Part shown: positions 1 to 64,000 of the stretch, piece after piece
How positions within the stretch are numbered: the stretch's first letter is position 1
Layout: every line of letters begins with the position of its first letter
Assembly: GCA_038893995.1 (NCBI GenBank)
Contig: JAWAQK010000001.1
Location: 1-64,000, forward strand
Source of the DNA: Candidatus Thorarchaeota archaeon
GTDB taxonomy: Archaea; Asgardarchaeota; Thorarchaeia; Thorarchaeales; Thorarchaeaceae
Direction of reading: 5' to 3'
DNA length: 64,000 nucleotides
Notes under the pieces: generated by a model
Told to the model about the DNA's origin: nothing
Seen by the model: only the letters and a program-made list of their open reading frames with translations
Database searches by the model: none
Position numbers and translations under genes: made by a program

Positions 1-190
1 CAATGTCAGGTTCTTCCATGTACTTCAGACCCGATGAGATCATGCCTGCACATGTGCCAACTGTGGCTGATGCCACATCGCCACGTTCCAGCACCAGAGT
101 CCTGAATCCTCTCAGCGCGCAGTCACGGGCAACGGCAGTCCCTGTGCTGCCGGCACCGATCACTATCACGTCATACGTCTCGTCGCTCAT
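1..190 (-). CDS. FAD-dependent glycerol-3-phosphate dehydrogenase-like (GlpA/GlpD family), 5' part only, runs off the window
   Basis: Not in the ORF track. Manual translation from ATG at 190 gives MSDETYDVIVIGAGSTGTAVARDCALRGFRTLVLERGDVASATVGTCAGMISSGLKY, with a GxGxxG Rossmann motif and the ARDxxLRG...SGxxY pattern of GlpA/D. It lies downstream of an FGGY kinase. Confidence 0.8.
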   Translation of the reverse strand, partial: MSDETYDVIVIGAGSTGTAVARDCALRGFRTLVLERGDVASATVGTCAGMISSGLKYMEEPDI

Positions 191-363
191 GCCCAGGTCA
201 CACAACGTTCGAAGTTGAGACTCTCTGTCAACGCCTCAAGATGGTGAAGCTTGAACAGCCACAGAATAAAGAGTTTCGGAGCGACCTTGAGGGTCGGTCC
301 AGGGTACACTGAGAGGTGTATGCCACATATGAATCACCGCTCAATGAGAGTGTGACCACATCT

Positions 364-1821
364 CTAGGAGGTCAGCTCCAGAAGCGATGGCATCTCCGCC
401 ATCAGGAGCTTGTTGAATACCCCGTATAGCTGTTCGTATACCTGAACATTACTCGCGATTGGCCTGCGCCTCTCCTCGATGTGGACCATGTTGTCAACTG
501 CCTCGACATGGTCTGCGTAGACACCAGTGCCAACCGAAGCAAGTATAGCGGCGCCTATGACCGTAGAATCGCGCGATCGTGGCAGTGCGACCACCCTGTT
601 CGTGCAGTCGGCAATTATCTGACGCCACAGCGGCGAATTGGCGCCTCCCCCGTCTATGATGACCTCGTTAAACGTTATGTCGAGCATTCCTTCCATCATC
701 TGAAGATACATCTGTATGCCGTAACCATTGGCCTCCATGATGGCCCTGGCAATGTGCGCTCTGGTGTGCCTGAACCCAAGATTGTAGAAGATCCCCTTGT
801 TGTATGCCATGAATGGGAATACTACTAGACCGTCGCTACCGGCTGGGACACTCGATGCAGAACCCTCAATGACCTCGTAGGGATTGCGATTGGTCTGGAG
901 TGCAATGGCCCTCTCAGTATCGCAGTAGTGGTCCCGGAACCATTTGTACATCAGTCCGGTGCCTGGGACTACGCCCTCGAGAATCCACTTTCCGGGAATC
1001 GCAGAGGGGTTACTGAACATCACATATGGGTCTTCTATGTGAGTGTCGGTGTGTGTAATGACAAACGTGCCCGTTCCGGTGGTGGCCTTGACCACACCAC
1101 TCCTTATCGTTCCAGTACCGAGAGCAGAGCATTGTTGATCACCACACCCCATTATCACAGGGGTACCTGGTCTGAGCCCGGACTCCCGTGCAGCCTCAGC
1201 TGTGACCTCGCCGATCAGTCTTCCCGGACTCGAGATCTCGGCCAGCTTCTCTATGGGTATGCCTGTCAGCTCACATAGGCGCTCGGACCAAGACAAGGTC
1301 TCATGATCAATAGGACCATAGCGTGCATTTGATGGTTCAGTCAACATCTGACCGCAGAGCCTGTAGTTGATGAAGGCATCAAGTGTCAGGAACTTGTACG
1401 CCCTTGCAAACAGATTGGGCTCATTCTCTGCAAACCACATTATCTTGTTGATGCTCTTCCGCGGACCGATCTCAGCGGCCAGCTCCTTCGACTTGGACGT
1501 GGATCTGTTGTCAACCCATGTCACTGTAGGGCCCAGTGGCTGTCCGGACCTGTCCACAGGCGTTATACAGTCACGTGTTGTAGCCACCACACAGGCGACC
1601 ACTGATTCTCTACCGGTCCGTAGCGAGGAGATTGCCCTCTGCATGGTGTTGACCGCTGTCCGCCAGAATACCTCCGGGACCTGTTCGTGAGTACGTAGAT
1701 TGGAGGGCAACGGGGGATACTCCTCGTAGGCCTTACTCAGTTCCTGTCCCTCTTCATCCACAAGTGAGGAGCGTGCTCCTGTGGTTCCGATGTCAAATAC
1801 TGCAAACAAGCGCTGACTCAT
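364..1821 (-). CDS. FGGY-family carbohydrate kinase (xylulokinase/glycerol kinase-like)
   Basis: Motifs DIGTTGAR, WVDNRS, GDQQCSALG, TGTGTF and DGGGANSPLWRQI. Start moved to MSQRLF (ATG 1821). Confidence 0.9.
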   Translation of the reverse strand: MSQRLFAVFDIGTTGARSSLVDEEGQELSKAYEEYPPLPSNLRTHEQVPEVFWRTAVNTMQRAISSLRTGRESVVACVVATTRDCITPVDRSGQPLGPTVTWVDNRSTSKSKELAAEIGPRKSINKIMWFAENEPNLFARAYKFLTLDAFINYRLCGQMLTEPSNARYGPIDHETLSWSERLCELTGIPIEKLAEISSPGRLIGEVTAEAARESGLRPGTPVIMGCGDQQCSALGTGTIRSGVVKATTGTGTFVITHTDTHIEDPYVMFSNPSAIPGKWILEGVVPGTGLMYKWFRDHYCDTERAIALQTNRNPYEVIEGSASSVPAGSDGLVVFPFMAYNKGIFYNLGFRHTRAHIARAIMEANGYGIQMYLQMMEGMLDITFNEVIIDGGGANSPLWRQIIADCTNRVVALPRSRDSTVIGAAILASVGTGVYADHVEAVDNMVHIEERRRPIASNVQVYEQLYGVFNKLLMAEMPSLLELTS

Positions 1822-1908
1822 CTTGATCACAGCCGACAAATTCACAGTAGTAGAATGAGAGCTTAGATAAGAATCATCTTCCCAGCAGGCATGACGTGGA
1901 CTATTGGT

Positions 1909-2853
1909 ATGGAGTCGCCCAGTCAGTATCCAATATGCCAAGAGATTGAGTCAGGGGTGTACCTCGTCAGAGGGGCAAACTTCGCGAGATTCCCGGAGGC
2001 AAACTGTCTCCTGGTCGATGACGAGATACTCACCCTCGTCGATGCAGGAGCATCAATTGAGCACATACGGGCTGCGCTTCACGAAACGGGACATCGTGAG
2101 GAGGACATACAACGTATAGTGATCTCCCATTTCCACATTGATCACAAGGGATATGCCAATGTCTTGCGGATAGGGCCAGACTGTGAGGTGCTCTGCCATC
2201 CGGAGGCGGAGCCTGGTATTGTCAGCCTGCGTGGAATGGTCGCAATGTATGGCATAGATGGACATAGTCTGTATGACGACTGGGTGACCAGACTGAGGTC
2301 ATGGGTACCGCACATCACCAGAGAGTACAGGGTGACTGGGCACTACCGTGATGGGGTTCCAATAGACTGCGGACGGACACAGATCTACCCCCGCTTCTGC
2401 CCAGGCCATACTCCGGACCATACTTGCTTTGGAATAGACGGCTACGACACGATGATGCTCGTCGACATAGACCTCACGAGATTTGGTCCATGGTATGGCA
2501 ACATGGTGAGCGACATCAATGATTTCAAGCGGTCTATACTGGACATAATGGAGCTAGGGCCCACCAAGGTAGTGACGAGTCATATACTGGACCCTGTTAC
2601 TCAAGATGTCGACCTGAGGCTGACGCAGTATCTTGAGGTATTCGATAGGAGAGAGAAGAGGATACTCCAAATGATATCAGACGGCGTGGACACGATCGAG
2701 AAGCTGACTATGGCCCCAACGATCTATCCCCGTATTCCCGCCAACCTCTATTACATCTTCGAGGAGTTCATGCTCAGGAAGCATGTCGAGGACTTGATCG
2801 AGAGAGGAGCAGTGAGGGTGAAGGACGACAGACTCGTCGTCTGTCAGTCCTAG
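1909..2853 (+). CDS. MBL-fold metallo-hydrolase
   Basis: SHFHIDH (HxHxDH), PGHTPDH and LVDAG motifs. Start is probably ATG 1909. Confidence 0.85.
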   Translation: MESPSQYPICQEIESGVYLVRGANFARFPEANCLLVDDEILTLVDAGASIEHIRAALHETGHREEDIQRIVISHFHIDHKGYANVLRIGPDCEVLCHPEAEPGIVSLRGMVAMYGIDGHSLYDDWVTRLRSWVPHITREYRVTGHYRDGVPIDCGRTQIYPRFCPGHTPDHTCFGIDGYDTMMLVDIDLTRFGPWYGNMVSDINDFKRSILDIMELGPTKVVTSHILDPVTQDVDLRLTQYLEVFDRREKRILQMISDGVDTIEKLTMAPTIYPRIPANLYYIFEEFMLRKHVEDLIERGAVRVKDDRLVVCQS

Positions 2854-2864
2854 CTCTACGCCCA

Positions 2865-3650
2865 CTATCTGTGCTTGAACTTTGCCTCCCTCTTCTCAAG
2901 AAACGCCGCGACGCCCTCTGCCTTGTCTTCCGTCCCGAACACCTCGCAGAAGACATCGACCTCGTACCTGAGACACTCCTGGAGTGGAAGGGACCATGCG
3001 TTGTTCAGAGACTTCTTGGCGAGCTTGATTGCAACTCCAGGTTTCTTGGCGAGCTTCCTTGCGGTCTCCATGGCGCCATTTCTGAGGGCCTCCACGTTTT
3101 CAAAGACGCGCTCCACGAGACCAAGTCGTAATGCTTCCTCAGAAGTGATGGGGTCGCCCGTGAACACCAGTTCTTTCGCCTTTCCCAGTCCGATGAGCCT
3201 TGGAAGCCGAACAGTACCTCCAAATCCGGGGATGATGCCAAGGTTGATCTCCGGCTGAGCAAACTTTGCCCCTGCAGATGCATAGCGGATGTCACAGGCC
3301 ATCGCCACCTCACAGCCGCCACCATAGGCAATCCCGTTCACAGCCGCAATCACAGGCTTGCTCATTCCTTCGATGTACTTGCAGAGCTCTTGACCGTTCT
3401 CTACAAGCTCTCTGACTGTCTTGGAGTCACGGTCTTTGAACTCAACAATGTCTGCTCCAGCAGCAAAGGCCTTCTCACCTGCACCCGTGAGAATGACCAC
3501 CCTGATTGCCGGATCAGACTCAGCCCTCTTCATCAGCTCACGGATCGTCCTGACCACCTGCATACTCAGTGCATTGTACTTGGCAGGTCGATTGATCGTG
3601 ATCGTGGCAACGCCTTCCTCTAACTCATACAGCACTTCCTGTTCAGACAT
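2865..3650 (-). CDS. enoyl-CoA hydratase/isomerase (crotonase)
   Basis: AFAAGADI, GGGCEVAMACD and PEINLGIIPGFGG motifs, with both catalytic Glu present. Confidence 0.95.
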   Translation of the reverse strand: MSEQEVLYELEEGVATITINRPAKYNALSMQVVRTIRELMKRAESDPAIRVVILTGAGEKAFAAGADIVEFKDRDSKTVRELVENGQELCKYIEGMSKPVIAAVNGIAYGGGCEVAMACDIRYASAGAKFAQPEINLGIIPGFGGTVRLPRLIGLGKAKELVFTGDPITSEEALRLGLVERVFENVEALRNGAMETARKLAKKPGVAIKLAKKSLNNAWSLPLQECLRYEVDVFCEVFGTEDKAEGVAAFLEKREAKFKHR

Positions 3651-3801
3651 GGTGAAACCTCCCAGTTCTGCCCGCGGGAGCAGTCAGGAGTGAGTAATAA
3701 GCGTTCACCAAGACGACGCTGACCCCCCTGCCATGTTATGAAAACTTTAAGAATGATTGAAACTGAGTTTTGTCAACCCCATAGTTGGAGACATCTGGCC
3801 C

Positions 3802-4146
3802 ATGTCTCGACGAAAGGAACTCTGGAAACAGTCCTTGCTGCAGATGAAGCAGTCACTGCTAAGCACGTATGATCTGAACACTACCGCAGAGGAGGAGGAG
3901 AGGTTCATCAAGGCCTGGTCTGGTCACGGTGACCGGTATGTCATCTTCTCTGGGTACAGGAGAAACGAGGGGAGAAAACGGATCCTCGATATCGCTGATG
4001 TCATAGACAGGGCGATCGCAGACATAGAAACAAGGGAAGACAGGGAGGCCTCGAAACTATACATTGAAACGCTGCGGTCGGTGGCCCTGTGTTCCAATTG
4101 GGCAAGAGTCCTCGAGTACTCTACGCAGATGACCACAGAAACATGA
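3802..4146 (+). CDS. hypothetical helical protein
   Basis: Fills the gap between two minus-strand genes, has protein-like composition and an AT-rich stretch near 3740-3750. No motif recognised. Confidence 0.6.
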   Translation: MSRRKELWKQSLLQMKQSLLSTYDLNTTAEEEERFIKAWSGHGDRYVIFSGYRRNEGRKRILDIADVIDRAIADIETREDREASKLYIETLRSVALCSNWARVLEYSTQMTTET

Positions 4147-4171
4147 GGAGGGCACTAATGGCCCTCCACGA

Positions 4172-4588
4172 CTACACTAGCCACTTGTAGGTGAACTTCT
4201 TCTCGTCGACCCGCTCGAAGCCTAGCTTGAGGGGCATCCCCACGTATGGCATGTCCATCAGATTGGTGATGTGAGCTGTCAGGCGGAGCCCAGACGGGAA
4301 CTCGCCTATCGCCACGACGTAGGGCGCCCGTGACGACATGGTCTCGGGAGCAAAGTCCACGATGACATAAGACCAGAGCTTGGCCTCAGTCTCGTTGAAC
4401 GGTTCGAGTGTGCAGTGGCTCAGGCAGGACTTGCAGTGCTCCCTTGGGGGGAGATACTCCTTTCCACACTTGCTGCACTTGCTCTTCATCATCTGACCCT
4501 GTTCCAACTTGAGGAGAAACTCCTTGAAGAAGGGGGTCACGACCTTGTCCGTTGTGTATCCCAGATAGATCTCTTTCTCGCCTGACAT
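4172..4588 (-). CDS. Zn-ribbon/OB-fold DUF35-type thiolase-associated protein
   Basis: CSKCG...PPREHCKSC zinc ribbon plus an OB fold (PYVVAIGEF). The ATG overlaps the thiolase stop (TAATG). Confidence 0.9.
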   Translation of the reverse strand: MSGEKEIYLGYTTDKVVTPFFKEFLLKLEQGQMMKSKCSKCGKEYLPPREHCKSCLSHCTLEPFNETEAKLWSYVIVDFAPETMSSRAPYVVAIGEFPSGLRLTAHITNLMDMPYVGMPLKLGFERVDEKKFTYKWLV

Positions 4589-5757
4589 TACGACCAACCC
4601 CTTTCGAAGATGAAGACATTTACGAATTGACCGGACTGCCCAACGTTGTGTGCGAGCCCGTATCTGACGTCCTTGATCTGTCGCGATGGCTTGTCGGCCT
4701 TCCCCTTCATCTGCATGTAGATCTCATAGGTCATCGAGATCCCCGTCGCTCCGAGTGGGTGGCCCTTGCTCTTCAATCCACCATCACAGTTGACTGGAAT
4801 GCGCCCAGTGTGGTAGTTCTCCTTGTTCTCGACAATCTCTCTGCCCTTGCCAGGCTCAGCGAAACCAAGGTCCTCGTAGGCAATGAGCTCTGCAATGCTG
4901 AAGCAGTCATGGACCTGCGCCATGTCGATATCGCTTGGTTTCAGTCCGGCCATCTTGTAGGCTGCCGCTGCCGCCCTTCTCGCACCAGGGATCGATGTTA
5001 GGGAAGGACGGTCCTGGATCATCATCTCTGAGGCGCCAGCACCAATACCCCTTATCCACATGGGCTGGTCCGTGAACTCCTTGACCCTCTCTTCCGCCGC
5101 AATCACGACTGCTGCAGCCCCATCGGTTATGAGACTACAGTCATAGAGATTGAGCGGGCGACAGATTGGTACTGCGTTCATGGCCTCTTCCAGGGGTACC
5201 TCCTTTGGCAAGTGAGCCTTGGGGTTCTGTGCACCGTAATGGTGAGACTTCACGGAGATCATTGAGAGAATATCATGGGGAACATTGTACTTCGCCATAT
5301 ACTGCGTTGCCATCAGGGCATAGAATGCTGGAAAGGAGATTCCGTAGGGGTACTCCCAGCGCATGTCACCAGCTCTGGACATGTACTCTGTCGCAGTGGC
5401 CGATGAGACACGGTTCATCTGTTCTGCCCCTAGTACGAGCATGACGTCGTAAAGGCCTGACGCCACCATCCCCCACGCAGCTCTCAACGATGCAGTCCCG
5501 GTCGTACAGGCAGACTCCACCCTCATGTGCGGCTTGTCGCTCAGCCCGATGTAATCGGCCATGAGGGCAGAACCTGCACCCTGACCTGAGAACTGTGATG
5601 CCGCATAGGAGAGTACACTGGCATCTATCTTATCCTGAGTTATGCCAGCATCGTATATTGGCTTATAGGCCTCCCACGTGAGCTCCCTCAGGGTAGCATC
5701 ATATCGCTTACCAAACTTGCTGTGACCCGCGGCCACAACAGCAACTCTTCGTGCCAA
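4588..5757 (-). CDS. thiolase (acetyl-CoA acyltransferase, archaeal/SCP-x type)
   Basis: ESACTTG, VHDCFSIAE, GGLKSKGHPLGATG and HNVG motifs. Confidence 0.95.
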   Translation of the reverse strand: MARRVAVVAAGHSKFGKRYDATLRELTWEAYKPIYDAGITQDKIDASVLSYAASQFSGQGAGSALMADYIGLSDKPHMRVESACTTGTASLRAAWGMVASGLYDVMLVLGAEQMNRVSSATATEYMSRAGDMRWEYPYGISFPAFYALMATQYMAKYNVPHDILSMISVKSHHYGAQNPKAHLPKEVPLEEAMNAVPICRPLNLYDCSLITDGAAAVVIAAEERVKEFTDQPMWIRGIGAGASEMMIQDRPSLTSIPGARRAAAAAYKMAGLKPSDIDMAQVHDCFSIAELIAYEDLGFAEPGKGREIVENKENYHTGRIPVNCDGGLKSKGHPLGATGISMTYEIYMQMKGKADKPSRQIKDVRYGLAHNVGQSGQFVNVFIFERGWS

Positions 5758-5944
5758 TCTTCTTCCTCCAACGAAGTGAGATTCTTCGTATCACGAGTGT
5801 CTTCTCTTAATGGATATGTCTTGCAGGCCACGACTTAAGTCTGTTGCCATAGGAAGATAATTGAAGGAGTTTCTGACCGCCACTGGAGGCGACAGGTATT
5901 CAAGAAAGAGAGAGACTCTCGAGGGAGTCTCTCCATGTGAGGTT

Positions 5945-6766
5945 CTACGTTCCAGTAAACTTGCCCCGACGCTTCTCGAGTACTGCAGAGATTCCCTCTG
6001 CAAGGTCCTTGGTTTCAAAACATCTGACGGCTGCTTCGACCTCATACTTGAGATTGGACTCGTAGTCCTTCTCAAACGCCATGTGAGTGGCCTTCTTTGC
6101 GAGCGCAACTGCAATGGGTGCGTTTCCGCCGAGCTTTGCACCGTACCACATGGCTTGACTTATCAGCTCGTCCTTGTTGACCACCTTGCTCACAAGTCCC
6201 AGTTGGAGGGCCTCCTGTGCAGTGACCTGACCGCCAGTCAGGATCAGTTCGAGTGCCTTGCCAAGCCCAATGATCCTGGGGAGTCTCACACAACCACCCC
6301 ATGCCGGAATCAGACCCAGGCTCACCTCTGGAGCACCGATCTTGGCCTCGGACTCACATATTCGGATGTCACATGCAAGCGCAATCTCAGTGCCACCGCC
6401 GAGACAGAGGCCGTTTATTGCCGCAATGGTCGGCTTGGGAGATGTAGCAATCCTATCGATGGCCTTCTGACCCTGGCTGACCAGCTCAGCAACCTTCTTG
6501 GAATCGCCGAACAACGACTGAGCCATCTTCAGATCAGCACCAGTACAGTAGACCTTCTCATGGGCGCTAGCCAGCACAATAGACCGTACATCGTTGTCGC
6601 GTTCGGCCTCATCGAGGGCCGCTATGAGATCAGCGATGAACTCATCATTGATTGCATTCAGGGCGTCAAGCCGATTGAATTTGATCAGAGCAACATTCTT
6701 GACAGGACTCAGAAACGAGCCTGCTTTCTCGTATAGCATTGTCTTGAACTGAGGCATTCCGACCAC
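5945..6766 (-). CDS. enoyl-CoA hydratase/isomerase (crotonase)
   Basis: YCTGADL, GGGTEIALACD and PEVSLGLIPAWGG motifs. Confidence 0.95.
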   Translation of the reverse strand: MVGMPQFKTMLYEKAGSFLSPVKNVALIKFNRLDALNAINDEFIADLIAALDEAERDNDVRSIVLASAHEKVYCTGADLKMAQSLFGDSKKVAELVSQGQKAIDRIATSPKPTIAAINGLCLGGGTEIALACDIRICESEAKIGAPEVSLGLIPAWGGCVRLPRIIGLGKALELILTGGQVTAQEALQLGLVSKVVNKDELISQAMWYGAKLGGNAPIAVALAKKATHMAFEKDYESNLKYEVEAAVRCFETKDLAEGISAVLEKRRGKFTGT

Positions 6767-6805
6767 GTTCCGTAGGAACTATACTAGCACTTTTGATGTC
6801 CTGCC

Positions 6806-6812
6806 TTATAAA
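6806..6812 (-). promoter_or_regulatory. putative archaeal TATA box for the crotonase gene
   Basis: TTTATAA on the minus strand about 40 nt upstream of the ORF start, in a GC-rich background. Confidence 0.45.
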
Positions 6813-6897
6813 CATCCTACCTTTGCAGGACTGTCCAGACGGAGACATGTGTGAACGAGAGAAAGAGGGTGGGAGGCCGTACTCCCACCTCAGCTCA

Positions 6898-8022
6898 CTA
6901 CTTGAGCATCTTTGGTATGCTGTAACAGGGACCGTGCTCGGCCTGAAGCTTCTCAAGCTCACTCCTTATCCGGTCCATGCCATACTTCTCCGCCATCTCA
7001 AATGGGCCGAGCGGGAAATTCGCTCCGAGCTTCATTGCCTTGTCGATGTCTTCTTTTGTGGCGATGCCTGTGTCCACCAGTATCATGGCCTCCCTTATGA
7101 CGGGGAGGCTGATCCTATCCACAAGCCACTGCTGATCGACTCCCTTCGGTGGAGGAGCGGCTGCTGCCTTGCCACCATACTCGTAGAAGCCCTTCTTGGT
7201 CTTCATCCCGAGCGCCCCGTTCTTGACCAGGTTCTCAAGAGTAGCGGGAGGCTTGAAGCAATCACCAAGCGCTCGGTAGAGGGTGGTCATCGCGTTGAAG
7301 GCGATGTCGAGTCCGACAAAGTCGCCCAATGTGAAGGGACCAGCAGGAAACTTCGCCTTCGCCGTCATTGCCAGGTCGATCTCCTCCTTAGTGGCCACTC
7401 CGTTCTCATAGAGGAGTATGGCCTCTCGCAGGACTGGCATCAGTATCCTGTTCACAATGAACCCTGGGCTGTTCTTGGCCTTGACGCATATCTTGCCCTG
7501 CTTCTCGCCAACCCTGATGGCTGTGTCGATGGTCTCAGAGCTTGTCTTCTCACCGATCACCACCTCGAGCAACTTCATGGCAGCAACAGGCGAGAAATAG
7601 TGCATACCAATGAACTTGTCAGGTCTCTTCGTCACGCTGGCGAGCTCGTCGATGCTGAGAGACGATGTATTTGTTGCCAGGATGGCATGAGACGGCGCCT
7701 TCTCGTCGACCTCACGGAAGATCTTCTTCTTGACATCCATATTCTCAAACACTGCCTCTACCACTAGGTCGGCGTTCTTGACCGCCTCTTCGAGGGAGAC
7801 CGTCGCGCTGAGTCTTCCCATCAGTCTCTCTGCGTCCTGTAGGGATATCTTGCCCTTGTCGATGCCACCCATCACGTCATTACGAATGCGCTCCATGCCG
7901 GCATCGAGGGCCTGCTGATTGACGTCATTCATCACTACCTCAAAGCCATTCCAGGCCGAGACATAGGCGATGCCTGACCCCATCAGCCCAGACCCGACGA
8001 CGGCTATCCTCTTGACCTCCAT
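6898..8022 (-). CDS. 3-hydroxyacyl-CoA dehydrogenase with duplicated C-terminal dimerisation domain
   Basis: VVGSGLMGSGIA, EAVFEN, TNTSSL, GMHYFSP and PGFIVNRI motifs. A second REAMILVD..ATKEDIDKAM..FPLGPF repeat follows. Confidence 0.95.
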   Translation of the reverse strand: MEVKRIAVVGSGLMGSGIAYVSAWNGFEVVMNDVNQQALDAGMERIRNDVMGGIDKGKISLQDAERLMGRLSATVSLEEAVKNADLVVEAVFENMDVKKKIFREVDEKAPSHAILATNTSSLSIDELASVTKRPDKFIGMHYFSPVAAMKLLEVVIGEKTSSETIDTAIRVGEKQGKICVKAKNSPGFIVNRILMPVLREAILLYENGVATKEEIDLAMTAKAKFPAGPFTLGDFVGLDIAFNAMTTLYRALGDCFKPPATLENLVKNGALGMKTKKGFYEYGGKAAAAPPPKGVDQQWLVDRISLPVIREAMILVDTGIATKEDIDKAMKLGANFPLGPFEMAEKYGMDRIRSELEKLQAEHGPCYSIPKMLK

Positions 8023-8034
8023 CGTACCGACCTC

Positions 8035-8394
8035 CTAGAGCGCACTTGTCATCGCGGCCAGGATCAGGTTGGCCAGGGGATCGCTCTCATTTGCGTTCCC
8101 AATCACAGTGAGACTTCCGTCCTTCATCGTGTCCTTGAATGGTGTCTCACCAGTGAATATCCCCAGCAGGACCTGGCTCGTGGCCTTGTATATGACATCG
8201 GGACTCGGGTAGATACCGTCGTGGAGGGTCATTCCATCCTTTGTCACGACAATGTACTGGTCACCCTCCTCTGTATGGACCTGAAGGACCTTCCCGTCAA
8301 AGGGGCCGATCCAGCTGGCCAGCTGCTTCTTCAGGTCAGGCTTCTCGTTGACCTGCTTCATTAGGAACTGAAAGAACTCCTGTAGCTGTGTCAT
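8035..8394 (-). CDS. SCP2 sterol/lipid-carrier domain protein
   Basis: PDVIYKAT...LGIFTGE....TMKDGSLTVIGN matches the SCP2 pattern. It sits in a beta-oxidation operon with an ATGA overlap to the upstream stop. Confidence 0.75.
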   Translation of the reverse strand: MTQLQEFFQFLMKQVNEKPDLKKQLASWIGPFDGKVLQVHTEEGDQYIVVTKDGMTLHDGIYPSPDVIYKATSQVLLGIFTGETPFKDTMKDGSLTVIGNANESDPLANLILAAMTSAL

Positions 8395-8672
8395 TTCTTC
8401 GCCTCCTTCTTTGGCTGCCACTGGGCCAGTGCCTCGTGGACTGCCGCGTCGATAGAACTCGCCCAGATATTGCCCTTGGCCGCCCTCACCTTCTCAAGGA
8501 ACGCATCGTACTCGTCCCCGTCCATGAGAATGACGATACGCCCCTTTCTGTCATTGATGAAGGCCTGGTGAATCATCTTCTTGGATGTCCAGTACTCATG
8601 TTCTATGTCGCCCTCCTTCAGCCTAGGATAGAAGGGCCACTGACCGCTAGGATGCTTTCTGAACTTTGCCAT
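8391..8672 (-). CDS. small hypothetical protein, possible C-terminal ribbon-helix-helix
   Basis: Tightly packed in the operon. Carries a QWPFYP motif and an IVILMDGDEYDAFLEKV...IDAAVHEALAQW beta-alpha-alpha pattern. Confidence 0.7.
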   Translation of the reverse strand: MAKFRKHPSGQWPFYPRLKEGDIEHEYWTSKKMIHQAFINDRKGRIVILMDGDEYDAFLEKVRAAKGNIWASSIDAAVHEALAQWQPKKEAKK

Positions 8673-8673
8673 C

Positions 8674-8937
8674 TCATTCAAGCCTCCATTTCTTTACCTT
8701 GTCACCCGTTGCCTCAAGAAAGCCAGGTCGGAATGGCCACTGTACTGCGTAGCGCATTCCCTTCACGCCATTTACCTCACCACCGGACCATCTGCCCGTG
8801 TATATACGACCTCCCTTGCCGTGACTGAACTCATGCATGACGATCTCGATGAGACCCTCGATGGTGAGATTGGCCTCCTCTGCCAGTTCCTTGAGCTTGG
8901 CAGTAGTCTCCGGATCGAACTCAACATTCATTGTCAT
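8674..8937 (-). CDS. small hypothetical protein, possible N-terminal ribbon-helix-helix
   Basis: A GAGGTGA Shine-Dalgarno precedes ATG 8937. MNVEFDPETTAKLKELAEEANLTIEGLIEIVMHEF is CopG-like, and a QWPFRP motif is present. Confidence 0.7.
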   Translation of the reverse strand: MTMNVEFDPETTAKLKELAEEANLTIEGLIEIVMHEFSHGKGGRIYTGRWSGGEVNGVKGMRYAVQWPFRPGFLEATGDKVKKWRLE

Positions 8938-8939
8938 GA

Positions 8940-9698
8940 TCACCTCTTCTTCCTGAAGGCCAGCCGCTTGTATGGCAGACCCCATCTCTCGCTGTACATG
9001 AGACCCTCGAGGGGTGGCCTGCTCGGGCCCAGTGCTCTCGGTGAGATCCTCTTGCCGATGCAGAACGCCGTCAGAGGCTCCCATATCGGTGGAATGCCCA
9101 ACCTGTCACGAATGAGTTCCGCATGACGTGGGTCGGAGCATACAAGTGCCTCGTATCCGCACCCATATCCCAGTTCAGTTGCCACCAACCACATGTTCTG
9201 GACCGCCATTCCTGCAACCACCGAACCAAACAGAGAGTTCGGATACAGATACCCTGCGTCGTGCCAGGACTCACTCGCGCAGACAATTATGACAGCGTCG
9301 CTCTTCTCAGGGTAACGGAAGAGCTCCCCATCCCTCAGCCTTGCGTACACAGCTGCCCGGTAGGGATCTGAGATGAACCAGTTCCTTCCACTGGTCAACT
9401 CAAACGGGGCACCACCAAAAGCCGTCTGGGCCATCTCCTGAGCGATGTCAGCAAGAAACTTCTTGGTTTCTTGGTCATCACGAATGACAATGAATCGAAT
9501 CATGAGCATGTTCTCGGGGCTGGGCGCATGACGTGCCGCCTCCAAGATCATCTCAAGATGTTCGTCAGGGATCCTCTCACCCGTGAACTCCCGGATTGAC
9601 CTGCGCTCACGTATGAGCCGCAGAGATGCAAGTTCGCGGGTCGTCCCGACCTCCTCCTGGGATGTGCCAGACGAGTCGGACCTTGCTTCAGTGACCAT
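8940..9698 (-). CDS. nitroreductase-family flavoprotein
   Basis: RRSIREF, ILEAARHAPS and AVQNMWLVATELGYG motifs. Confidence 0.9.
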   Translation of the reverse strand: MVTEARSDSSGTSQEEVGTTRELASLRLIRERRSIREFTGERIPDEHLEMILEAARHAPSPENMLMIRFIVIRDDQETKKFLADIAQEMAQTAFGGAPFELTSGRNWFISDPYRAAVYARLRDGELFRYPEKSDAVIIVCASESWHDAGYLYPNSLFGSVVAGMAVQNMWLVATELGYGCGYEALVCSDPRHAELIRDRLGIPPIWEPLTAFCIGKRISPRALGPSRPPLEGLMYSERWGLPYKRLAFRKKR

Positions 9699-10041
9699 TT
9701 GAATACCTCATTGAGCTTTTGGATTACCGAATGTGAGCCACCATAAATGTGTATCGAGATACGATGGCACAGGGAGATGAACTGCACTCAGAAACGGAGA
9801 AGAGAGTACAGATGAGCGAGGCCTCACACCAGAACGGCTTGAACACAGTCACGGGCCCGACCTGAATCTCCAATATAGCGCCATCAATACGTAAGTATAT
9901 TCTTGATATCAGTTGGATAATGAGGTGATTGTACAAGGAAACAAATCAGTCACAAATCACGCAGAGAGCAGGTATCCTCCCAACTCCCGGTGGGAGGCGT
10001 ACCACATCTCTGCTATTCAGTGACTCCAGAGTAGTAACAGG

Positions 10042-11112
10042 TCAGTCCTTGGGCAGCATACACGAGAAGTCTACCGCGTCCCCTATCAGACGCTGTGCTG
10101 CTGCAATTCTCTCCGTATCGCCAGGAGCTATTGTGCCGACCAGCTTGTCCACAATCTGACTGACGCTGTACGTGTCGAGCGAGGTCAGTAGAATGGGAAC
10201 ACCACGTGATTTTGCCTGAGACACTGTCCTTACGTCAGGCTCGAGACCACCTGTAAGGATCAGTAGCCTGGTGTCTGTCTCGAGGGCGGCGAGACATACG
10301 TCAGACCTGTCTCCGCTGGTGATCACAGCCTTGTCCGGAGTCCTTCGGAACCATTTCAAAGCGTTATCAGGTTCCATCGAGCCCACGACAAACTGACCAA
10401 TGGGTGTATCCATTCGCTCAGGAGTCACCAACAACTCACCCCTGAGAGCTGTCACGATGTCTCTTATGCTTGGGGCGAACAATTCTCTGTTCTGAAAGAC
10501 CACCCCACATACATTCACACCAAGTGACTTCAGTCGTGGTCCTATTTCGTCTGATACTAGGGCTCTGAGCATTGGGGGTACCATGAACAGGATCATTCCA
10601 ACTGAATCTACGCCGTGGTGCACAAAGAAGTCGCGGTGGAGCAGCACCTCGTCAATGGCCGAAGGTTCGGAGAGAGTCACCAGACATAGCACACTGGCGT
10701 CAAACATCTTGGCAAGCTGCGGAGACGAGAACCCCAGGTGGAGGAGGTCCCAAGGCCGAGGAGGACTCTCCAGAAGTACATAGTCGGCGTCCTGCGACAC
10801 CTTCTGGTAACACTCGCGTATCCTCTTGGCTAGTGCATCATGACCAGCCTTCAGCAACTCGCTGTGGGTCGACGGCGAGTAGATCAGCGGGGAGATGGTC
10901 TGCTCGTCAACGGTCATGCCTAGGAATTCCTTCATGAGCACAGCGTCCGGTTCCACATCATGTGCCATTCCAGGCGTCTCAAGACTGTGCTCACCGAAGG
11001 GCTTGAAGTAGGCGACCCGTGCACCACGTCCCTTCAGCTTGGATGCCAGTGCCACAACAGTCATCGTCTTTCCAGTGAGTGTGGCACCTGAGACCATGAT
11101 ATTGATGGGCAC
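10042..11112 (-). CDS. phosphotransacetylase N-terminal-like protein (BioD-like P-loop plus DRTGG domain)
   Basis: TGKT..., YFKPFG, ITSGDRSDV and LILTGG motifs. Directly downstream of the ACD gene, a common pairing. Confidence 0.85.
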   Translation of the reverse strand: MPINIMVSGATLTGKTMTVVALASKLKGRGARVAYFKPFGEHSLETPGMAHDVEPDAVLMKEFLGMTVDEQTISPLIYSPSTHSELLKAGHDALAKRIRECYQKVSQDADYVLLESPPRPWDLLHLGFSSPQLAKMFDASVLCLVTLSEPSAIDEVLLHRDFFVHHGVDSVGMILFMVPPMLRALVSDEIGPRLKSLGVNVCGVVFQNRELFAPSIRDIVTALRGELLVTPERMDTPIGQFVVGSMEPDNALKWFRRTPDKAVITSGDRSDVCLAALETDTRLLILTGGLEPDVRTVSQAKSRGVPILLTSLDTYSVSQIVDKLVGTIAPGDTERIAAAQRLIGDAVDFSCMLPKD

Positions 11113-11116
11113 TTTA

Positions 11117-13231
11117 TCACTCTCCTATTGTTATCTTGACATCGACCGCACACACACCATCGCCAGACCGATAGGCGAAGAGGGGATTGATGTCGAGTTC
11201 AAGTATCTCGGGAAAGTCGGTCACGAGCTGACTTATCTTCAAGATGGTGTCTTGGATTGCATTGAGGTCGCTGGGCGGCTCGCCACGGACTCCCTTCAAG
11301 AGGGTACCTATCTTGGTCTCGTCTATCATCTCGATTGCGTCAGTCCTGGTCATGGGGGCGAGCCTGAACGATACGTCCTTCAGGAAGTTCACGAAGATTC
11401 CTCCAGCACCAAACATCACGAGAGGACCAAACTGGACGTCACGAGAGCAGCCGACGATTAGTTCCTTGCCCTTCTCGGCCATCTCTTGGACATCAACGCC
11501 ATATATCATTGCCTTTGGAACATGTGTCCTGGCGGCCTCCAGGATCTGCTCGAAGGCCAGTTCGACCTCTTCGGGGGTCTTGAGCCCCACTCGAATGGCA
11601 CCTATATCGCTCTTGTGCACGATGTCGGGACTGGAGATCTTCATCACCACTGGGTAACCGAATGATGCTGCAATCTCCTTTGCCTCCTCAGTACTTGTAG
11701 CTAGTCTGATCCTCGCGACGGGTATTCCGTAGGCCTCGGCCACTGCATGAGCTTCACTGCCGAGCATCACTCGTCTCTTGTCCTTCCGCACCGAGTCGAT
11801 TATTTCACGGACTCTCTTCTCGTCAACCTTGAACTTCGGTGGGATCTCGTCCTTTAGTTTGGCTCGCTGGACCACATACTTGTACAGCTCAGCAATGGCC
11901 TTCACGGCCCTCTCCGGAAAATCAAAGACTGGAACTCCACCCTCGGTGAGCACTATCCTGGGATACACCATGGAGGTCCCGCCCATGAACACAGTGACCA
12001 TCGGTTTGTCGGGATACTTCCTGTGTGCCTCCACAAGTGCCTGTGCGGTCTCTACTACCTGTGTCATGGCCTGCGGAGTTAGGAGGACAACGACAGCGTC
12101 GACGTTCTCGTCACGAAGTACGGCCTCGGTACACAGCGCATAATCAGAGGCAAGTGCAGTACCGAGCGCGTCAACGGGATTGTAGACAGCTGCTGCAGGA
12201 GGAAGGTTCGCACGCAGATATTCTATTGTTGCAGGGGACAGCTGAGCAATCTTGAGACCGTTGGCCTCACATGCGTCGGTCGTCAAGATACCTGGGCCTC
12301 CTGCGTTCGTCACTATGGCAATCCTGTTTCCAGCAGGGAGATGCATGTCATCGTACACGTTCGCAATGTCGAATAGCCCTGCCATGTTCTGAGCGCGTAT
12401 TACGCCGCACTGTTTGAATGCCACATCATAGGCGATGTCGCTCCCAGCAAGCGAACCAGTATGTGAAGACGCAGCCCGGGCGCCTGCAGCACTGACACCG
12501 GCCTTGATCACGAATATGGGCTTCTTGGGGGACACCTTTCTGCAGGCGTTCATGAACTTCCTACCATCGACCACAGACTCGATGTAGAGCAGTATGAATG
12601 TCGAATCGGGGTCGTTTCCGAAGGCCTCTACAAAGTCGGCCTCATCAAGGTGGGCCTTGTTGCCGAGGCTGACAAACTTCGAGAATCCAATCTTCTCCAT
12701 GAGACTCCAGTCAAGGATACCGGTCATGAGGGCACCTGACTGAGATGCGAATGCTATTGTGCCCTTCTGCGGAGTCCCAGCTGCGAATGTGGCATTGTAC
12801 GGCCTCGAGGTGTTGATTATGCCCAGGCAATTGGGTCCCTGAACCACCATTCCATACTTCTCTGCGAGCTCAGCGATCTTCTTCTCAGCCTCTGCACCTT
12901 CGTGGCCGGTCTCCTTGAAACCAGCAGTAATTATCACCAGTGCCTTGATGCCCTTCTCGCCGCACTGTTCAACGGTCGACATGACAGCGTTGGGAGGTAC
13001 CACGATCACTGCAACGTCAACATCGCCAGCTATGTCGGTGACTCGTCTGTAGACCTTGTGGCCGAGAATCTCCCCGCCACTTGGATTGACGGGGTATATG
13101 CGACCATCAAAGCCGCTGTCAACAAGATTTCGCATGACGTCATTTCCGAGCTTTCCCTTCGTGGCTGAGGCGCCGATGACGGCAATCGACCTGGGATTGA
13201 ACAGTATTTCAATTCCCTTCTGCCTGTCCAA
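11117..13231 (-). CDS. acdAB: acetate--CoA ligase (ADP-forming), fused alpha/beta subunits
   Basis: PRSIAVIGAS, GPNCLG, SQSGAL, SHTGSLAG (phospho-His), NPVD, HKSDIG and ELDINPL motifs. Confidence 0.92.
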   Translation of the reverse strand: MDRQKGIEILFNPRSIAVIGASATKGKLGNDVMRNLVDSGFDGRIYPVNPSGGEILGHKVYRRVTDIAGDVDVAVIVVPPNAVMSTVEQCGEKGIKALVIITAGFKETGHEGAEAEKKIAELAEKYGMVVQGPNCLGIINTSRPYNATFAAGTPQKGTIAFASQSGALMTGILDWSLMEKIGFSKFVSLGNKAHLDEADFVEAFGNDPDSTFILLYIESVVDGRKFMNACRKVSPKKPIFVIKAGVSAAGARAASSHTGSLAGSDIAYDVAFKQCGVIRAQNMAGLFDIANVYDDMHLPAGNRIAIVTNAGGPGILTTDACEANGLKIAQLSPATIEYLRANLPPAAAVYNPVDALGTALASDYALCTEAVLRDENVDAVVVLLTPQAMTQVVETAQALVEAHRKYPDKPMVTVFMGGTSMVYPRIVLTEGGVPVFDFPERAVKAIAELYKYVVQRAKLKDEIPPKFKVDEKRVREIIDSVRKDKRRVMLGSEAHAVAEAYGIPVARIRLATSTEEAKEIAASFGYPVVMKISSPDIVHKSDIGAIRVGLKTPEEVELAFEQILEAARTHVPKAMIYGVDVQEMAEKGKELIVGCSRDVQFGPLVMFGAGGIFVNFLKDVSFRLAPMTRTDAIEMIDETKIGTLLKGVRGEPPSDLNAIQDTILKISQLVTDFPEILELDINPLFAYRSGDGVCAVDVKITIGE

Positions 13232-13327
13232 GCTAACACCACCGACAATTGACGATTCTGGGGGGACAGTTTCTGGTTATAACCTAATTCGTGATGACAT
13301 GACTACACTGGGACAAAGACTAAAGAC

Positions 13328-13867
13328 ATGAGAGTCATCGGCTCTCAGTCGACTGAGATGCACGAAAGAGGTACCTCCGAGGATAGCAGGATCGCGGTCC
13401 ATCGACGCGTCAGAGAGACTCATACGAAGCTCGTGTCTCTGATCCGTGAACTTGAGAGGACTCTCGGAGTCGCACAGACACACGAGATAGTTTCCATGTG
13501 GGCCAAGAGAGAGGCAATCAGAGACGTGAGGAGCAGGGTATCACGCGTTCCTGGAGGAGTCAGGGAATTCGCGGATGTGAAGCGCCTGATCAGAGAGTGG
13601 GTAAAGGAACTCGAAGAGACAGGAATGGAGATGCTACGGATCGTTGGCGAGACAGAAACGGAGATGACGATCAGTGTGACCTCATGCGTGATGGCGGACG
13701 TCTTCGGTGCACTAGATGCACGTGACGTCGGCTATGTCCTCTACTGCAAACAGGACTTCGATGCAGCCCGCGCAATAGACCCACGAGTAGGCCTCAGGAG
13801 GGCTCACACCCTGATGCAGGGGCATGAGTGCTGTGACTTCACATACTTCTGGGAGGAACAACACTGA
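13328..13867 (+). CDS. ATC-hydrolase/V4R-like small-molecule-binding protein
   Basis: VTSC...YC..D...RAHTLMQGHECCDF is the pattern of the L-2-amino-thiazoline-4-carboxylate hydrolase-like family. Confidence 0.75.
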   Translation: MRVIGSQSTEMHERGTSEDSRIAVHRRVRETHTKLVSLIRELERTLGVAQTHEIVSMWAKREAIRDVRSRVSRVPGGVREFADVKRLIREWVKELEETGMEMLRIVGETETEMTISVTSCVMADVFGALDARDVGYVLYCKQDFDAARAIDPRVGLRRAHTLMQGHECCDFTYFWEEQH

Positions 13868-14108
13868 CCAGTCTGGGTAGGCCCTCTATTCGTGTGGAAG
13901 TCCGGCCACGCCAGCCAGTATGACTGAAGGGCTGGCTCATGACGGACGCTGAAGTGGACTGCAGATCAACCCGCGCCCCTCTCAACTCAAGCACCAGCAG
14001 CGAGGAATGGTATGCCGTCCTGCTCGGTCCGCAGTCCAACACAGTTCAGACGTATTACACATGTCCATATTGCAGTATGACTGGAGTATGTGCCGGGTGA
14101 CTATCTGG

Positions 14109-14249
14109 ATGAAGCTCGTCACATTGCATGTTCCTGAGACCTATCTCGATGGACTCGAGAAGCTAGTGGACAACAAGCTGTATCCGAACCGTTCGGAGGC
14201 AATCAGAATAGCCATAAGAGACCTGCTCAAGCGCGAGCTCTGGGCGTGA
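14109..14249 (+). CDS. small ribbon-helix-helix regulator, CdrS-like
   Basis: MKLVTLHVPETYLDGLEKLVDNKLYPNRSEAIRIAIRDLL. The (Y/F)PNRSEAIR motif is typical of archaeal CdrS/CopG proteins. Confidence 0.85.
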   Translation: MKLVTLHVPETYLDGLEKLVDNKLYPNRSEAIRIAIRDLLKRELWA

Positions 14250-14256
14250 GATCTCT

Positions 14257-14457
14257 CTGTCCGCCTCCACCGAATACTGCGCAGGCTGAGTCGTCTGGGT
14301 GCATCCGCCGTCAGGAATCACCCACGACCCTACCTGCATTGAGCTCGGTCATGATGCCCTGTGGAGCACTACTATGCCTGTCTACAGATACGGTGCCTTC
14401 AAGATGGCCAGACCGAGTATGCCCATCGACGGCGGATGCAGGGAAGACAGCGGACAG
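14257..14457 (-). ncRNA. candidate structured non-coding RNA with pseudoknot (no family recognised)
   Basis: Complementary pairs at 14257-64/14450-57 (8 bp), 14300-12/14428-40 (13 bp), 14344-50/14411-17 (7 bp), plus a nested hairpin at 14281-14337. The mismatches become G-U pairs on the minus strand. Confidence 0.45.
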
Positions 14458-14682
14458 GACGAGTTCGTGCCAGTCACTGCATCGTCCCGAGATACGACGC
14501 TGATGACAAGCTCTGCAGTTGACTGCGCTGATACAGCTGGATACTGAGAGAGCATGAGATCCAGCATTTCGTGCGCCATGTATCTTACCGAAGATTGAAG
14601 TACGCAATAGCAGTAATATCTATAACCGCGTAATAGTAGAGTGGACTGTTATTCGCGATGTGTGCCATGAGGTCAAGTAACG

Positions 14683-15654
14683 TTGGTACTCGCAAGACAG
14701 CTGTCGGGTGATAGAGGCTCAGTTCGTCTAGTAAGGGGATGTCCCTGTTACAAGGTGTTCGGAGACGAGAAGCTCTGCGTCAATGATGACAACATCTTGG
14801 AGATGAACGTGATTGAGATAGACCCAACGCTGTTTGCTTTCCACCAGGACAAGGAGTCACTGGAGCTTGAGAGGGCTGACAGCGACGACATCTGTTACTG
14901 CGCCATATACATCAATTACCCGGACAACAGAGTGTACTGTGTATCTCAGGGATGGCCAATCAGGATTCACGGAAAGGATGTTCTTGCTACCGATCTTGAG
15001 AGCGCCATGCAGTTTCTGACGACAAAGGATGTGGCTCAGAATGCCGAGGTCTGCAGCGAGTGCCTGTACAAGTTCCTGCTCACTCTGTCTGACCAGTTTG
15101 CAGACAGCATGTCGAAGAAAGAGAGGACTGACGAGGTAAAGCGGTATGTCAACCGGTTCTCTCTCATGATGGCAGTCAAGCTCAGTCAGATGGACTCGAC
15201 CATGAAACCGATCGGTACCGACTCCGACGTGAGAGAGGACATCGATCACTTTGAGTTTCTCCGGGGCTACCTTGTGCAATTGCTGGAGCGGCAGTCGTAT
15301 TGGGCCGAGGTAGCTGAGAGAATGAACCTTCAGGGTTTTCCGCAGTGGACAATTGAACTCGTCAGAAAGAGGGAGATGCTGGCTCGGGCCGAGTTCCAGT
15401 TCTACAGTCAGACCCTACAACTCAGAGACATTGAGGACTTCAATCTGATAATCAAGATGCTATCATTCATACTCCGTACGGCAGACGAGATACTCAAGTT
15501 GAACTCACAGATACACAGCGAGATCAGGAGTGAGCGGTTCATGAAGATGGTCGAGCACGCCCCGGCGCTGAAACCACTCCTCTCATATGCTGACAAGAGT
15601 AGGGCTATAGAACATAATTTTGGTAACATTCTGCAGATACTCAGCAAGCTGTAG
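14683..15654 (+). CDS. hypothetical protein (Cys-containing N-terminal domain, helical C-terminus)
   Basis: 323-aa ORF with protein-like composition and CPC, CYC and CSEC motifs. Family not recognised. Confidence 0.75.
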   Translation: MVLARQLSGDRGSVRLVRGCPCYKVFGDEKLCVNDDNILEMNVIEIDPTLFAFHQDKESLELERADSDDICYCAIYINYPDNRVYCVSQGWPIRIHGKDVLATDLESAMQFLTTKDVAQNAEVCSECLYKFLLTLSDQFADSMSKKERTDEVKRYVNRFSLMMAVKLSQMDSTMKPIGTDSDVREDIDHFEFLRGYLVQLLERQSYWAEVAERMNLQGFPQWTIELVRKREMLARAEFQFYSQTLQLRDIEDFNLIIKMLSFILRTADEILKLNSQIHSEIRSERFMKMVEHAPALKPLLSYADKSRAIEHNFGNILQILSKL

Positions 15655-15664
15655 AGGGACAGCG

Positions 15665-16636
15665 TCAGCTGGACGTGTGTATCGGTCCATACCGCTCCTT
15701 CAGCCATTGGAGGTACCTGTAGATGCCTTCACGGATACTGACCTCTGGGTGCCAGCCAAGTGACTTCAGTAGACTCACATCGATGTCGGTCGTCACGACA
15801 TCGCCAGGCCATCCTCTCTCGGAGCCCGTGTACTCGATCTTTGCACCCGGAGCAAGTTCCCGTACGACCATGTCGGCTATCTCAGACACCCTCAGGCGCT
15901 CGCCCGAACTCACATTTATTGGCGTGAAGCCCTTCGGCATCTTGTTCGCAAGTATCAGTGTTGCATTGACCGCATCAGACACATACAGGTACGACTTCTC
16001 CTGGGTCCCAGTACCGAGAACGAGGAGTCTGCTGGCGTCCTCTCTGAGCCGCATGTAAAAATCATGTATGACACCATGAGTGGACCGGGGTCCCACCACG
16101 TTTGCCAGACGCAGTGAGACAGCATGCATACCGTATAGCTCCGAGTACGATGATAGATACATCTCGACCGCGGCCTTCGATGCGCCATAGTTGCTGACTG
16201 GTCTCAGTACACAGTTCTCACGAGTGGGAGTCTCAGGACGGTCACCGTAGACGGTCCCGCCCGACGACGCGAAGATGAACCGCTTGATCCCGGCCTCTCT
16301 GGCGCGGTCAAGCACCATGATGCTACCATGGACATTGACCTTGAAGTCCCATAGGGGACGTTCTACGCTCAGGCGAACATCGGGTTGTGCTGCAAAGTGG
16401 AACACGGTGTCGACGCCATCAAGAGCGCGCTTCACATCTTCCTCCGAAACGACAGTGCCACGGATGAACCTGAAGCCGTCTGTAGACATATGAGGCCTGA
16501 TGTATTCCTCTGATCCAGTGGACAGGTCGTCCAAGACTGTGACTTCGAAGTCGCCGACGAGCGCGTCCACAAGATGACTGCCGATGAAACCAGCTCCACC
16601 GGTCACAAGTACTCTATTCATCGCGATGTCACGCAA
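15665..16636 (-). CDS. NAD-dependent epimerase/dehydratase (UDP-glucose 4-epimerase-like)
   Basis: VTGGAGFIGSH and YGASK (YxxxK) motifs. Confidence 0.93.
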   Translation of the reverse strand: MRDIAMNRVLVTGGAGFIGSHLVDALVGDFEVTVLDDLSTGSEEYIRPHMSTDGFRFIRGTVVSEEDVKRALDGVDTVFHFAAQPDVRLSVERPLWDFKVNVHGSIMVLDRAREAGIKRFIFASSGGTVYGDRPETPTRENCVLRPVSNYGASKAAVEMYLSSYSELYGMHAVSLRLANVVGPRSTHGVIHDFYMRLREDASRLLVLGTGTQEKSYLYVSDAVNATLILANKMPKGFTPINVSSGERLRVSEIADMVVRELAPGAKIEYTGSERGWPGDVVTTDIDVSLLKSLGWHPEVSIREGIYRYLQWLKERYGPIHTSS

Positions 16637-16656
16637 ACTGCGTCAATTACCACAAG

Positions 16657-17247
16657 TTAAGGCTGTTGCTCGGGGAAGACTCTGGCTGACAGGACGAACT
16701 TGATGAAGCCGGACGCGGTATGGCTGATCTCAGCCTCGTTCCATTGTCTGACCAGAGCACAGTATTCTCGGAAGTTGACTAGTGATTCCGTGACAATCGG
16801 CACGACGTCACTCAAGTCCATGGCGGGACCCCTCCCTAAGCCAGGACAGAGTGCGTACAGTGGGTTGAGCCCATCCTCCTGATACCGGTCGGTGTCAAAG
16901 ACGAACGGGAAGATTCTGCATGCGTCAGGTCTCAGATCGTATATCATGCAGAGATCACCCTGCAAGAACACGCACTCGCCGGATGGAAGCTTCCTGAGAG
17001 CGACATAGGCGGGTCCACTCTCAGTCAGGACTTGCGGAATGTGTCTCAGGCCAATGGGTGGACTCATACCCTCGGATAGAACGTAGAAGTCGAGCGCACG
17101 CAGAAGCATCGATGAATCAAGACCCAGACCAGTAGACAGACGGTCAATGTCCGTCGCAGTAACCGTGACTATCAAGTCGCGGTGCCTGCAGCATGTGCCG
17201 CACCTGGTACATTCGAAACTAATCTGACGCTGCTCTGGCCGATACAA
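16657..17247 (-). CDS. YkgJ/CxxCxxCC-family Fe-S/Zn cluster protein
   Basis: CTRCGTCC, CVFL...CMIYDLRPDACRIFPF and CPG motifs. Confidence 0.88.
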   Translation of the reverse strand: MYRPEQRQISFECTRCGTCCRHRDLIVTVTATDIDRLSTGLGLDSSMLLRALDFYVLSEGMSPPIGLRHIPQVLTESGPAYVALRKLPSGECVFLQGDLCMIYDLRPDACRIFPFVFDTDRYQEDGLNPLYALCPGLGRGPAMDLSDVVPIVTESLVNFREYCALVRQWNEAEISHTASGFIKFVLSARVFPEQQP

Positions 17248-18424
17248 CTACGCTTTCTCTCCTCAGCCGGTTCATGAAAGAAACAAGTGCAGACATGCCG
17301 TCCTCGATCTCCTTCATAGAGGTCGCATAACTGAACCGGAGGTGGTAGTCATAGTCACTACCAAACGCGGAACCAGCAGTGGTCACGACCCCCGTCTCTG
17401 TCAACAGTAGCTCTGACAACTCATTGCTCCGGATTCCAAACTCTGAGAAGTCCGGGAATAGGTAGAAGGCCCCTTTGGGCCTGGCACAGGACACGCCCTC
17501 AATCGAGAGCAGCAGTTCAAGCATTCGGTCTCTCCGTCTCTGGTATTCTGCTCGGACACTGTTGATGAAGGAGTTGTCACCTCGAATTGCGGCAATTCCC
17601 GCCTTCTGGACAAAGGATGTGGCACAGGACGTGGTATTCTGCTGCACTCGGACCATATTATCTATCGTTGTCTTGTTCCCAACTGCAAAGCCGAGTCTCC
17701 ATCCGGTCATGGAGTAGGTCTTCGAGAAACCATTGATGACGAGGGTCCTCTCGAGCGAAGGGTCTATCTCAAGCATGGAGACTGGTTCGACGCCGTCGTA
17801 GGTCAGAGCCTCGTAGATCTCGTCACTGAATATGACAAAGTCATGATCACAGGCAAGATCGTACACGGCCCTCAGCTCGTCACGAGACATGACGCCTCCA
17901 GTCGGGTTATTGGGGCTGTTGATGACGACGCAGGTGGTCCTCTTCGTGATCTTCTCCTTTAACCGCTCAGTGTCAAGCTGATACAGAGCACTCGTGTTCA
18001 CATCTACCACCCGGCCCCCTGCGTTCTGGATCATCACCCTGTAGCTAGGCCATGCAGGATTCAGGAGAATAACATCGTCCCCGGGATCAATTGTCGATAG
18101 GAACCCCATGAAGAGCGCCATCTTTGCACCTGGGGTCACCACCACGTTACTCCGCCCGTCTATTGATATGCCCCGTTTCTGATAGTACTCGGCAATTGCA
18201 TCGAGGATACCCGGAATACCACGGGATGAGACGTAACGCGTAAACCCATTCCTCATGGCCTCAATACCCGCCTCAATGATATGAGATGGAGTAGGAAAGT
18301 CGGGCTGCCCAACCTCAAAGTGGTATACTCGTCGTCCTTCGGACTCCAGCAGTGTTGCAATCTCAAGCATCTTCAGAGTCTCTGAGGCTGTTATCTGCTG
18401 CATTCGGAGTGATGTCCAGTCCAT
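17219..18424 (-). CDS. PLP-dependent aminotransferase class I/II (aspartate aminotransferase-like)
   Basis: GQPDFPTP, NSPNNPTG, SDEIY and FSKTYSMTGWRLG motifs. Confidence 0.95.
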   Translation of the reverse strand: MDWTSLRMQQITASETLKMLEIATLLESEGRRVYHFEVGQPDFPTPSHIIEAGIEAMRNGFTRYVSSRGIPGILDAIAEYYQKRGISIDGRSNVVVTPGAKMALFMGFLSTIDPGDDVILLNPAWPSYRVMIQNAGGRVVDVNTSALYQLDTERLKEKITKRTTCVVINSPNNPTGGVMSRDELRAVYDLACDHDFVIFSDEIYEALTYDGVEPVSMLEIDPSLERTLVINGFSKTYSMTGWRLGFAVGNKTTIDNMVRVQQNTTSCATSFVQKAGIAAIRGDNSFINSVRAEYQRRRDRMLELLLSIEGVSCARPKGAFYLFPDFSEFGIRSNELSELLLTETGVVTTAGSAFGSDYDYHLRFSYATSMKEIEDGMSALVSFMNRLRRESVVVSARAASD

Positions 18425-18448
18425 CGACTACCACCAGCGGCTCGAGAG

Positions 18449-19309
18449 CTAGGATGACCGAATATATCGATTGTGATTGCGCTGTGCACCTTCGAACACA
18501 CTCGCAAGTACATCCTTCTGGTGGTCCGTTCCGACAATGCGAATGCGATCAGGGTCTGCTTCACCAAGTCCGATCTCGCTGGCACGACGGAGATAGGGTA
18601 TTGCCAGTGGGTCAAGACCACATAGAGATGCACATACGGAGTCGACAGCAACCGGGTCATATCCCACCACGACGCCTCCCACGGGGAGGATCCGCCCCAA
18701 GTTACGTGGCTCCAGCGTCAGTACGGTGAGGTCTATCACGGTCAGGTTGGGTCTGAACCTCGTGAGTAGCGCTACTAGCAGCTCGTTGAGTATCGGATGA
18801 TATTTCTTCTTGGATGAGTCCGGAATGAGACCGAAGAGATTCTTGACTCCTGCACTCATCGAGTCGAGTTCCGGGTCAAACTTCAGCGTGCCGACGTTCA
18901 CAAGAAAAAGGCCAGGCCTAGTCAGCAAAGATGGCATCTCTAGCTCTGTAGGCGGGTCTGGCAATAGACGCACCAATTCCATAGGGCCATGGGACAGGCT
19001 CTGAAGAGATACAGTCGTCGACTCCAGATCCCGATAACCTGAACTACTCAAAGCATCATCAGCACTCCTGAAGGGATTGTCGCTCTCAACAATATGGATC
19101 GGGAATACACCATCGAACATCTTGACAACTGCTGAAAGCATCTCCTTGGTGGTGTTCCCCGGCAACGAGGGGTCAAGGACTGATGGCTTTATCACGACTC
19201 TGTCGGTTTCCGGTGGCAGGGAGAGGACTGTGGAGAGCTTGGACAGCGCGGTCAATAGGGCACGACGAGGCCTGCGACCAACCGCAATGGCGACCTCTAC
19301 TGCAACCAT
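18449..19309 (-). CDS. DUF362 domain protein
   Basis: VVIKP, GVKNLFG, DPVAVD and IPYLRRA..GLG motifs. Confidence 0.75.
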   Translation of the reverse strand: MVAVEVAIAVGRRPRRALLTALSKLSTVLSLPPETDRVVIKPSVLDPSLPGNTTKEMLSAVVKMFDGVFPIHIVESDNPFRSADDALSSSGYRDLESTTVSLQSLSHGPMELVRLLPDPPTELEMPSLLTRPGLFLVNVGTLKFDPELDSMSAGVKNLFGLIPDSSKKKYHPILNELLVALLTRFRPNLTVIDLTVLTLEPRNLGRILPVGGVVVGYDPVAVDSVCASLCGLDPLAIPYLRRASEIGLGEADPDRIRIVGTDHQKDVLASVFEGAQRNHNRYIRSS

Positions 19310-19373
19310 ACGTCAGCAGGCACCTTCATGCCTATAAGCCGATTTGTTTGGAGGGTGAGATGAGGAAAAACGC

Positions 19374-20135
19374 ATGACTCTGACAGAGACCGCCCGACAA
19401 AGGTACTCCAGATTCATCAATCTATATGACATGGGGGAGTCTGCAATGGAGTCAATCATTGGAACAAGCGTGGTAGTGGTAGGAGCAGGGGGTCTCGGGA
19501 GTCCAGCGCTCAGACTCCTTGCAAGCCTAGGATTCGGAAAGATCAGGATAATTGATGGAGACAGGGTGGAGCTGACAAACCTGCCCAGACAACACCTATA
19601 CAATGCAGAAGATGTCGGAAAGCCGAAGGCACAATGCGCAGCGAAGAACCTTCGACGACTGAATCCTGAGGTTGAGGTGGAAACCATTGAGGAGAGACTG
19701 ACTGATGACAACGCCACAGACTTGATACGTGGATGCAACATCATCGTCGATGGTCTCGACTCATTCCAGGCCAGAAGGGCGGTCAACAGGGCCAGTCTGA
19801 AACTCCGGGTGCCCTATGTCTTTGCCGGAGCGGTCGAGTACTTCGCGAACCTGAGTACCTTTGTCCCAGGGAAGACTGCATGCTTCTCGTGTATAATGGG
19901 CGGCGCCCAAGATCGACCTGAGTACACCGCGGCGGTGAGAGGTGTAGATCCTTGCCTGCTCTCCATGGCGGCCGGAATTGAAGTGAGAGAGGCAGTCCTG
20001 CTAGCTACGAAGGGGAAATCGCTGCTCCAGGGAAAGCTCCTTACACTGGATACCAGTACCATGTCACTTGAAACGTTCACGATACGGCCCAACGAGCACT
20101 GTCCATCGTGCGGGAGCTCAGACACCGAAGAATAG
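19374..20135 (+). CDS. ThiF/MoeB/E1-like adenylyltransferase
   Basis: RYSR, VVGAGGLGS, DGDRVELTNLPRQ, and two CxxC Zn motifs (CFSC, CPSC). Confidence 0.92.
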   Translation: MTLTETARQRYSRFINLYDMGESAMESIIGTSVVVVGAGGLGSPALRLLASLGFGKIRIIDGDRVELTNLPRQHLYNAEDVGKPKAQCAAKNLRRLNPEVEVETIEERLTDDNATDLIRGCNIIVDGLDSFQARRAVNRASLKLRVPYVFAGAVEYFANLSTFVPGKTACFSCIMGGAQDRPEYTAAVRGVDPCLLSMAAGIEVREAVLLATKGKSLLQGKLLTLDTSTMSLETFTIRPNEHCPSCGSSDTEE

Positions 20136-21338
20136 GCGTCTGTTCCTACGGGTCCTCTCCTCGAGCGACTCGTCAGTCTCTGGAGGCGGCGGAGGTGGGG
20201 GCGGTGGGGACCTGACGCCACCTGGAGCGACCGTGCTTCGTCTTGTCGAGTCCTCCGCACCAGTATCACCGACAAGGGATGGCTCATCATACGGACTCCA
20301 GAGCGATGACCCGCGCGGAAACCTCTCCGCAGGAGCGGGGGGACTATCGTCGGGACCAGTCTCTACGGGGATCTCCACAGACCCCTCCTCTGGACAGTTG
20401 ACTGGAATCTCAGTCTCATCACAGGTGGAGAATTGGTCCCGAATCGCATGATCACTCTCCTCCGTCGGTGCGACTATTGAGGGCTCTGCAGCTGACATAT
20501 CGACACGATCCGGTTCGGGAGATATCGTCAGCCCATGTGACTCAAACTCACGTTCCAGTTCGTCCAGTGCCTCGGGCAGGCTCATTTCCAGTGGGCTTTC
20601 AGGCCCAGGAGAATGGCCTTCTGGAGGACCAGCTTCCGGCCTGGAAACAGACTCGACGATCATCGGTTCGGACTGCTGATCAGAAACAGGTTCCTTCGCT
20701 TCAGGCCCTGCATCGAAGTCGGGTCCGATGTCAAACTCAAACCGCTTCAGCGGCTCAGAAACGGGCTCCTCACGAGATACTCCGTCCGTGTGAAGGAGTT
20801 GATCGACAGAGGGACTCTGGACTATGTCATAGTGAGTATCATCTGACACAGGCGTCCCTGACTCAGGCTCTGTCTCTTGACCGGCCCATTCCTCGGTCAG
20901 TGGAGGAAGTTCGGGTTCTACAGCCCCATGGCCCGGGACCGTTGTTGACGGCGGCGACTGTGATTCTTCCGCGTGTCTGCTCTCCTGAGAGTACAGGTCA
21001 TCTGCATCGGCCAGAGTACGTGACAGGGGCGAGTCTCGGGCAGGGTAGTCTCTCATGGGGGGCCTCGACTCGGTCTCCACACGCGGCGACTCGGGGATCT
21101 CGGTGACTTCTGGCGGTCCTGAGACCTTGGAGAAACTGAGGCCTAGAGTGTGACTGAGACAAGACTCGCAACGCTTGGCAACGGCTAGAAGGGCATCATC
21201 AATGAACTCCGAGATGCTCTTTGCCTTGTCAGGATTCCTGTTGGACCATCTGACAAAACTATCGATCATCCTTAATGCATCTCGCACACCAAGCCAGTAT
21301 GCCTCGTCTCGAGGATCTCCCTGATTCATCTCAGACAC
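20118..21338 (-). CDS. hypothetical protein: short helical N-domain, long acidic Pro/Ser/Glu-rich disordered region, Pro9 tract, basic C-terminal helix
   Basis: 406-aa ORF with low-complexity composition. Nine consecutive Pro codons at 20181-20207. Confidence 0.8.
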   Translation of the reverse strand: MSEMNQGDPRDEAYWLGVRDALRMIDSFVRWSNRNPDKAKSISEFIDDALLAVAKRCESCLSHTLGLSFSKVSGPPEVTEIPESPRVETESRPPMRDYPARDSPLSRTLADADDLYSQESRHAEESQSPPSTTVPGHGAVEPELPPLTEEWAGQETEPESGTPVSDDTHYDIVQSPSVDQLLHTDGVSREEPVSEPLKRFEFDIGPDFDAGPEAKEPVSDQQSEPMIVESVSRPEAGPPEGHSPGPESPLEMSLPEALDELEREFESHGLTISPEPDRVDMSAAEPSIVAPTEESDHAIRDQFSTCDETEIPVNCPEEGSVEIPVETGPDDSPPAPAERFPRGSSLWSPYDEPSLVGDTGAEDSTRRSTVAPGGVRSPPPPPPPPPETDESLEERTRRNRRLFFGV

Positions 21339-21397
21339 CGCTACATCTAGCGGTCAAAACGGAGAAAAAGCTTCTCATCACCTTCGGATGACGGCCC

Positions 21398-21859
21398 TCA
21401 CTTCTTTCTGGCGGATCTTTCAGAGACAAGCTCGTCTGCAAGCTCGTTCAGGATGATGAGCATATCATCTATCTTCCTCTTGGTCAGTCTCTGACCAGTG
21501 ACAAAGACACGAACCGGCACGTCAGTACCGATCTCACGGCGCACCTGGTTTCGGTACGTTGCCTCCTCGACTGGGTCAGGCTCTCTCATGACTATCAACG
21601 CCGCGTGAGCACCCCTGAAGGTCAGCGAGAGTAACAGACGATGAGCGCTCTGACTTGGAGACATCATGAGCGTGCTGACATCGGATTGCTCAAGTTCGAC
21701 CTTGGTAGACCCTATGACGATCCCATTCACTGATAGGGTCTGCTTATTGATGCCCTCCAGGACAGACTTCAGTAGTTCATCGTCTGGTCCAAGTACTGTT
21801 ATCTTGAAGACAAACCGCTGCTTCTGTTCCCTGCCTCCAAGAGCTTCGTCATGTGACAC
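21398..21859 (-). CDS. Rab/Ras-like small GTPase derivative with degenerate G-motifs (pseudo-GTPase)
   Basis: FVFKITVLG (beta1) and TFRGAHAALIV (cf. Rab YYRGAxGALLV) are retained. G1, G3 and G4 are not canonical. Confidence 0.65.
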   Translation of the reverse strand: MSHDEALGGREQKQRFVFKITVLGPDDELLKSVLEGINKQTLSVNGIVIGSTKVELEQSDVSTLMMSPSQSAHRLLLSLTFRGAHAALIVMREPDPVEEATYRNQVRREIGTDVPVRVFVTGQRLTKRKIDDMLIILNELADELVSERSARKK

Positions 21860-21993
21860 TGCCTACCACACTCGCAAGTTCTCCTGCTAGGAACAGGGAG
21901 TACGACTGATATGTGTTGCGTATATGAAGCAGTGGGGAAGAATCCATACCTTATTAAGAGGTCAACGGTCCCCCAATTCCTCGGTATAGGAAA

Positions 21994-22344
21994 TTGATCA
22001 GTGCCGACGATGTATTCGACGCGTTAGAGCCGGTCATGGATCCGGAACATCCCGTGTCCATCACCGACCCCAGGATGAACATTGTCACAAGAGAGATGAT
22101 ACAGGTAAGCGGAGACAGCATCTCTGTCCTGTTTAGGCCCACCGCACCCTTCTGTCCCATGGGAGGACTGATTGGAGTCCTGATAAGACACAGGCTTGAA
22201 CAGGTATTCCCAGGGGCTAAGATCAATGTGAGGGTTCAGCCGGGCACTCACGCTCACGAGGACTCAGTAAACTCTATGATCAACGACAACGAGCGGTACC
22301 AGAGCATCATCCAGCATCTGCGTCAGCAGAGGATGATCGAGTAA
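21994..22344 (+). CDS. Fe-S assembly protein, CIA2/FAM96/MIP18 (DUF59) family
   Basis: DPEHP, FRPTAPFCPMG.LIG and PGTHAHEDSVN...D.ER motifs. Confidence 0.85.
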   Translation: MISADDVFDALEPVMDPEHPVSITDPRMNIVTREMIQVSGDSISVLFRPTAPFCPMGGLIGVLIRHRLEQVFPGAKINVRVQPGTHAHEDSVNSMINDNERYQSIIQHLRQQRMIE

Positions 22345-22694
22345 TGCAAGGAACTGTCGCTTGTCGTCGCACACTGATGGTCGCCGGGATCATCCTCATA
22401 CTTGTGGGTCTGGGACTGGTCATGATATCAGTTTCCACAGGTGGGGGAGTCCTGATCATCTTCCCATTTGTGTTGCCGGTGGAAGGGATGCTCCCAGTAT
22501 CACTTGCACTGTTGACATTCCTGGTACTGGTCTGTGTCGTATTGGTGTGGGTGAGATCATGGGGGATATTCCCAGTGGAGACACAGACCCACAGCCGCTG
22601 TGGCAGTTGTGGCATGCGCTTCTACGAGCCCGATGCTCGATTCTGTCCATACTGCGGAGAGCCCGTTCAAGACCAGGTATGGGGGAATGAATGA
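22344..22694 (+). CDS. small membrane protein with C-terminal zinc ribbon
   Basis: Two to three hydrophobic segments, then CGSCG...FCPYCG. TAATG coupling to the upstream gene. Confidence 0.7.
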   Translation: MQGTVACRRTLMVAGIILILVGLGLVMISVSTGGGVLIIFPFVLPVEGMLPVSLALLTFLVLVCVVLVWVRSWGIFPVETQTHSRCGSCGMRFYEPDARFCPYCGEPVQDQVWGNE

Positions 22695-22727
22695 GTCGAA
22701 AAGGACAATCTCCTGACTGACTACGTC

Positions 22728-23231
22728 ATGCGTCGCATCAGACCAGAGGACGTTCCATCGGTCATGGCGATTGAGAGAGCTTCATTCCCTGTACCCTGGG
22801 AAGAGCGAGTAATACTCGGTTTCGCACAGAGAGGGGGAGCGGCTCTGCTACGTGATGGCAGGAGGGCGTTCTTTGAGGTCTTCGTGACGGAAAACACGGT
22901 AGTGGGCTACATTGCATGGGAGATGTCCAGTAGATCGTCGGAAGACCGTGCTCACGTCATCAACATTGCCGTTGATGAGAGATTTCGGAGAAGAGGCATC
23001 GGTACAGAGATGCTTCGTAGACTGTTCGAGAGGCTCAGGAGGAGACACTGTAGTGGATGCTGGCTTGAGGTCAGACGCAGCAACCTCCCTGCCCAGAGCC
23101 TCTATGAATCGATGGGGATGAGATGCATCGGTGTTCGTCCAATGTACTATAGGAACGAGGATGCACTCATCTATTCCGTCAGCTTTCGGGACCTCGATCG
23201 ACCTACCAATCGCGGACCGATGACGTCATGA
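22728..23231 (+). CDS. rimI: RimI/Ard1-like GNAT N-acetyltransferase
   Basis: IERASFPVPW, NIAVDERFRRRGIG, LEVRRSNLPAQSLY and YY..EDA motifs. Confidence 0.88.
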   Translation: MRRIRPEDVPSVMAIERASFPVPWEERVILGFAQRGGAALLRDGRRAFFEVFVTENTVVGYIAWEMSSRSSEDRAHVINIAVDERFRRRGIGTEMLRRLFERLRRRHCSGCWLEVRRSNLPAQSLYESMGMRCIGVRPMYYRNEDALIYSVSFRDLDRPTNRGPMTS

Positions 23232-26200
23232 AACAGCCTCAGATAGACAGGATCTGTGCTCACAAGGGCAACTGTGTCATCACCCATTTCAGAGCCCGCA
23301 ATCACTATTTCCTCACCGTCGCGCAGGGCGAGGACTGGAGGAGTCTCATGCTCCCAGACCATCCATCCCGGAAGCTGATCTGCCACCTGAGAGGCGCCTT
23401 CCACGGCCGGCAGCAAGAGTACGCGTCGGTCCGGGACCTCGATTGCAGCAAGATGCCCCATATCAAGCATCCTGACGTCTGGAACGGATATGATAATGGA
23501 CTTTGTGGCTCGTGCCGCCATCTCGAGAATGTGGGCCTTGATCTCGTCTGCGCCCCTGACAAACCAGCTCTTGTCTGGTTTCCTCGCGAGGGCCTGAATC
23601 ACCTGTCCAATGGCCGAAAGGACAGAGACCGAGTCCGAGATCAGAGCGTCCATCTTCTCCGCAGTCTCGGTGATGGCACTTCCGGCCTTCTCAAGCCCGT
23701 TTGCAGACTCGGAGGACCATTCTGTTAGGGCTCTGTCAGTGTCGGTCTTGAAGTCGTCAAGGGCACGGCTGATCTTCTCTCTACTCTCTGATATACCATC
23801 TCCGGCGTTCCGCTTGACTTCAGCGAGTTTCTCTCTCAGGACCGGACCCGTCGAGTCAACCTGCATGCGTAGATCGGTGTCTAGTTGTGACAACTTCGAA
23901 CCAAACTTCTCCTTGACTCCGTGAGCTGCTGACTCAAATCTTCGTGCAGTGAGAGCACTGGCAGAATCCAAAGAGTTAGTGAAACTTGATGCAACTTGGT
24001 CTCGCATAGACCTGATCCGGTTCTCGGAATCGTTCAGGAAGGTGTCGAAGTGTGTCATCGTGGATTCTGCAGATTTCTGATACTTTGAGATGACGGCTCC
24101 TGTCTTCTCTATCAGCGTGCCCTGGCCCTCTCCAGTCTTCACGGTGAGGGACAGACCGATGTCGGACACTGTATCAGTGATGGATCTCTGAAGACCGGAC
24201 AGGATCTCGATGCCTCTATTGACCTCTGCGACTGCTACCGACTCCACGTTGTCTGCATGCTTGTTCGCATGCTCAACCGTATGATCAAGGAAACTCCTTG
24301 ACAACTCTTCCACGAGGCTGGGACCGCGTTCTCCCTGTTCGGCCAGCCCATCCTTCAGATCCACAAGGGCGCCTTCAAAGTCGCGGTGCAACTGGTGGAC
24401 CTTGTTGTCAAGGTCCGCGGTCATAGTGGCCAGACCATTCAGTGTCTTCTCAATTGACTTGCTGATGGTGACGGATTCTGTTCCCAGCAGTCCCGATGCC
24501 TCTGACTCGAGCTTGGCCATGGTGGCAGTGACATCCTCTCGGACCTTGTTCAGAATCTTCCCGCTCTCTGCTTCACTCTCTGTCAGTTTCGACTGGTATG
24601 AATTCAGTGCGGCGCCGGAGGCACTGATCGACTCGGTTGTGATTCTGTCAACACTTGCCAAGATGTCTGATAGAGCCTTCTTCCTGGATTCATGACTCTC
24701 TGCGAAGAATGCGTCCACAATTGATCTTACTGACGATATCTGTTTGTCTACGGACGACCGCAGAGATTCCTCAATCATTGAGAAGGTCTCGCCTATGCTC
24801 TGTCGGATCCTCTCCAGAGAATGTTGTGTATCAGTCGATAGACGGATGAGTTCATTGCTGAGTTCGCTGACTGACCCGGACTCTTGTCTGAGGGCTGCCT
24901 CTGTGGTGCTTATGAGCGACTCGAGATTGGTCACAGCCTCCCCTACGATCGCCGAGAAACGTGCGTTCTGGTCCTGGAGTATCTTCTGTAGATCTTTCCT
25001 TGTCTCGAGTATCGACTCGGAGGCCTCGGTGAGTTTCTGATTCAGCAGGGCAGCATACTCATGCTGCATATCCGCAGACTCGGCCTTGAGGGCCTTGACT
25101 TCTGCCTTGACCATGTTCTTGAACTCTATGTCCATTGAGCTGAGCATCTCACTTGTTCGAGCAACCTGGGAGGATATCAGCGTGTCCAGGGACTTCTCGA
25201 CATCCTGCACCATCTTGAGGAACTGAGCCGTGATGTTCTCGGCATGTGTGTGGAACTCGTCCCTGAGGGTAGCTGAATGTCTATTCAGCGCGTCGATATG
25301 GCGGTCCATCGAGCTTTCGAGAGACTTCTGGGCCTTGTCTGCATGGGCGAGTATGGATGATATGCTCTCCGCAACACGCTTCTCAACCAACTTGTGCAGA
25401 CGCTCATAGTCCTCTTGAAGTGACTCGACACTAGCGAGAGCCCTATTCTCGTAGTCTGAGAGGACAGATGATGTAGTGGACGTTAGCTCCGACTCGAGAT
25501 CCTGTACGGACCCCTTCATCTTCTCGAGCGCGACCGATCTGTTGGTCTCGAATTCAGACAGAATCTCTTCAAATGACGAGGTCATCTTTGCACCGGTGTT
25601 ACGTGCGAGATCCTGAACCTCGGCAGACCTCTTTGACATGGTCGAATCTATGTTGCCGAGCATGATGTCTAGCTCTTTGTGCACACCCTGACTGAGTGAC
25701 TTTGACCACGCATCCAGTTCAGAAACAACCGAGTCTCGGACTTCTTCGGAGCGTTGCAACTCAGACTCGTATTGAGCCTGTATCGCCCGTGCAACCTCCT
25801 CCCTCGTATTGGAAATTGACCTTCTAAGATCTGCACTCATGGCGCCCGCGAGCTCGGCCAGTGTGGAGTGCCGACTGTCAAGGATAGATGATATTTGCGA
25901 GAGCTCTCTGTCCAGTGAGTCGAGAACGGACCGTCTGTACGAACGGTCAAGATCGAGTATCTTATTGAATGCGTTCTTGAGAGATTCAGATGAACTGGCC
26001 AGGGACGCCTCAATGTTCTTCCGCACAGTGGCCAGTCCGTCTCGCGAGGATGCCACCATCTCGGAAACCCTCCCGAGAGTGACGTCTATGGCATCGATTG
26101 GCTCCTTGTACAGCTGGCGGGCACTCTCAACCAACTGCGAGAGAGAACCCATACCACGAAGATAGGCCTGACGTAGTCCCTCCCTGAAATCGGCAACTTC

Positions 26201-27091
26201 ACTATTGATGTTACCCAACATCTTCTCGAGGAGAGGACGCACCCGACCGATTGATTCTGCTGTGGATGACTCAAGCCCCTGCGTGAGATCTGCCCATATG
26301 TCCTGTATGACAACACCCATCGTATCGTATGCTTCTAGGAGCACCTTCTGGGTGACCTCCGCAAAGGCTGCATTCGTCTTTCTGAGGCCATCCAATGCCT
26401 CCTCGAATTCTCTGTGTCGGGTCTTCAGATCATCCTCGAACTTCTCCACCAGCCGCGTTGCTTCTTCTGCAAACGACTCCTTTACGCCGTCAAGTTCCTC
26501 TCGCAACGAGGCGAGACCGACTTCGAATGTTTCGTCCTGCGTGGCTCTCGCATTCTCCAGGATGGCCCCTGCTGCCCCTGAGAAGCCATCTATGGCATTT
26601 GAGACGATCCCGAGGGCGTTTTCTATCTCCCTATCGAGGAGTTCATCGAGGGATGTTTCTAGTGATCTGAGTTCGTCTCGTATCACACCGACTGCCTTTC
26701 CGGTGGCCTTCGAGAGACTGTCACGATTAGCAGCTATTCTCTTTGTTTCCCTGCTCAATAGGGTATTGGCTTCCTTGGTGAGAGACTTGATCTTGACGGA
26801 AGTCGAATCGAGATGCTGAATGAGAGTTTCCAGAGGCAGGACGGGATGGTAGACTGTCACTATCCCATCGACCCTGGCCAGTAGACCCTGCTCAACAAGC
26901 TTCTCGACAACCTTGCTCACCTTCGACTCCTTCTCCCCAACGAGAGACGAGATCGTTCCGAGTGTCAGGTTCATCCCCATATAGGTACAGGACAAGACCC
27001 GAGCCGCAAGCTCGTTGAGGCCAAGTTTGGACGCAAACAAGGAGATTCTCTCATCAACTGACTCCTGTCTATCGCTCAATTTCCCCATCAC
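23171..27091 (-). CDS. giant TrmB-like protein: N-terminal wHTH, ~1050-aa helical insert, C-terminal TrmB effector/PLD-like domain
   Basis: The N-terminus LGLNELAARVL...LVEQGLL...YHPVLP is a TrmB wHTH. The C-terminus WFVRGADEIKAHILEMAARATKSIIISVP...RDGEEIV..VSTDP is a TrmB effector domain. The middle is almost Pro-free and rich in S/E/L. Confidence 0.8.
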   Translation of the reverse strand: MMGKLSDRQESVDERISLFASKLGLNELAARVLSCTYMGMNLTLGTISSLVGEKESKVSKVVEKLVEQGLLARVDGIVTVYHPVLPLETLIQHLDSTSVKIKSLTKEANTLLSRETKRIAANRDSLSKATGKAVGVIRDELRSLETSLDELLDREIENALGIVSNAIDGFSGAAGAILENARATQDETFEVGLASLREELDGVKESFAEEATRLVEKFEDDLKTRHREFEEALDGLRKTNAAFAEVTQKVLLEAYDTMGVVIQDIWADLTQGLESSTAESIGRVRPLLEKMLGNINSEVADFREGLRQAYLRGMGSLSQLVESARQLYKEPIDAIDVTLGRVSEMVASSRDGLATVRKNIEASLASSSESLKNAFNKILDLDRSYRRSVLDSLDRELSQISSILDSRHSTLAELAGAMSADLRRSISNTREEVARAIQAQYESELQRSEEVRDSVVSELDAWSKSLSQGVHKELDIMLGNIDSTMSKRSAEVQDLARNTGAKMTSSFEEILSEFETNRSVALEKMKGSVQDLESELTSTTSSVLSDYENRALASVESLQEDYERLHKLVEKRVAESISSILAHADKAQKSLESSMDRHIDALNRHSATLRDEFHTHAENITAQFLKMVQDVEKSLDTLISSQVARTSEMLSSMDIEFKNMVKAEVKALKAESADMQHEYAALLNQKLTEASESILETRKDLQKILQDQNARFSAIVGEAVTNLESLISTTEAALRQESGSVSELSNELIRLSTDTQHSLERIRQSIGETFSMIEESLRSSVDKQISSVRSIVDAFFAESHESRKKALSDILASVDRITTESISASGAALNSYQSKLTESEAESGKILNKVREDVTATMAKLESEASGLLGTESVTISKSIEKTLNGLATMTADLDNKVHQLHRDFEGALVDLKDGLAEQGERGPSLVEELSRSFLDHTVEHANKHADNVESVAVAEVNRGIEILSGLQRSITDTVSDIGLSLTVKTGEGQGTLIEKTGAVISKYQKSAESTMTHFDTFLNDSENRIRSMRDQVASSFTNSLDSASALTARRFESAAHGVKEKFGSKLSQLDTDLRMQVDSTGPVLREKLAEVKRNAGDGISESREKISRALDDFKTDTDRALTEWSSESANGLEKAGSAITETAEKMDALISDSVSVLSAIGQVIQALARKPDKSWFVRGADEIKAHILEMAARATKSIIISVPDVRMLDMGHLAAIEVPDRRVLLLPAVEGASQVADQLPGWMVWEHETPPVLALRDGEEIVIAGSEMGDDTVALVSTDPVYLRLFHDVIGPRLVGRSRSRKLTE

Positions 27092-27105
27092 TCCCAGATG
27101 AAAGA

Positions 27106-27879
27106 TTAATCCTTCCTGCTGTGTCCGGATGCACTTGATACCGCTTCGAACACTTCTTTCACCGCCTCGACCTCTACCGCCGGTGCGCTCTCCCCGACAA
27201 GGACTTCGACTGTGATGTAAGTACTGTTGTTGTTGACTCGGAATCTGATGTCAGTGAACTGCTGCATCTTCTCGTTGTCCAGCCTCCTTGTGACCGCTGC
27301 TCGGGTCGCGTCTGTGGACAGCTCGAGAATCCACCAGTTCAGGGCAGTGTCCTCGATGCAGAACTTGACATCATAGTACTCTGAGAAGAGCTGTGAATAC
27401 AAACGGAATTCCTCGAGATCGTCCAGTCTGTATCTCAGAGGGTTCACGATCACAAGCCCACGGCTGAAGTCAAAGTGAAATATGATGTCATTTACCATCA
27501 CTAGAAGTATGTTGCTTCCCTCAACGCGAGCCCTCCTCTGCCATTTCGTGAAGAAGTGTGAGAGGAACTGCTTTATTGAGCCCATCTTCAATATCGTGAG
27601 GAAGTCCTTTATCGGGACTCTGCGATTTACCATCCTGTGACCCCTGCCCTCGGTTATGAATAGTCGTAGCTGGTCCAGAAAGACTGAGTAGCAATAGGCG
27701 GGCAAGTCCCGCTGGTCAACGCCCAGCTCGATGAGCAGGTTCAGGAAATTGCGTTCGTGGCAGGCGGGATTGACGCTGCAGCCCAGCCGGTTCTCTTGAC
27801 ATTCAGTACATTTGACCTCGTGAAGTTGGAGTAGTTCACGTGCAAGCTGGTCATCTGAGGGGCGGTCAAGTAGATCCAT
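27106..27879 (-). CDS. hypothetical protein with N-terminal Cys cluster
   Basis: CTEC..CSVNPAC..YCY motif. Ends 14 nt before the giant TrmB gene. Start uncertain. Confidence 0.7.
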   Translation of the reverse strand: MDLLDRPSDDQLARELLQLHEVKCTECQENRLGCSVNPACHERNFLNLLIELGVDQRDLPAYCYSVFLDQLRLFITEGRGHRMVNRRVPIKDFLTILKMGSIKQFLSHFFTKWQRRARVEGSNILLVMVNDIIFHFDFSRGLVIVNPLRYRLDDLEEFRLYSQLFSEYYDVKFCIEDTALNWWILELSTDATRAAVTRRLDNEKMQQFTDIRFRVNNNSTYITVEVLVGESAPAVEVEAVKEVFEAVSSASGHSRKD

Positions 27880-28063
27880 TCTGGCTGAGAGTTTCTTGTT
27901 ATGTGGCTGGTACTGCATGAAGACACACCGCAGGGAACAGACAGCAGTGAACGGCAGGCCCCGGAGAAGGACAGGCTGCGTACACAGCGGCATGGCCTCA
28001 GATGTTTCAGAAAGATAAACCTATTCAATGTGCGCTGGAGGGACTCGTTTGGAGAGTGAGCAT

Positions 28064-28999
28064 TCAGGCCTTCGAGAGCTCCTTGAGCTTCACGGTCCAG
28101 CCACGGATCTCCTTGTTCAGACGCGCAATATCATTGTCATTCAGCGTGGCGGTCGGAGGATAAGTCTTCAGTTCACGAGCAATGGTTCCAATCTGAAACA
28201 GTATTGGGGACTGTCCGGGGATCATCCCAGCAAGCTTGTCACGAACTTCTTCCAGAGCCCTGGCCATCACTGAGGCCTCTGTCTGTGGAGTGACTTTCCT
28301 CAAGAGCTTTTCCATCAGACCATCAAATGAGGATGGCAGACCCTCGGCAAAGACTGACTCTGGCGCTGCCCTCTCTTCAGCGGGCGTCTTCCGTGCCTTC
28401 TGCCTCGCATCGGCGTCAGTTGCGCCCTCTGTGACACACGGTTCAGCCATACCCGAGATCTTGGACGCAAGCGCAGTGATGTCCTCAATCGCACGGTTGT
28501 ACTTTCTCTCAATGCTGTCCAGCTGTCGTACAATTATCCCAACGATCTCTTTGGTCTCCCCTAGGCTCTCTGAGAGGTCCTGCATGCGCTCTTCCAGCGA
28601 GGAGAGCCCAGCAATGTACTGCTGAAGGTCATCGAGCCTGTTGCCAAGTGTTTCAATACCAGAGGATGTGGCTACGGTCTTCAGCAAGTCCTTGACCTCT
28701 TGAAGAGCAACCTCCAGAGAGTTGATCCTGGTGGGAATAGACTCGACCGATTGAAACGTGCCAAGTCGCCCATCAATCTCCTGGATACGTTTCGCAAGAT
28801 CGTCGACGCTTGGGAGGGAGTGGACCTTCTCCAGTATGTCGGCAGTACGTGTGTCGAGAGCTTCAACTCTCTCCACGAGGGAATCGATCTGAGAATGGGT
28901 GGGAGTTCCAGCTCTCATCTCTTCAAGTTGCTTTGCTAGGACCTCCACGCTCCTGACTAGACTATCGTACGAGTCTGGAACTTGGTCTGTCACACACAT
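28064..28999 (-). CDS. coiled-coil protein with small C-terminal helical bundle
   Basis: Heptad-rich N-terminal ~190 aa, a linker, then an ~85-aa helical domain. Confidence 0.75.
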   Translation of the reverse strand: MCVTDQVPDSYDSLVRSVEVLAKQLEEMRAGTPTHSQIDSLVERVEALDTRTADILEKVHSLPSVDDLAKRIQEIDGRLGTFQSVESIPTRINSLEVALQEVKDLLKTVATSSGIETLGNRLDDLQQYIAGLSSLEERMQDLSESLGETKEIVGIIVRQLDSIERKYNRAIEDITALASKISGMAEPCVTEGATDADARQKARKTPAEERAAPESVFAEGLPSSFDGLMEKLLRKVTPQTEASVMARALEEVRDKLAGMIPGQSPILFQIGTIARELKTYPPTATLNDNDIARLNKEIRGWTVKLKELSKA

Positions 29000-29077
29000 C
29001 CCCCCGAGGGAAGACTTGCGTTCAAGACTCTAGCTGATTATATTTAGACTTTGGGGCGATGGTATCAGGACCACATA

Positions 29078-29896
29078 TCAGTGATGGGCGCGGACCACTT
29101 CGAGTCCGATTTCATCAAGCACTGGCAGGAACCTCTCTCTCTGAACGGCACTCGTCCCCTTCCAATCGATGAGGGCCACGCGCGTGGCATCAGCTGATTT
29201 CCTGACCATCTGTTTCACCACGTCAGGGCTTATGGCGTCAAGGACATGCTTTGATGCAATGTGACCTATGTTGTAGGAACCACCAAGTACCAGCTTGGTG
29301 AACTTGGATGCGTAATGGGGGCCACCAAACCCCACCGCAGATGAGGTGCCCATCGGTGAGCTACCACAGGCGACGATGGCCTCAGCCACGGCGCTAGCAC
29401 CTTCTCGGTCTGCCCAGTGAGTCTCTGTACTGCCGAGTTCCACGAACACGAGCGGCGTCTTCAGACCTGTTGGACCGTGGTGTGTCACTTCCAGGGTCAC
29501 ATCAAACTCGTCCAGACCCCTCATCTGTTGCTGTTCGTATAGCGTCCTCAAAGCAACCGAGACCAAAGATGGTGCGGAGAATGACAGGGTCTCCGGAAGA
29601 CCTCCGAGTGAGACATCAGTCGCGAAATTGCCCGTGCTGTGAACTAGCAATGCAGGCCTACCAGATTCTGACCTGTGACGGGAACAGAACACAAAGGCCT
29701 CTGCCTCAAAATGCTCGTCAAGGTGTTCACAGTATATCAGGTCGCGATTCGTAGTTATCAGAAGCATGTCCCCTCGCCTGTACACGGGATTCCCCTCGAA
29801 TAGGTCACCAGTGTCCCTGAAGCCGTGTTCCTCGATCAGGGCCTGATGTATCGTCTGACTGGCCAGGTCCTTCTCAGAACACACCAGCACCCTCAA
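29078..29896 (-). CDS. dtdA: D-aminoacyl-tRNA deacylase (archaeal DTD2)
   Basis: SRHRS, VHSTGN, LEVTHHGP, FVELGS.E..W, GFGGPHYA and IDWKG motifs. Confidence 0.93.
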   Translation of the reverse strand: MRVLVCSEKDLASQTIHQALIEEHGFRDTGDLFEGNPVYRRGDMLLITTNRDLIYCEHLDEHFEAEAFVFCSRHRSESGRPALLVHSTGNFATDVSLGGLPETLSFSAPSLVSVALRTLYEQQQMRGLDEFDVTLEVTHHGPTGLKTPLVFVELGSTETHWADREGASAVAEAIVACGSSPMGTSSAVGFGGPHYASKFTKLVLGGSYNIGHIASKHVLDAISPDVVKQMVRKSADATRVALIDWKGTSAVQRERFLPVLDEIGLEVVRAHH

Positions 29897-29911
29897 ACAG
29901 GACCATCCCCA

Positions 29912-31159
29912 TCAACTACACTTGTCAAGTAGGGGCTCGAGAGTTTCGCCCATCTCGATTGTCACTTGCTCTTTGAAGAACTTCAGTATGTCTGATTCTA
30001 TTGCGGCCTTGAATTCCTTCAACTTGTCCAGCTGACGCCGTATCTCGTCCTTGACACGGAGAAGATCGTTGGTGTGGTACTCAAGATTCTTCTTTGCCTC
30101 CTCGTATCTTCCCTCAAGCTTGGCAACAGCGGCATACACCTCAGAACCTGCGAACGCCCTTCTCCGTTCATCTAGTGCTCTTGCCTCCATCTGAAGACTC
30201 CTGAGGCTGCCTGCTCGTATCTCGTCGATCTCTTCTACTGTCCTTCGCTCGAGTCGTCGGTCCTTGAGGGGGAGTGTGCCCTTGAGGACTGATTCCTTCA
30301 CTGCACCCAGACCCTCGCAGAGCGCTGGATAGCCGTCCGCATCCGCTAGGATCGCCTTTAGCGGTTGTTCAAAGTACTCTGTCAGTGCCTTCTGACCGTC
30401 AGGACCTATCCGCACGCCCGTGTCATGCTGCATGAACTTCTTGACGGGCTTTCTCAGTGTGTTCAACCTCATCCTAAGGAGACCCTGGATTCGGTCCGCC
30501 TCAGCATCCAGATTCAGTATCTCCGACACATTGGATCTTGCCTTGAAGTCATTGAGTTCCCGTTCTGCGGCCCCAAATTCGGCACGTGCCTGCTGGAGCT
30601 TCTCGCATATCTGTCGGACACTCTCTGCATATTGCTCCTTGCCGAGTGTTATCTCTTCAAGAGCCTTGATTCGACCACCAATCCTCTCGAGGTCCTTCAC
30701 CCAGCTGAACTCGTATAGCAGAGAACCGATAGTCTTCATCTCTTTCGACAGTTCGCCCATGTAGACATCAAGCTGCTTTATGGTACTCTTGTGACGCTTG
30801 TCCATCCGACGTATCCATCTGGCACCTGCCCCCCAGAGTTCCTGTATGAATCTCTGTATCTCTGCCATCATGGCCTCCGTATTCTCATAGGTGATCTCCC
30901 TCTTGATGTCGAAGTTGGTCACTATCTCATCGACCTTAATGGCAAAACGCGTGGAGATCCCTGCAGTCTCTGGGTCCTCTGAGTCTGTGTCATCTTTCAG
31001 GTCACGGGCCGCGATCTGTATCTCCTTCAGCGATCGCTCCACGACCTTATAGCTCTTCTCAGCCCGTCTGACGAATTCTTTCGATCTGTCAGCCAGTTGC
31101 TTGTGGTACCAGCTCATCAGCTTTGGAATAGTAAGGGTGACCATATCCTCGCACACCAA
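29912..31159 (-). CDS. coiled-coil-rich hypothetical protein
   Basis: 415-aa E/K/R/L-rich helical ORF. No catalytic motif seen. Confidence 0.8.
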   Translation of the reverse strand: MVCEDMVTLTIPKLMSWYHKQLADRSKEFVRRAEKSYKVVERSLKEIQIAARDLKDDTDSEDPETAGISTRFAIKVDEIVTNFDIKREITYENTEAMMAEIQRFIQELWGAGARWIRRMDKRHKSTIKQLDVYMGELSKEMKTIGSLLYEFSWVKDLERIGGRIKALEEITLGKEQYAESVRQICEKLQQARAEFGAAERELNDFKARSNVSEILNLDAEADRIQGLLRMRLNTLRKPVKKFMQHDTGVRIGPDGQKALTEYFEQPLKAILADADGYPALCEGLGAVKESVLKGTLPLKDRRLERRTVEEIDEIRAGSLRSLQMEARALDERRRAFAGSEVYAAVAKLEGRYEEAKKNLEYHTNDLLRVKDEIRRQLDKLKEFKAAIESDILKFFKEQVTIEMGETLEPLLDKCS

Positions 31160-31452
31160 TCAACTACGCGCCGGCCAGCGCAACATATCAATCTTGCGAA
31201 CAGCAGAGCGTTGTACGTCCAGGATCTCACCTGTGGAGTCTCGACCCACGATCCCATCCTGACCCACCTCTGGAACTTCTGGGCGACGACATCTGTGGTC
31301 ATCTGTCGGCAGTCGCATGCCGTAGGTCTGAGTCTCAGACGCTGAGGAGCCTCACAGAATTGCCGCGATCAGGAGGTCGTGATGTGTCTGACTGGAGTCA
31401 GGACTCTCGGGGTCCAGTATGGTAGACGCATGCGGTGTAAGCATAGTCTGGC

Positions 31453-31884
31453 TCAATCATCGAGTGATGACATGTGACCAATCAACGCATGAGCAACCGG
31501 AGAGAGGGACGCAGGAACGCCCCTGCGCTGCATACTACCTCCCGTGAGTAGGCCAAGCTCAGTCAATACTCTGAGGTTCGACTTTACCGTGGAGTAGGGG
31601 ACTCCAAGCATGCGGGACAATCGGTCAGCCAGTGAAGTCAGAGTAAGACTGTGTTGACGAAGACACTCTGCGCTAGTCACCAAGAGTGTCTTTTGCAGGT
31701 TGGTAAGAAACTTCGTTGCAAAACTCACGAGGGAGAGAAGGAACGATTCGGAAGTCAGTCCCTGTGAGTCGTCGCATGATAGGCGACTGCCAGTTGAGTC
31801 GATACTATGGCACTCACTCGGACGTCGAGCGACAGACCCAGTCTCACTAATAGACCCGACGCTGATGGGCCGAGAACTCTGCAC
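31453..31884 (-). CDS. putative winged-helix DNA-binding protein
   Basis: TLTSLADRLSRMLGVPYSTVKSNLRVLTELGLL is a wHTH pattern. The N-terminus and start are uncertain. Confidence 0.55.
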   Translation of the reverse strand: MQSSRPISVGSISETGSVARRPSECHSIDSTGSRLSCDDSQGLTSESFLLSLVSFATKFLTNLQKTLLVTSAECLRQHSLTLTSLADRLSRMLGVPYSTVKSNLRVLTELGLLTGGSMQRRGVPASLSPVAHALIGHMSSLDD

Positions 31885-31965
31885 TCCTGCCCATTTCGTT
31901 GTTTCACCTCGCAGACGAGCTCTCGGATCAAGCGCCCTAAATAGTTGTGGTCAGGTCATCAGGAC

Positions 31966-32460
31966 CTAGCCAATGTCCTCTGGTACCTCTAAGCCCATGC
32001 TCCTCAGCCTGGCGAATCCGTCGCTGAATAGACTCATGTGATGACGGATGTCCTCTTCCGTGTCAGCCAACGCAGAGAGTGAGATTGCCACGTCGTCCAT
32101 ACCGCTCTCCTGGTACTCGTGTATCAGATCATCGATCAGGTCGCTGAGTGCCATTATCTGACGAGCAATGGTATCGTTTAGGTCGATCATACTCTGGACG
32201 ATCTCAGCACTCTCGGGATCGGGCATCAGTGGGACAAAGTCCTCAAGGGCGATACCAGCCTGTCGACACTTGTCGAGTCGGCCAGGGATCACTTCGTCGC
32301 GCATCTTGTACATCCACCCCAGTCTCTCACTGCTCGTCAGGTCCCTGAGATTCTCAGCTGAGAAGTATGCCGTCCAGGGTCCGTACTCGCTGCTCTCATA
32401 GAAGACCCAATCGTCGAATGCCTGAAGTACTCGTTTCCATCCTTCCTCCATCTCTGACAC
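31966..32460 (-). CDS. acidic helical hypothetical protein
   Basis: Start moved to GTG 32460 (MSEMEEGW...) to avoid overlap with the divergent gene. A TATA box lies at 32495-32501. Confidence 0.7.
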   Translation of the reverse strand: MSEMEEGWKRVLQAFDDWVFYESSEYGPWTAYFSAENLRDLTSSERLGWMYKMRDEVIPGRLDKCRQAGIALEDFVPLMPDPESAEIVQSMIDLNDTIARQIMALSDLIDDLIHEYQESGMDDVAISLSALADTEEDIRHHMSLFSDGFARLRSMGLEVPEDIG

Positions 32461-32494
32461 GAACGACACCCAAAAGGAGTTACCGCAATCTGGG

Positions 32495-32501
32495 TTATAA
32501 A
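32495..32501. promoter_or_regulatory. putative shared TATA box between divergent genes
   Basis: TTATAAA about 25 nt before ATG 32527 (+). It reads TTTATAA on the minus strand about 35 nt before 32460. Confidence 0.5.
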
Positions 32502-32526
32502 CCAGGGCACACGAGGGAAGCATGCA

Positions 32527-33186
32527 ATGAGTGAGCTTGCTCGGTTGATACTGGATATCCTCGGCGGGAAGAGAGTTCCACATCCGACGTCGCTGGACCG
32601 ATACGACGAGGAGGTGCTGAACCAGCTGGGGATCACGACAGTAGGTCAAGGGGAGATTGACGGCAACAAGAAGGTACAGCTTGCATTTATCGCGATTCAG
32701 GAGGGTGTCGAACCGGAGGAGGTCCTGAAATACCTCACATGGAAAGACTTCGAACACTTTGTATCGGGAGTCTTGGACGAGAACAGATACAGATGCGTGG
32801 AGCGACTACGTCTCAAGGGAACTGGGTCTACAAGAGGTGTGGAGATAGATATTACCGGCGTGCGAGAGAACCGAATCCTTGCGATCGACGCCAAGAAATG
32901 GAGGGCAAGACGTGGCAGATCCTCGGTCATTGCCGCCGTAGCACTTCGTCAGGAGTATAGAGCGAGGTACCTGTCACAGTCGATCGACAAAGTATCCGGC
33001 CGTCTGGCCCTCAGGCCAGGTCGTTACCTCATCTATCCGGTCGTTGTCACATGGTATTCTGAAGACATTCAAGTGTACGAGGGAGTGCCCATTGTGCCCG
33101 CTTTCAAGCTAAACTCGTTTCTACTGGAACTTGACGAACTTGCGGACGTACTTCTTGTCCACGAGGCAGATGTGACAGCGCAGTGA
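32527..33186 (+). CDS. PD-(D/E)xK restriction-endonuclease-like (Mrr/NERD-like) protein
   Basis: WKDFEHFV...EIDITG...AIDAKKW motif. Confidence 0.8.
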   Translation: MSELARLILDILGGKRVPHPTSLDRYDEEVLNQLGITTVGQGEIDGNKKVQLAFIAIQEGVEPEEVLKYLTWKDFEHFVSGVLDENRYRCVERLRLKGTGSTRGVEIDITGVRENRILAIDAKKWRARRGRSSVIAAVALRQEYRARYLSQSIDKVSGRLALRPGRYLIYPVVVTWYSEDIQVYEGVPIVPAFKLNSFLLELDELADVLLVHEADVTAQ

Positions 33187-33208
33187 CTGGCTGGCGACAG
33201 TATCGCCA

Positions 33209-34168
33209 TTGGAAGACCCGTCAGCGTTGCGACACCTTAAAGACACATGGTGCCAAGCAGCACCCCGCCTCGGAGGAAGCTGTGTGTTCTTCGGCGTTTC
33301 ATATCAGGAGAATGTGAACAACGAGGTAACCAAGAGTCTGATGGATGCCATCACCGAGAGGGGTCACAGGGTGAAGCCCTTCAGGCTCCAGGACATCGCA
33401 GCACATCTACCCGACAGATTCGTCCATCTCGAGGACGAGGACGTGAGCGACCTCAACGGTCTTGTCGTACGTACAATAGGTTTCGGGACCGGTGACCAGA
33501 TCACGTACCGAATCAGTCTGCTCGAACACATGGAGTTGGCAGGCATATACGTCATGAATCCAGCCTACTCATTCCGTAGGGCAAAGGACAAGTATGCAAC
33601 GCTGGTCACACTGCAGCACGCAGGCATCCGTGTTCCCCGGACCTTCGTGGGTGAGAACCTTGAGGCGGCAGTCCAGTTTGTGAACGATGTAAAGGACGTG
33701 GTAGTCAAGCCCATGATAGGATCACGCGGTATGGGTGCACTGAGACCAGAAGTACCGGAACTCACGTATCGGGCGCTGAAATTCATCCACCAGCTTGGTC
33801 AGATACTCTACGTCCAGGAGTACATCAAGAAGCCCGACCGCGACATAAGGGCATTTGTGGTTGGTGGAAGGTTGATCGGAGCCATGTACAGATACGTGAA
33901 AGACGCCTCCAATGAGTGGAGGACAAATGTCTACGAGGGCGGAAAGGCCGTCGCCACGCGACTGGAGTCGGAGTACGAGGAGTGTGCCATTAGGACCGCA
34001 GACATACTCAAGCTCGACTACACTGGCGTAGACATGATCGAGACTCCCAATGGACCCTGCGTGATCGAGGCCAACGCCGCACCATCGTGGAGCGCACTCT
34101 CGAGCGTGACAGGTGTAGATGTAGCAGGTGCGATTGCAGACCTCCTGATCGAGAAGAGTAGGAGATAG
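33209..34168 (+). CDS. RimK-family ATP-grasp alpha-L-glutamate ligase (MptN/CofF-like)
   Basis: KDKY, VVKPMIGSRGMG, YVQEYI, DIRAFVVG, WRTNV..GG, GVDMI and EANAAP motifs. The true start is probably ~75 nt further in. Confidence 0.9.
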   Translation: MEDPSALRHLKDTWCQAAPRLGGSCVFFGVSYQENVNNEVTKSLMDAITERGHRVKPFRLQDIAAHLPDRFVHLEDEDVSDLNGLVVRTIGFGTGDQITYRISLLEHMELAGIYVMNPAYSFRRAKDKYATLVTLQHAGIRVPRTFVGENLEAAVQFVNDVKDVVVKPMIGSRGMGALRPEVPELTYRALKFIHQLGQILYVQEYIKKPDRDIRAFVVGGRLIGAMYRYVKDASNEWRTNVYEGGKAVATRLESEYEECAIRTADILKLDYTGVDMIETPNGPCVIEANAAPSWSALSSVTGVDVAGAIADLLIEKSRR

Positions 34169-34185
34169 AAGCGTAGCACCTGGAA

Positions 34186-34941
34186 TCAGGAACCTGTTAC
34201 CTCTGAAACTACTGCAGCCACTTGGTCCTTGGACATCATACGGAACTGCCGGTCCTTGGTGCTCACCAGGCCCACTTCAATGGTCTTGGAGCGATCAGAG
34301 ACCTTCTCGGCTGTCTTGCTCTGGCCTGGCTGCAGGATCGCCCTCACGGCCAGCTTGACGGCATCTGTGAGCTGGATACCCTCCCTATACTGTTCGTCCA
34401 GTGACTTCCTAAAGAAGTCCTTGACAGCCTCAGCGTCTCTTCCTATGGCTGCTGCTTTCCAGCCCCAGAAGGAACCAGAGGGGTCAGTCAGATACAAGTG
34501 AGGTCCGTCGTCGTCTACTCCACCCACTAGGAGGGAAACGCCAAAGGGCCTATAACCCCCGTACTGTGTGTACAGCTGTTTGATATCGCACAGGTCCATG
34601 ACAAGGGCATAGATGGATATCGGCTCATTGTAGCTGAGTCTGTTGATCTGGGCCTGAACCCGAGCTCTGTCGATGAGCTTTCTTGCGTCCGCGTGGAGCC
34701 CAGCAATCGCAGTCCCAACGTGGTCATCGATGATCAGTATCTTCTTGAGTGTCTCGAGGTCCGCCAACGGGCTGGGAGGCCGCTTCTCTCCTGCAAGAAC
34801 AACTCCATCAACTGCCTTCACGCCGACAGCCAGTGGACCATGTCTCACGGCCTCTGTAGCATATTCAACCTGATACAAACGACCCTCGGGACTGAAGACC
34901 GTTATGGCCCTGTCATAACCCATGCTCTGCATCGGAAACAT
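34186..34941 (-). CDS. psmA: proteasome subunit alpha
   Basis: GYDRAITVFSPEGRLYQVEYA, GLHADAR, YTQYGGYRPFGVSLL and TDPSG motifs. Confidence 0.97.
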   Translation of the reverse strand: MFPMQSMGYDRAITVFSPEGRLYQVEYATEAVRHGPLAVGVKAVDGVVLAGEKRPPSPLADLETLKKILIIDDHVGTAIAGLHADARKLIDRARVQAQINRLSYNEPISIYALVMDLCDIKQLYTQYGGYRPFGVSLLVGGVDDDGPHLYLTDPSGSFWGWKAAAIGRDAEAVKDFFRKSLDEQYREGIQLTDAVKLAVRAILQPGQSKTAEKVSDRSKTIEVGLVSTKDRQFRMMSKDQVAAVVSEVTGS

Positions 34942-35046
34942 GCTGCGGTGTCGCTCCCATCACTGCTTCAAGACGGACTCATTCAATGTCTGCGCATCCC
35001 GAGGCGATTTAAAAGCTTGCCTGTGTGCCTTCGCTGAGGTCCAATC

Positions 35047-35757
35047 TCATCTCCAGTCGAGACGGATCCTAATACCAGCAGGAGGCCTCGACACTACCTC
35101 TCTGATCTCCTCGGCACTCGGGACTCGCAGTCCAGCAGCCTGGTCACGGCGTACCCCATTCAGTGGGGCATATCTCTGAATGACATATTCGCCACTGTAG
35201 CCCACATCGCTCAGCACAGTGAGTATCGCTTCTATGTCCGCGGGCGCCATCAGACCGGGGACGTATGTCGTCCTGGGCCAGAACTGCACATCGGAGTCCA
35301 TGACGACCCTGATGCTCTCCATCACCTGCGGCCAAGGATTGCGATTCAGTCCGATGACATATGGATATCGGGAGGGGGAGGCCTTTATATCAAACCAGAC
35401 GCTGTCTAGAAAGGGGAGACTCTCCCTCAGGACACTAGGTACGGACCCCTGTGTGTTGAGGTTGATATGCTTGCCAGTTTCCTCCCTGAGGGCGGCTAGT
35501 AGAGCAGGCAATTCTGGATGGATTGTAGGCTCTCCCCCGCTGATACAGAAACCATCACTCATGAAGTCCTTCACCCTCTGGACAATGGACGAGACTGACA
35601 TCTCCTGTCCTGAATCGAGAGGTATCAGGCTTGAGTTATGGCAATATGGGCAGTTGAAATTGCATCCACCAGTGAATATCATGGTGACCGGTAGCCCAGG
35701 TACGTCAGAAAGGCTCACATCAATGATAGTACCTATGCGAAGTTTGGGCTCTCTCAT
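35047..35757 (-). CDS. nrdG: anaerobic ribonucleotide reductase activase (radical SAM)
   Basis: FTGGCNFNCPYCHN, ISGGEPT, DIKA and RTTYVP motifs. A class III RNR is present in the window. Confidence 0.8.
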   Translation of the reverse strand: MREPKLRIGTIIDVSLSDVPGLPVTMIFTGGCNFNCPYCHNSSLIPLDSGQEMSVSSIVQRVKDFMSDGFCISGGEPTIHPELPALLAALREETGKHINLNTQGSVPSVLRESLPFLDSVWFDIKASPSRYPYVIGLNRNPWPQVMESIRVVMDSDVQFWPRTTYVPGLMAPADIEAILTVLSDVGYSGEYVIQRYAPLNGVRRDQAAGLRVPSAEEIREVVSRPPAGIRIRLDWR

Positions 35758-35901
35758 ACCGGAAACATCTGATCATCAGGTCTGCAACACGGGCATTTCA
35801 ATTCATCCAATTGTCAAACGTAGGCGGACGAACGCGCGTCACTGACTGCCACAACAGGGTGATTCCAGAACTTTCAACAGTCACCAGTACTCATGTCACC
35901 A

Positions 35902-36978
35902 TCATCCTGTCGAGATGCCAAGGACTGGGAATACTCTCCGCTTGACCTCTGCCACGTTTCTACGTACCTCTGCCCATGTCTCAGCATCGTCTTGCCATGT
36001 GTTCTCGTGGCTGGGGACGACGAAGGGTCGGCCTGACAGGACAGACATCACCACTGCAGACCCCCACAGCCGAGCCACCTCGCTGTAGCCACCGCCAGAT
36101 AGGACCCCTATTCGGCCTCGCGACCAGCGATGGGCGGCCTCGTGACAGTATTCTGCGATATGACGGATCGTCGCAGTAGTCAGCTTCAGATGGGCCAGCC
36201 TGTCCCTGTAGTGCGCATCGAAACCGGGCAGCAGGAGAATGAACTCGGGTCTGTACCATTCGACTATGGGCGGCACTATCTGATCGAACGCGTACTGGTA
36301 GACTGAGTCACCGGAGTCCATTGGAAAATGCATGTTGATCGTGTAACCCTCGCCCCGCCCAGAACCGATCTCCTCGATCAGTCCTGTGTGGGGGTACATC
36401 CATTCGGGGTCCTCGTGGAAGGATATCTGCATCACGTCCGGATCGTGGTAGAAATACTCCTGGGTCCCATTCCCATGGTGAACGTCAAAGTCAGCAATGA
36501 GTATCCTGCTGAACCCTCTTCTCTTCAGGAGGATTGCTGCAGCAGCAACGTCGTTGAAGACACAGAATCCGCCACCGCCCGTCCTCCGTGCATGGTGAAA
36601 GCCACCAGTGGGAGAGAAGAAGTGGTCCAACACACCTGCGATCACAGACTCAACTCCGGTGATGGTGCCCCCACATGTCATTCGTGCCGTGTCAAGAATG
36701 CCTCGGAAGCCTGGCGTGTCGATCTCGATGTCGCCCAGACCTGTCTGTGATATCATCCTGACTGACTCGATGTATTCCTCAGAGTGTGTTGCCGTAAGGA
36801 GGTCATCAGGAAGGGGGAGTGCGTTTACCATGACGACTTGATCTCCGTCGAGCAGGCCGTGCTCAAGAAGGAAATCACGAACGGACTGGAAACGTCCCCT
36901 TCGTACCGGATGCGTCGTCCCGAAATCGAAACTCTCATACTGAGGACTCCATACGAACCCGACCTTGCAACCAGACAC
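35902..36978 (-). CDS. histone deacetylase/AcuC-family Zn-dependent deacetylase
   Basis: GGFHHA, GFCVFND, DFDVHHGNGT, GFDAH..D and GGGY motifs. Confidence 0.95.
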   Translation of the reverse strand: MSGCKVGFVWSPQYESFDFGTTHPVRRGRFQSVRDFLLEHGLLDGDQVVMVNALPLPDDLLTATHSEEYIESVRMISQTGLGDIEIDTPGFRGILDTARMTCGGTITGVESVIAGVLDHFFSPTGGFHHARRTGGGGFCVFNDVAAAAILLKRRGFSRILIADFDVHHGNGTQEYFYHDPDVMQISFHEDPEWMYPHTGLIEEIGSGRGEGYTINMHFPMDSGDSVYQYAFDQIVPPIVEWYRPEFILLLPGFDAHYRDRLAHLKLTTATIRHIAEYCHEAAHRWSRGRIGVLSGGGYSEVARLWGSAVVMSVLSGRPFVVPSHENTWQDDAETWAEVRRNVAEVKRRVFPVLGISTG

Positions 36979-37043
36979 AGTGAGTTCGTCATCACTTGCC
37001 CCGTTCCAAGCTTATATTGCTTCAGAAGTGACTAGACTGGTTC

Positions 37044-37886
37044 ATGTCACTGCCATCCTCGAGCGGTCTCGAACTTGCTGCAGAGGTACTAAGGGGGAGA
37101 CGTGTGCTTGTCGCCTTCAGTGGGGGCCTCGACAGCTCAGTGCTTGCGGTACTTGCGAGAGACCATGCCGAGAGAGCGGTACTACTGACTGTAGATACGC
37201 CTCTGATATCCGAGGAAGACAGGCTCAATGCAGTCCGAGTGGCACGCGAACTTGGAATGGAACATCTCATTGTGAGTGTTGACTGGCTCCAAGATGATGA
37301 GTTGACCCAGAACAGCAGGGATCGCTGCTACCGGTGCAAGAAGAAACTGGCAAGAATATGGCTCGACGAGGCCGCAAGACTCGGACTTGACATGGTCGTA
37401 GAGGGCACAAGCGCCACCGACATGGCATCGTTCAGACCAGGAGAGAGAGCACTCAGAGAGTTGGGCGTGGAGTCTCCCTTTCTGCGTGCTGGTGTGACAA
37501 GGGCGTCAATCAGGGAGTTTGCAGAGAGGGTGGGACTCTCAGTTGCAGACCGGCCATCGAGCGCCTGTCTCGCTACAAGAATACCCTACGGAGCAAAGGT
37601 CACACTAGACAGGTTGAGAATGATTGAGAGGATGGAGGACTTCATCAGGACCGAGTTCGGAGTCAGGTGTGTCAGAGCGAGGTATCATGGGGACCTTGTC
37701 CGAATCGAGATCGGTGTCGACGAGATGGAGAAGGTGCTCGAACGTTCGATACTGAACAGGATACACGTCATGGCGAGAGGACTCGGATTCGAACATGCTG
37801 CACTGGATGCGGGCGGGTATCGCTCAGGCTCATTTGACGAGTCGAGTCCTGATCCTGGCGACCTCATGGCTAGTGATGACGGATAG
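37044..37886 (+). CDS. larE: ATP-dependent sulfur insertase LarE family
   Basis: PP-loop AFSGGLDSS, RCYRCK, RPG and ACLATRIPYG motifs, and C-terminal GYRSGS. Confidence 0.9.
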   Translation: MSLPSSSGLELAAEVLRGRRVLVAFSGGLDSSVLAVLARDHAERAVLLTVDTPLISEEDRLNAVRVARELGMEHLIVSVDWLQDDELTQNSRDRCYRCKKKLARIWLDEAARLGLDMVVEGTSATDMASFRPGERALRELGVESPFLRAGVTRASIREFAERVGLSVADRPSSACLATRIPYGAKVTLDRLRMIERMEDFIRTEFGVRCVRARYHGDLVRIEIGVDEMEKVLERSILNRIHVMARGLGFEHAALDAGGYRSGSFDESSPDPGDLMASDDG

Positions 37887-37967
37887 TAGCTGCTAGCGAT
37901 AGTGCCAGAGTGTCGGAGCATCTCTCGTGAATGCGAAGAGACATGTGCATTGTAGGAATAGCAATTG

Positions 37968-37974
37968 TTAAATA
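37968..37974 (+). promoter_or_regulatory. putative TATA box of the tusA-dsrE-iscS-iscU operon
   Basis: TTAAATA about 25 nt upstream of the tusA start, a spacing typical of leaderless transcripts. Confidence 0.45.
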
Positions 37975-37998
37975 CACATGTTGATTGGCTATAGTTAA

Positions 37999-38247
37999 GT
38001 GATTGATGTGTCAGCAAGACCCAATGAGGTGCTGGACTGCACGGGGCTATATTGTCCACAACCTCTCTTTCAGACCAGGGAGGCGTTGAACAAGATTGCC
38101 GTCGGGGAGATTCTTGAGGTCCTGGCTGACGATCCAGCCGCGGAGGAAGACATCAAGAGGCTCGTGAAACGCACGGGTCAGGAGATGGTCGGGCTGGAGA
38201 AACTGAAGGATGGAGTGATCAGGTTCCTAATCCGAAAGATACACTAG
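37999..38247 (+). CDS. tusA: TusA/SirA-family sulfur carrier
   Basis: LDCTGLYCPQP and LADDPAAEEDI motifs. Confidence 0.92.
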   Translation: MIDVSARPNEVLDCTGLYCPQPLFQTREALNKIAVGEILEVLADDPAAEEDIKRLVKRTGQEMVGLEKLKDGVIRFLIRKIH

Positions 38248-38252
38248 GAGGA

Positions 38253-38612
38253 ATGTGGGTGGCGACGATACTTTATGTACAGACAAGTGACGATCCAGAG
38301 AGGCAATACTCGCCCCTAGTACTGGCTCAGACTGCAAAGATGATGGACATCCGACCTATCATATATTATCTAGGACAGGGTCTCAGAGTACTGAGAGAGG
38401 AGACTGCAAAGAACCTAAGAGTTGGATCGTTTCCGAGCCTGTACGAGATGCTGAAGAAGACTCTTGAGATGGGAATTGACATCTATGTGTGTGAGGCCTC
38501 AAAGCAGATGCTGGGCTGGACCAGCGTCCAGTTGATGGAGGGCCTCAAGATAGTCGGGGCGGGAACACTTAATGATCTGTCGCTAGAGGCCGATGCGACA
38601 ATGTGGTTCTGA
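38253..38612 (+). CDS. DsrE/F-family protein
   Basis: About 119 aa, with GIDIYVCEAS and IVGAGTL...ADATMWF. Confidence 0.8.
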   Translation: MWVATILYVQTSDDPERQYSPLVLAQTAKMMDIRPIIYYLGQGLRVLREETAKNLRVGSFPSLYEMLKKTLEMGIDIYVCEASKQMLGWTSVQLMEGLKIVGAGTLNDLSLEADATMWF

Positions 38613-38629
38613 GAAGAGGAGGTCTTGGC

Positions 38630-39808
38630 TTGCCTAATCTATACTTCGACTATCATTCGTCAAAACCGACTGACCCCAGAGTCGTGGACGCAATGATTCC
38701 CTTCTTCACTGAGAAGATTGGAAACCCATCCTCTCTTCACAGAGTTGGCGATGAGGCCACTGAAGCACTTGAGGCGAGCCGCAAGAACATTGCCGACTAC
38801 ATACACGCAGAACCTGACGAGATCGTGTTCACATCCGGAGCGACAGAGTCGAATAACCTCGCGCTGATTGGTTATGCTCTCCGTAACAAGAAGAAAGGAA
38901 GCCATGTGATAATCTCCGAAGTGGAACACATATCTATCATGAACCTGGCCAAGAGCCTCACCTCAATGGGCTTCCAGGTGACAAGAGTGCCTGTCGATCA
39001 ATACGGCATGGTCCTCCTGGACAAGTTGGAGAGAAGGATACGAAATGACACAATCCTCATCAGCGTGGGATATGCCAGTAACGAGATTGGGACAATACAG
39101 CCAATCAGAGAGATCGGTAAGATCGCTGCTGAGAGAGGGATAGCATTCCACACCGACGCTGTTGCCGCTCAGGGCCTCCTCGAACTGGATGTCAGACGGG
39201 ACAACATCAATCTGATGACTCTGTCCTCGAACGACTTCTATGGTCCCAAGGGCCTTGGCATCCTCTACATGCAGAAGGGATACAGAGTCAACCCGATCAT
39301 CATTGGCGGCGGACAAGAGAGAGGAATAAGATCCGGTACAGAGAACATCCCCGCAATTGTTGGAATGAGCGTGGCGGTAGACATTCTCAGGAAGGAGATG
39401 GAGTCCGAGGTCAGGAGGTTCAGGGCATACCACAGACGCATAACTGAGAGCGTACTTAGCCAGGTTCCATATAGCTACCTCAACGGGCATCCTGAGCAGA
39501 GGCTTGCCAGCAACTCTCATTTCAGGTTCGATGGTATAGAGGGAGAGGCAATACTACTCTCTCTCAAGGACAAGGGAATTTCTGTATCAACCGGATCTGC
39601 ATGCACGTCCAAGACACTTGAGCCATCCCATACACTGATAGCCACAGGTCTCATTCACGAGGAGGCGCACGGCAGTCTACAGATAACGACAGGTCGATTC
39701 AACAGGGATGACGAGATTGATATTCTAATAGAGGCGATACCGGAAGTCATCAGCAGGCTTAGGTCATTGTCCCCGATCTACTTACAGAGGAGAGTGAAGA
39801 CAAGATGA
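38630..39808 (+). CDS. iscS: IscS/NifS-like protein with Asp in place of the PLP-binding Lys
   Basis: GNPSSLH, FTSGATESNN, HTDAV, SSNDFYGPKG, RSGTEN and GSACTS motifs. AGGAGG at 38617-22 precedes TTG 38630. Confidence 0.9.
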   Translation: MPNLYFDYHSSKPTDPRVVDAMIPFFTEKIGNPSSLHRVGDEATEALEASRKNIADYIHAEPDEIVFTSGATESNNLALIGYALRNKKKGSHVIISEVEHISIMNLAKSLTSMGFQVTRVPVDQYGMVLLDKLERRIRNDTILISVGYASNEIGTIQPIREIGKIAAERGIAFHTDAVAAQGLLELDVRRDNINLMTLSSNDFYGPKGLGILYMQKGYRVNPIIIGGGQERGIRSGTENIPAIVGMSVAVDILRKEMESEVRRFRAYHRRITESVLSQVPYSYLNGHPEQRLASNSHFRFDGIEGEAILLSLKDKGISVSTGSACTSKTLEPSHTLIATGLIHEEAHGSLQITTGRFNRDDEIDILIEAIPEVISRLRSLSPIYLQRRVKTR

Positions 39809-40584
39809 AGTCAACCCAGTATTCGGAGAAGGTCCTGGACCACTTCAGGAATCCCAGAAACGTTGGGGTCCTGGAGGGAGACGACGTCGCAGTAGGACGC
39901 GTAGGCAATCCCGTCTGTGGTGACCTGATGGAGGTCTTCATACGGGTCAAGGACGACAGAATCGTGGATGCCAAGTTCAGGACGTTCGGATGTGGCTCCG
40001 CAATAGCGAGCAGTAGCATGACGACGGAGCTCGTTAAGGGAATGACCCTGGATGAGGCCATGAAAGTGACCCGAGAGGACGTTGCGACGGAGCTCGATGG
40101 CCTCCCGCCGATCAAGATGCACTGTTCAAATCTTGCTGCTGATGCGTTGCACGAGGCGATAATGAACTACAGGAGGGCTCACGGCCAGGCCGGCAGCGCG
40201 GACTCAGTCAGTGAAGTCACGACACCCAGGTGCATTGTGGGGAAGGAGCAGTACTTGGGTAAGGGTGTATACACATCGGTCGATGACGTGAAGGCATTCT
40301 CAGGGAAGAGAGTAATGGTGCTCCACACCGGTGACCAGTCACTCATGGCAGCTCTTGAGATCGCTAACGAAACGTCGCGGGTCATCATCGTGACCCCAGA
40401 GTCTGAGATTCATACCTCCGAGGAGATAGGAGCGAGGCTTGAGGACCCGAGAATCAAGATAATATACGAGTCCAGGCTTGCGGAGATAAGGGGCGAGGAC
40501 GAGGTAGAACGCGTGCTCATACATGACGAGAACGAGGACGAGGATCATGAGATCTTCGTGGATGCCGTTGTAATCATAGAATAG
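39805..40584 (+). CDS. iscU: IscU/NifU-N scaffold fused to a thioredoxin-reductase-like nucleotide-binding domain
   Basis: YSEKVLDHFRNPRNVG, NPVCGD, FGCGSAIAS and KMHCSNLA motifs, plus a ~115-aa TrxB-like C-terminal extension. Confidence 0.9.
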   Translation: MKSTQYSEKVLDHFRNPRNVGVLEGDDVAVGRVGNPVCGDLMEVFIRVKDDRIVDAKFRTFGCGSAIASSSMTTELVKGMTLDEAMKVTREDVATELDGLPPIKMHCSNLAADALHEAIMNYRRAHGQAGSADSVSEVTTPRCIVGKEQYLGKGVYTSVDDVKAFSGKRVMVLHTGDQSLMAALEIANETSRVIIVTPESEIHTSEEIGARLEDPRIKIIYESRLAEIRGEDEVERVLIHDENEDEDHEIFVDAVVIIE

Positions 40585-40773
40585 CACATCTCGAGTCCGG
40601 CATTGGACCTGAGAGTCATTGTATCGGGGACCGCAGAGTCGTACGACTGTCTGTAACACGAAACGGACATTGAACCGGCTGAAGATCACATGAGGAATCT
40701 CGGCGATCATTCGACCATATGTCTTATCTGATACGATGAACAACCCGCAGATCAAGGAATGGAGGTCACCTAA

Positions 40774-41202
40774 GTGTCAAGGACCAGGCAGGGCGACTTC
40801 ATAGACATCCTCATGGTAGGCCAGAGAGGATCCTACAGGACAAGGGAACTCCTGTCGAGACTAGATTACGCGCTCACACCTGAGAACATTGGGAAGATGA
40901 CCGTCAAGAGAATTGTAAAGATGCCAGAAGTCACTCAGGTGGCGTACATAGTCGGTGACGAGAGCCACTATACGTGTGGCAGCGACGAGCCTCTCGTGGT
41001 CCCAGGGATAACACCAGAACTGCTGCTGAGGACGATAGAGATCATCGCCAGGTGCAGCTCGGAAAATCAGCATGTCAGATCGGTGGTGTTGTTGACTGAC
41101 AGACTGAACCGCAGTATAGAGCGATACACAGAGCAGTTCTTTTCAATCGCGCAGCATCTCGGAGTAAGCTGTACTGAAAGATGGTATGTGAGACCAGCAT
41201 AG
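40774..41202 (+). CDS. hypothetical protein
   Basis: GGAGGT upstream of a GTG start. 142 aa with an alpha/beta pattern. Confidence 0.55.
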   Translation: MSRTRQGDFIDILMVGQRGSYRTRELLSRLDYALTPENIGKMTVKRIVKMPEVTQVAYIVGDESHYTCGSDEPLVVPGITPELLLRTIEIIARCSSENQHVRSVVLLTDRLNRSIERYTEQFFSIAQHLGVSCTERWYVRPA

Positions 41203-41347
41203 CCCTACGAAGGACGATTTCGGATGTGGCCCATGATACTGGCACGTGCTAGTAGACTGGGATGATTCTGTCATCACTGATGACCCGACACTGGCATGCG
41301 GTCGTCCAAACGAGCACGGTTAGTATGAGCACGAAGACAGTGCCCAC

Positions 41348-42922
41348 CTAACCATAGATCCTCGAGTACTTGTCCCTGACATATGAAAGGAATGGCTCTG
41401 CGGAGACATCCTCCCCAGTGACCCGTTTCACCAGATCAGCTGGGCACCACATGTTCGACTTGACAAGCACCTCTCTGCCAATCCATCTTGTGACGTACAG
41501 TATGTCGCCCTCACTGATTCTCTCGAAGCAATCAGGAATTTCAGACCTCATCTTCTTGAGCCACATTCCAGCATAGACGTTTCCCAGAGCATAGGTCGGG
41601 AAGTACCCGAAGTATCCACTAGACCAATGGACATCCTGGAGAACGCCATCCTTGTCATCCCGGACCTCGACCCCGAGGTAGTCCTCATACTTCTCGTTCC
41701 AGACCTGTGGCAGCTCATCGATCTGGATCTTTCCCTCGAAGAGGTCTCTCTCTATCTCAAACCGGATTATGACATGGATGGAGTAAGTCACCTCGTCAGC
41801 ACTGACGCGGATCTTCGACGGCGTCACCCGGTTGATGCATCGGGTCACATCTTCAGGGGTGATGTTAGAGAATACGCCGCCAGACAACTCATTTGCCCTG
41901 GGCAAGTAGTGTTCCCAGAACTCTGGCGATCTGCCTATCATGTTCTCGTAGAACCGAGATATGGACTCATGTATACCCATGCCGGCGGCGGTTCCCACTG
42001 GCTGATACTTCCACTCAGGAGCTAGGCTGAGTTCATATATTGCATGGCCGGCCTCATGCATTGCTGTCAACAGAGTACCCATAGGGTCGTCATCTGTGTA
42101 CCTCAGTGTGATGCGAACATCATCGTAGTATCCTGTCGTAAACGGATGAACTGTTTCGTCGATGCGACCGCCGGCGTTCTCAGATCGAGTGTCGTACCCC
42201 ATCAGGTTGACGACATCCTCGGCGATGGCCCTCTGGCGATCTTTGGTCAGATGTCTGCGTATCTTGCTCATGTCAATGTCAGCCGCAATCTGGGAGTACT
42301 TTCGGATCAGTGGTATCAGCCCAGACCTCAGTTCTGAGAAGACCCTAGAGATCTCTGTCGAGCTCATCAGGGGTTCGAAGTCGTCGATTGATGAGTCATA
42401 GGGTCGTTTCACACCCTTGACATCCTGGAGCATCTCGCTACGCCTATAGACGAGACTGAACAGTTTAGAAAGCTCGGGCGCAAACGTATTCCAGTCGTTC
42501 TGATTGCGTGCCTTGCGCCACACATCCTGGGCGATTGCGACCTGCCTATTGATCTCTGCAACAAGATCCTCTGGTAGGCATGCGGCCTCATCATGCGACT
42601 TCCGAAGGAGGTACAGATTCCTCTTCTTCACGTCGTCGCTACCATTGCGGATCTCACTTTCAGCTCGCTTGATGAGGTCACCATACTCCTTGCTGGTCTG
42701 GAGTCGATGTGTCAGCATACCAACCAATGCAAACTGCTCACCGCGAAGGGCGACTCCACGAGGAGGAAGGTAGGTCTGCATGTCCCACTGTAGGAGGGAA
42801 CCTATAGACCCGAGCAACGAGATCTCCTTGGCCCTGCTCATTAGCTCATCGTAGGCGCTTGGCACATCTTTCACTTCCCGCGGAACACGCGTCTTTGCAG
42901 TTGTCATCGCGACGTCTACCAC
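41348..42922 (-). CDS. carboxypeptidase M32 (Taq-type)
   Basis: HPF, DVRIT, HEAGHAIYE, HESISRF, IRVSADE, QDVHW and GYFPTYALG motifs. Confidence 0.96.
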   Translation of the reverse strand: MVDVAMTTAKTRVPREVKDVPSAYDELMSRAKEISLLGSIGSLLQWDMQTYLPPRGVALRGEQFALVGMLTHRLQTSKEYGDLIKRAESEIRNGSDDVKKRNLYLLRKSHDEAACLPEDLVAEINRQVAIAQDVWRKARNQNDWNTFAPELSKLFSLVYRRSEMLQDVKGVKRPYDSSIDDFEPLMSSTEISRVFSELRSGLIPLIRKYSQIAADIDMSKIRRHLTKDRQRAIAEDVVNLMGYDTRSENAGGRIDETVHPFTTGYYDDVRITLRYTDDDPMGTLLTAMHEAGHAIYELSLAPEWKYQPVGTAAGMGIHESISRFYENMIGRSPEFWEHYLPRANELSGGVFSNITPEDVTRCINRVTPSKIRVSADEVTYSIHVIIRFEIERDLFEGKIQIDELPQVWNEKYEDYLGVEVRDDKDGVLQDVHWSSGYFGYFPTYALGNVYAGMWLKKMRSEIPDCFERISEGDILYVTRWIGREVLVKSNMWCPADLVKRVTGEDVSAEPFLSYVRDKYSRIYG

Positions 42923-43077
42923 TGCCTTATCAACAGTCCGGTGTGGTGATGTCCAGAAGGTATGAGCTGGCAGGGTCTGCCGACGAGAGCGTCAATCATA
43001 TGCAGAGTGCCCGCGATGAGCAGAGATAGGGGTTCTGGAAACAAACCATGACGCCTCGTCACGCCGATCGATTGATG

Positions 43078-43959
43078 TTAGACCTCGATACCGAACAGAG
43101 CCCTGACAAGTAGGCCGATCAGAAAGGTCAGACCTGCAACACCAAGACTGATTGCGGATGCCTCGAGAAACCTTTTCCTGAATGGTAGATCCTTGGCGAC
43201 AGAGATGTAGAAGGTAAACACGAGCAATAGCGTCAATGCACCGACGATCGAGGCCACGAGAGACAAGAACACGTTTTCCAGAATCAGGAAGGGTAGTATC
43301 AGGACTGTGACTGCCAAGACGTAGGCGAGTGTCGTATATGCTGAGGCCCTTGTCGGGCTCCTGTCCGCTGCCTCAGACTTCGTTGAGAGATACTCTGAGG
43401 ATCCCATAGACAGAGACGCCGCAATCCCAGTAATGAGACCCACCATGCCAACGAGACGCGATACCTGCAATGCAAACGCGAGACCTGCAAGAGCACCCGT
43501 GAGCTCGACGATCGCATCGTTCAGACCCAAGACCATTGAGCTGACATACTTTAGCTTCTCCTCGTTAACCAACGAGAGCAGCTCGCGCTCGTGCTCAGAC
43601 TCCTGACGAGCAATGTCTCTTGCAAATGGTACCTTCTCGGATATCTTCTCGTAGATCTCAGATGCCCTCTTCTCACCCCGCTCCATAAGCTTGAGACCGA
43701 AAGTGAGACCAAAGAGTCTGATGGTCAGTAGGATCTTCCACACTCTCATCCAGCTTGGTCTTGGCTCAAGACCACTGAGTTCCTTCCAGAACTCATAGTG
43801 TGCCAACTCCTCATCGGACAGACGCTGGAGGACTTCCCTGTTCGCCGCATCCTTGGTCGAAGATGCCAGTCTACGGTAGACGATGTGTTCAGTGAGTTCA
43901 TTCTTCTGGTATTCAGCGATCAACGGTAGCAAGTCTCGGATCAGGGGCTCTGGCATCAT
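43078..43959 (-). CDS. rubrerythrin-like/VIT1-CCC1 family metal transporter
   Basis: N-terminal E..H ferritin-like motifs (EELAH, ESEH). Membrane domain with LGLNDAIVE and ASLSMGSSEYLS. Start uncertain. Confidence 0.9.
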   Translation of the reverse strand: MMPEPLIRDLLPLIAEYQKNELTEHIVYRRLASSTKDAANREVLQRLSDEELAHYEFWKELSGLEPRPSWMRVWKILLTIRLFGLTFGLKLMERGEKRASEIYEKISEKVPFARDIARQESEHERELLSLVNEEKLKYVSSMVLGLNDAIVELTGALAGLAFALQVSRLVGMVGLITGIAASLSMGSSEYLSTKSEAADRSPTRASAYTTLAYVLAVTVLILPFLILENVFLSLVASIVGALTLLLVFTFYISVAKDLPFRKRFLEASAISLGVAGLTFLIGLLVRALFGIEV

Positions 43960-44233
43960 GACACCGTTGACAAGAATTCGATTTATCTGTGACGATACCC
44001 CCTTCGCCACAGCATCCATCTCCCTGCCAAACACGACCTGGGAACATCTCTGCAGGATGCTGCTCTTCTTCAGTCTAGGAGGTCAAGATCGCCGTCGCAA
44101 GGCCCTGCTCATTTACTGCCTGATGGTGAGATCAAAGCATTGACTTGAGGTACAGAGTAGTTGAGGGACCTAGATAGTGTCGGCAAGATGGTGACTGGAA
44201 CGCCAGTGGCGACAGATTTAGGAGGGCTACACC

Positions 44234-45289
44234 TTGTTTGCCTCGACTGTGACAGGACTGACAACGTTGCTAGACAAGATGATCGCTCAGTCTAGGATGA
44301 GAGTCGCTCAAGACCGACAAGACGAGCTCGCGAAAGAACTCATGCGGAATGCCGCTCAGGGACAGTCGCCGCAATGGCTACTGATCTCGTCTATAGGACG
44401 GGCGGCTCAAGACCTGGACATGTGGAACGTGAAGAGAGGAGAGATGTTCTGTGCAACGCGTATCCCAGGAACGCCAGTCCTCACTCCATCAGACGCTCTG
44501 GTCCTGTACGGCGGTCCAGTCGAGTACTTCCATCACTTCCCAGACCGAGTTGGAGCCGTGATGACGTTCGAGATGGACGAGAGCAAGGCGATAGTGGACG
44601 AATCGGTCAGGAATATCACCAATGGCGGTCTGCATGACTGCAGCGTGGTGGCTCTTGAGGTCGACTATGAGTCCGCGACAGTAGAACCAATTGCGTTCAA
44701 TCTTCACGAGCCACGAGAGTTCCCGGGCAGGTTCGTCAGCTATGTCAAGACACCTTCACCTGTGGACGCGAGAGTCCTCGTAGTCATGTGCTCAGACTCA
44801 CGCATCTGTCCTCCCGAGACCCCCGACGGGGTTCCCATGGTCATTCGCACTCTCGGAGGCTATCTCCCGCCATATGCAGATGGAAGCAACGAGACAACCC
44901 TCCTCAATAGATACTTGAGAGTGTGGCTAACGGGCGGACCTGCAGACAAACACATCGTGATAGTTGCTCATGGCGACTTTGGAGGGGGAGGTCAGCCATG
45001 TGGAGCGGCAAGGGCCGCACTCGATCCGTGCGGGGTGCATGGAGAGTGCCTCAGAGCAGTCATCCAGACCATTAGGAATGATACAATGAGATACGAGAGG
45101 ACCGCCATCGTCGATCCGGAGTCCTCTGCAAGATCAATTGCTGAGACCACGAGAAGAAACATCATGTCCTACCCTGCCGTGGCCGAGTCTATCAGAGCAG
45201 GGACCGAGTCTGATGAACTTGTAGGAGTCCTTCTCATGGACACCGTGACAAACGAGCTGTTCCATGCGGATTTGTCAGACTTTGACTGA
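44234..45289 (+). CDS. beta-carbonic-anhydrase-like protein, tandem domains
   Basis: The C-half has CSDSRI, IRTLGG and AH(x9)CGAA. The N-half has GQSP....GEMF without Zn ligands. Confidence 0.65.
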   Translation: MFASTVTGLTTLLDKMIAQSRMRVAQDRQDELAKELMRNAAQGQSPQWLLISSIGRAAQDLDMWNVKRGEMFCATRIPGTPVLTPSDALVLYGGPVEYFHHFPDRVGAVMTFEMDESKAIVDESVRNITNGGLHDCSVVALEVDYESATVEPIAFNLHEPREFPGRFVSYVKTPSPVDARVLVVMCSDSRICPPETPDGVPMVIRTLGGYLPPYADGSNETTLLNRYLRVWLTGGPADKHIVIVAHGDFGGGGQPCGAARAALDPCGVHGECLRAVIQTIRNDTMRYERTAIVDPESSARSIAETTRRNIMSYPAVAESIRAGTESDELVGVLLMDTVTNELFHADLSDFD

Positions 45290-45439
45290 GTCAGTCCAGT
45301 CCGGAGAGATCTCATACCGTGGGGCCCAGAGAGACAGGGTCGATCAGCGGTGCCAAGACGCGCAATGTATTTCTGGTCACGCTGCTCTCTCAAGAGAGAC
45401 TTACAATCGATGGCCACACGGGTGGGGGCGCCAGTAGAC

Positions 45440-45829
45440 ATGAGCGTGAAGGAGCCGGAACATCGTTGCGACTGGTGTGGGGCAGAGGTTTCACAGTTTC
45501 GCTATAAGAACGGCAGGAAGGTCTACTGCTCAGGGAAATGCTGGTCAGCAGGAATGTACCCGCTTTTCTTGCCCCTCTTCGTCTTCCTTGTTTCGTTTGA
45601 TGTGCTGATCATGTTGTTCCCAAGTCAGGTAGTGTACATGTTTCTACGATATCAAGGATACAACGGTCCGTTGCCAAGTGAGCTCAATCTGGCACTCTTC
45701 ACTGTGATTGCGCAGATCTCATTACTCGTACTGATGACGCTGTGGACTGGGAACGAGGTATGGATAGGTCGGAAGGTCCGTCGTGAAGTTAGGCAACATA
45801 CAGACAACTTGACGTCACATCAAATATAG
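45440..45829 (+). CDS. small membrane protein with N-terminal TRASH-like Zn finger
   Basis: CDWCG...YCSGKC followed by two hydrophobic helices. Confidence 0.65.
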   Translation: MSVKEPEHRCDWCGAEVSQFRYKNGRKVYCSGKCWSAGMYPLFLPLFVFLVSFDVLIMLFPSQVVYMFLRYQGYNGPLPSELNLALFTVIAQISLLVLMTLWTGNEVWIGRKVRREVRQHTDNLTSHQI

Positions 45830-45905
45830 CATCATTCAGAACTCCGCGATGCGAGGGACAGACATTCCAGCAGATTGTATGATACGCCCGACCTCGCAGA
45901 CCTTG

Positions 45906-46964
45906 TCAGGACCTGGGAAGCAAGCGCCGTTTAAGTTCAGACTTCACGAACTCCTCACGGACAGTGTTATCTGCACCCATCACAAACCGACGCAGCTCTT
46001 CGACCATCGATGATAGACCGTCTGCTGCGCTGATATAGGTGCTCAGGACGGATGATCCATCACGGAGATGTGCTGCGATTGCGAGCGCTGCCATCTCGCC
46101 ACTCTCTATGGCAGGACGGATGCCCTCACCCGAGAGGGGATTGCATAGCCCTGCAGCGTCTCCGACCAGTAGCACATTCTCGGTACCGTAGATTGTGGGA
46201 CCGATGGGAATGGACCATCTCTCATTGTTGAGCCTCTCCCGGCAGATCAGCAGACCCTCTCTCTCCAGCCACTCTCTTAGCATACGGAGGGAGGCTGTGA
46301 TGTTCATTCTGGATCCTGAGAGAACGCCGGTCCCAACGATGACCTTTCCATCTTTAGGAATGAGATACGAACAGGCAGGCGAGATGTGTCTGTCAAATAG
46401 GACATAGAAGTCGCTCTCATAGTTCCCATCGCCATGCCATGTTTCCTGACCGACAATCATCAGGTTGAACTGACATTGTGGGAACAGAACACGTCTGACA
46501 GAGGACCGTGCCCCATCTGCCCCGACGACGAAACGTGTGCGAAACAAGCAGGGATGACCCTCCACTTCACAGGCGACCAAGATGTCATCGGTCTGCTCAA
46601 GTGAGATGAATCTGGTCGAGAACATCACACTCACACCCTCGTCACGGGCCAGGTCGATCAACCACTTGTCGAATGCGTCACGGTCGATATTATGGACCTC
46701 GTACCCATGCATCCTTCCGCCATTTGTCAGACCACTGGGCGGAACATAGGTCAGACCAAGCTGTGGGGGGTACGCACTTACCTCGGGAGGAATGTCTCGG
46801 CCCAAGATCTGTTCGATTATGTCAGGGGCTACCAGAGGAAGTACACCGCCGCAGGGCTTGTGTCTTCCCCGCTCCCCTTTCTCCATCAGGAGTACGTTGA
46901 AACCCTGCCGGGCGCAACACACAGCTGCTGATACACCGCCGGGCCCCCCACCCACTACTATCAC
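45906..46964 (-). CDS. geranylgeranyl-reductase-like FAD oxidoreductase (LipT-like by context)
   Basis: VVGGGPGG, KPCGG, VVGADG and VGDAAG..NPLSGEGI motifs. The frame extends a few codons upstream (YDV). Last gene of the lipoate cluster. Confidence 0.85.
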   Translation of the reverse strand: MIVVGGGPGGVSAAVCCARQGFNVLLMEKGERGRHKPCGGVLPLVAPDIIEQILGRDIPPEVSAYPPQLGLTYVPPSGLTNGGRMHGYEVHNIDRDAFDKWLIDLARDEGVSVMFSTRFISLEQTDDILVACEVEGHPCLFRTRFVVGADGARSSVRRVLFPQCQFNLMIVGQETWHGDGNYESDFYVLFDRHISPACSYLIPKDGKVIVGTGVLSGSRMNITASLRMLREWLEREGLLICRERLNNERWSIPIGPTIYGTENVLLVGDAAGLCNPLSGEGIRPAIESGEMAALAIAAHLRDGSSVLSTYISAADGLSSMVEELRRFVMGADNTVREEFVKSELKRRLLPRS

Positions 46965-46983
46965 ATCGTAGGTAGTCGACAGC

Positions 46984-48576
46984 TCAGCGTCCCCCCATTA
47001 GACCCATCGCAGCAAGCCTCAACAGTACTTGCTCAAGCAGCTCAGTCTTAAGGGTAGTCTGGCTCTCGAAGACACCTATGTAGGCCTCTCGTTCCTTGCC
47101 AAGGTCATAACAGGTAGAATCATCAATGTCGATCAGTATGGCCGGGACTCCTGTGGCGACAAAGTCATCATGGTGTTTGCAGAAGAATCCCTCACAACAG
47201 GACCCCACAAACCCCCTTGCGCCCCTTGCCTTGAACTCGTCAATGGTCGCGATCAGATGCTCGAAGTTCTGAATGGTACGATAGGGCACCCCGATCTTCT
47301 CTATGGTTTCTATCACAGTGCCTACAGTGCAGCCTCCACAGACTGAGCAGCCCTCTTTGCGTCGGTACTCGCACTCGACCAGCTTGGCACAGTAGGGTAG
47401 CAGTACGTAGTCAAACCTCTGCCGACCCAGATGCTCGGGGGAGAAGTTGACGTACATGAGATGGTTGGTCTCATCGAGCGACAGCCCTAGTTGAGTGAAT
47501 GCCTGCTTTCGAATGGCCTCAACTATGACGTCTGCCAACTCTTGTGGCTGAATGCCGACCATCACCGCGCCCGACTCTGCAAAGAATGACTCGACCTCGT
47601 GGCGTATTGTAGACTCGTCAGTGGAGATGTTCTTTAGTCTCGCCTCGAGGTCCATCATGGCCCTCTGAGGAAACACCTGAAAATCACCAGTCAGCAGGCT
47701 ACTCACGATGAAACGACCTGCACTGTCTATAGAGAGAGAGGCTCTCACGAGCCCGCCGGGAGTCTTCCTGACCGCATTTACGTGTCCAGTGGACTCTGGT
47801 CTTCGACGCTCTAAGAAGATCCACTCATCAGACTGGAAGAAGGGCAGGCTCCTCTCATATGTCCGGATCTCTTCTTCAAGCAGGCCACCAGGAACCAGTC
47901 TGATTCCAAGGACGCTCTCGAAGCCCTCTGCGACTGTACTCTTGATCTCAGCCAATGACGGAGTGTATCCAAGTTCTCGTGACAACCAAGTGACACGGTC
48001 TCTCACACTCTCGATCTCCTTGTCCTTCAACTTCTCCATGGGAATCCTCAGTGACTTGAGCATCAGCTCAAGGTCGAAATCTATTAGTAGAGTTCCCTGA
48101 TACATGAAGGACCCGCCTCTCTCGGTCCCTCCGGTCCCCGATATCTTCCGCCCACCTACCTCGATGTCGTTCCTGGGCCTGAATTCTGCACTGACACCGA
48201 GTTTCTTGAGCGCAATTACGACTGCGGAGCAGAGGGTCCGCGCAAGCCAATCGAGGTCCCGGCCCATCTCTGCAATGCCTGGTGTCCTCTTGTCAGCATA
48301 GATCTCCCAGCCAAGACACTTTGGAGTGAACAGTATTGCACCGCCACCAGTTATGCGTCGATTGATGTCGACGCCGGTCCTGCGGCAATAGTCGATCCGG
48401 ATCTCTTGTTCGACAGACTGGTGATAGCCTACAAGGGCAACAGGGGGATTGAACTGTAGGAAGCGTAGTGTATTTGGAGATATGCCGAGACTATGACACT
48501 CCAAAAGAGTGTCGTCCATAGCCATGTTCTGTGCGCCGGTAAGCACACCTGTGTCAAGAAGCCTCCACTCCTTCAT
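46984..48576 (-). CDS. lplA: lipoate-protein ligase (catalytic plus accessory domains) fused to a Cys-rich DUF116-like domain
   Basis: NMAMD, RRITGGGAI, NDIEVGGRKISG, KTPGGL and TGDF motifs, then a C-terminal LPYCAK..C...CSVCGGC..SCC. Start is ATG 48576. Confidence 0.88.
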   Translation of the reverse strand: MKEWRLLDTGVLTGAQNMAMDDTLLECHSLGISPNTLRFLQFNPPVALVGYHQSVEQEIRIDYCRRTGVDINRRITGGGAILFTPKCLGWEIYADKRTPGIAEMGRDLDWLARTLCSAVVIALKKLGVSAEFRPRNDIEVGGRKISGTGGTERGGSFMYQGTLLIDFDLELMLKSLRIPMEKLKDKEIESVRDRVTWLSRELGYTPSLAEIKSTVAEGFESVLGIRLVPGGLLEEEIRTYERSLPFFQSDEWIFLERRRPESTGHVNAVRKTPGGLVRASLSIDSAGRFIVSSLLTGDFQVFPQRAMMDLEARLKNISTDESTIRHEVESFFAESGAVMVGIQPQELADVIVEAIRKQAFTQLGLSLDETNHLMYVNFSPEHLGRQRFDYVLLPYCAKLVECEYRRKEGCSVCGGCTVGTVIETIEKIGVPYRTIQNFEHLIATIDEFKARGARGFVGSCCEGFFCKHHDDFVATGVPAILIDIDDSTCYDLGKEREAYIGVFESQTTLKTELLEQVLLRLAAMGLMGGR

Positions 48577-48577
48577 C

Positions 48578-49600
48578 TCACTGAGCCTCAACAACTGCTG
48601 TGAACAGCGAACAACACTCATCAGACAAGACCACGCGGAGACCTCTCTTTCTCGCATAGTCAAATGCCTCTGGTGTGGGATATGCGATGGCACTCACCCC
48701 CGCATCTATCGCCAGACGATCAGTGAGGACACGGTGTTCTCCCAGTGGTCTTGCACAGCCGAGGATGATAGCCCGTTCGGGCATCGCGAACCTAGATGCT
48801 AGCAAGACCCGTGCTATGTCAATGGGCTCCGGCGGACGCACACCGGTCATCGGAGTCTCATCGAGGGGCATGAATGCTACCACGACTACGGACTTGGTCT
48901 TGTGCCTCGAGATCAGTCTGATTGCGTTGCCCTCGCCCCTGAGACGGCCAAAATAAAGACCGACAACAACGTGCGGTACGATCTCAACACCATTCTCCTC
49001 CAGTAGATCCATTGATCGGTCAAGGGACTCTGGGCCCATATCAAGGTGATATATGTCATGAAGGGTCTCACGGTCGCCGATTATGTCAATCATGGCACCA
49101 TCAACCCCTGCATCAGCCAGTCCCCTGGCGACGTCGGGATACACAATTCCGGTGTGTACCACCAGGTGGAGACCGAGTTCCCTCTTCACTCTCTTCATGA
49201 CCTGCGTGTATCGTGATATGGGAGTGTTGCCAAGCCGCGTAGATCCCCCGCTGACCAGTATTCCCTTGCCACCTCTCCTGACGACTTCCAAGCATATCTC
49301 CCACAGCTGCTCCGGCGTCCTGGCAGGGAGCATACTCTCAAGGAGCTTGCCCCTGCAGTGCTCACAGTTGAGAGAGCACTCCGTACCTGTGACCGAAACG
49401 CTCGGGAATCTGAAGATGTTCGTGCCCGAGTAGAAGTCAGTCTCATAGTGTCGCATGCCTGGCATGTGAAATGATATCACGTCGGAGAACCTCTCCCGTG
49501 TCAGGCTGTAGGCCCGACTGAACAGGTTCTCAAGGACCTCGACCGGAAGGTCCAGGCACTCCTCAACGGACGGAAATGTCTCAGTCAAACTCCGGCTCAT
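48578..49600 (-). CDS. lipS1: radical SAM sulfur insertase LipS1
   Basis: CSLNCEHC plus the GCAR and C-terminal CC signature motifs. Confidence 0.8.
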   Translation of the reverse strand: MSRSLTETFPSVEECLDLPVEVLENLFSRAYSLTRERFSDVISFHMPGMRHYETDFYSGTNIFRFPSVSVTGTECSLNCEHCRGKLLESMLPARTPEQLWEICLEVVRRGGKGILVSGGSTRLGNTPISRYTQVMKRVKRELGLHLVVHTGIVYPDVARGLADAGVDGAMIDIIGDRETLHDIYHLDMGPESLDRSMDLLEENGVEIVPHVVVGLYFGRLRGEGNAIRLISRHKTKSVVVVAFMPLDETPMTGVRPPEPIDIARVLLASRFAMPERAIILGCARPLGEHRVLTDRLAIDAGVSAIAYPTPEAFDYARKRGLRVVLSDECCSLFTAVVEAQ

Positions 49601-50699
49601 CCATCCTATACTCTAGCGAATAGTCCCAGATCTGGGTCCGGATCGTATTCAGGTCGTCGTCTGTTGGCGGAAAGGGCAGGTTTCTCCAATGACCTATGGA
49701 GGCCTGGTAGGGTGTGCAGTTACCCATGGGCCGGTTGCATGCATACTTATGGTTCGGACTCGAGCAGCCAGACGTCATGAAGGCCTCGCCTCTCGAGATC
49801 GTCTGGTCCAGCACCTGTGACGGTACCCCGAAATCAATCAGTTGCCCCATTCTGTTGAACTTCATCTGATCGGCCCTCGCAATGCCCTCGTTGATCATGT
49901 AGCGGGCCAGCTGGACTCTCCGATACGCGCCGAGGGGTGGCTGATGGTGTGTTTCCATGATTGACCCCTCCTCAGGAAAGAAAGAGAATAGATGAGTGTC
50001 TGCACCCCTGTCATATGCGCTCTGTATTGTCTCTATCATCTGCTGCTCGGTCTCGCCTAGCCCAACTATGAGATGGACACCCACGTTGTGTCGTCCGAAT
50101 ATCTCTACGGCCTCGTCCAGTGTCTTCCAATATCGCTCCCACTTGTGTGGGCCGCGAACACCGCTTCCACGTAGCCTGTCAAACAGATCAGGCGTAGCGG
50201 CATCAATGGCCACCCCAATCTTGTCCGCACCGATTTCTCTGACCCTTGCCAGCCACGCACGATCGACTATCGTAGGCGTCACCAACACTGAGATGTGGTC
50301 CATCACTTCCCGCAGGCTAGACACGACCGTGAGTGCGTCCTGACGCGCCCTGCCGGTTGTGATCATTGAAACGCAGATTCTCTCCACGTGAGGACATTTC
50401 CTGTCGGCAATTGCAGCCTTCACATCGTCAACGGAGACAATCGGCCAATCGACTCGAATGAAGGTGTTATTGACCCAGTCCGTATTCGTGACTCGAGAAC
50501 CTGAGAGGCCGCAATAGGCACAACGCGCATGACACCCCTCGTCATACGTGAGCAGCAGATTGATGCAGTAGAGCTTTGCATCCCTGTAGAATCGGCCGTT
50601 CGCCTTACCCATTGTCATATAGGCGGCTAGACTCGTGCGGACAAACTCCGGTGACTCGAGGATCCGATCTTCCTGATTGACAACATCACGTACGGACAT
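49581..50699 (-). CDS. lipS2: radical SAM sulfur insertase LipS2
   Basis: CHARCAYC plus TSGC(x8)CNRP. Start moved to ATG 50699. Confidence 0.8.
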   Translation of the reverse strand: MSVRDVVNQEDRILESPEFVRTSLAAYMTMGKANGRFYRDAKLYCINLLLTYDEGCHARCAYCGLSGSRVTNTDWVNNTFIRVDWPIVSVDDVKAAIADRKCPHVERICVSMITTGRARQDALTVVSSLREVMDHISVLVTPTIVDRAWLARVREIGADKIGVAIDAATPDLFDRLRGSGVRGPHKWERYWKTLDEAVEIFGRHNVGVHLIVGLGETEQQMIETIQSAYDRGADTHLFSFFPEEGSIMETHHQPPLGAYRRVQLARYMINEGIARADQMKFNRMGQLIDFGVPSQVLDQTISRGEAFMTSGCSSPNHKYACNRPMGNCTPYQASIGHWRNLPFPPTDDDLNTIRTQIWDYSLEYRMDEPEFD

Positions 50700-50924
50700 C
50701 TTGGGGGTCACCGACAACGTAGAGAGCCACCTTTGCGCTCTTATTACAGTTTCCATAGGAATATTGCAGGGGGCATGAATGACTGCGCCTCTGCGATTGC
50801 ACCAGGGTCCAGGCTGAGTGAGCACTACTCTTAAGTCTGCAGAGACAGACCGCATCTTGATCGAGACATCCGACCGCAGACAATTGCCAACCCGTATCGA
50901 GATGTCTTTCCCATCACTGGGCAG

Positions 50925-51848
50925 GTGATGAAGACTAGCATGGAGAGGATAGCGTTTAGGCGGAGTCAGTTGCTCACCATTGTACTCATCTGCATTGCAG
51001 CTGTAGTGGGCACTTGGGCATACCTGACAGGGGCCGCTCTTCCCGATGATACGCCACCACTGACTCCATGGAGTGTGTTGATCCTGATAGCAGTTGGTAC
51101 GATGGCAGGTATCCTCGGCGGACTGATTGGCACTGGGGGATGTAGTATAATGCTACCAATACTACACTTCTGGTTGGGCTACCCAGCACCGGTGGCCATT
51201 GGGACCACGCTATTTGCAGTCATCTTCACTGCAACTTCCGGCGGTCACGGCCATCTAATACGTGGAAACATTGACAGGAGCGCTGCAATGTGGTTGGGTG
51301 GCTTTGGTCTGATTGGTATCCTGATAGGGTCGTGGCTGTTTACAATTCTTGCTTCACAAGTAGCATTACTGGGACTCATCCTCGGCATGGCGTTCATCCT
51401 GCCAGCTCTGCGGATGATATGGGAGGGGTCAAGACCTGCGGAACAGCCCCAAAAGGTAGGAGAGATGATCCAAGGCTCAAGATACCGAATGGGAGTCTTT
51501 GGAATCATCATCGGTGTCCTGACGGGCATTGTAGGCCTTGGTGGCGGCTATGCACTTGTCCCCGGCCTGATCTACCTCTTCGGTGCCCCTGTGTATCTCA
51601 CAATGGGCACATCTCTGTTGACCATGATACCCCTTGCACTGGTCGGAGGGACCATCAAGCTTGCACAGGGGTTCGTGGCTCTTGTAGCCGCTGTGACAAT
51701 GGGGGCCGGCTCCACTGTGGGTGCCAGGTTCGCTGCGTCTATAATCAGACGCTTCAAGCCAACTCAACTGAAACTGCTCTTTGGCATCTACTTTCTCTAC
51801 GTGTCGCTGAAGTTCATCCTCGGCTACTTTGGAATCATGATATGGTAG
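50925..51848 (+). CDS. TauE/SafE (TSUP) family transporter
   Basis: Two GxxGxGGG-type repeats (GLIGTGGC, GIVGLGGG), AIGTTL/MGTSL, and about nine TM helices. Confidence 0.92.
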   Translation: MMKTSMERIAFRRSQLLTIVLICIAAVVGTWAYLTGAALPDDTPPLTPWSVLILIAVGTMAGILGGLIGTGGCSIMLPILHFWLGYPAPVAIGTTLFAVIFTATSGGHGHLIRGNIDRSAAMWLGGFGLIGILIGSWLFTILASQVALLGLILGMAFILPALRMIWEGSRPAEQPQKVGEMIQGSRYRMGVFGIIIGVLTGIVGLGGGYALVPGLIYLFGAPVYLTMGTSLLTMIPLALVGGTIKLAQGFVALVAAVTMGAGSTVGARFAASIIRRFKPTQLKLLFGIYFLYVSLKFILGYFGIMIW

Positions 51849-52503
51849 AACACTTCACAGACAGAATGTACTGACTTGATCTGACCAGAGAAGGAGAATG
51901 ATGAATAGTGTATGGGCCCGGTGCGGACGCTCGCACCGGGTACTGAACTACTAGGTCGGTGACCCTAGTCTAGTATCCCACTAGCAGGCAGACCAGCCTA
52001 GGCCGTGATGATCGTCGTACGAGATCACATCTCTTGCTCTGATGTCTCTCGGACGCCTGTGATTGACGCGGCGCTTGCGAGGGGTTGAATGATTGTGTCT
52101 ACTCACTCTCTCACCTCCTGACTCCCTGCAAGGTCGGTCTGCCTAGATGGTAAGAAACAAGTATGCAGTCGACCACTGGCAATCAGCCCACACTCGTCGG
52201 AAAAGTACGAGAGAAGCAGATAGTCCAACACTGACGACGACCTGACTGCCGTGACTCCGTTGGTATGATCCGGGTGAACCATCTTGGAGCAGTTACACCT
52301 GCACATAAGAACAACTGGTGAATGCGAATAAATCTTTGCACGACGTCCCTGGTCCTTCGTGGCGGCAAATAGGGGCATTCTATGAGCGTAATGTGTTTCG
52401 AAGGGCGGCCTGGCCGAAACTCAGAGAAGGGCCGGACGAAGAAGTTCCGTGAGACCCGCTATGACACAATGCATAAGTGCGAACATCATGAAGGAGGTCG
52501 CTG

Positions 52504-53451
52504 ATGGTGCCTCTATCACGGATATACAGAAAGGCAATGATCACTCTACTTGAACTGGGGGTCATACTCACACCCACTGCGTTATGGTGGATCGTCATGG
52601 ATGGACTTGGACTCCCAGTCATGTCGGTCTTCCTGGAACTTGCGCTTCCTATAGCCGGACTCGGACTTGTGTTCCTCATGCTCGGAGGCATCGAGGTCGT
52701 GATGAACATCCATCAACACAGTGTCGCTGTCCGGGGCATCAAGTCCGTCCTCAGCTCCGCCAATATCTCCGGCCAGTTTACCCCGGCAATGCAACCGGCA
52801 TATCTCCTTGCGGACTCAATGGACAGAGAGGTGCTCGCAGCCATCAGGGAGATTGGCTCAGACATCCTCGACATAGAGGATCATCTGGCAAGTAGCGCAG
52901 TGCTCCCTGCCGGACAGGACACCTACCGTGTCCTCGCCAAGCTGCGAATGTTGGGGCTGATCATGATATCAGAGAAATGGGGGAAGGTGTTTCTGACTTC
53001 GGCAGGGATTGATGCACTGAATACGCCTGCAATCATGTACACGACGCGGATCCCCGATCAAGTCTGGAACTATGTGTTTAGCGAGAAGGTCCATCTGTGG
53101 AATCAAGAGTGGGGCGAAGTCGTGATCTCTGCTACGAGAGCACTTGAGGCTGCAATGAAGGAGAGGGTCAGGGTCAGTGTGAGCGCACGGCCTGAGCTGG
53201 AACAGGAGATAATGGAGATGGCTGCCGGCAAGCCGGTTGAGACCTGGAGCGCAGGCAATCTGCTTGGAGCCCTGCGTAAGATAGGCGTGGTGAGATCCAG
53301 TAGCCTTGAGGACGTGTTGGCTGGCGAGATCATAAAGACGAGGAATCTGGTTCACGACAAGGGAAGAGAGTACACGTTCGGACCGGGAGATGCGGACCGC
53401 TGCGACACATGCCTGAGTATCCTGCTGAGGTCATGGTATGGTCCCCGGTGA
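52504..53451 (+). CDS. membrane protein with wHTH and C-terminal HEPN-like domain
   Basis: Two N-terminal TM helices, a wHTH-like segment (LAKLRMLGLI...LTSAG), then SATRALEAAMK...KTRNLVH. Confidence 0.65.
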   Translation: MVPLSRIYRKAMITLLELGVILTPTALWWIVMDGLGLPVMSVFLELALPIAGLGLVFLMLGGIEVVMNIHQHSVAVRGIKSVLSSANISGQFTPAMQPAYLLADSMDREVLAAIREIGSDILDIEDHLASSAVLPAGQDTYRVLAKLRMLGLIMISEKWGKVFLTSAGIDALNTPAIMYTTRIPDQVWNYVFSEKVHLWNQEWGEVVISATRALEAAMKERVRVSVSARPELEQEIMEMAAGKPVETWSAGNLLGALRKIGVVRSSSLEDVLAGEIIKTRNLVHDKGREYTFGPGDADRCDTCLSILLRSWYGPR

Positions 53452-53476
53452 TTAGTCCACCTGCCAGGACTTCCAC

Positions 53477-54331
53477 CTATGACTGCTCGTCCTCAACTAC
53501 CGAAGCTATTCGAAGGGACCTTACAATCTCCTTGCACCGGGTTCTCAGTGTCACCTCGGTCACTCCGGCACTGAGCGCAATGGTCGCCTGGGGAATCCAG
53601 CAGTTGAGGTGTCTTCCTGCCAAGTAGATGGCCGCAGCCGCCATACCCCACGGATCCCTTCCAGCGACAAGTCCTCGCTTCTTTGACTCCTCGACTATGT
53701 CACACGCGTGCTTCACAACTTCGGTTCTAAGGTGCAGCTCTGCAGCCACACTCCTCACAGCCGCAGTCGGGTCAGGAGGAGGCGGTCTCAGGTGTAGCGA
53801 GCGGGCAACGATCCTGAATACCCTTTTGAGACGCTCTTCTGACACTCCAGCCATGCTTGCAACTCTGCCTAATTGTACAGGCTCTCCGGACATCCTACAG
53901 GCCGCATACACGGCAGCAGATACCAGTACGTCTCTGGATCGACCTCGAAGACAAACATGGCCAAACGCATCTCTCAGTATTCCCGATGCGATGACCCTGG
54001 TCTCATCGGGGATACCAAGCTTGAATGCGAGCGAGTGAAGACTGAACAGTGAATCACTCAGAAGACGTCTGCCCCTACGCTGGGATCTCACAGACAGTCT
54101 CCTCGTGATGTCAGTCCTGGGGCTTGTCACGCGACCAGGTCCGGAGTGTGTTGCAAGTGCAGTGTCTGCATTCGTCGACGTACCTGACGTCGTAGCACGA
54201 AGGGCATCCCGACCGGAGCCAGAAACGGACTTGACACTCGGGTCGTGACGATCTGAGGGAGAGTAATAGTCGTCAAGACGCGACTGCCAGTTGTGGTCTA
54301 GGTGGTCAGACTCACCGTCTCGCACTCTCAC
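53477..54331 (-). CDS. tfb: transcription initiation factor IIB paralog lacking the Zn ribbon
   Basis: Two cyclin repeats (LRGRS...AAVYAACR; AGRDPWGMAAAAIYLA) and C-terminal GVTEVTLR.R.KEI. Confidence 0.85.
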   Translation of the reverse strand: MRVRDGESDHLDHNWQSRLDDYYSPSDRHDPSVKSVSGSGRDALRATTSGTSTNADTALATHSGPGRVTSPRTDITRRLSVRSQRRGRRLLSDSLFSLHSLAFKLGIPDETRVIASGILRDAFGHVCLRGRSRDVLVSAAVYAACRMSGEPVQLGRVASMAGVSEERLKRVFRIVARSLHLRPPPPDPTAAVRSVAAELHLRTEVVKHACDIVEESKKRGLVAGRDPWGMAAAAIYLAGRHLNCWIPQATIALSAGVTEVTLRTRCKEIVRSLRIASVVEDEQS

Positions 54332-54600
54332 CCATAGCCCCTTTGCTAGTCAGTCCTACCGTGGCATCGACGTCTGATATAGGTAAGGCTCACCATGAAT
54401 AGTGTTTGTCGTTTTTATGAGTTGTTGCGATATCCACAAGAGATCCTACCCGGATAAGACTGTCCAGACGGATACTTCGGTCGACTTCGTCTCGCGCACC
54501 GTTTCTAATGCTCACTGGAGAGCTGCGGCAAATCATCCTTAGCTGCACAGGACAGCGTGGTATGAACAGCAGTCGGAGCCGGATTCGGACGCCATTGCCC

Positions 54601-56745
54601 TCATCCCAGCGAGTATCTGTATCTGTCAATGAACTCTCGTTTCTTGGAGGATCCCCACGAACTCAGTGATTGGCTGTAGCCAGTGATGCGCGATATGACC
54701 TCGACGCCCACATAACCACATCTCGGGCAGGGTATCCTACTGAGTTCATCAACCGAGTTGAACTTCGTGACTCGCCAATCGATACCGCCCTGGTAGGAGC
54801 ACTTTGGACAGACTAGAATGTCTTTGGTGAAAGCCCAATATGCTGCCAGAGTTTCCCGAGCGATCTTGAGGTTGAGCCTCCACAGAGCATCAGGATCAGG
54901 ATCTGCCTCACCCAGGAACACGTGTGTCAGTGCGCCTCCATCCATATAGGGATGGAACATGGCCTCTTTCTTGACGCGTTCAGTCAGAGGCAGACCCGCA
55001 CCGACGTAGAGGCAAGTGCTATTCGTGTAGTAGACATCGGGGGCCTCTCCCTTCAGGTATTTCCTGATTCCTGGGTATAGCCTGTAGTCCTTCATCGCTA
55101 GTCGTCCGGCCGCGGTCTCAGCCGGCGTTCGGGTCACACCGAAATGCAGACCAGTTTCCTCCTTGAACTCGTCAGCCCTGGCCTTCAGGTGTTTCAGCAC
55201 CTTTATTCCAAAGCGTGTGCCTTCCCTCTCGTGAAGAGGATATCCAGTCACTATCTCAGCCATCTCGTTAAAGCCCACCGTACCAAGCAGATACTCTCTC
55301 CTCGTGACATCAATGAGTGGCTTTCCGTTGGGCTTGGGCTGTGTGTAGAATGGCACACTGCCGCTCTCAATCAGCTTCTGCATCAGTCGCTTCTTCTCAA
55401 GAATGACGCCCTTGCAGAGCTCAATGTACTCGTCAAGCTTGGCAAAGAATCTGGCCTCGTCAGCCCGGCCGAGCCACGCCGCACGACCGAAGTTTGGAGT
55501 GACCATCTGCGATGCTCCGAATACCATATTTCCTGTGAGGAACTCTTCCATCTCTTCCTCGCTACTTGCGGTCCAAAGATGGGAACAACAGCTACTACAA
55601 CCGGCCTCAATGCTCGATCTCCAGTTGAGGTAGTTCTCAAAATAGGGTGAACCAAACTTGGCAGCCAACTCTGATACAAGTCGCCAAGAACCTTCGTGTT
55701 CAGGAGTCATGAACTCCTCGCGCAGGACTATGTTCGGCTTGGGGAAATTGAAGCCCTTGCCTCTGGCATCTCCTGCAATCATGACCTCCATGAATGCATC
55801 GAAGAACTCACGTGCCTCCAGGTCAAAATCGCCATAGGTGAGATCAGTGACCTTGCCTCCCGGCAGGACAGCAGGTACATCGCGCATTATCTTTGGGATT
55901 CCCGGGGTCAGATCGATTGATGAGAAGATCACCTGGCCACCACGGGCAACATATTGCTGGGTGAGTGTGAATATCAGTTGCTGAGCGGCCTGTTTGATCT
56001 CCCTAAAGGTGTGGCCTCTCATGAAGGGCGCAAGGAAAGTGTTGTAGAAGAAGAATCCCTGTCCCCCTGCGAATGAGCTCTGGGCAGCAGCTAGCCATAT
56101 GGCAGAGTGATTGACGGCGACGTTCAGATGCTGAGCCGGCCCAGCAGCACTCGAATGCATGCCTCCCAGTCCATCAGGTGCGATTCCCAGAAGGAGTACC
56201 TGGCGCAGGTCCCATGTCGCACAGTAATCACGTGTGGAGAAATACTCTCTGTCCTTGATGTAGATGTCACCCCTCAGGTGTGCATCGGCCAGCTTGGGGG
56301 GAATAGTCAGATAGCAGTGTTGCTCCATGACCTGGTCGTGGACAAGTTTTGCAATCGTCTCGGGGTTGCGCATGAGATTGGCATTCGACGTGAATAGCCC
56401 AGGACTGCTTATGAGTTGGTTCAGGTCATAGATGGGTATACCGACCCGTGTATACCTGATACGCTCTGCCTCCAGCCCCATTTCCGCCAAGACACTGTTG
56501 CACATCTCACGTATCAGGGGACCAGAGAGAAACTTGATTCCGGAGGCGGCAATCCGATCCATCACCTTCAGTGCAACTGTTCGTGCAATGGTTTCACTCA
56601 TGCCGGTCTCGCGCACTAGGCTGCCCACTATACGGCTGGAGTCGAATGGTTCCATTGTGCTGCTTGTAGTACGCACCTGGGGGAGCTTCTTCTCCCTGGA
56701 CTTGACGCTCTCCAAGTCAGCACCGGTTTCTGTGATCTCGGTCAT
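54601..56745 (-). CDS. nrdD: class III (anaerobic) ribonucleoside-triphosphate reductase with ATP cone
   Basis: ATP cone, AHLRGDIYI, RGGQVIFS, FPKP, TPAETAAGRLA..D, YYTNS, CPKC/CPRCG, and the glycyl-radical loop SRITGY. Confidence 0.95.
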   Translation of the reverse strand: MTEITETGADLESVKSREKKLPQVRTTSSTMEPFDSSRIVGSLVRETGMSETIARTVALKVMDRIAASGIKFLSGPLIREMCNSVLAEMGLEAERIRYTRVGIPIYDLNQLISSPGLFTSNANLMRNPETIAKLVHDQVMEQHCYLTIPPKLADAHLRGDIYIKDREYFSTRDYCATWDLRQVLLLGIAPDGLGGMHSSAAGPAQHLNVAVNHSAIWLAAAQSSFAGGQGFFFYNTFLAPFMRGHTFREIKQAAQQLIFTLTQQYVARGGQVIFSSIDLTPGIPKIMRDVPAVLPGGKVTDLTYGDFDLEAREFFDAFMEVMIAGDARGKGFNFPKPNIVLREEFMTPEHEGSWRLVSELAAKFGSPYFENYLNWRSSIEAGCSSCCSHLWTASSEEEMEEFLTGNMVFGASQMVTPNFGRAAWLGRADEARFFAKLDEYIELCKGVILEKKRLMQKLIESGSVPFYTQPKPNGKPLIDVTRREYLLGTVGFNEMAEIVTGYPLHEREGTRFGIKVLKHLKARADEFKEETGLHFGVTRTPAETAAGRLAMKDYRLYPGIRKYLKGEAPDVYYTNSTCLYVGAGLPLTERVKKEAMFHPYMDGGALTHVFLGEADPDPDALWRLNLKIARETLAAYWAFTKDILVCPKCSYQGGIDWRVTKFNSVDELSRIPCPRCGYVGVEVISRITGYSQSLSSWGSSKKREFIDRYRYSLG

Positions 56746-57047
56746 TTTCCGTTCACCCCGACAGCCTCTCGGACTTGTTCGACTGTTGGAACCCTACCGC
56801 TCCACAAGACTGTCAGTCCCTTGCCATTCTCAACAAGAATGGTGGGCGTTGATGCAATAAAGACTTGTGCCTCTAACAGTCTGTACTCGAAGTCAGGGTC
56901 CATCTCATCAAGATCAACTTCCTTAACAGACACACACGTTCCCTCGAGGGCCTCAGACAGTACCAGCTTTGCAGCTGGACAATTGACGCACCCCTTCTGT
57001 GTGATCAGATAGACCGTAGTCAAGTCAGCTTGTCCTCCCGACGACAT
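56742..57047 (-). CDS. thioredoxin/glutaredoxin-like protein (NrdH-like)
   Basis: CVNC and cis-Pro STPTI motifs. Its stop overlaps the nrdD start. Confidence 0.8.
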   Translation of the reverse strand: MSSGGQADLTTVYLITQKGCVNCPAAKLVLSEALEGTCVSVKEVDLDEMDPDFEYRLLEAQVFIASTPTILVENGKGLTVLWSGRVPTVEQVREAVGVNGK

Positions 57048-57469
57048 CTGCAAGCACCCGGCGCCTGTATTGATCACAGGTACTGGAGATGACACCTACG
57101 GTTGAATAAAAGTCTTGGCACACCGGAATCTTCCAGCATGGAGCGCTCTGTAGGCTCTTGGAGCCCTTGCTCGAACGGGTGTGATACATTGTCAGAGTCA
57201 TGTGCCCGGTGACCCTTAAGAGCTCCTACGAGGAACACTTCCAGAATCAGGTCGGGCGAATTGCAGTCGCACCGGATGACTCGTGACGCGAGAGGGGGAC
57301 AGGACTCGCTGCACTGCTCACCCCTCCTTGCAGGATTGCGCCACAGACACCTGGACGGAATTGCTAAGACGACCGTGTTCTGACCATGTCACGAAGGCAA
57401 GGAGAATCTCCAGAGAGGACAACAAATCATAATAGGTTCATGCAGAACGACGCCAACAGGTACGAGGCA

Positions 57470-58093
57470 ATGCCCATCTATCTGAGAGCAAGGACGCCCG
57501 CGGCTGGATGGCGAATGGTTGTAAGAAGAATCATGGAATCGGGAAACACTAGACTTGACGAGCGAGGACTGGAGACCCTTTGGCTCGACAACGTGATGAT
57601 CCACGTCCAGGATCCCTACACCGACAGACTGGCATCCGAGTACCCATTCAGCGAGGATGTGATCAAGAACAAGTACGCAACTCAATTACTCACGCCTGAC
57701 AGGTTGGACTTCGAGTATACGTACGGTGAACGACTCAATGCTTGGGGTGACGAGAGGATCAACCAGGTACAGTATGTAATAAGGAAACTTCGAGAGAACA
57801 AGAATACCCGTCGCGCCGTGGCGACCACCTGGGACCCGAGGAGGGACCACAAGACTGACGAGGTCCCCTGCCTGAACCATTTCGTGTTCATGACCAGAGA
57901 GGAGGAACTGGATGTCTCGGTAATGATCAGGTCCAACGACATGTTTGGTGCATGGCCGGCGAACGTCTATGGAGTGTCGGAGCTACTCAGAAAGATCTCA
58001 GCAGACACTGGACTCCGACCGGGAAGAGTCACGACCCTGTCAGTCAATGCTCACATATACAGACACGACTGGGAGAGAGCATCTACAATCTGA
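57470..58093 (+). CDS. thyA: thymidylate synthase (archaeal ThyA type)
   Basis: YTYGERL, TRRA, VPCL, RSND...AWPAN and AHIY motifs. Start is probably ATG 57470. Confidence 0.92.
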   Translation: MPIYLRARTPAAGWRMVVRRIMESGNTRLDERGLETLWLDNVMIHVQDPYTDRLASEYPFSEDVIKNKYATQLLTPDRLDFEYTYGERLNAWGDERINQVQYVIRKLRENKNTRRAVATTWDPRRDHKTDEVPCLNHFVFMTREEELDVSVMIRSNDMFGAWPANVYGVSELLRKISADTGLRPGRVTTLSVNAHIYRHDWERASTI

Positions 58094-58151
58094 TTGGCAG
58101 AGCGGTTGTCTTCAATACAGGATGGGCCAGATAGTGACGGAGCGTGCTGCA

Positions 58152-58784
58152 ATGAGACATTCGAGTCGAGGACTATCCGATCTGGATGACACTGATCGAA
58201 GCATAGTTGCAATACTTCGGTCCAATGGACGTACTAGTCTGTCTCAGATAGGTAGGCGGCTTGGCCTGTCGCACGTTGCAATCAAGAACAGGATCGACAG
58301 GCTGGTCAGGAGGGGACTCCTTCGAGTATCAGCCAACCTAGGTCTGACGAAATTGGGAATGCGTGTGATGTTTATCCTATTGACTCTTGACGACCCCAAG
58401 TGTGCGGACCACCTGGCAGCAAAGTACTCTGGGTGTCCTCGTGCACTGATAGTAACTCAGCTGACAGGGAAGTATCATCTCGCAATGACTATTGTTGCAG
58501 AGGACGACAAGTGCCTCGAGTCAATCAGCATGAATCACTCCGTACTGAGAGAGCCGTGTGTGAGCAATGCCGAGCTCCATAGGGGAACAGTGGTTGCGGA
58601 GTCCCGGCATCTCCCCACGGATGTCATACAGGAAACCAACAGCAACTGCAGTACAGCATGCGAGAGATCATGTGCTGAGTGCAGCCACTATCGCTCAAGG
58701 GACTGCCCCGCGTGTCCCGGCACTGTGTGGTACAGATGCAGTGGTGCCGGTCCCTGTGTCAATGGCAGCATGAGGAAGAGTTAA
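58152..58784 (+). CDS. Lrp/AsnC-family regulator with Cys-rich C-terminal tail
   Basis: LDDTDRSIVAILRSNGRTSLSQIGRRLGLS HTH, TGKYHL, and tail C..C...CAEC...CPACP. Confidence 0.85.
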   Translation: MRHSSRGLSDLDDTDRSIVAILRSNGRTSLSQIGRRLGLSHVAIKNRIDRLVRRGLLRVSANLGLTKLGMRVMFILLTLDDPKCADHLAAKYSGCPRALIVTQLTGKYHLAMTIVAEDDKCLESISMNHSVLREPCVSNAELHRGTVVAESRHLPTDVIQETNSNCSTACERSCAECSHYRSRDCPACPGTVWYRCSGAGPCVNGSMRKS

Positions 58785-58818
58785 CTCGCCATCGTGAAGG
58801 GTTCAGCACGGTGTCTGC

Positions 58819-59409
58819 ATGACAGGCAAGTTCATACATCCTCTTGCGGTCGTCGAGGAAGGAGCTACAATAGGCGATGGGACCCGGATCTGGCACTTTG
58901 CCCATGTCAGGTCTGGAGCCCGGATTGGTGAGAACTGCAACATTGGAAAGGACGTATACATTGACGCGGGTGTGACGATAGGAAACCGTGTCAAGATACA
59001 GAACGGGGTATCAGTATACCACGGTGTGAGCATCGAGGATGATGTGTTCTGTGGGCCACACATGACCTTTACAAATGACATGTACCCCCGTGCGTTCTCG
59101 TCCAGCTGGGAAGTCGTGAAGACCCTCGTTAAGAGGGGTGCATCAATAGGGGCACATGCAACAATCGTATGCGATACAGTCCTTGGGGAGTATTGCATGG
59201 TCGGCAGCGGCGCGGTCGTGACCAGAGATGTTCCTCCCCACGCACTGGTGGTGGGCAATCCAGCCCGCATAATAGGATTTGTCTGCTTCTGCGGACAACC
59301 TCTGAGAGAGGAGGTACATCGGACTGGCGAGGAAGTAGTATTTAGATGCGGGAAGTGTCGCGAGCAGGTCACGATACCAGTGTCCGTCTACAATCAGAGA
59401 GTTGAGTAG
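58819..59409 (+). CDS. hexapeptide-repeat sugar N-acyltransferase (WbpD/WlbB-like) with C-terminal Zn ribbon
   Basis: IWHFAHV, KIQNGVSVY, FTND.YPR, VVGNPAR and CFCG...CGKC motifs. Confidence 0.9.
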   Translation: MTGKFIHPLAVVEEGATIGDGTRIWHFAHVRSGARIGENCNIGKDVYIDAGVTIGNRVKIQNGVSVYHGVSIEDDVFCGPHMTFTNDMYPRAFSSSWEVVKTLVKRGASIGAHATIVCDTVLGEYCMVGSGAVVTRDVPPHALVVGNPARIIGFVCFCGQPLREEVHRTGEEVVFRCGKCREQVTIPVSVYNQRVE

Positions 59410-59414
59410 AGTCC

Positions 59415-61499
59415 TTGGCTCATCTGTACAAGAGATTCGTTGGAGAGAAGGTCGTAGGTCTCCTTGAGAACATCAAGAACATCAGGAACTGTACAGTGAT
59501 TGCCCACATCGATCATGGAAAGACGACCCTGACAGACTCCCTCATTGCAGCGTCGGGCCTCCTATCGGACGACCTGGCTGCGTCTGTGAAGCTCCTAGAC
59601 TACGATGCCATTGAGCAACAGAGAGGCATTACTATCAAGGCATCCAGCATATCGCTGGTCCATAGGAGGAACGGACAGGACTTCCTAATACACCTGATCG
59701 ACACACCGGGCCACATAGACTTCTCATTCCACGTCACCAAGGGACTCAGGATGGCAGACGGAGCCATCGTCGTGGTTGACATAGTCGAGGGTATAATGGT
59801 ACAGACTGAGACTGTGACACGTCAGGCGGCCACTGAACTCGTCAGACCAGTGTTGTTTGTCAACAAGATAGACAGACTGATATCTGAGAAGCAATACGGA
59901 GCCCAGAGGATCGCGTCAGAGGCGGGTCGAATCGTAACAGAGTTCAACGCAATGCTAGGCAAGTATCTACCCGATGAGATCCTCAGTGAATGGGAGGTGT
60001 CATTTCGACGAGGGTCCCTGGTCATCGGTTCGGCTCTGGACAAATGGGGAATTGACATCGTTGCACTCATGCATCGGGCCGGAAACGATCGGCAGCCCAG
60101 GAAACTCGAGAGAGCACTCATGGAGATCCTTGAGGATATCGTGTCCCTATACAGAGAGGGTCAGGAGCAGGTCCTCTCGAGAAGATATCCACTGGCCAGG
60201 TGCGTCCTAGACGCAGTCGCTGATAGCGTGCCCAGTCCGGATGTTGCCCAGTCATATAGAGTCAGACACTTCTGGCGTGGCGATACTGAGTCTGACGTTG
60301 GTAGGGCCCTGCTGAGATGCGAGAGAGATACGGGCTGCATAGTGTCCGTGGGCGATGTTCAGTCAGACAGACATGCTGGGACTGTCGCAGCCGTACGCGT
60401 GATGACTGGCAGGCTCACAAGAGGTCATGAACTACGGAATCTGAGGACGGGGAAGGTGTCAAGAACCCTGCAGGTAGGGCTATTCATGTCCAAGACCAGG
60501 GTTCCTGTCGATACAGTCCCTGCGGGAAATCTCGCATTCATCACTGGCATTTCCGAAGTGGCAATTGGCGACACGCTCGTGGAGGGGGACATGCCCAAGA
60601 TCCAGCCGCTTGATGAACCTCAGTATCCAACTGAACCCGTCGTCACCTACAGTGTGGAGCCCAGGAACCTCGCGGACCTGAAGAACATACAGGAACCAAT
60701 CATGAGGATGGTCCAGTCGGACCCTTCACTCGAGTTCTATGTGAGTCCGGACTCTGGCGAAAACCTGCTCTCGGGAGCTGGCGAACTTCACATCGAGATA
60801 GTGGTGGAGAAGTTGGCCAGAGAGGGAGTGGAGATAGTCGTTGGGAAGCCGATGGTAGTACTCAAGGAGCAGATGGCCCACGATGGGGAGACCCAAGAAG
60901 CGGGAGGAGGAGATGTCAGCTGGTTCAGGGTCCGTGCCCTGCTCACACCAGAAGGACTTGAGTCACCGCCTCCCGGTACCGTATTCTCAGATGCAAGACA
61001 GGGATGCTACCTAGTGGACCAGACAGGCACCATCAACGCACAAAGTCCGGCGTTCGAGTGGGTGGTCGACGGATTCAAGACCCTGATACGTAATGGGCCT
61101 GTGTCCGGGGAGAGGATGAGACGGTTGACAATCAGGATCGAGGATGCCACGATAGTTGCAAGCACACCTGAAACATCGTGGAGGGATGTCACACAGCCAC
61201 TGATTGATGCGTCTAGGGCCAGCATCCTGAGTGGTAAGCCCATGCTGATGGAGCCATGGACAAGGCTTGAGATCAACACCCCTGGCCAATACGTCGGTGA
61301 CGTGAGTGCAATAGTAGCCCGTAGGGGAGGCAGGATAATCGATCTGACTTCGACCAGGTTCATGTTCAAGATAGAGGCCGAGATACCAGTGAGACAGTCA
61401 TTCGGATTCTCGACGGAGCTGAGGACTGCGACATCAGGATGGGCGACCTGGGGCGCGCGCTCGGGCGGATATCGACCAGTCAGCAATGATAGATCATGA
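59415..61499 (+). CDS. elongation factor 2 paralog (aEF-2p-like)
   Basis: AHIDHGKTT, RGITI, DTPGH, NKID and GELHIE motifs. There is no diphthamide HRG loop, and the gene is not in an rpsL-rpsG context. Confidence 0.85.
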   Translation: MAHLYKRFVGEKVVGLLENIKNIRNCTVIAHIDHGKTTLTDSLIAASGLLSDDLAASVKLLDYDAIEQQRGITIKASSISLVHRRNGQDFLIHLIDTPGHIDFSFHVTKGLRMADGAIVVVDIVEGIMVQTETVTRQAATELVRPVLFVNKIDRLISEKQYGAQRIASEAGRIVTEFNAMLGKYLPDEILSEWEVSFRRGSLVIGSALDKWGIDIVALMHRAGNDRQPRKLERALMEILEDIVSLYREGQEQVLSRRYPLARCVLDAVADSVPSPDVAQSYRVRHFWRGDTESDVGRALLRCERDTGCIVSVGDVQSDRHAGTVAAVRVMTGRLTRGHELRNLRTGKVSRTLQVGLFMSKTRVPVDTVPAGNLAFITGISEVAIGDTLVEGDMPKIQPLDEPQYPTEPVVTYSVEPRNLADLKNIQEPIMRMVQSDPSLEFYVSPDSGENLLSGAGELHIEIVVEKLAREGVEIVVGKPMVVLKEQMAHDGETQEAGGGDVSWFRVRALLTPEGLESPPPGTVFSDARQGCYLVDQTGTINAQSPAFEWVVDGFKTLIRNGPVSGERMRRLTIRIEDATIVASTPETSWRDVTQPLIDASRASILSGKPMLMEPWTRLEINTPGQYVGDVSAIVARRGGRIIDLTSTRFMFKIEAEIPVRQSFGFSTELRTATSGWATWGARSGGYRPVSNDRS

Positions 61500-61503
61500 G
61501 AGC

Positions 61504-63807
61504 TCAGGAACGTATGTAGGACCTACGGTTGAGGACCGAACCGAGATGGACCATCACTCTACGCTCCACCATCGCAACACCATCCATCATCCGGACTGCA
61601 CGAGAGATATTCGAGAGCACTGCATTCATGTACGGTTGTACCCTTGTCGGCTCTCCTTGAGCCATCATCCCTATGTAGGCATTGGTTATCTTTACTAGTC
61701 CTAGCCAGTCCTCGGGAAGTAGGAATGAAGACTCAAGGAACATATCATCTGATGGAATGGTTTCGGTGTGATCCACAGACACCTCGTACTGAACCTCAAG
61801 GGCACTTAGAAGTCGCGAGAGCATATTTGTGAACGACGTTGCAACTGAGAGAATGAACTCACGAGACTCTGAGATCGATGAGTCTTCTGAATGACATCTT
61901 CCGAATGACACGGCAGCTTGATGCAGCAGAGGAGCCAGTTCCTGGTGATTCCTGTTCTCGAAGAAGAGTCGGATTCCACTAGCCAGCAGGGCCTGGCCCT
62001 CCCAGTATCTTGTCAGGACGGGGTCAATATCATGTACCGAGAACTGCTCAGGACTGACGATGCCACTGACTGTTTCCGTACCAAGAGGTTGGATGTTTAT
62101 CTTTGCTGTAGCAAAGGCCGCCATCAGCCTACCTACATCTCTGAGTTCAGAGTTGCGCTCCACGAGACTGAGGGCCCTTCTCTTGAGTTGGAACCAGTCA
62201 CCGAACATCAGAGGCACAGCGAGTGATATTCCTTCAACGATCGAGGGACTGTCAGGAGGGCACAAGTCAAGGATCATCCTATCCAGATCAAGAATGACCC
62301 TGCGCAGTCGCTCAGGAATGAATAGTCTATGCCTCAGAGAGAGCCAGGCAATATCGTACAATGCGATTGCGGCCTCGACAAGAGCACGCGAGTCAGAGGG
62401 AAAGAGTCGCATGTAGCGCAGTAGAGATTCACTCAGGAGATCGTTCGCACGGTCATCAATCGTTTCGGACTCACAGATTGCCGCGAGGCCCAATCCAACC
62501 ATGGAGCTCAGTAATGCAATCTCCAGGCATTGACCCTTGTTGAGTAGAGATGTCCTCATCTCTACAGAACGCTGAAACGACTCAACTGCGGCAGACCGAA
62601 ACTCTGCAGACTCCGAGAGTAGACAGGCCCAGCCAATAGCATGCAGACAACTGGCGATCTCAGACATCATGTCGTTCTCTGGAGACTTCAGGTCGTCTGC
62701 GACTTTCTGAGCCCGGCGGAGGTAGTCGATTGCAAGTGCTGTGCCGTCATCACTTCCGGTCAGGCTGTGGGCATGGCCGAGACCTACTAGGCAGCGCAGC
62801 AATGCCATCCGCTGCTCTCTTGTCGGGTCCTCGATCGATTCATAGACTGCGAGAGCCGCGTTCAGGCGTTCTACGGCCTGGGGTATCGCCTCCCGCCACC
62901 CACCAATGAGTATCGTCGAACCTACTAGAAGATATGCTGCCGCGAGATCGCCCCTGGTCATAAGACCTGCATCCACGCTTCTCTCGTACTCCTGCAGTGC
63001 ACGGTCAGCAAGGTCACGGGCAGTCTGATAGCTCACACCTTCGTCTCGCGTCTCATTTATCGCAAGCTGGAGAGCCAGTTGAATCCGTGATGCGGGCGGG
63101 AGTTCGGAGCCCATCTCTGATTCAAGCTGTTTCAGTAGACTCCTGGAGCGATCGAAGAGTTCCAGGTCAGTAAGGACGGAGGCGAGGTCCAGGGTGAGGT
63201 CCAGCAAGAGGTCTCTGAATCCCAGCTGTCGTGATACTGAGAGTAGCCGGTCCAGGAGTGGTTCGGCACACTCTGCAAGGCCTTCATCCATCAGGGACCT
63301 GGCCAGGTAGTGCACCTCGGCCACTGCCAACTTGGTGAAGGATATCTGGTCACGGGCGATGATCGAGTCTAGCGTATGGAGTGTTTCGTCAGCCAGGAAT
63401 GCCAAGAGGGGACGTAGACCATGCCCTAAGGAGACTGACATGGACTGGCCCAGCTCACCAAGCAGGTCAATCAGAATTGGCAGAGCCTCAAGATCGGGAA
63501 GGTCCTCCGCCGCCGTACGTCTGTACTCATTGGTGAACCTGGTGTCCAGTAGAGATATCAGCTCTGACAGCTCCGATGTCTTATCAAATGAGTGACGCAC
63601 GATGAGTTCAAGGAACTTGTAGTTTGCAAGTGCCGGCCTTCTGAGAAGCACTTCCTCGAGGGCTCGTGCCAACTCATGACCCAGTTCATGAGAGTCGGGG
63701 GAGAAACGTGAGATTCCTTGAAGTGCAGCGAGACCATCGTCGAGGGAGACAGATGCACACAGTAGGTCCCTCAAGATTGTCCGAATCCTTGGATCCAAAC
63801 AGTTCAC
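61504..63807 (-). CDS. large alpha-helical (TPR/solenoid-like) hypothetical protein
   Basis: 767 aa, Leu/Ala-rich, with TPR-like units such as AVERLNAALAVY, AIDYLRRA and AVESFQRSVEM. Confidence 0.7.
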   Translation of the reverse strand: MNCLDPRIRTILRDLLCASVSLDDGLAALQGISRFSPDSHELGHELARALEEVLLRRPALANYKFLELIVRHSFDKTSELSELISLLDTRFTNEYRRTAAEDLPDLEALPILIDLLGELGQSMSVSLGHGLRPLLAFLADETLHTLDSIIARDQISFTKLAVAEVHYLARSLMDEGLAECAEPLLDRLLSVSRQLGFRDLLLDLTLDLASVLTDLELFDRSRSLLKQLESEMGSELPPASRIQLALQLAINETRDEGVSYQTARDLADRALQEYERSVDAGLMTRGDLAAAYLLVGSTILIGGWREAIPQAVERLNAALAVYESIEDPTREQRMALLRCLVGLGHAHSLTGSDDGTALAIDYLRRAQKVADDLKSPENDMMSEIASCLHAIGWACLLSESAEFRSAAVESFQRSVEMRTSLLNKGQCLEIALLSSMVGLGLAAICESETIDDRANDLLSESLLRYMRLFPSDSRALVEAAIALYDIAWLSLRHRLFIPERLRRVILDLDRMILDLCPPDSPSIVEGISLAVPLMFGDWFQLKRRALSLVERNSELRDVGRLMAAFATAKINIQPLGTETVSGIVSPEQFSVHDIDPVLTRYWEGQALLASGIRLFFENRNHQELAPLLHQAAVSFGRCHSEDSSISESREFILSVATSFTNMLSRLLSALEVQYEVSVDHTETIPSDDMFLESSFLLPEDWLGLVKITNAYIGMMAQGEPTRVQPYMNAVLSNISRAVRMMDGVAMVERRVMVHLGSVLNRRSYIRS

Positions 63808-63854
63808 CCGCGATGCGGGTTGACTATTTCATTGGACTGTTAAAGACTTCCGTA

Positions 63855-64000
63855 TCAGCTGAGTCTGAACTCGACCCACGCGCGCTTGGTCTCAGTCCCT
63901 CTCATTCTCTCCATCCGCACGAAGAACTTGGGAGTATCGCTAGTATCATCCACCCTGAATCTCAGGACCGCATCTGCGGAGTACGCGAAGCTGGCATACG
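63855..64000 (-). CDS. 3' end of a RecA/KaiC-superfamily ATPase-like gene (partial)
   Basis: Manual translation YASFAYSADAVLRFRVDD...FFVRMERMRGT...WVEFRLS* resembles the KaiC-like D.V..L...R..K.RGT C-terminus. Confidence 0.55.
   Translation of the reverse strand, partial: YASFAYSADAVLRFRVDDTSDTPKFFVRMERMRGTETKRAWVEFRLS

Follow-up and report, generated by a model that had tools for sequence, protein, structure and literature searches.

A gene in the window analysed here, a 64,000-nucleotide stretch of a Candidatus Thorarchaeota contig, encodes a protein with TrmB-type domains at its two ends and about a thousand helical residues between them, and thus raises the question of what a TrmB-family protein does with so long a helix. 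The original prediction had read it as a structural DNA-binding rod and had named straight or right-handed coiled coils and lipid-binding helices as models for its middle part.

The giant gene and its neighbour

The giant TrmB-family gene occupies positions 23171..27091 of the minus strand as an uninterrupted reading frame of 1306 codons. It starts with GTG, followed by ATG as codon 2, and the database protein (P0002) begins four codons downstream. Because full-length orthologs were present in 58 of the 61 genomes of the same family, the frame is real and not an assembly chimera, an outcome that the original prediction had allowed for. The protein family was found in 289 of the 301 Asgard genomes sampled, frequently as two paralogs, so that nearly every sampled genome encodes at least one such protein. 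Its members carry the database names 'hypothetical' or 'sugar-specific regulator TrmB'. A literature search found no published description of a giant TrmB-family rod protein, and a word-based homolog search with the giant protein returned only the self-match. The protein has no transmembrane segment, and its net charge as a whole is -60. It also lacks a Walker A motif and gave no SMC/Rad50 ATPase match in Pfam or NCBIfam, in agreement with the earlier view that it is not an SMC; a STAND-ATPase/second-rod operon was looked for and was absent at the giant-gene locus and at the paralog locus.

Upstream and co-oriented lies a gene (27106..27879, minus strand; frame open to 27993, likely start Met39) that stops 14 nt before the giant gene and encodes a protein with five invariant Cys residues in the arrangement C-x2-C-x6-C-x5-C-x22-C. 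This protein fell into no known family, and Pfam, PDB-profile and ESM-Atlas searches gave no lead. The two genes adjoined each other on the same strand at each of the 19 family loci; in other Asgard families, all 12 same-contig cases showed them adjacent and co-oriented. At least seven Asgard families have the five-cysteine gene immediately upstream of the giant gene; it had no giant gene beside it in f12, f16 and f24. We regard the five-cysteine protein as a probable partner of the giant protein.

Terminal domains of the TrmB type

The N-terminal segment (residues 22-85; 26837..27028, minus strand) was recognized as a TrmB-type winged helix-turn-helix by the Pfam TrmB model and by a family profile. 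The Pfam model (PF01978) scored 25.0 bits on it, slightly below the cutoff of 25.6, and 28.5 bits on the paralog. Single-sequence PDB searches with either terminus yielded nothing useful, the matches coming with profiles: the top PDB matches of a 21-sequence family profile at the N-terminus were TrmBL2 (5BPD, E 1e-7) and TrmB (3QPH, E 4e-7), which bears out the winged helix predicted there. The recognition helix of TrmB reads DNA via Tyr50/Asp51 (PMC4158304, Table 1). The window protein has Ser/Lys at the aligned positions, and the Tyr50 position varied among the family members read, being K, G, E or S but never Tyr; MreA, a DNA-binding member of the TrmB family, likewise lacks Tyr50 (PMC4158304). 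The net charge of the winged helix was 0 in the window protein, with a family mean of +3, which makes charge an equivocal guide to non-specific DNA binding. The absent Tyr50, this winged helix of zero net charge and the strongly negative protein as a whole count against binding of DNA by the heads, which is putative.

The C-terminal domain (residues ~1173-1297; 23201..23575, minus strand) spans about 125 residues, after which the protein ends, and was assigned a PLD fold of the TrmB/TrmBL2 type by profile and by AF2/Foldseek. The Pfam model Regulator_TrmB (PF11495) matched 11 of the 21 family members (best E 1.7e-6), the match covering only profile positions 3-100 of 233. In Foldseek, the AF2 model of the domain (pLDDT 85.9) found TrmBL2 chains first (9e-8 to 3e-6) and PLD-fold proteins next; its match to 2F5T, the sugar-binding domain of TrmB, stood at 5e-7 with an rmsd of 3.1 A over 138 columns. 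An HKD motif (H.K....D) was absent from the domain. As judged from profile and model, the C-terminus corresponds to one half of the TrmB effector domain, the PLD-like one, and lacks the sugar-binding half, as does TrmBL2; the effector-type C-terminus proposed earlier is hence of the TrmB type, but it is this half only and not the full effector domain. Since a profile of the C-terminal domain found only 203 proteins among 1.84 billion, with no set of classical TrmB length, the giant proteins form a separate subfamily.

A hendecad rod of fixed length

Between the two domains, the hydrophobicity spectrum and phase delimited a hendecad helical rod of 1049 aa with a period of 11/3 (residues ~102-1150; 23642..26788, minus strand), the rod ends being defined by phase jumps in the family-mean hydrophobicity. 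As one continuous helix, the rod would measure 156 nm. The spectrum consisted of one peak at 3.658 residues with a power of 924 (maximum of 100 shuffles, 113), as against 5.6 at 3.5 residues, i.e., no heptad signal, and the autocorrelation peaked at lags 11, 22, 33 and 44. The hydrophobic seam was narrow (positions a, d/e and h; about 29% hydrophobic), and prolines numbered four per 1070 residues (0.4% Pro in the rod). The almost proline-free helical middle, the L-L-F-F-L series of hydrophobic residues at every 11th position and the hendecad rather than heptad repeat, all read originally from the single sequence, were thus confirmed. In all orthologs the phase skips by +1 residue within the N-terminal half (~317-359; 26015..26143, minus strand), and a zone of irregular, weak periodicity at ~806-906 forms the mirror image of this skip in the C-terminal half. 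Foldseek of a rod fragment gave no significant match.

The alignment of 57 orthologs over residues 20-1170 contained, at a rod identity of 20-37%, a single indel of one residue. This lone deletion, near residue 736 (24884..24886, minus strand), was unique to the window protein, in which it causes a second phase jump, and an AF2 helix break also fell at this site, beside a conserved Gly. Within this family, to which the finding is confined because orthologs from other Asgard classes (~16% identity) aligned too unreliably, the length of the rod is constant to the residue. The maintenance of a length of 1049 residues at such low identity is an unusually strong structural constraint and points to a ruler, strut or tether.

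Antiparallel pairing about a central motif

Within the rod, the N-terminal half is paired antiparallel and in register with the C-terminal half, the pairing being centred on residue ~625 in a central motif (residues ~607-643; 25163..25273, minus strand) delineated by conservation, coevolution and AF2; residue i lies opposite residue ~1250 - i, or ~1248 - i when locus numbering is used. MI-APC coevolution along antidiagonals gave one sharp peak with its apex at 621-625, which occurred in all seven separation bins (7/7) and had a naive z of 12.4 at an effective number of sequences of only 26. Conservation of the two halves was best mirrored at i + j = 1248, with r of 0.67 (mean 0.17, sd 0.21 over 700 sums). 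An off-centre AF2 fragment (residues 401-1101, midpoint ~750) showed the helix broken at 620-623 (locus numbering), with a pLDDT profile mirrored about the break and the confidence minimum (46-48) exactly at it. In a natural ortholog of 1537 aa, 232 residues are duplicated in tandem (74% identity) with ~625 as the centre, so that every i/j pair is kept, and the rod ends sum to 101 + 1149 = 1250 (locus numbering).

The central stretch was also the best conserved of the whole rod (3.2-3.3 bits vs a rod mean of 2.1). Q622-F623 is nearly invariant, residue 625 is T/N/S in 90% of orthologs, G/P/N/D make up 5% at 622-626 (9.5th percentile of the rod), and the hendecad phase runs continuously across the centre. 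Packing there is tight: under i + j = 1248, F612 lies opposite G636 and I619 opposite G629, large residues against glycines. The conserved G629/N635-G636 were considered as a hairpin loop and rejected, as they lie 5-12 residues off the centre and opposite F612/I619.

Proposed architecture and alternatives

Taken as a whole, these features are best explained, in our tentative view, by an extended-linker member of the TrmB/TrmBL2 group that forms an antiparallel two-chain strut with DNA-holding heads. The linker helix of TrmB/TrmBL2 would have grown about 35-fold, from ~30 to ~1049 hendecad residues, and its pairing would join two chains, in the manner of the TrmB crystal dimer, into a stiff and acidic strut ~156 nm long, at each end of which one chain would contribute its winged helix and the other its PLD-like domain. 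More speculatively, the heads might bind DNA non-specifically by analogy with TrmBL2, the strut might hold two DNA sites, or DNA and a partner, at a constant distance from each other, and the upstream five-cysteine protein might act together with it. In TrmB, the linker helices contact each other through Phe81/Ile91', Phe84/Leu88', Leu88/Phe84' and Ile91/Phe81', that is, antiparallel and intermolecularly (PMC4158304). Because TrmB dimers pair between chains and the centre of the rod is free of loop-like residues, we lean slightly, by analogy, to the strut over a hairpin formed by a single chain; the unbroken hydrophobic phase, the scarcity of G/P/N/D, the near-invariant Q622-F623 and the lowest AF2 confidence at the supposed turn incline slightly the same way. 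Such a hairpin is nevertheless a serious possibility. Its chain would turn at ~625 and pair the N-arm (102-622) with its own C-arm (628-1150), giving a ~78-nm rod with both TrmB-type domains at one end and, like Rad50, SMC or chemoreceptors, a conserved free tip as the binding site for a partner. All four pairing signals (coevolution, mirrored conservation, AF2 and the duplication) fit it equally well, as do the rod ends; AF2 folds the rod fragment back at 620-623; the best-conserved part of the rod is its centre, as at chemoreceptor tips; and chemoreceptor hairpins, Rad50 and the MukB elbow figure in the weak, non-significant Foldseek list. Long antiparallel coiled coils, such as those of SMC, Rad50 and chemoreceptors, are moreover mostly intramolecular, and a very tight turn is possible because T, N and S, the residues found at 625, are typical helix N-cap residues. 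A single-chain model is, however, forced to render inter-chain couplings as a fold-back, and in a hairpin the 1537-aa variant would bury two 'tip' motifs in the arms or branch the rod. The predicted rod length of more than 100 nm accordingly stands if two chains pair and falls if one chain folds back.

The remaining explanations account for less of the evidence. A parallel, in-register coiled-coil dimer or filament of the Scy/FilP kind, longer than 150 nm and with both winged helices at one end, would share its hendecad period with Scy and other straight coiled coils, but it leaves unexplained why residues i and 1248 - i coevolve, why conservation is mirrored, why the halves match in length and why the duplication is centred. 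Parallel homodimers tolerate 11-residue indels, yet none occurred among the 57 orthologs. We therefore consider this arrangement very unlikely, and the Scy-like right-handed coil named at the outset gives way to antiparallel pairing. In favour of an amphipathic helix that binds lipids or membranes like those of apolipoproteins, perilipins or LEA proteins, and that would tether DNA to the membrane, one may cite the Pfam model Apolipoprotein A1/A4/E (PF01442; 75.9 bits in five stretches, below the cutoff of 90), an ApoLp-III match and ApoB100 at the head of the non-significant Foldseek list. The amphipathic repeats of that Pfam family are 22-mers punctuated by Pro. The narrow seam, however, comprises three strong and two partial positions of 11, without lysine flanks or proline punctuation, the net charge of -60 speaks against it, and exact length conservation with mirrored pairing would be unexpected on a lipid surface; the lipid binding suggested earlier is thus highly improbable. 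That the protein is an ordinary sugar-responsive TrmB repressor whose linker is long by chance is scarcely credible: one source labels a relative 'sugar-specific transcriptional regulator TrmB', but the sugar-binding subdomain is missing (PF11495 positions 3-100 of 233 only), Tyr50 is absent, sugar genes were not found nearby, and a rod of 1049 residues, fixed to the residue, is no mere linker. A structural role is a better fit than that of a simple repressor, as the original prediction had held.

The centred duplication of the 1537-aa variant shows a simple route from a short dimerisation helix to a giant rod with no contact lost. It is conceivable, if rather doubtful in all its parts together, that these proteins constitute undescribed Asgard struts of fixed length, namely ~156 nm antiparallel dimers with TrmBL2-like DNA-binding heads, dyad-centred growth and a five-cysteine partner, by which DNA is bridged or spaced at a set distance. 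If the heads bind DNA, the family would provide a chromosome-organising element of a new kind in the prokaryotic lineage most closely related to eukaryotes; a DNA-bridging strut, if true, would stand in these organisms as a non-ATPase counterpart of SMC/Rad50-type DNA tethers.

Comparison with known systems

The arms of Rad50, SMC and MukB resemble the giant protein in carrying heads, here only putatively DNA-binding, on antiparallel coiled-coil arms of 50-100 nm, and in having irregular zones matched between the two arms; unlike them, the giant protein has a hendecad repeat and no ATPase, hinge or zinc hook, and their structural matches to the rod fragment were not significant. The cytoplasmic hairpins of chemoreceptors (MCPs; e.g., 2CH7) are antiparallel, with fixed length classes, a conserved centre and symmetric length changes. 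The giant protein is alike in its long antiparallel helical pairing, its lineage-fixed length, its most conserved centre and length change symmetric about it, whereas the two share no sequence relation, the MCP repeat is a heptad, the MCP match to the rod fragment was not significant (E 0.06), and MCPs have been proven to fold as intramolecular hairpins, which dimerise into a four-helix bundle.

Closer relationships were found within the TrmB family itself. TrmB from Pyrococcus furiosus and Thermococcus litoralis (3QPH and 2F5T) has the same winged helix, and its first effector subdomain shares the fold of the C-terminal domain (2F5T). Its linker helix forms an inter-chain antiparallel coiled coil about the dyad (PMC4158304), a pairing rule that the giant protein would follow with a helix about 35 times longer. 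Unlike TrmB, the giant protein lacks the second, sugar-binding subdomain, Gly320/Glu326 and Tyr50/Asp51. TrmBL2 (TK0471/PF0496; 5BPD, 5BPI, 5BQT and 5BOX), a chromatin protein of Thermococcales that binds DNA non-specifically, differs in its size of 264 aa and its pairing helix of ~30 residues, as compared with 1049 hendecad residues here, and in Tyr50, which the giant protein has not retained. It nonetheless has a winged helix, a pairing helix and a PLD-like C-terminal domain without a sugar site in the same order, and it was the best PDB match for both ends of the giant protein.

TrmB-type ends of the giant protein

In the source assembly (2.33 Mb, 82 contigs, 91% complete), the minus-strand ORF at 23171-27091 is open for 1306 codons. 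A Pfam search matched residues 22-85 of its product to the TrmB winged helix at 25.0 bits, just below the 25.6 cutoff, and gave sub-threshold apolipoprotein-type matches in the middle of the protein. The best PDB matches of a profile of 21 family N-termini were TrmBL2 (PDB ID: 5BPD, E 1e-7) and TrmB (3QPH, 4e-7), spanning the winged helix and the beginning of the next helix. As for the other end, 11 of 21 family C-termini matched Regulator_TrmB in Pfam (best E 1.7e-6), exclusively within profile positions 3-100 of 233, and the fold of an AF2 model built from the final 166 residues (pLDDT 85.9, pTM 0.75) matched that of TrmBL2 chains, with E-values of 9e-8 to 3e-6, and that of the sugar-binding domain of TrmB (2F5T; 5e-7, rmsd 3.1 Å), with PLD-fold proteins next. 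On the basis of these profile, Pfam and model matches, both termini are of the TrmB type, as originally proposed; of the effector-type C-terminal domain also proposed, the TrmB/TrmBL2 fold was recovered, but with the PLD-like half alone. The protein contained no HKD motif, transmembrane segment or Walker A motif, the last in agreement with the original observation.

Hendecad periodicity of the rod

The hydrophobicity spectrum of residues 96-1165 exhibited a single sharp peak at 3.658 residues with a power of 924, whereas 100 shuffles reached 113 at most and the power at 3.5 in the same residues was 5.6, so that the Fourier comparison of 3.67 with 3.5 came out on the side of the hendecad. The autocorrelation peaked at lags of 11, 22, 33 and 44, and the 11/3 phase was steady across hundreds of residues, with two one-residue jumps near 330-350 and 720-735; all orthologs had this period (3.662-3.664) together with the first jump, and the second jump was unique to the window's protein. 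The same 11/3 period was found in 14 of 14 distant homologs and in the paralog. Hendecad positions a and h were 75-86% hydrophobic, d/e 23-58% and one more position 32-37%. This narrow stripe is the seam of a coiled coil rather than a broad face for lipid binding, which argues against the amphipathic lipid-binding helix that had been suggested. The rod was strongly acidic, the net charge of the whole protein being -60.

Distribution and fixed length

Within the same GTDB family, orthologs were carried by 58 of 61 genomes and by all 16 genera. In an alignment of 57 full-length orthologs, residues 20-1170 contained one indel only, a one-residue deletion at about residue 736 of the window's protein, at a rod identity of about 20% between this protein and the others and of 37% on average (minimum 25%) among the remainder. 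Since the rod length is exact to the residue, a role as a spacer or tether is suggested. The window's protein belongs to the most divergent lineage of the family (22-27% identity), and its central motif (25163-25273, minus strand) carries G629 to D, G636 to T, N635 to D and F634 to L at positions nearly invariant in orthologs.

More widely, among 301 Asgard genomes, a profile search detected the C-terminal domain in 289, where it ends open frames of about 750-1800 aa whose lengths are tight inside lineages (e.g., 1794-1797, 857, 838), and retrieved just 203 matches among 1.84 billion cluster representatives. Databases name its members "hypothetical" or "sugar-specific transcriptional regulator TrmB", and our literature search for the giant rod family found no paper. 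One Asgard genus has an equally length-constrained form of 1794-1797 aa (the 1794-aa homolog lies at locus L075, G120:C11), with the five-Cys gene on a separate contig.

The window's genome also encodes a paralog of the same plan, with 1088 aa (contig C5, L003:2557-5823, minus strand), whose relatives are less uniform in size (about 1003-1281 aa) and have no five-Cys gene next to them, as well as a single 256-aa open frame that the C-terminal profile matches weakly.

Antiparallel pairing of the rod halves

Four lines of evidence sharing one centre demonstrated that the two halves of the rod pair in an antiparallel manner. Positions in this section follow the locus numbering, in which each value is one lower than in the protein. 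When APC-corrected mutual information was summed along antidiagonals (effective number of sequences 26), the sole sharp global peak had its apex at 621-625 (naive z 12.4) and was positive in 7 of 7 separation bins. When the smoothed conservation profile of one half was compared with the reversed profile of the other, the strongest correlation (r 0.67, against a mean of 0.17 and an sd of 0.21 over 700 sums) occurred at i + j = 1248. An AF2 model of residues 400-1100, a deliberately asymmetric fragment with its midpoint at 750, had a helix break at 620-623 with pLDDT mirrored around it; this model was weak overall (pLDDT 64.8, pTM 0.30), and its other breaks, at 736 and 918-923, coincided with conserved glycines. 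Finally, the public metagenome ortholog P0017 (1537 aa; cluster of 9 members, several contigs up to 528 kb) contained a 232-residue tandem duplication, 74% identical, in which residues ~510-741 are doubled, so that the conserved central motif occurs twice within its residues ~510-973. The duplicated segment is centred at ~625, the pairing centre, and therefore preserves every i/j pair; we estimated the chance of a random placement within 3 residues of the centre at about 1%.

The rod ends, 101 and 1149, add up to 1250, and the irregular zone at ~340-445 is mirrored by that at ~805-905. Conservation in the rod was highest at 611-677, and a model of this stretch matched the rod midpoint of two more distant homologs. 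Under i + j = 1248, F612 lies opposite G636 and I619 opposite G/S629, the packing expected of closely apposed helices.

One chain or two

Such pairing could arise between two chains or within one. We tentatively prefer, with close to an even chance, a two-headed strut of ~156 nm formed by two extended chains as an antiparallel dimer. In TrmB, according to a review of the family, the linker helices of two chains pair Phe81/Ile91', Phe84/Leu88', Leu88/Phe84' and Ile91/Phe81' as an antiparallel inter-chain coiled coil about the dyad (PMC4158304), and this precedent was counted for the dimer. So were the hendecad phase, which is continuous through residue 624, the G/P/N/D content at 622-626 (9.5th percentile of the rod), the near invariance of Q622-F623 in orthologs, and the lowest AF2 confidence falling exactly at the helix break. 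A single chain folding back into a hairpin of ~78 nm, which we consider only slightly less likely, would fit the coevolution, mirrored conservation, AF2 break and centred duplication equally well. In its favour, position 625 is T/N/S, typical helix N-cap residues, in 90% of orthologs, and long antiparallel coils in nature are mostly intramolecular.

Gene neighbourhood

The gene order, namely a 311-aa coiled-coil protein, the five-Cys protein and the giant protein, then convergent GNAT acetyltransferase, CIA2-like and Rab-like genes, was conserved at all 19 loci of the family. The GNAT gene (22728-23231, plus strand) overlaps the 3' end of the giant gene by 61 nt, an arrangement common to these 19 loci. 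The five-Cys gene (27106-27993, minus strand) is the immediate upstream neighbour of the giant gene in seven or more Asgard families, and it alone among the genes around the giant gene remains adjacent in f2, f3, f7, f15, f21 and f28 (12 of 12 cases in other families with both genes on one contig); it is placed elsewhere in f12, f16 and f24. Present in 215 of 301 Asgard genomes and once in the window's, the five-Cys family combines five invariant cysteines (C-x2-C-x6-C-x5-C-x22-C) with a following region of about 200 residues, and no relatives were found in Pfam, PDB or Atlas. Farther upstream, genes for two uncharacterised coiled-coil proteins of 311 and 415 aa (28064-28999 and 29912-31159, minus strand) flank the DTD2 gene; relatives of both occur at the matching locus in another family within the order and were absent from the searched loci of other Asgard families.

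Comparison with TrmBL2

TrmBL2 is a non-specific DNA binder. DNA binding by the heads of the giant protein would be plausible by analogy, given their likeness to TrmBL2, but we put it no higher, because TrmB Tyr50 is not retained in the family and the winged helix of the window's protein is uncharged. TrmBL2 and the giant protein are alike in their heads, and TrmBL2 likewise has only the PLD-like half in its C-terminal domain.
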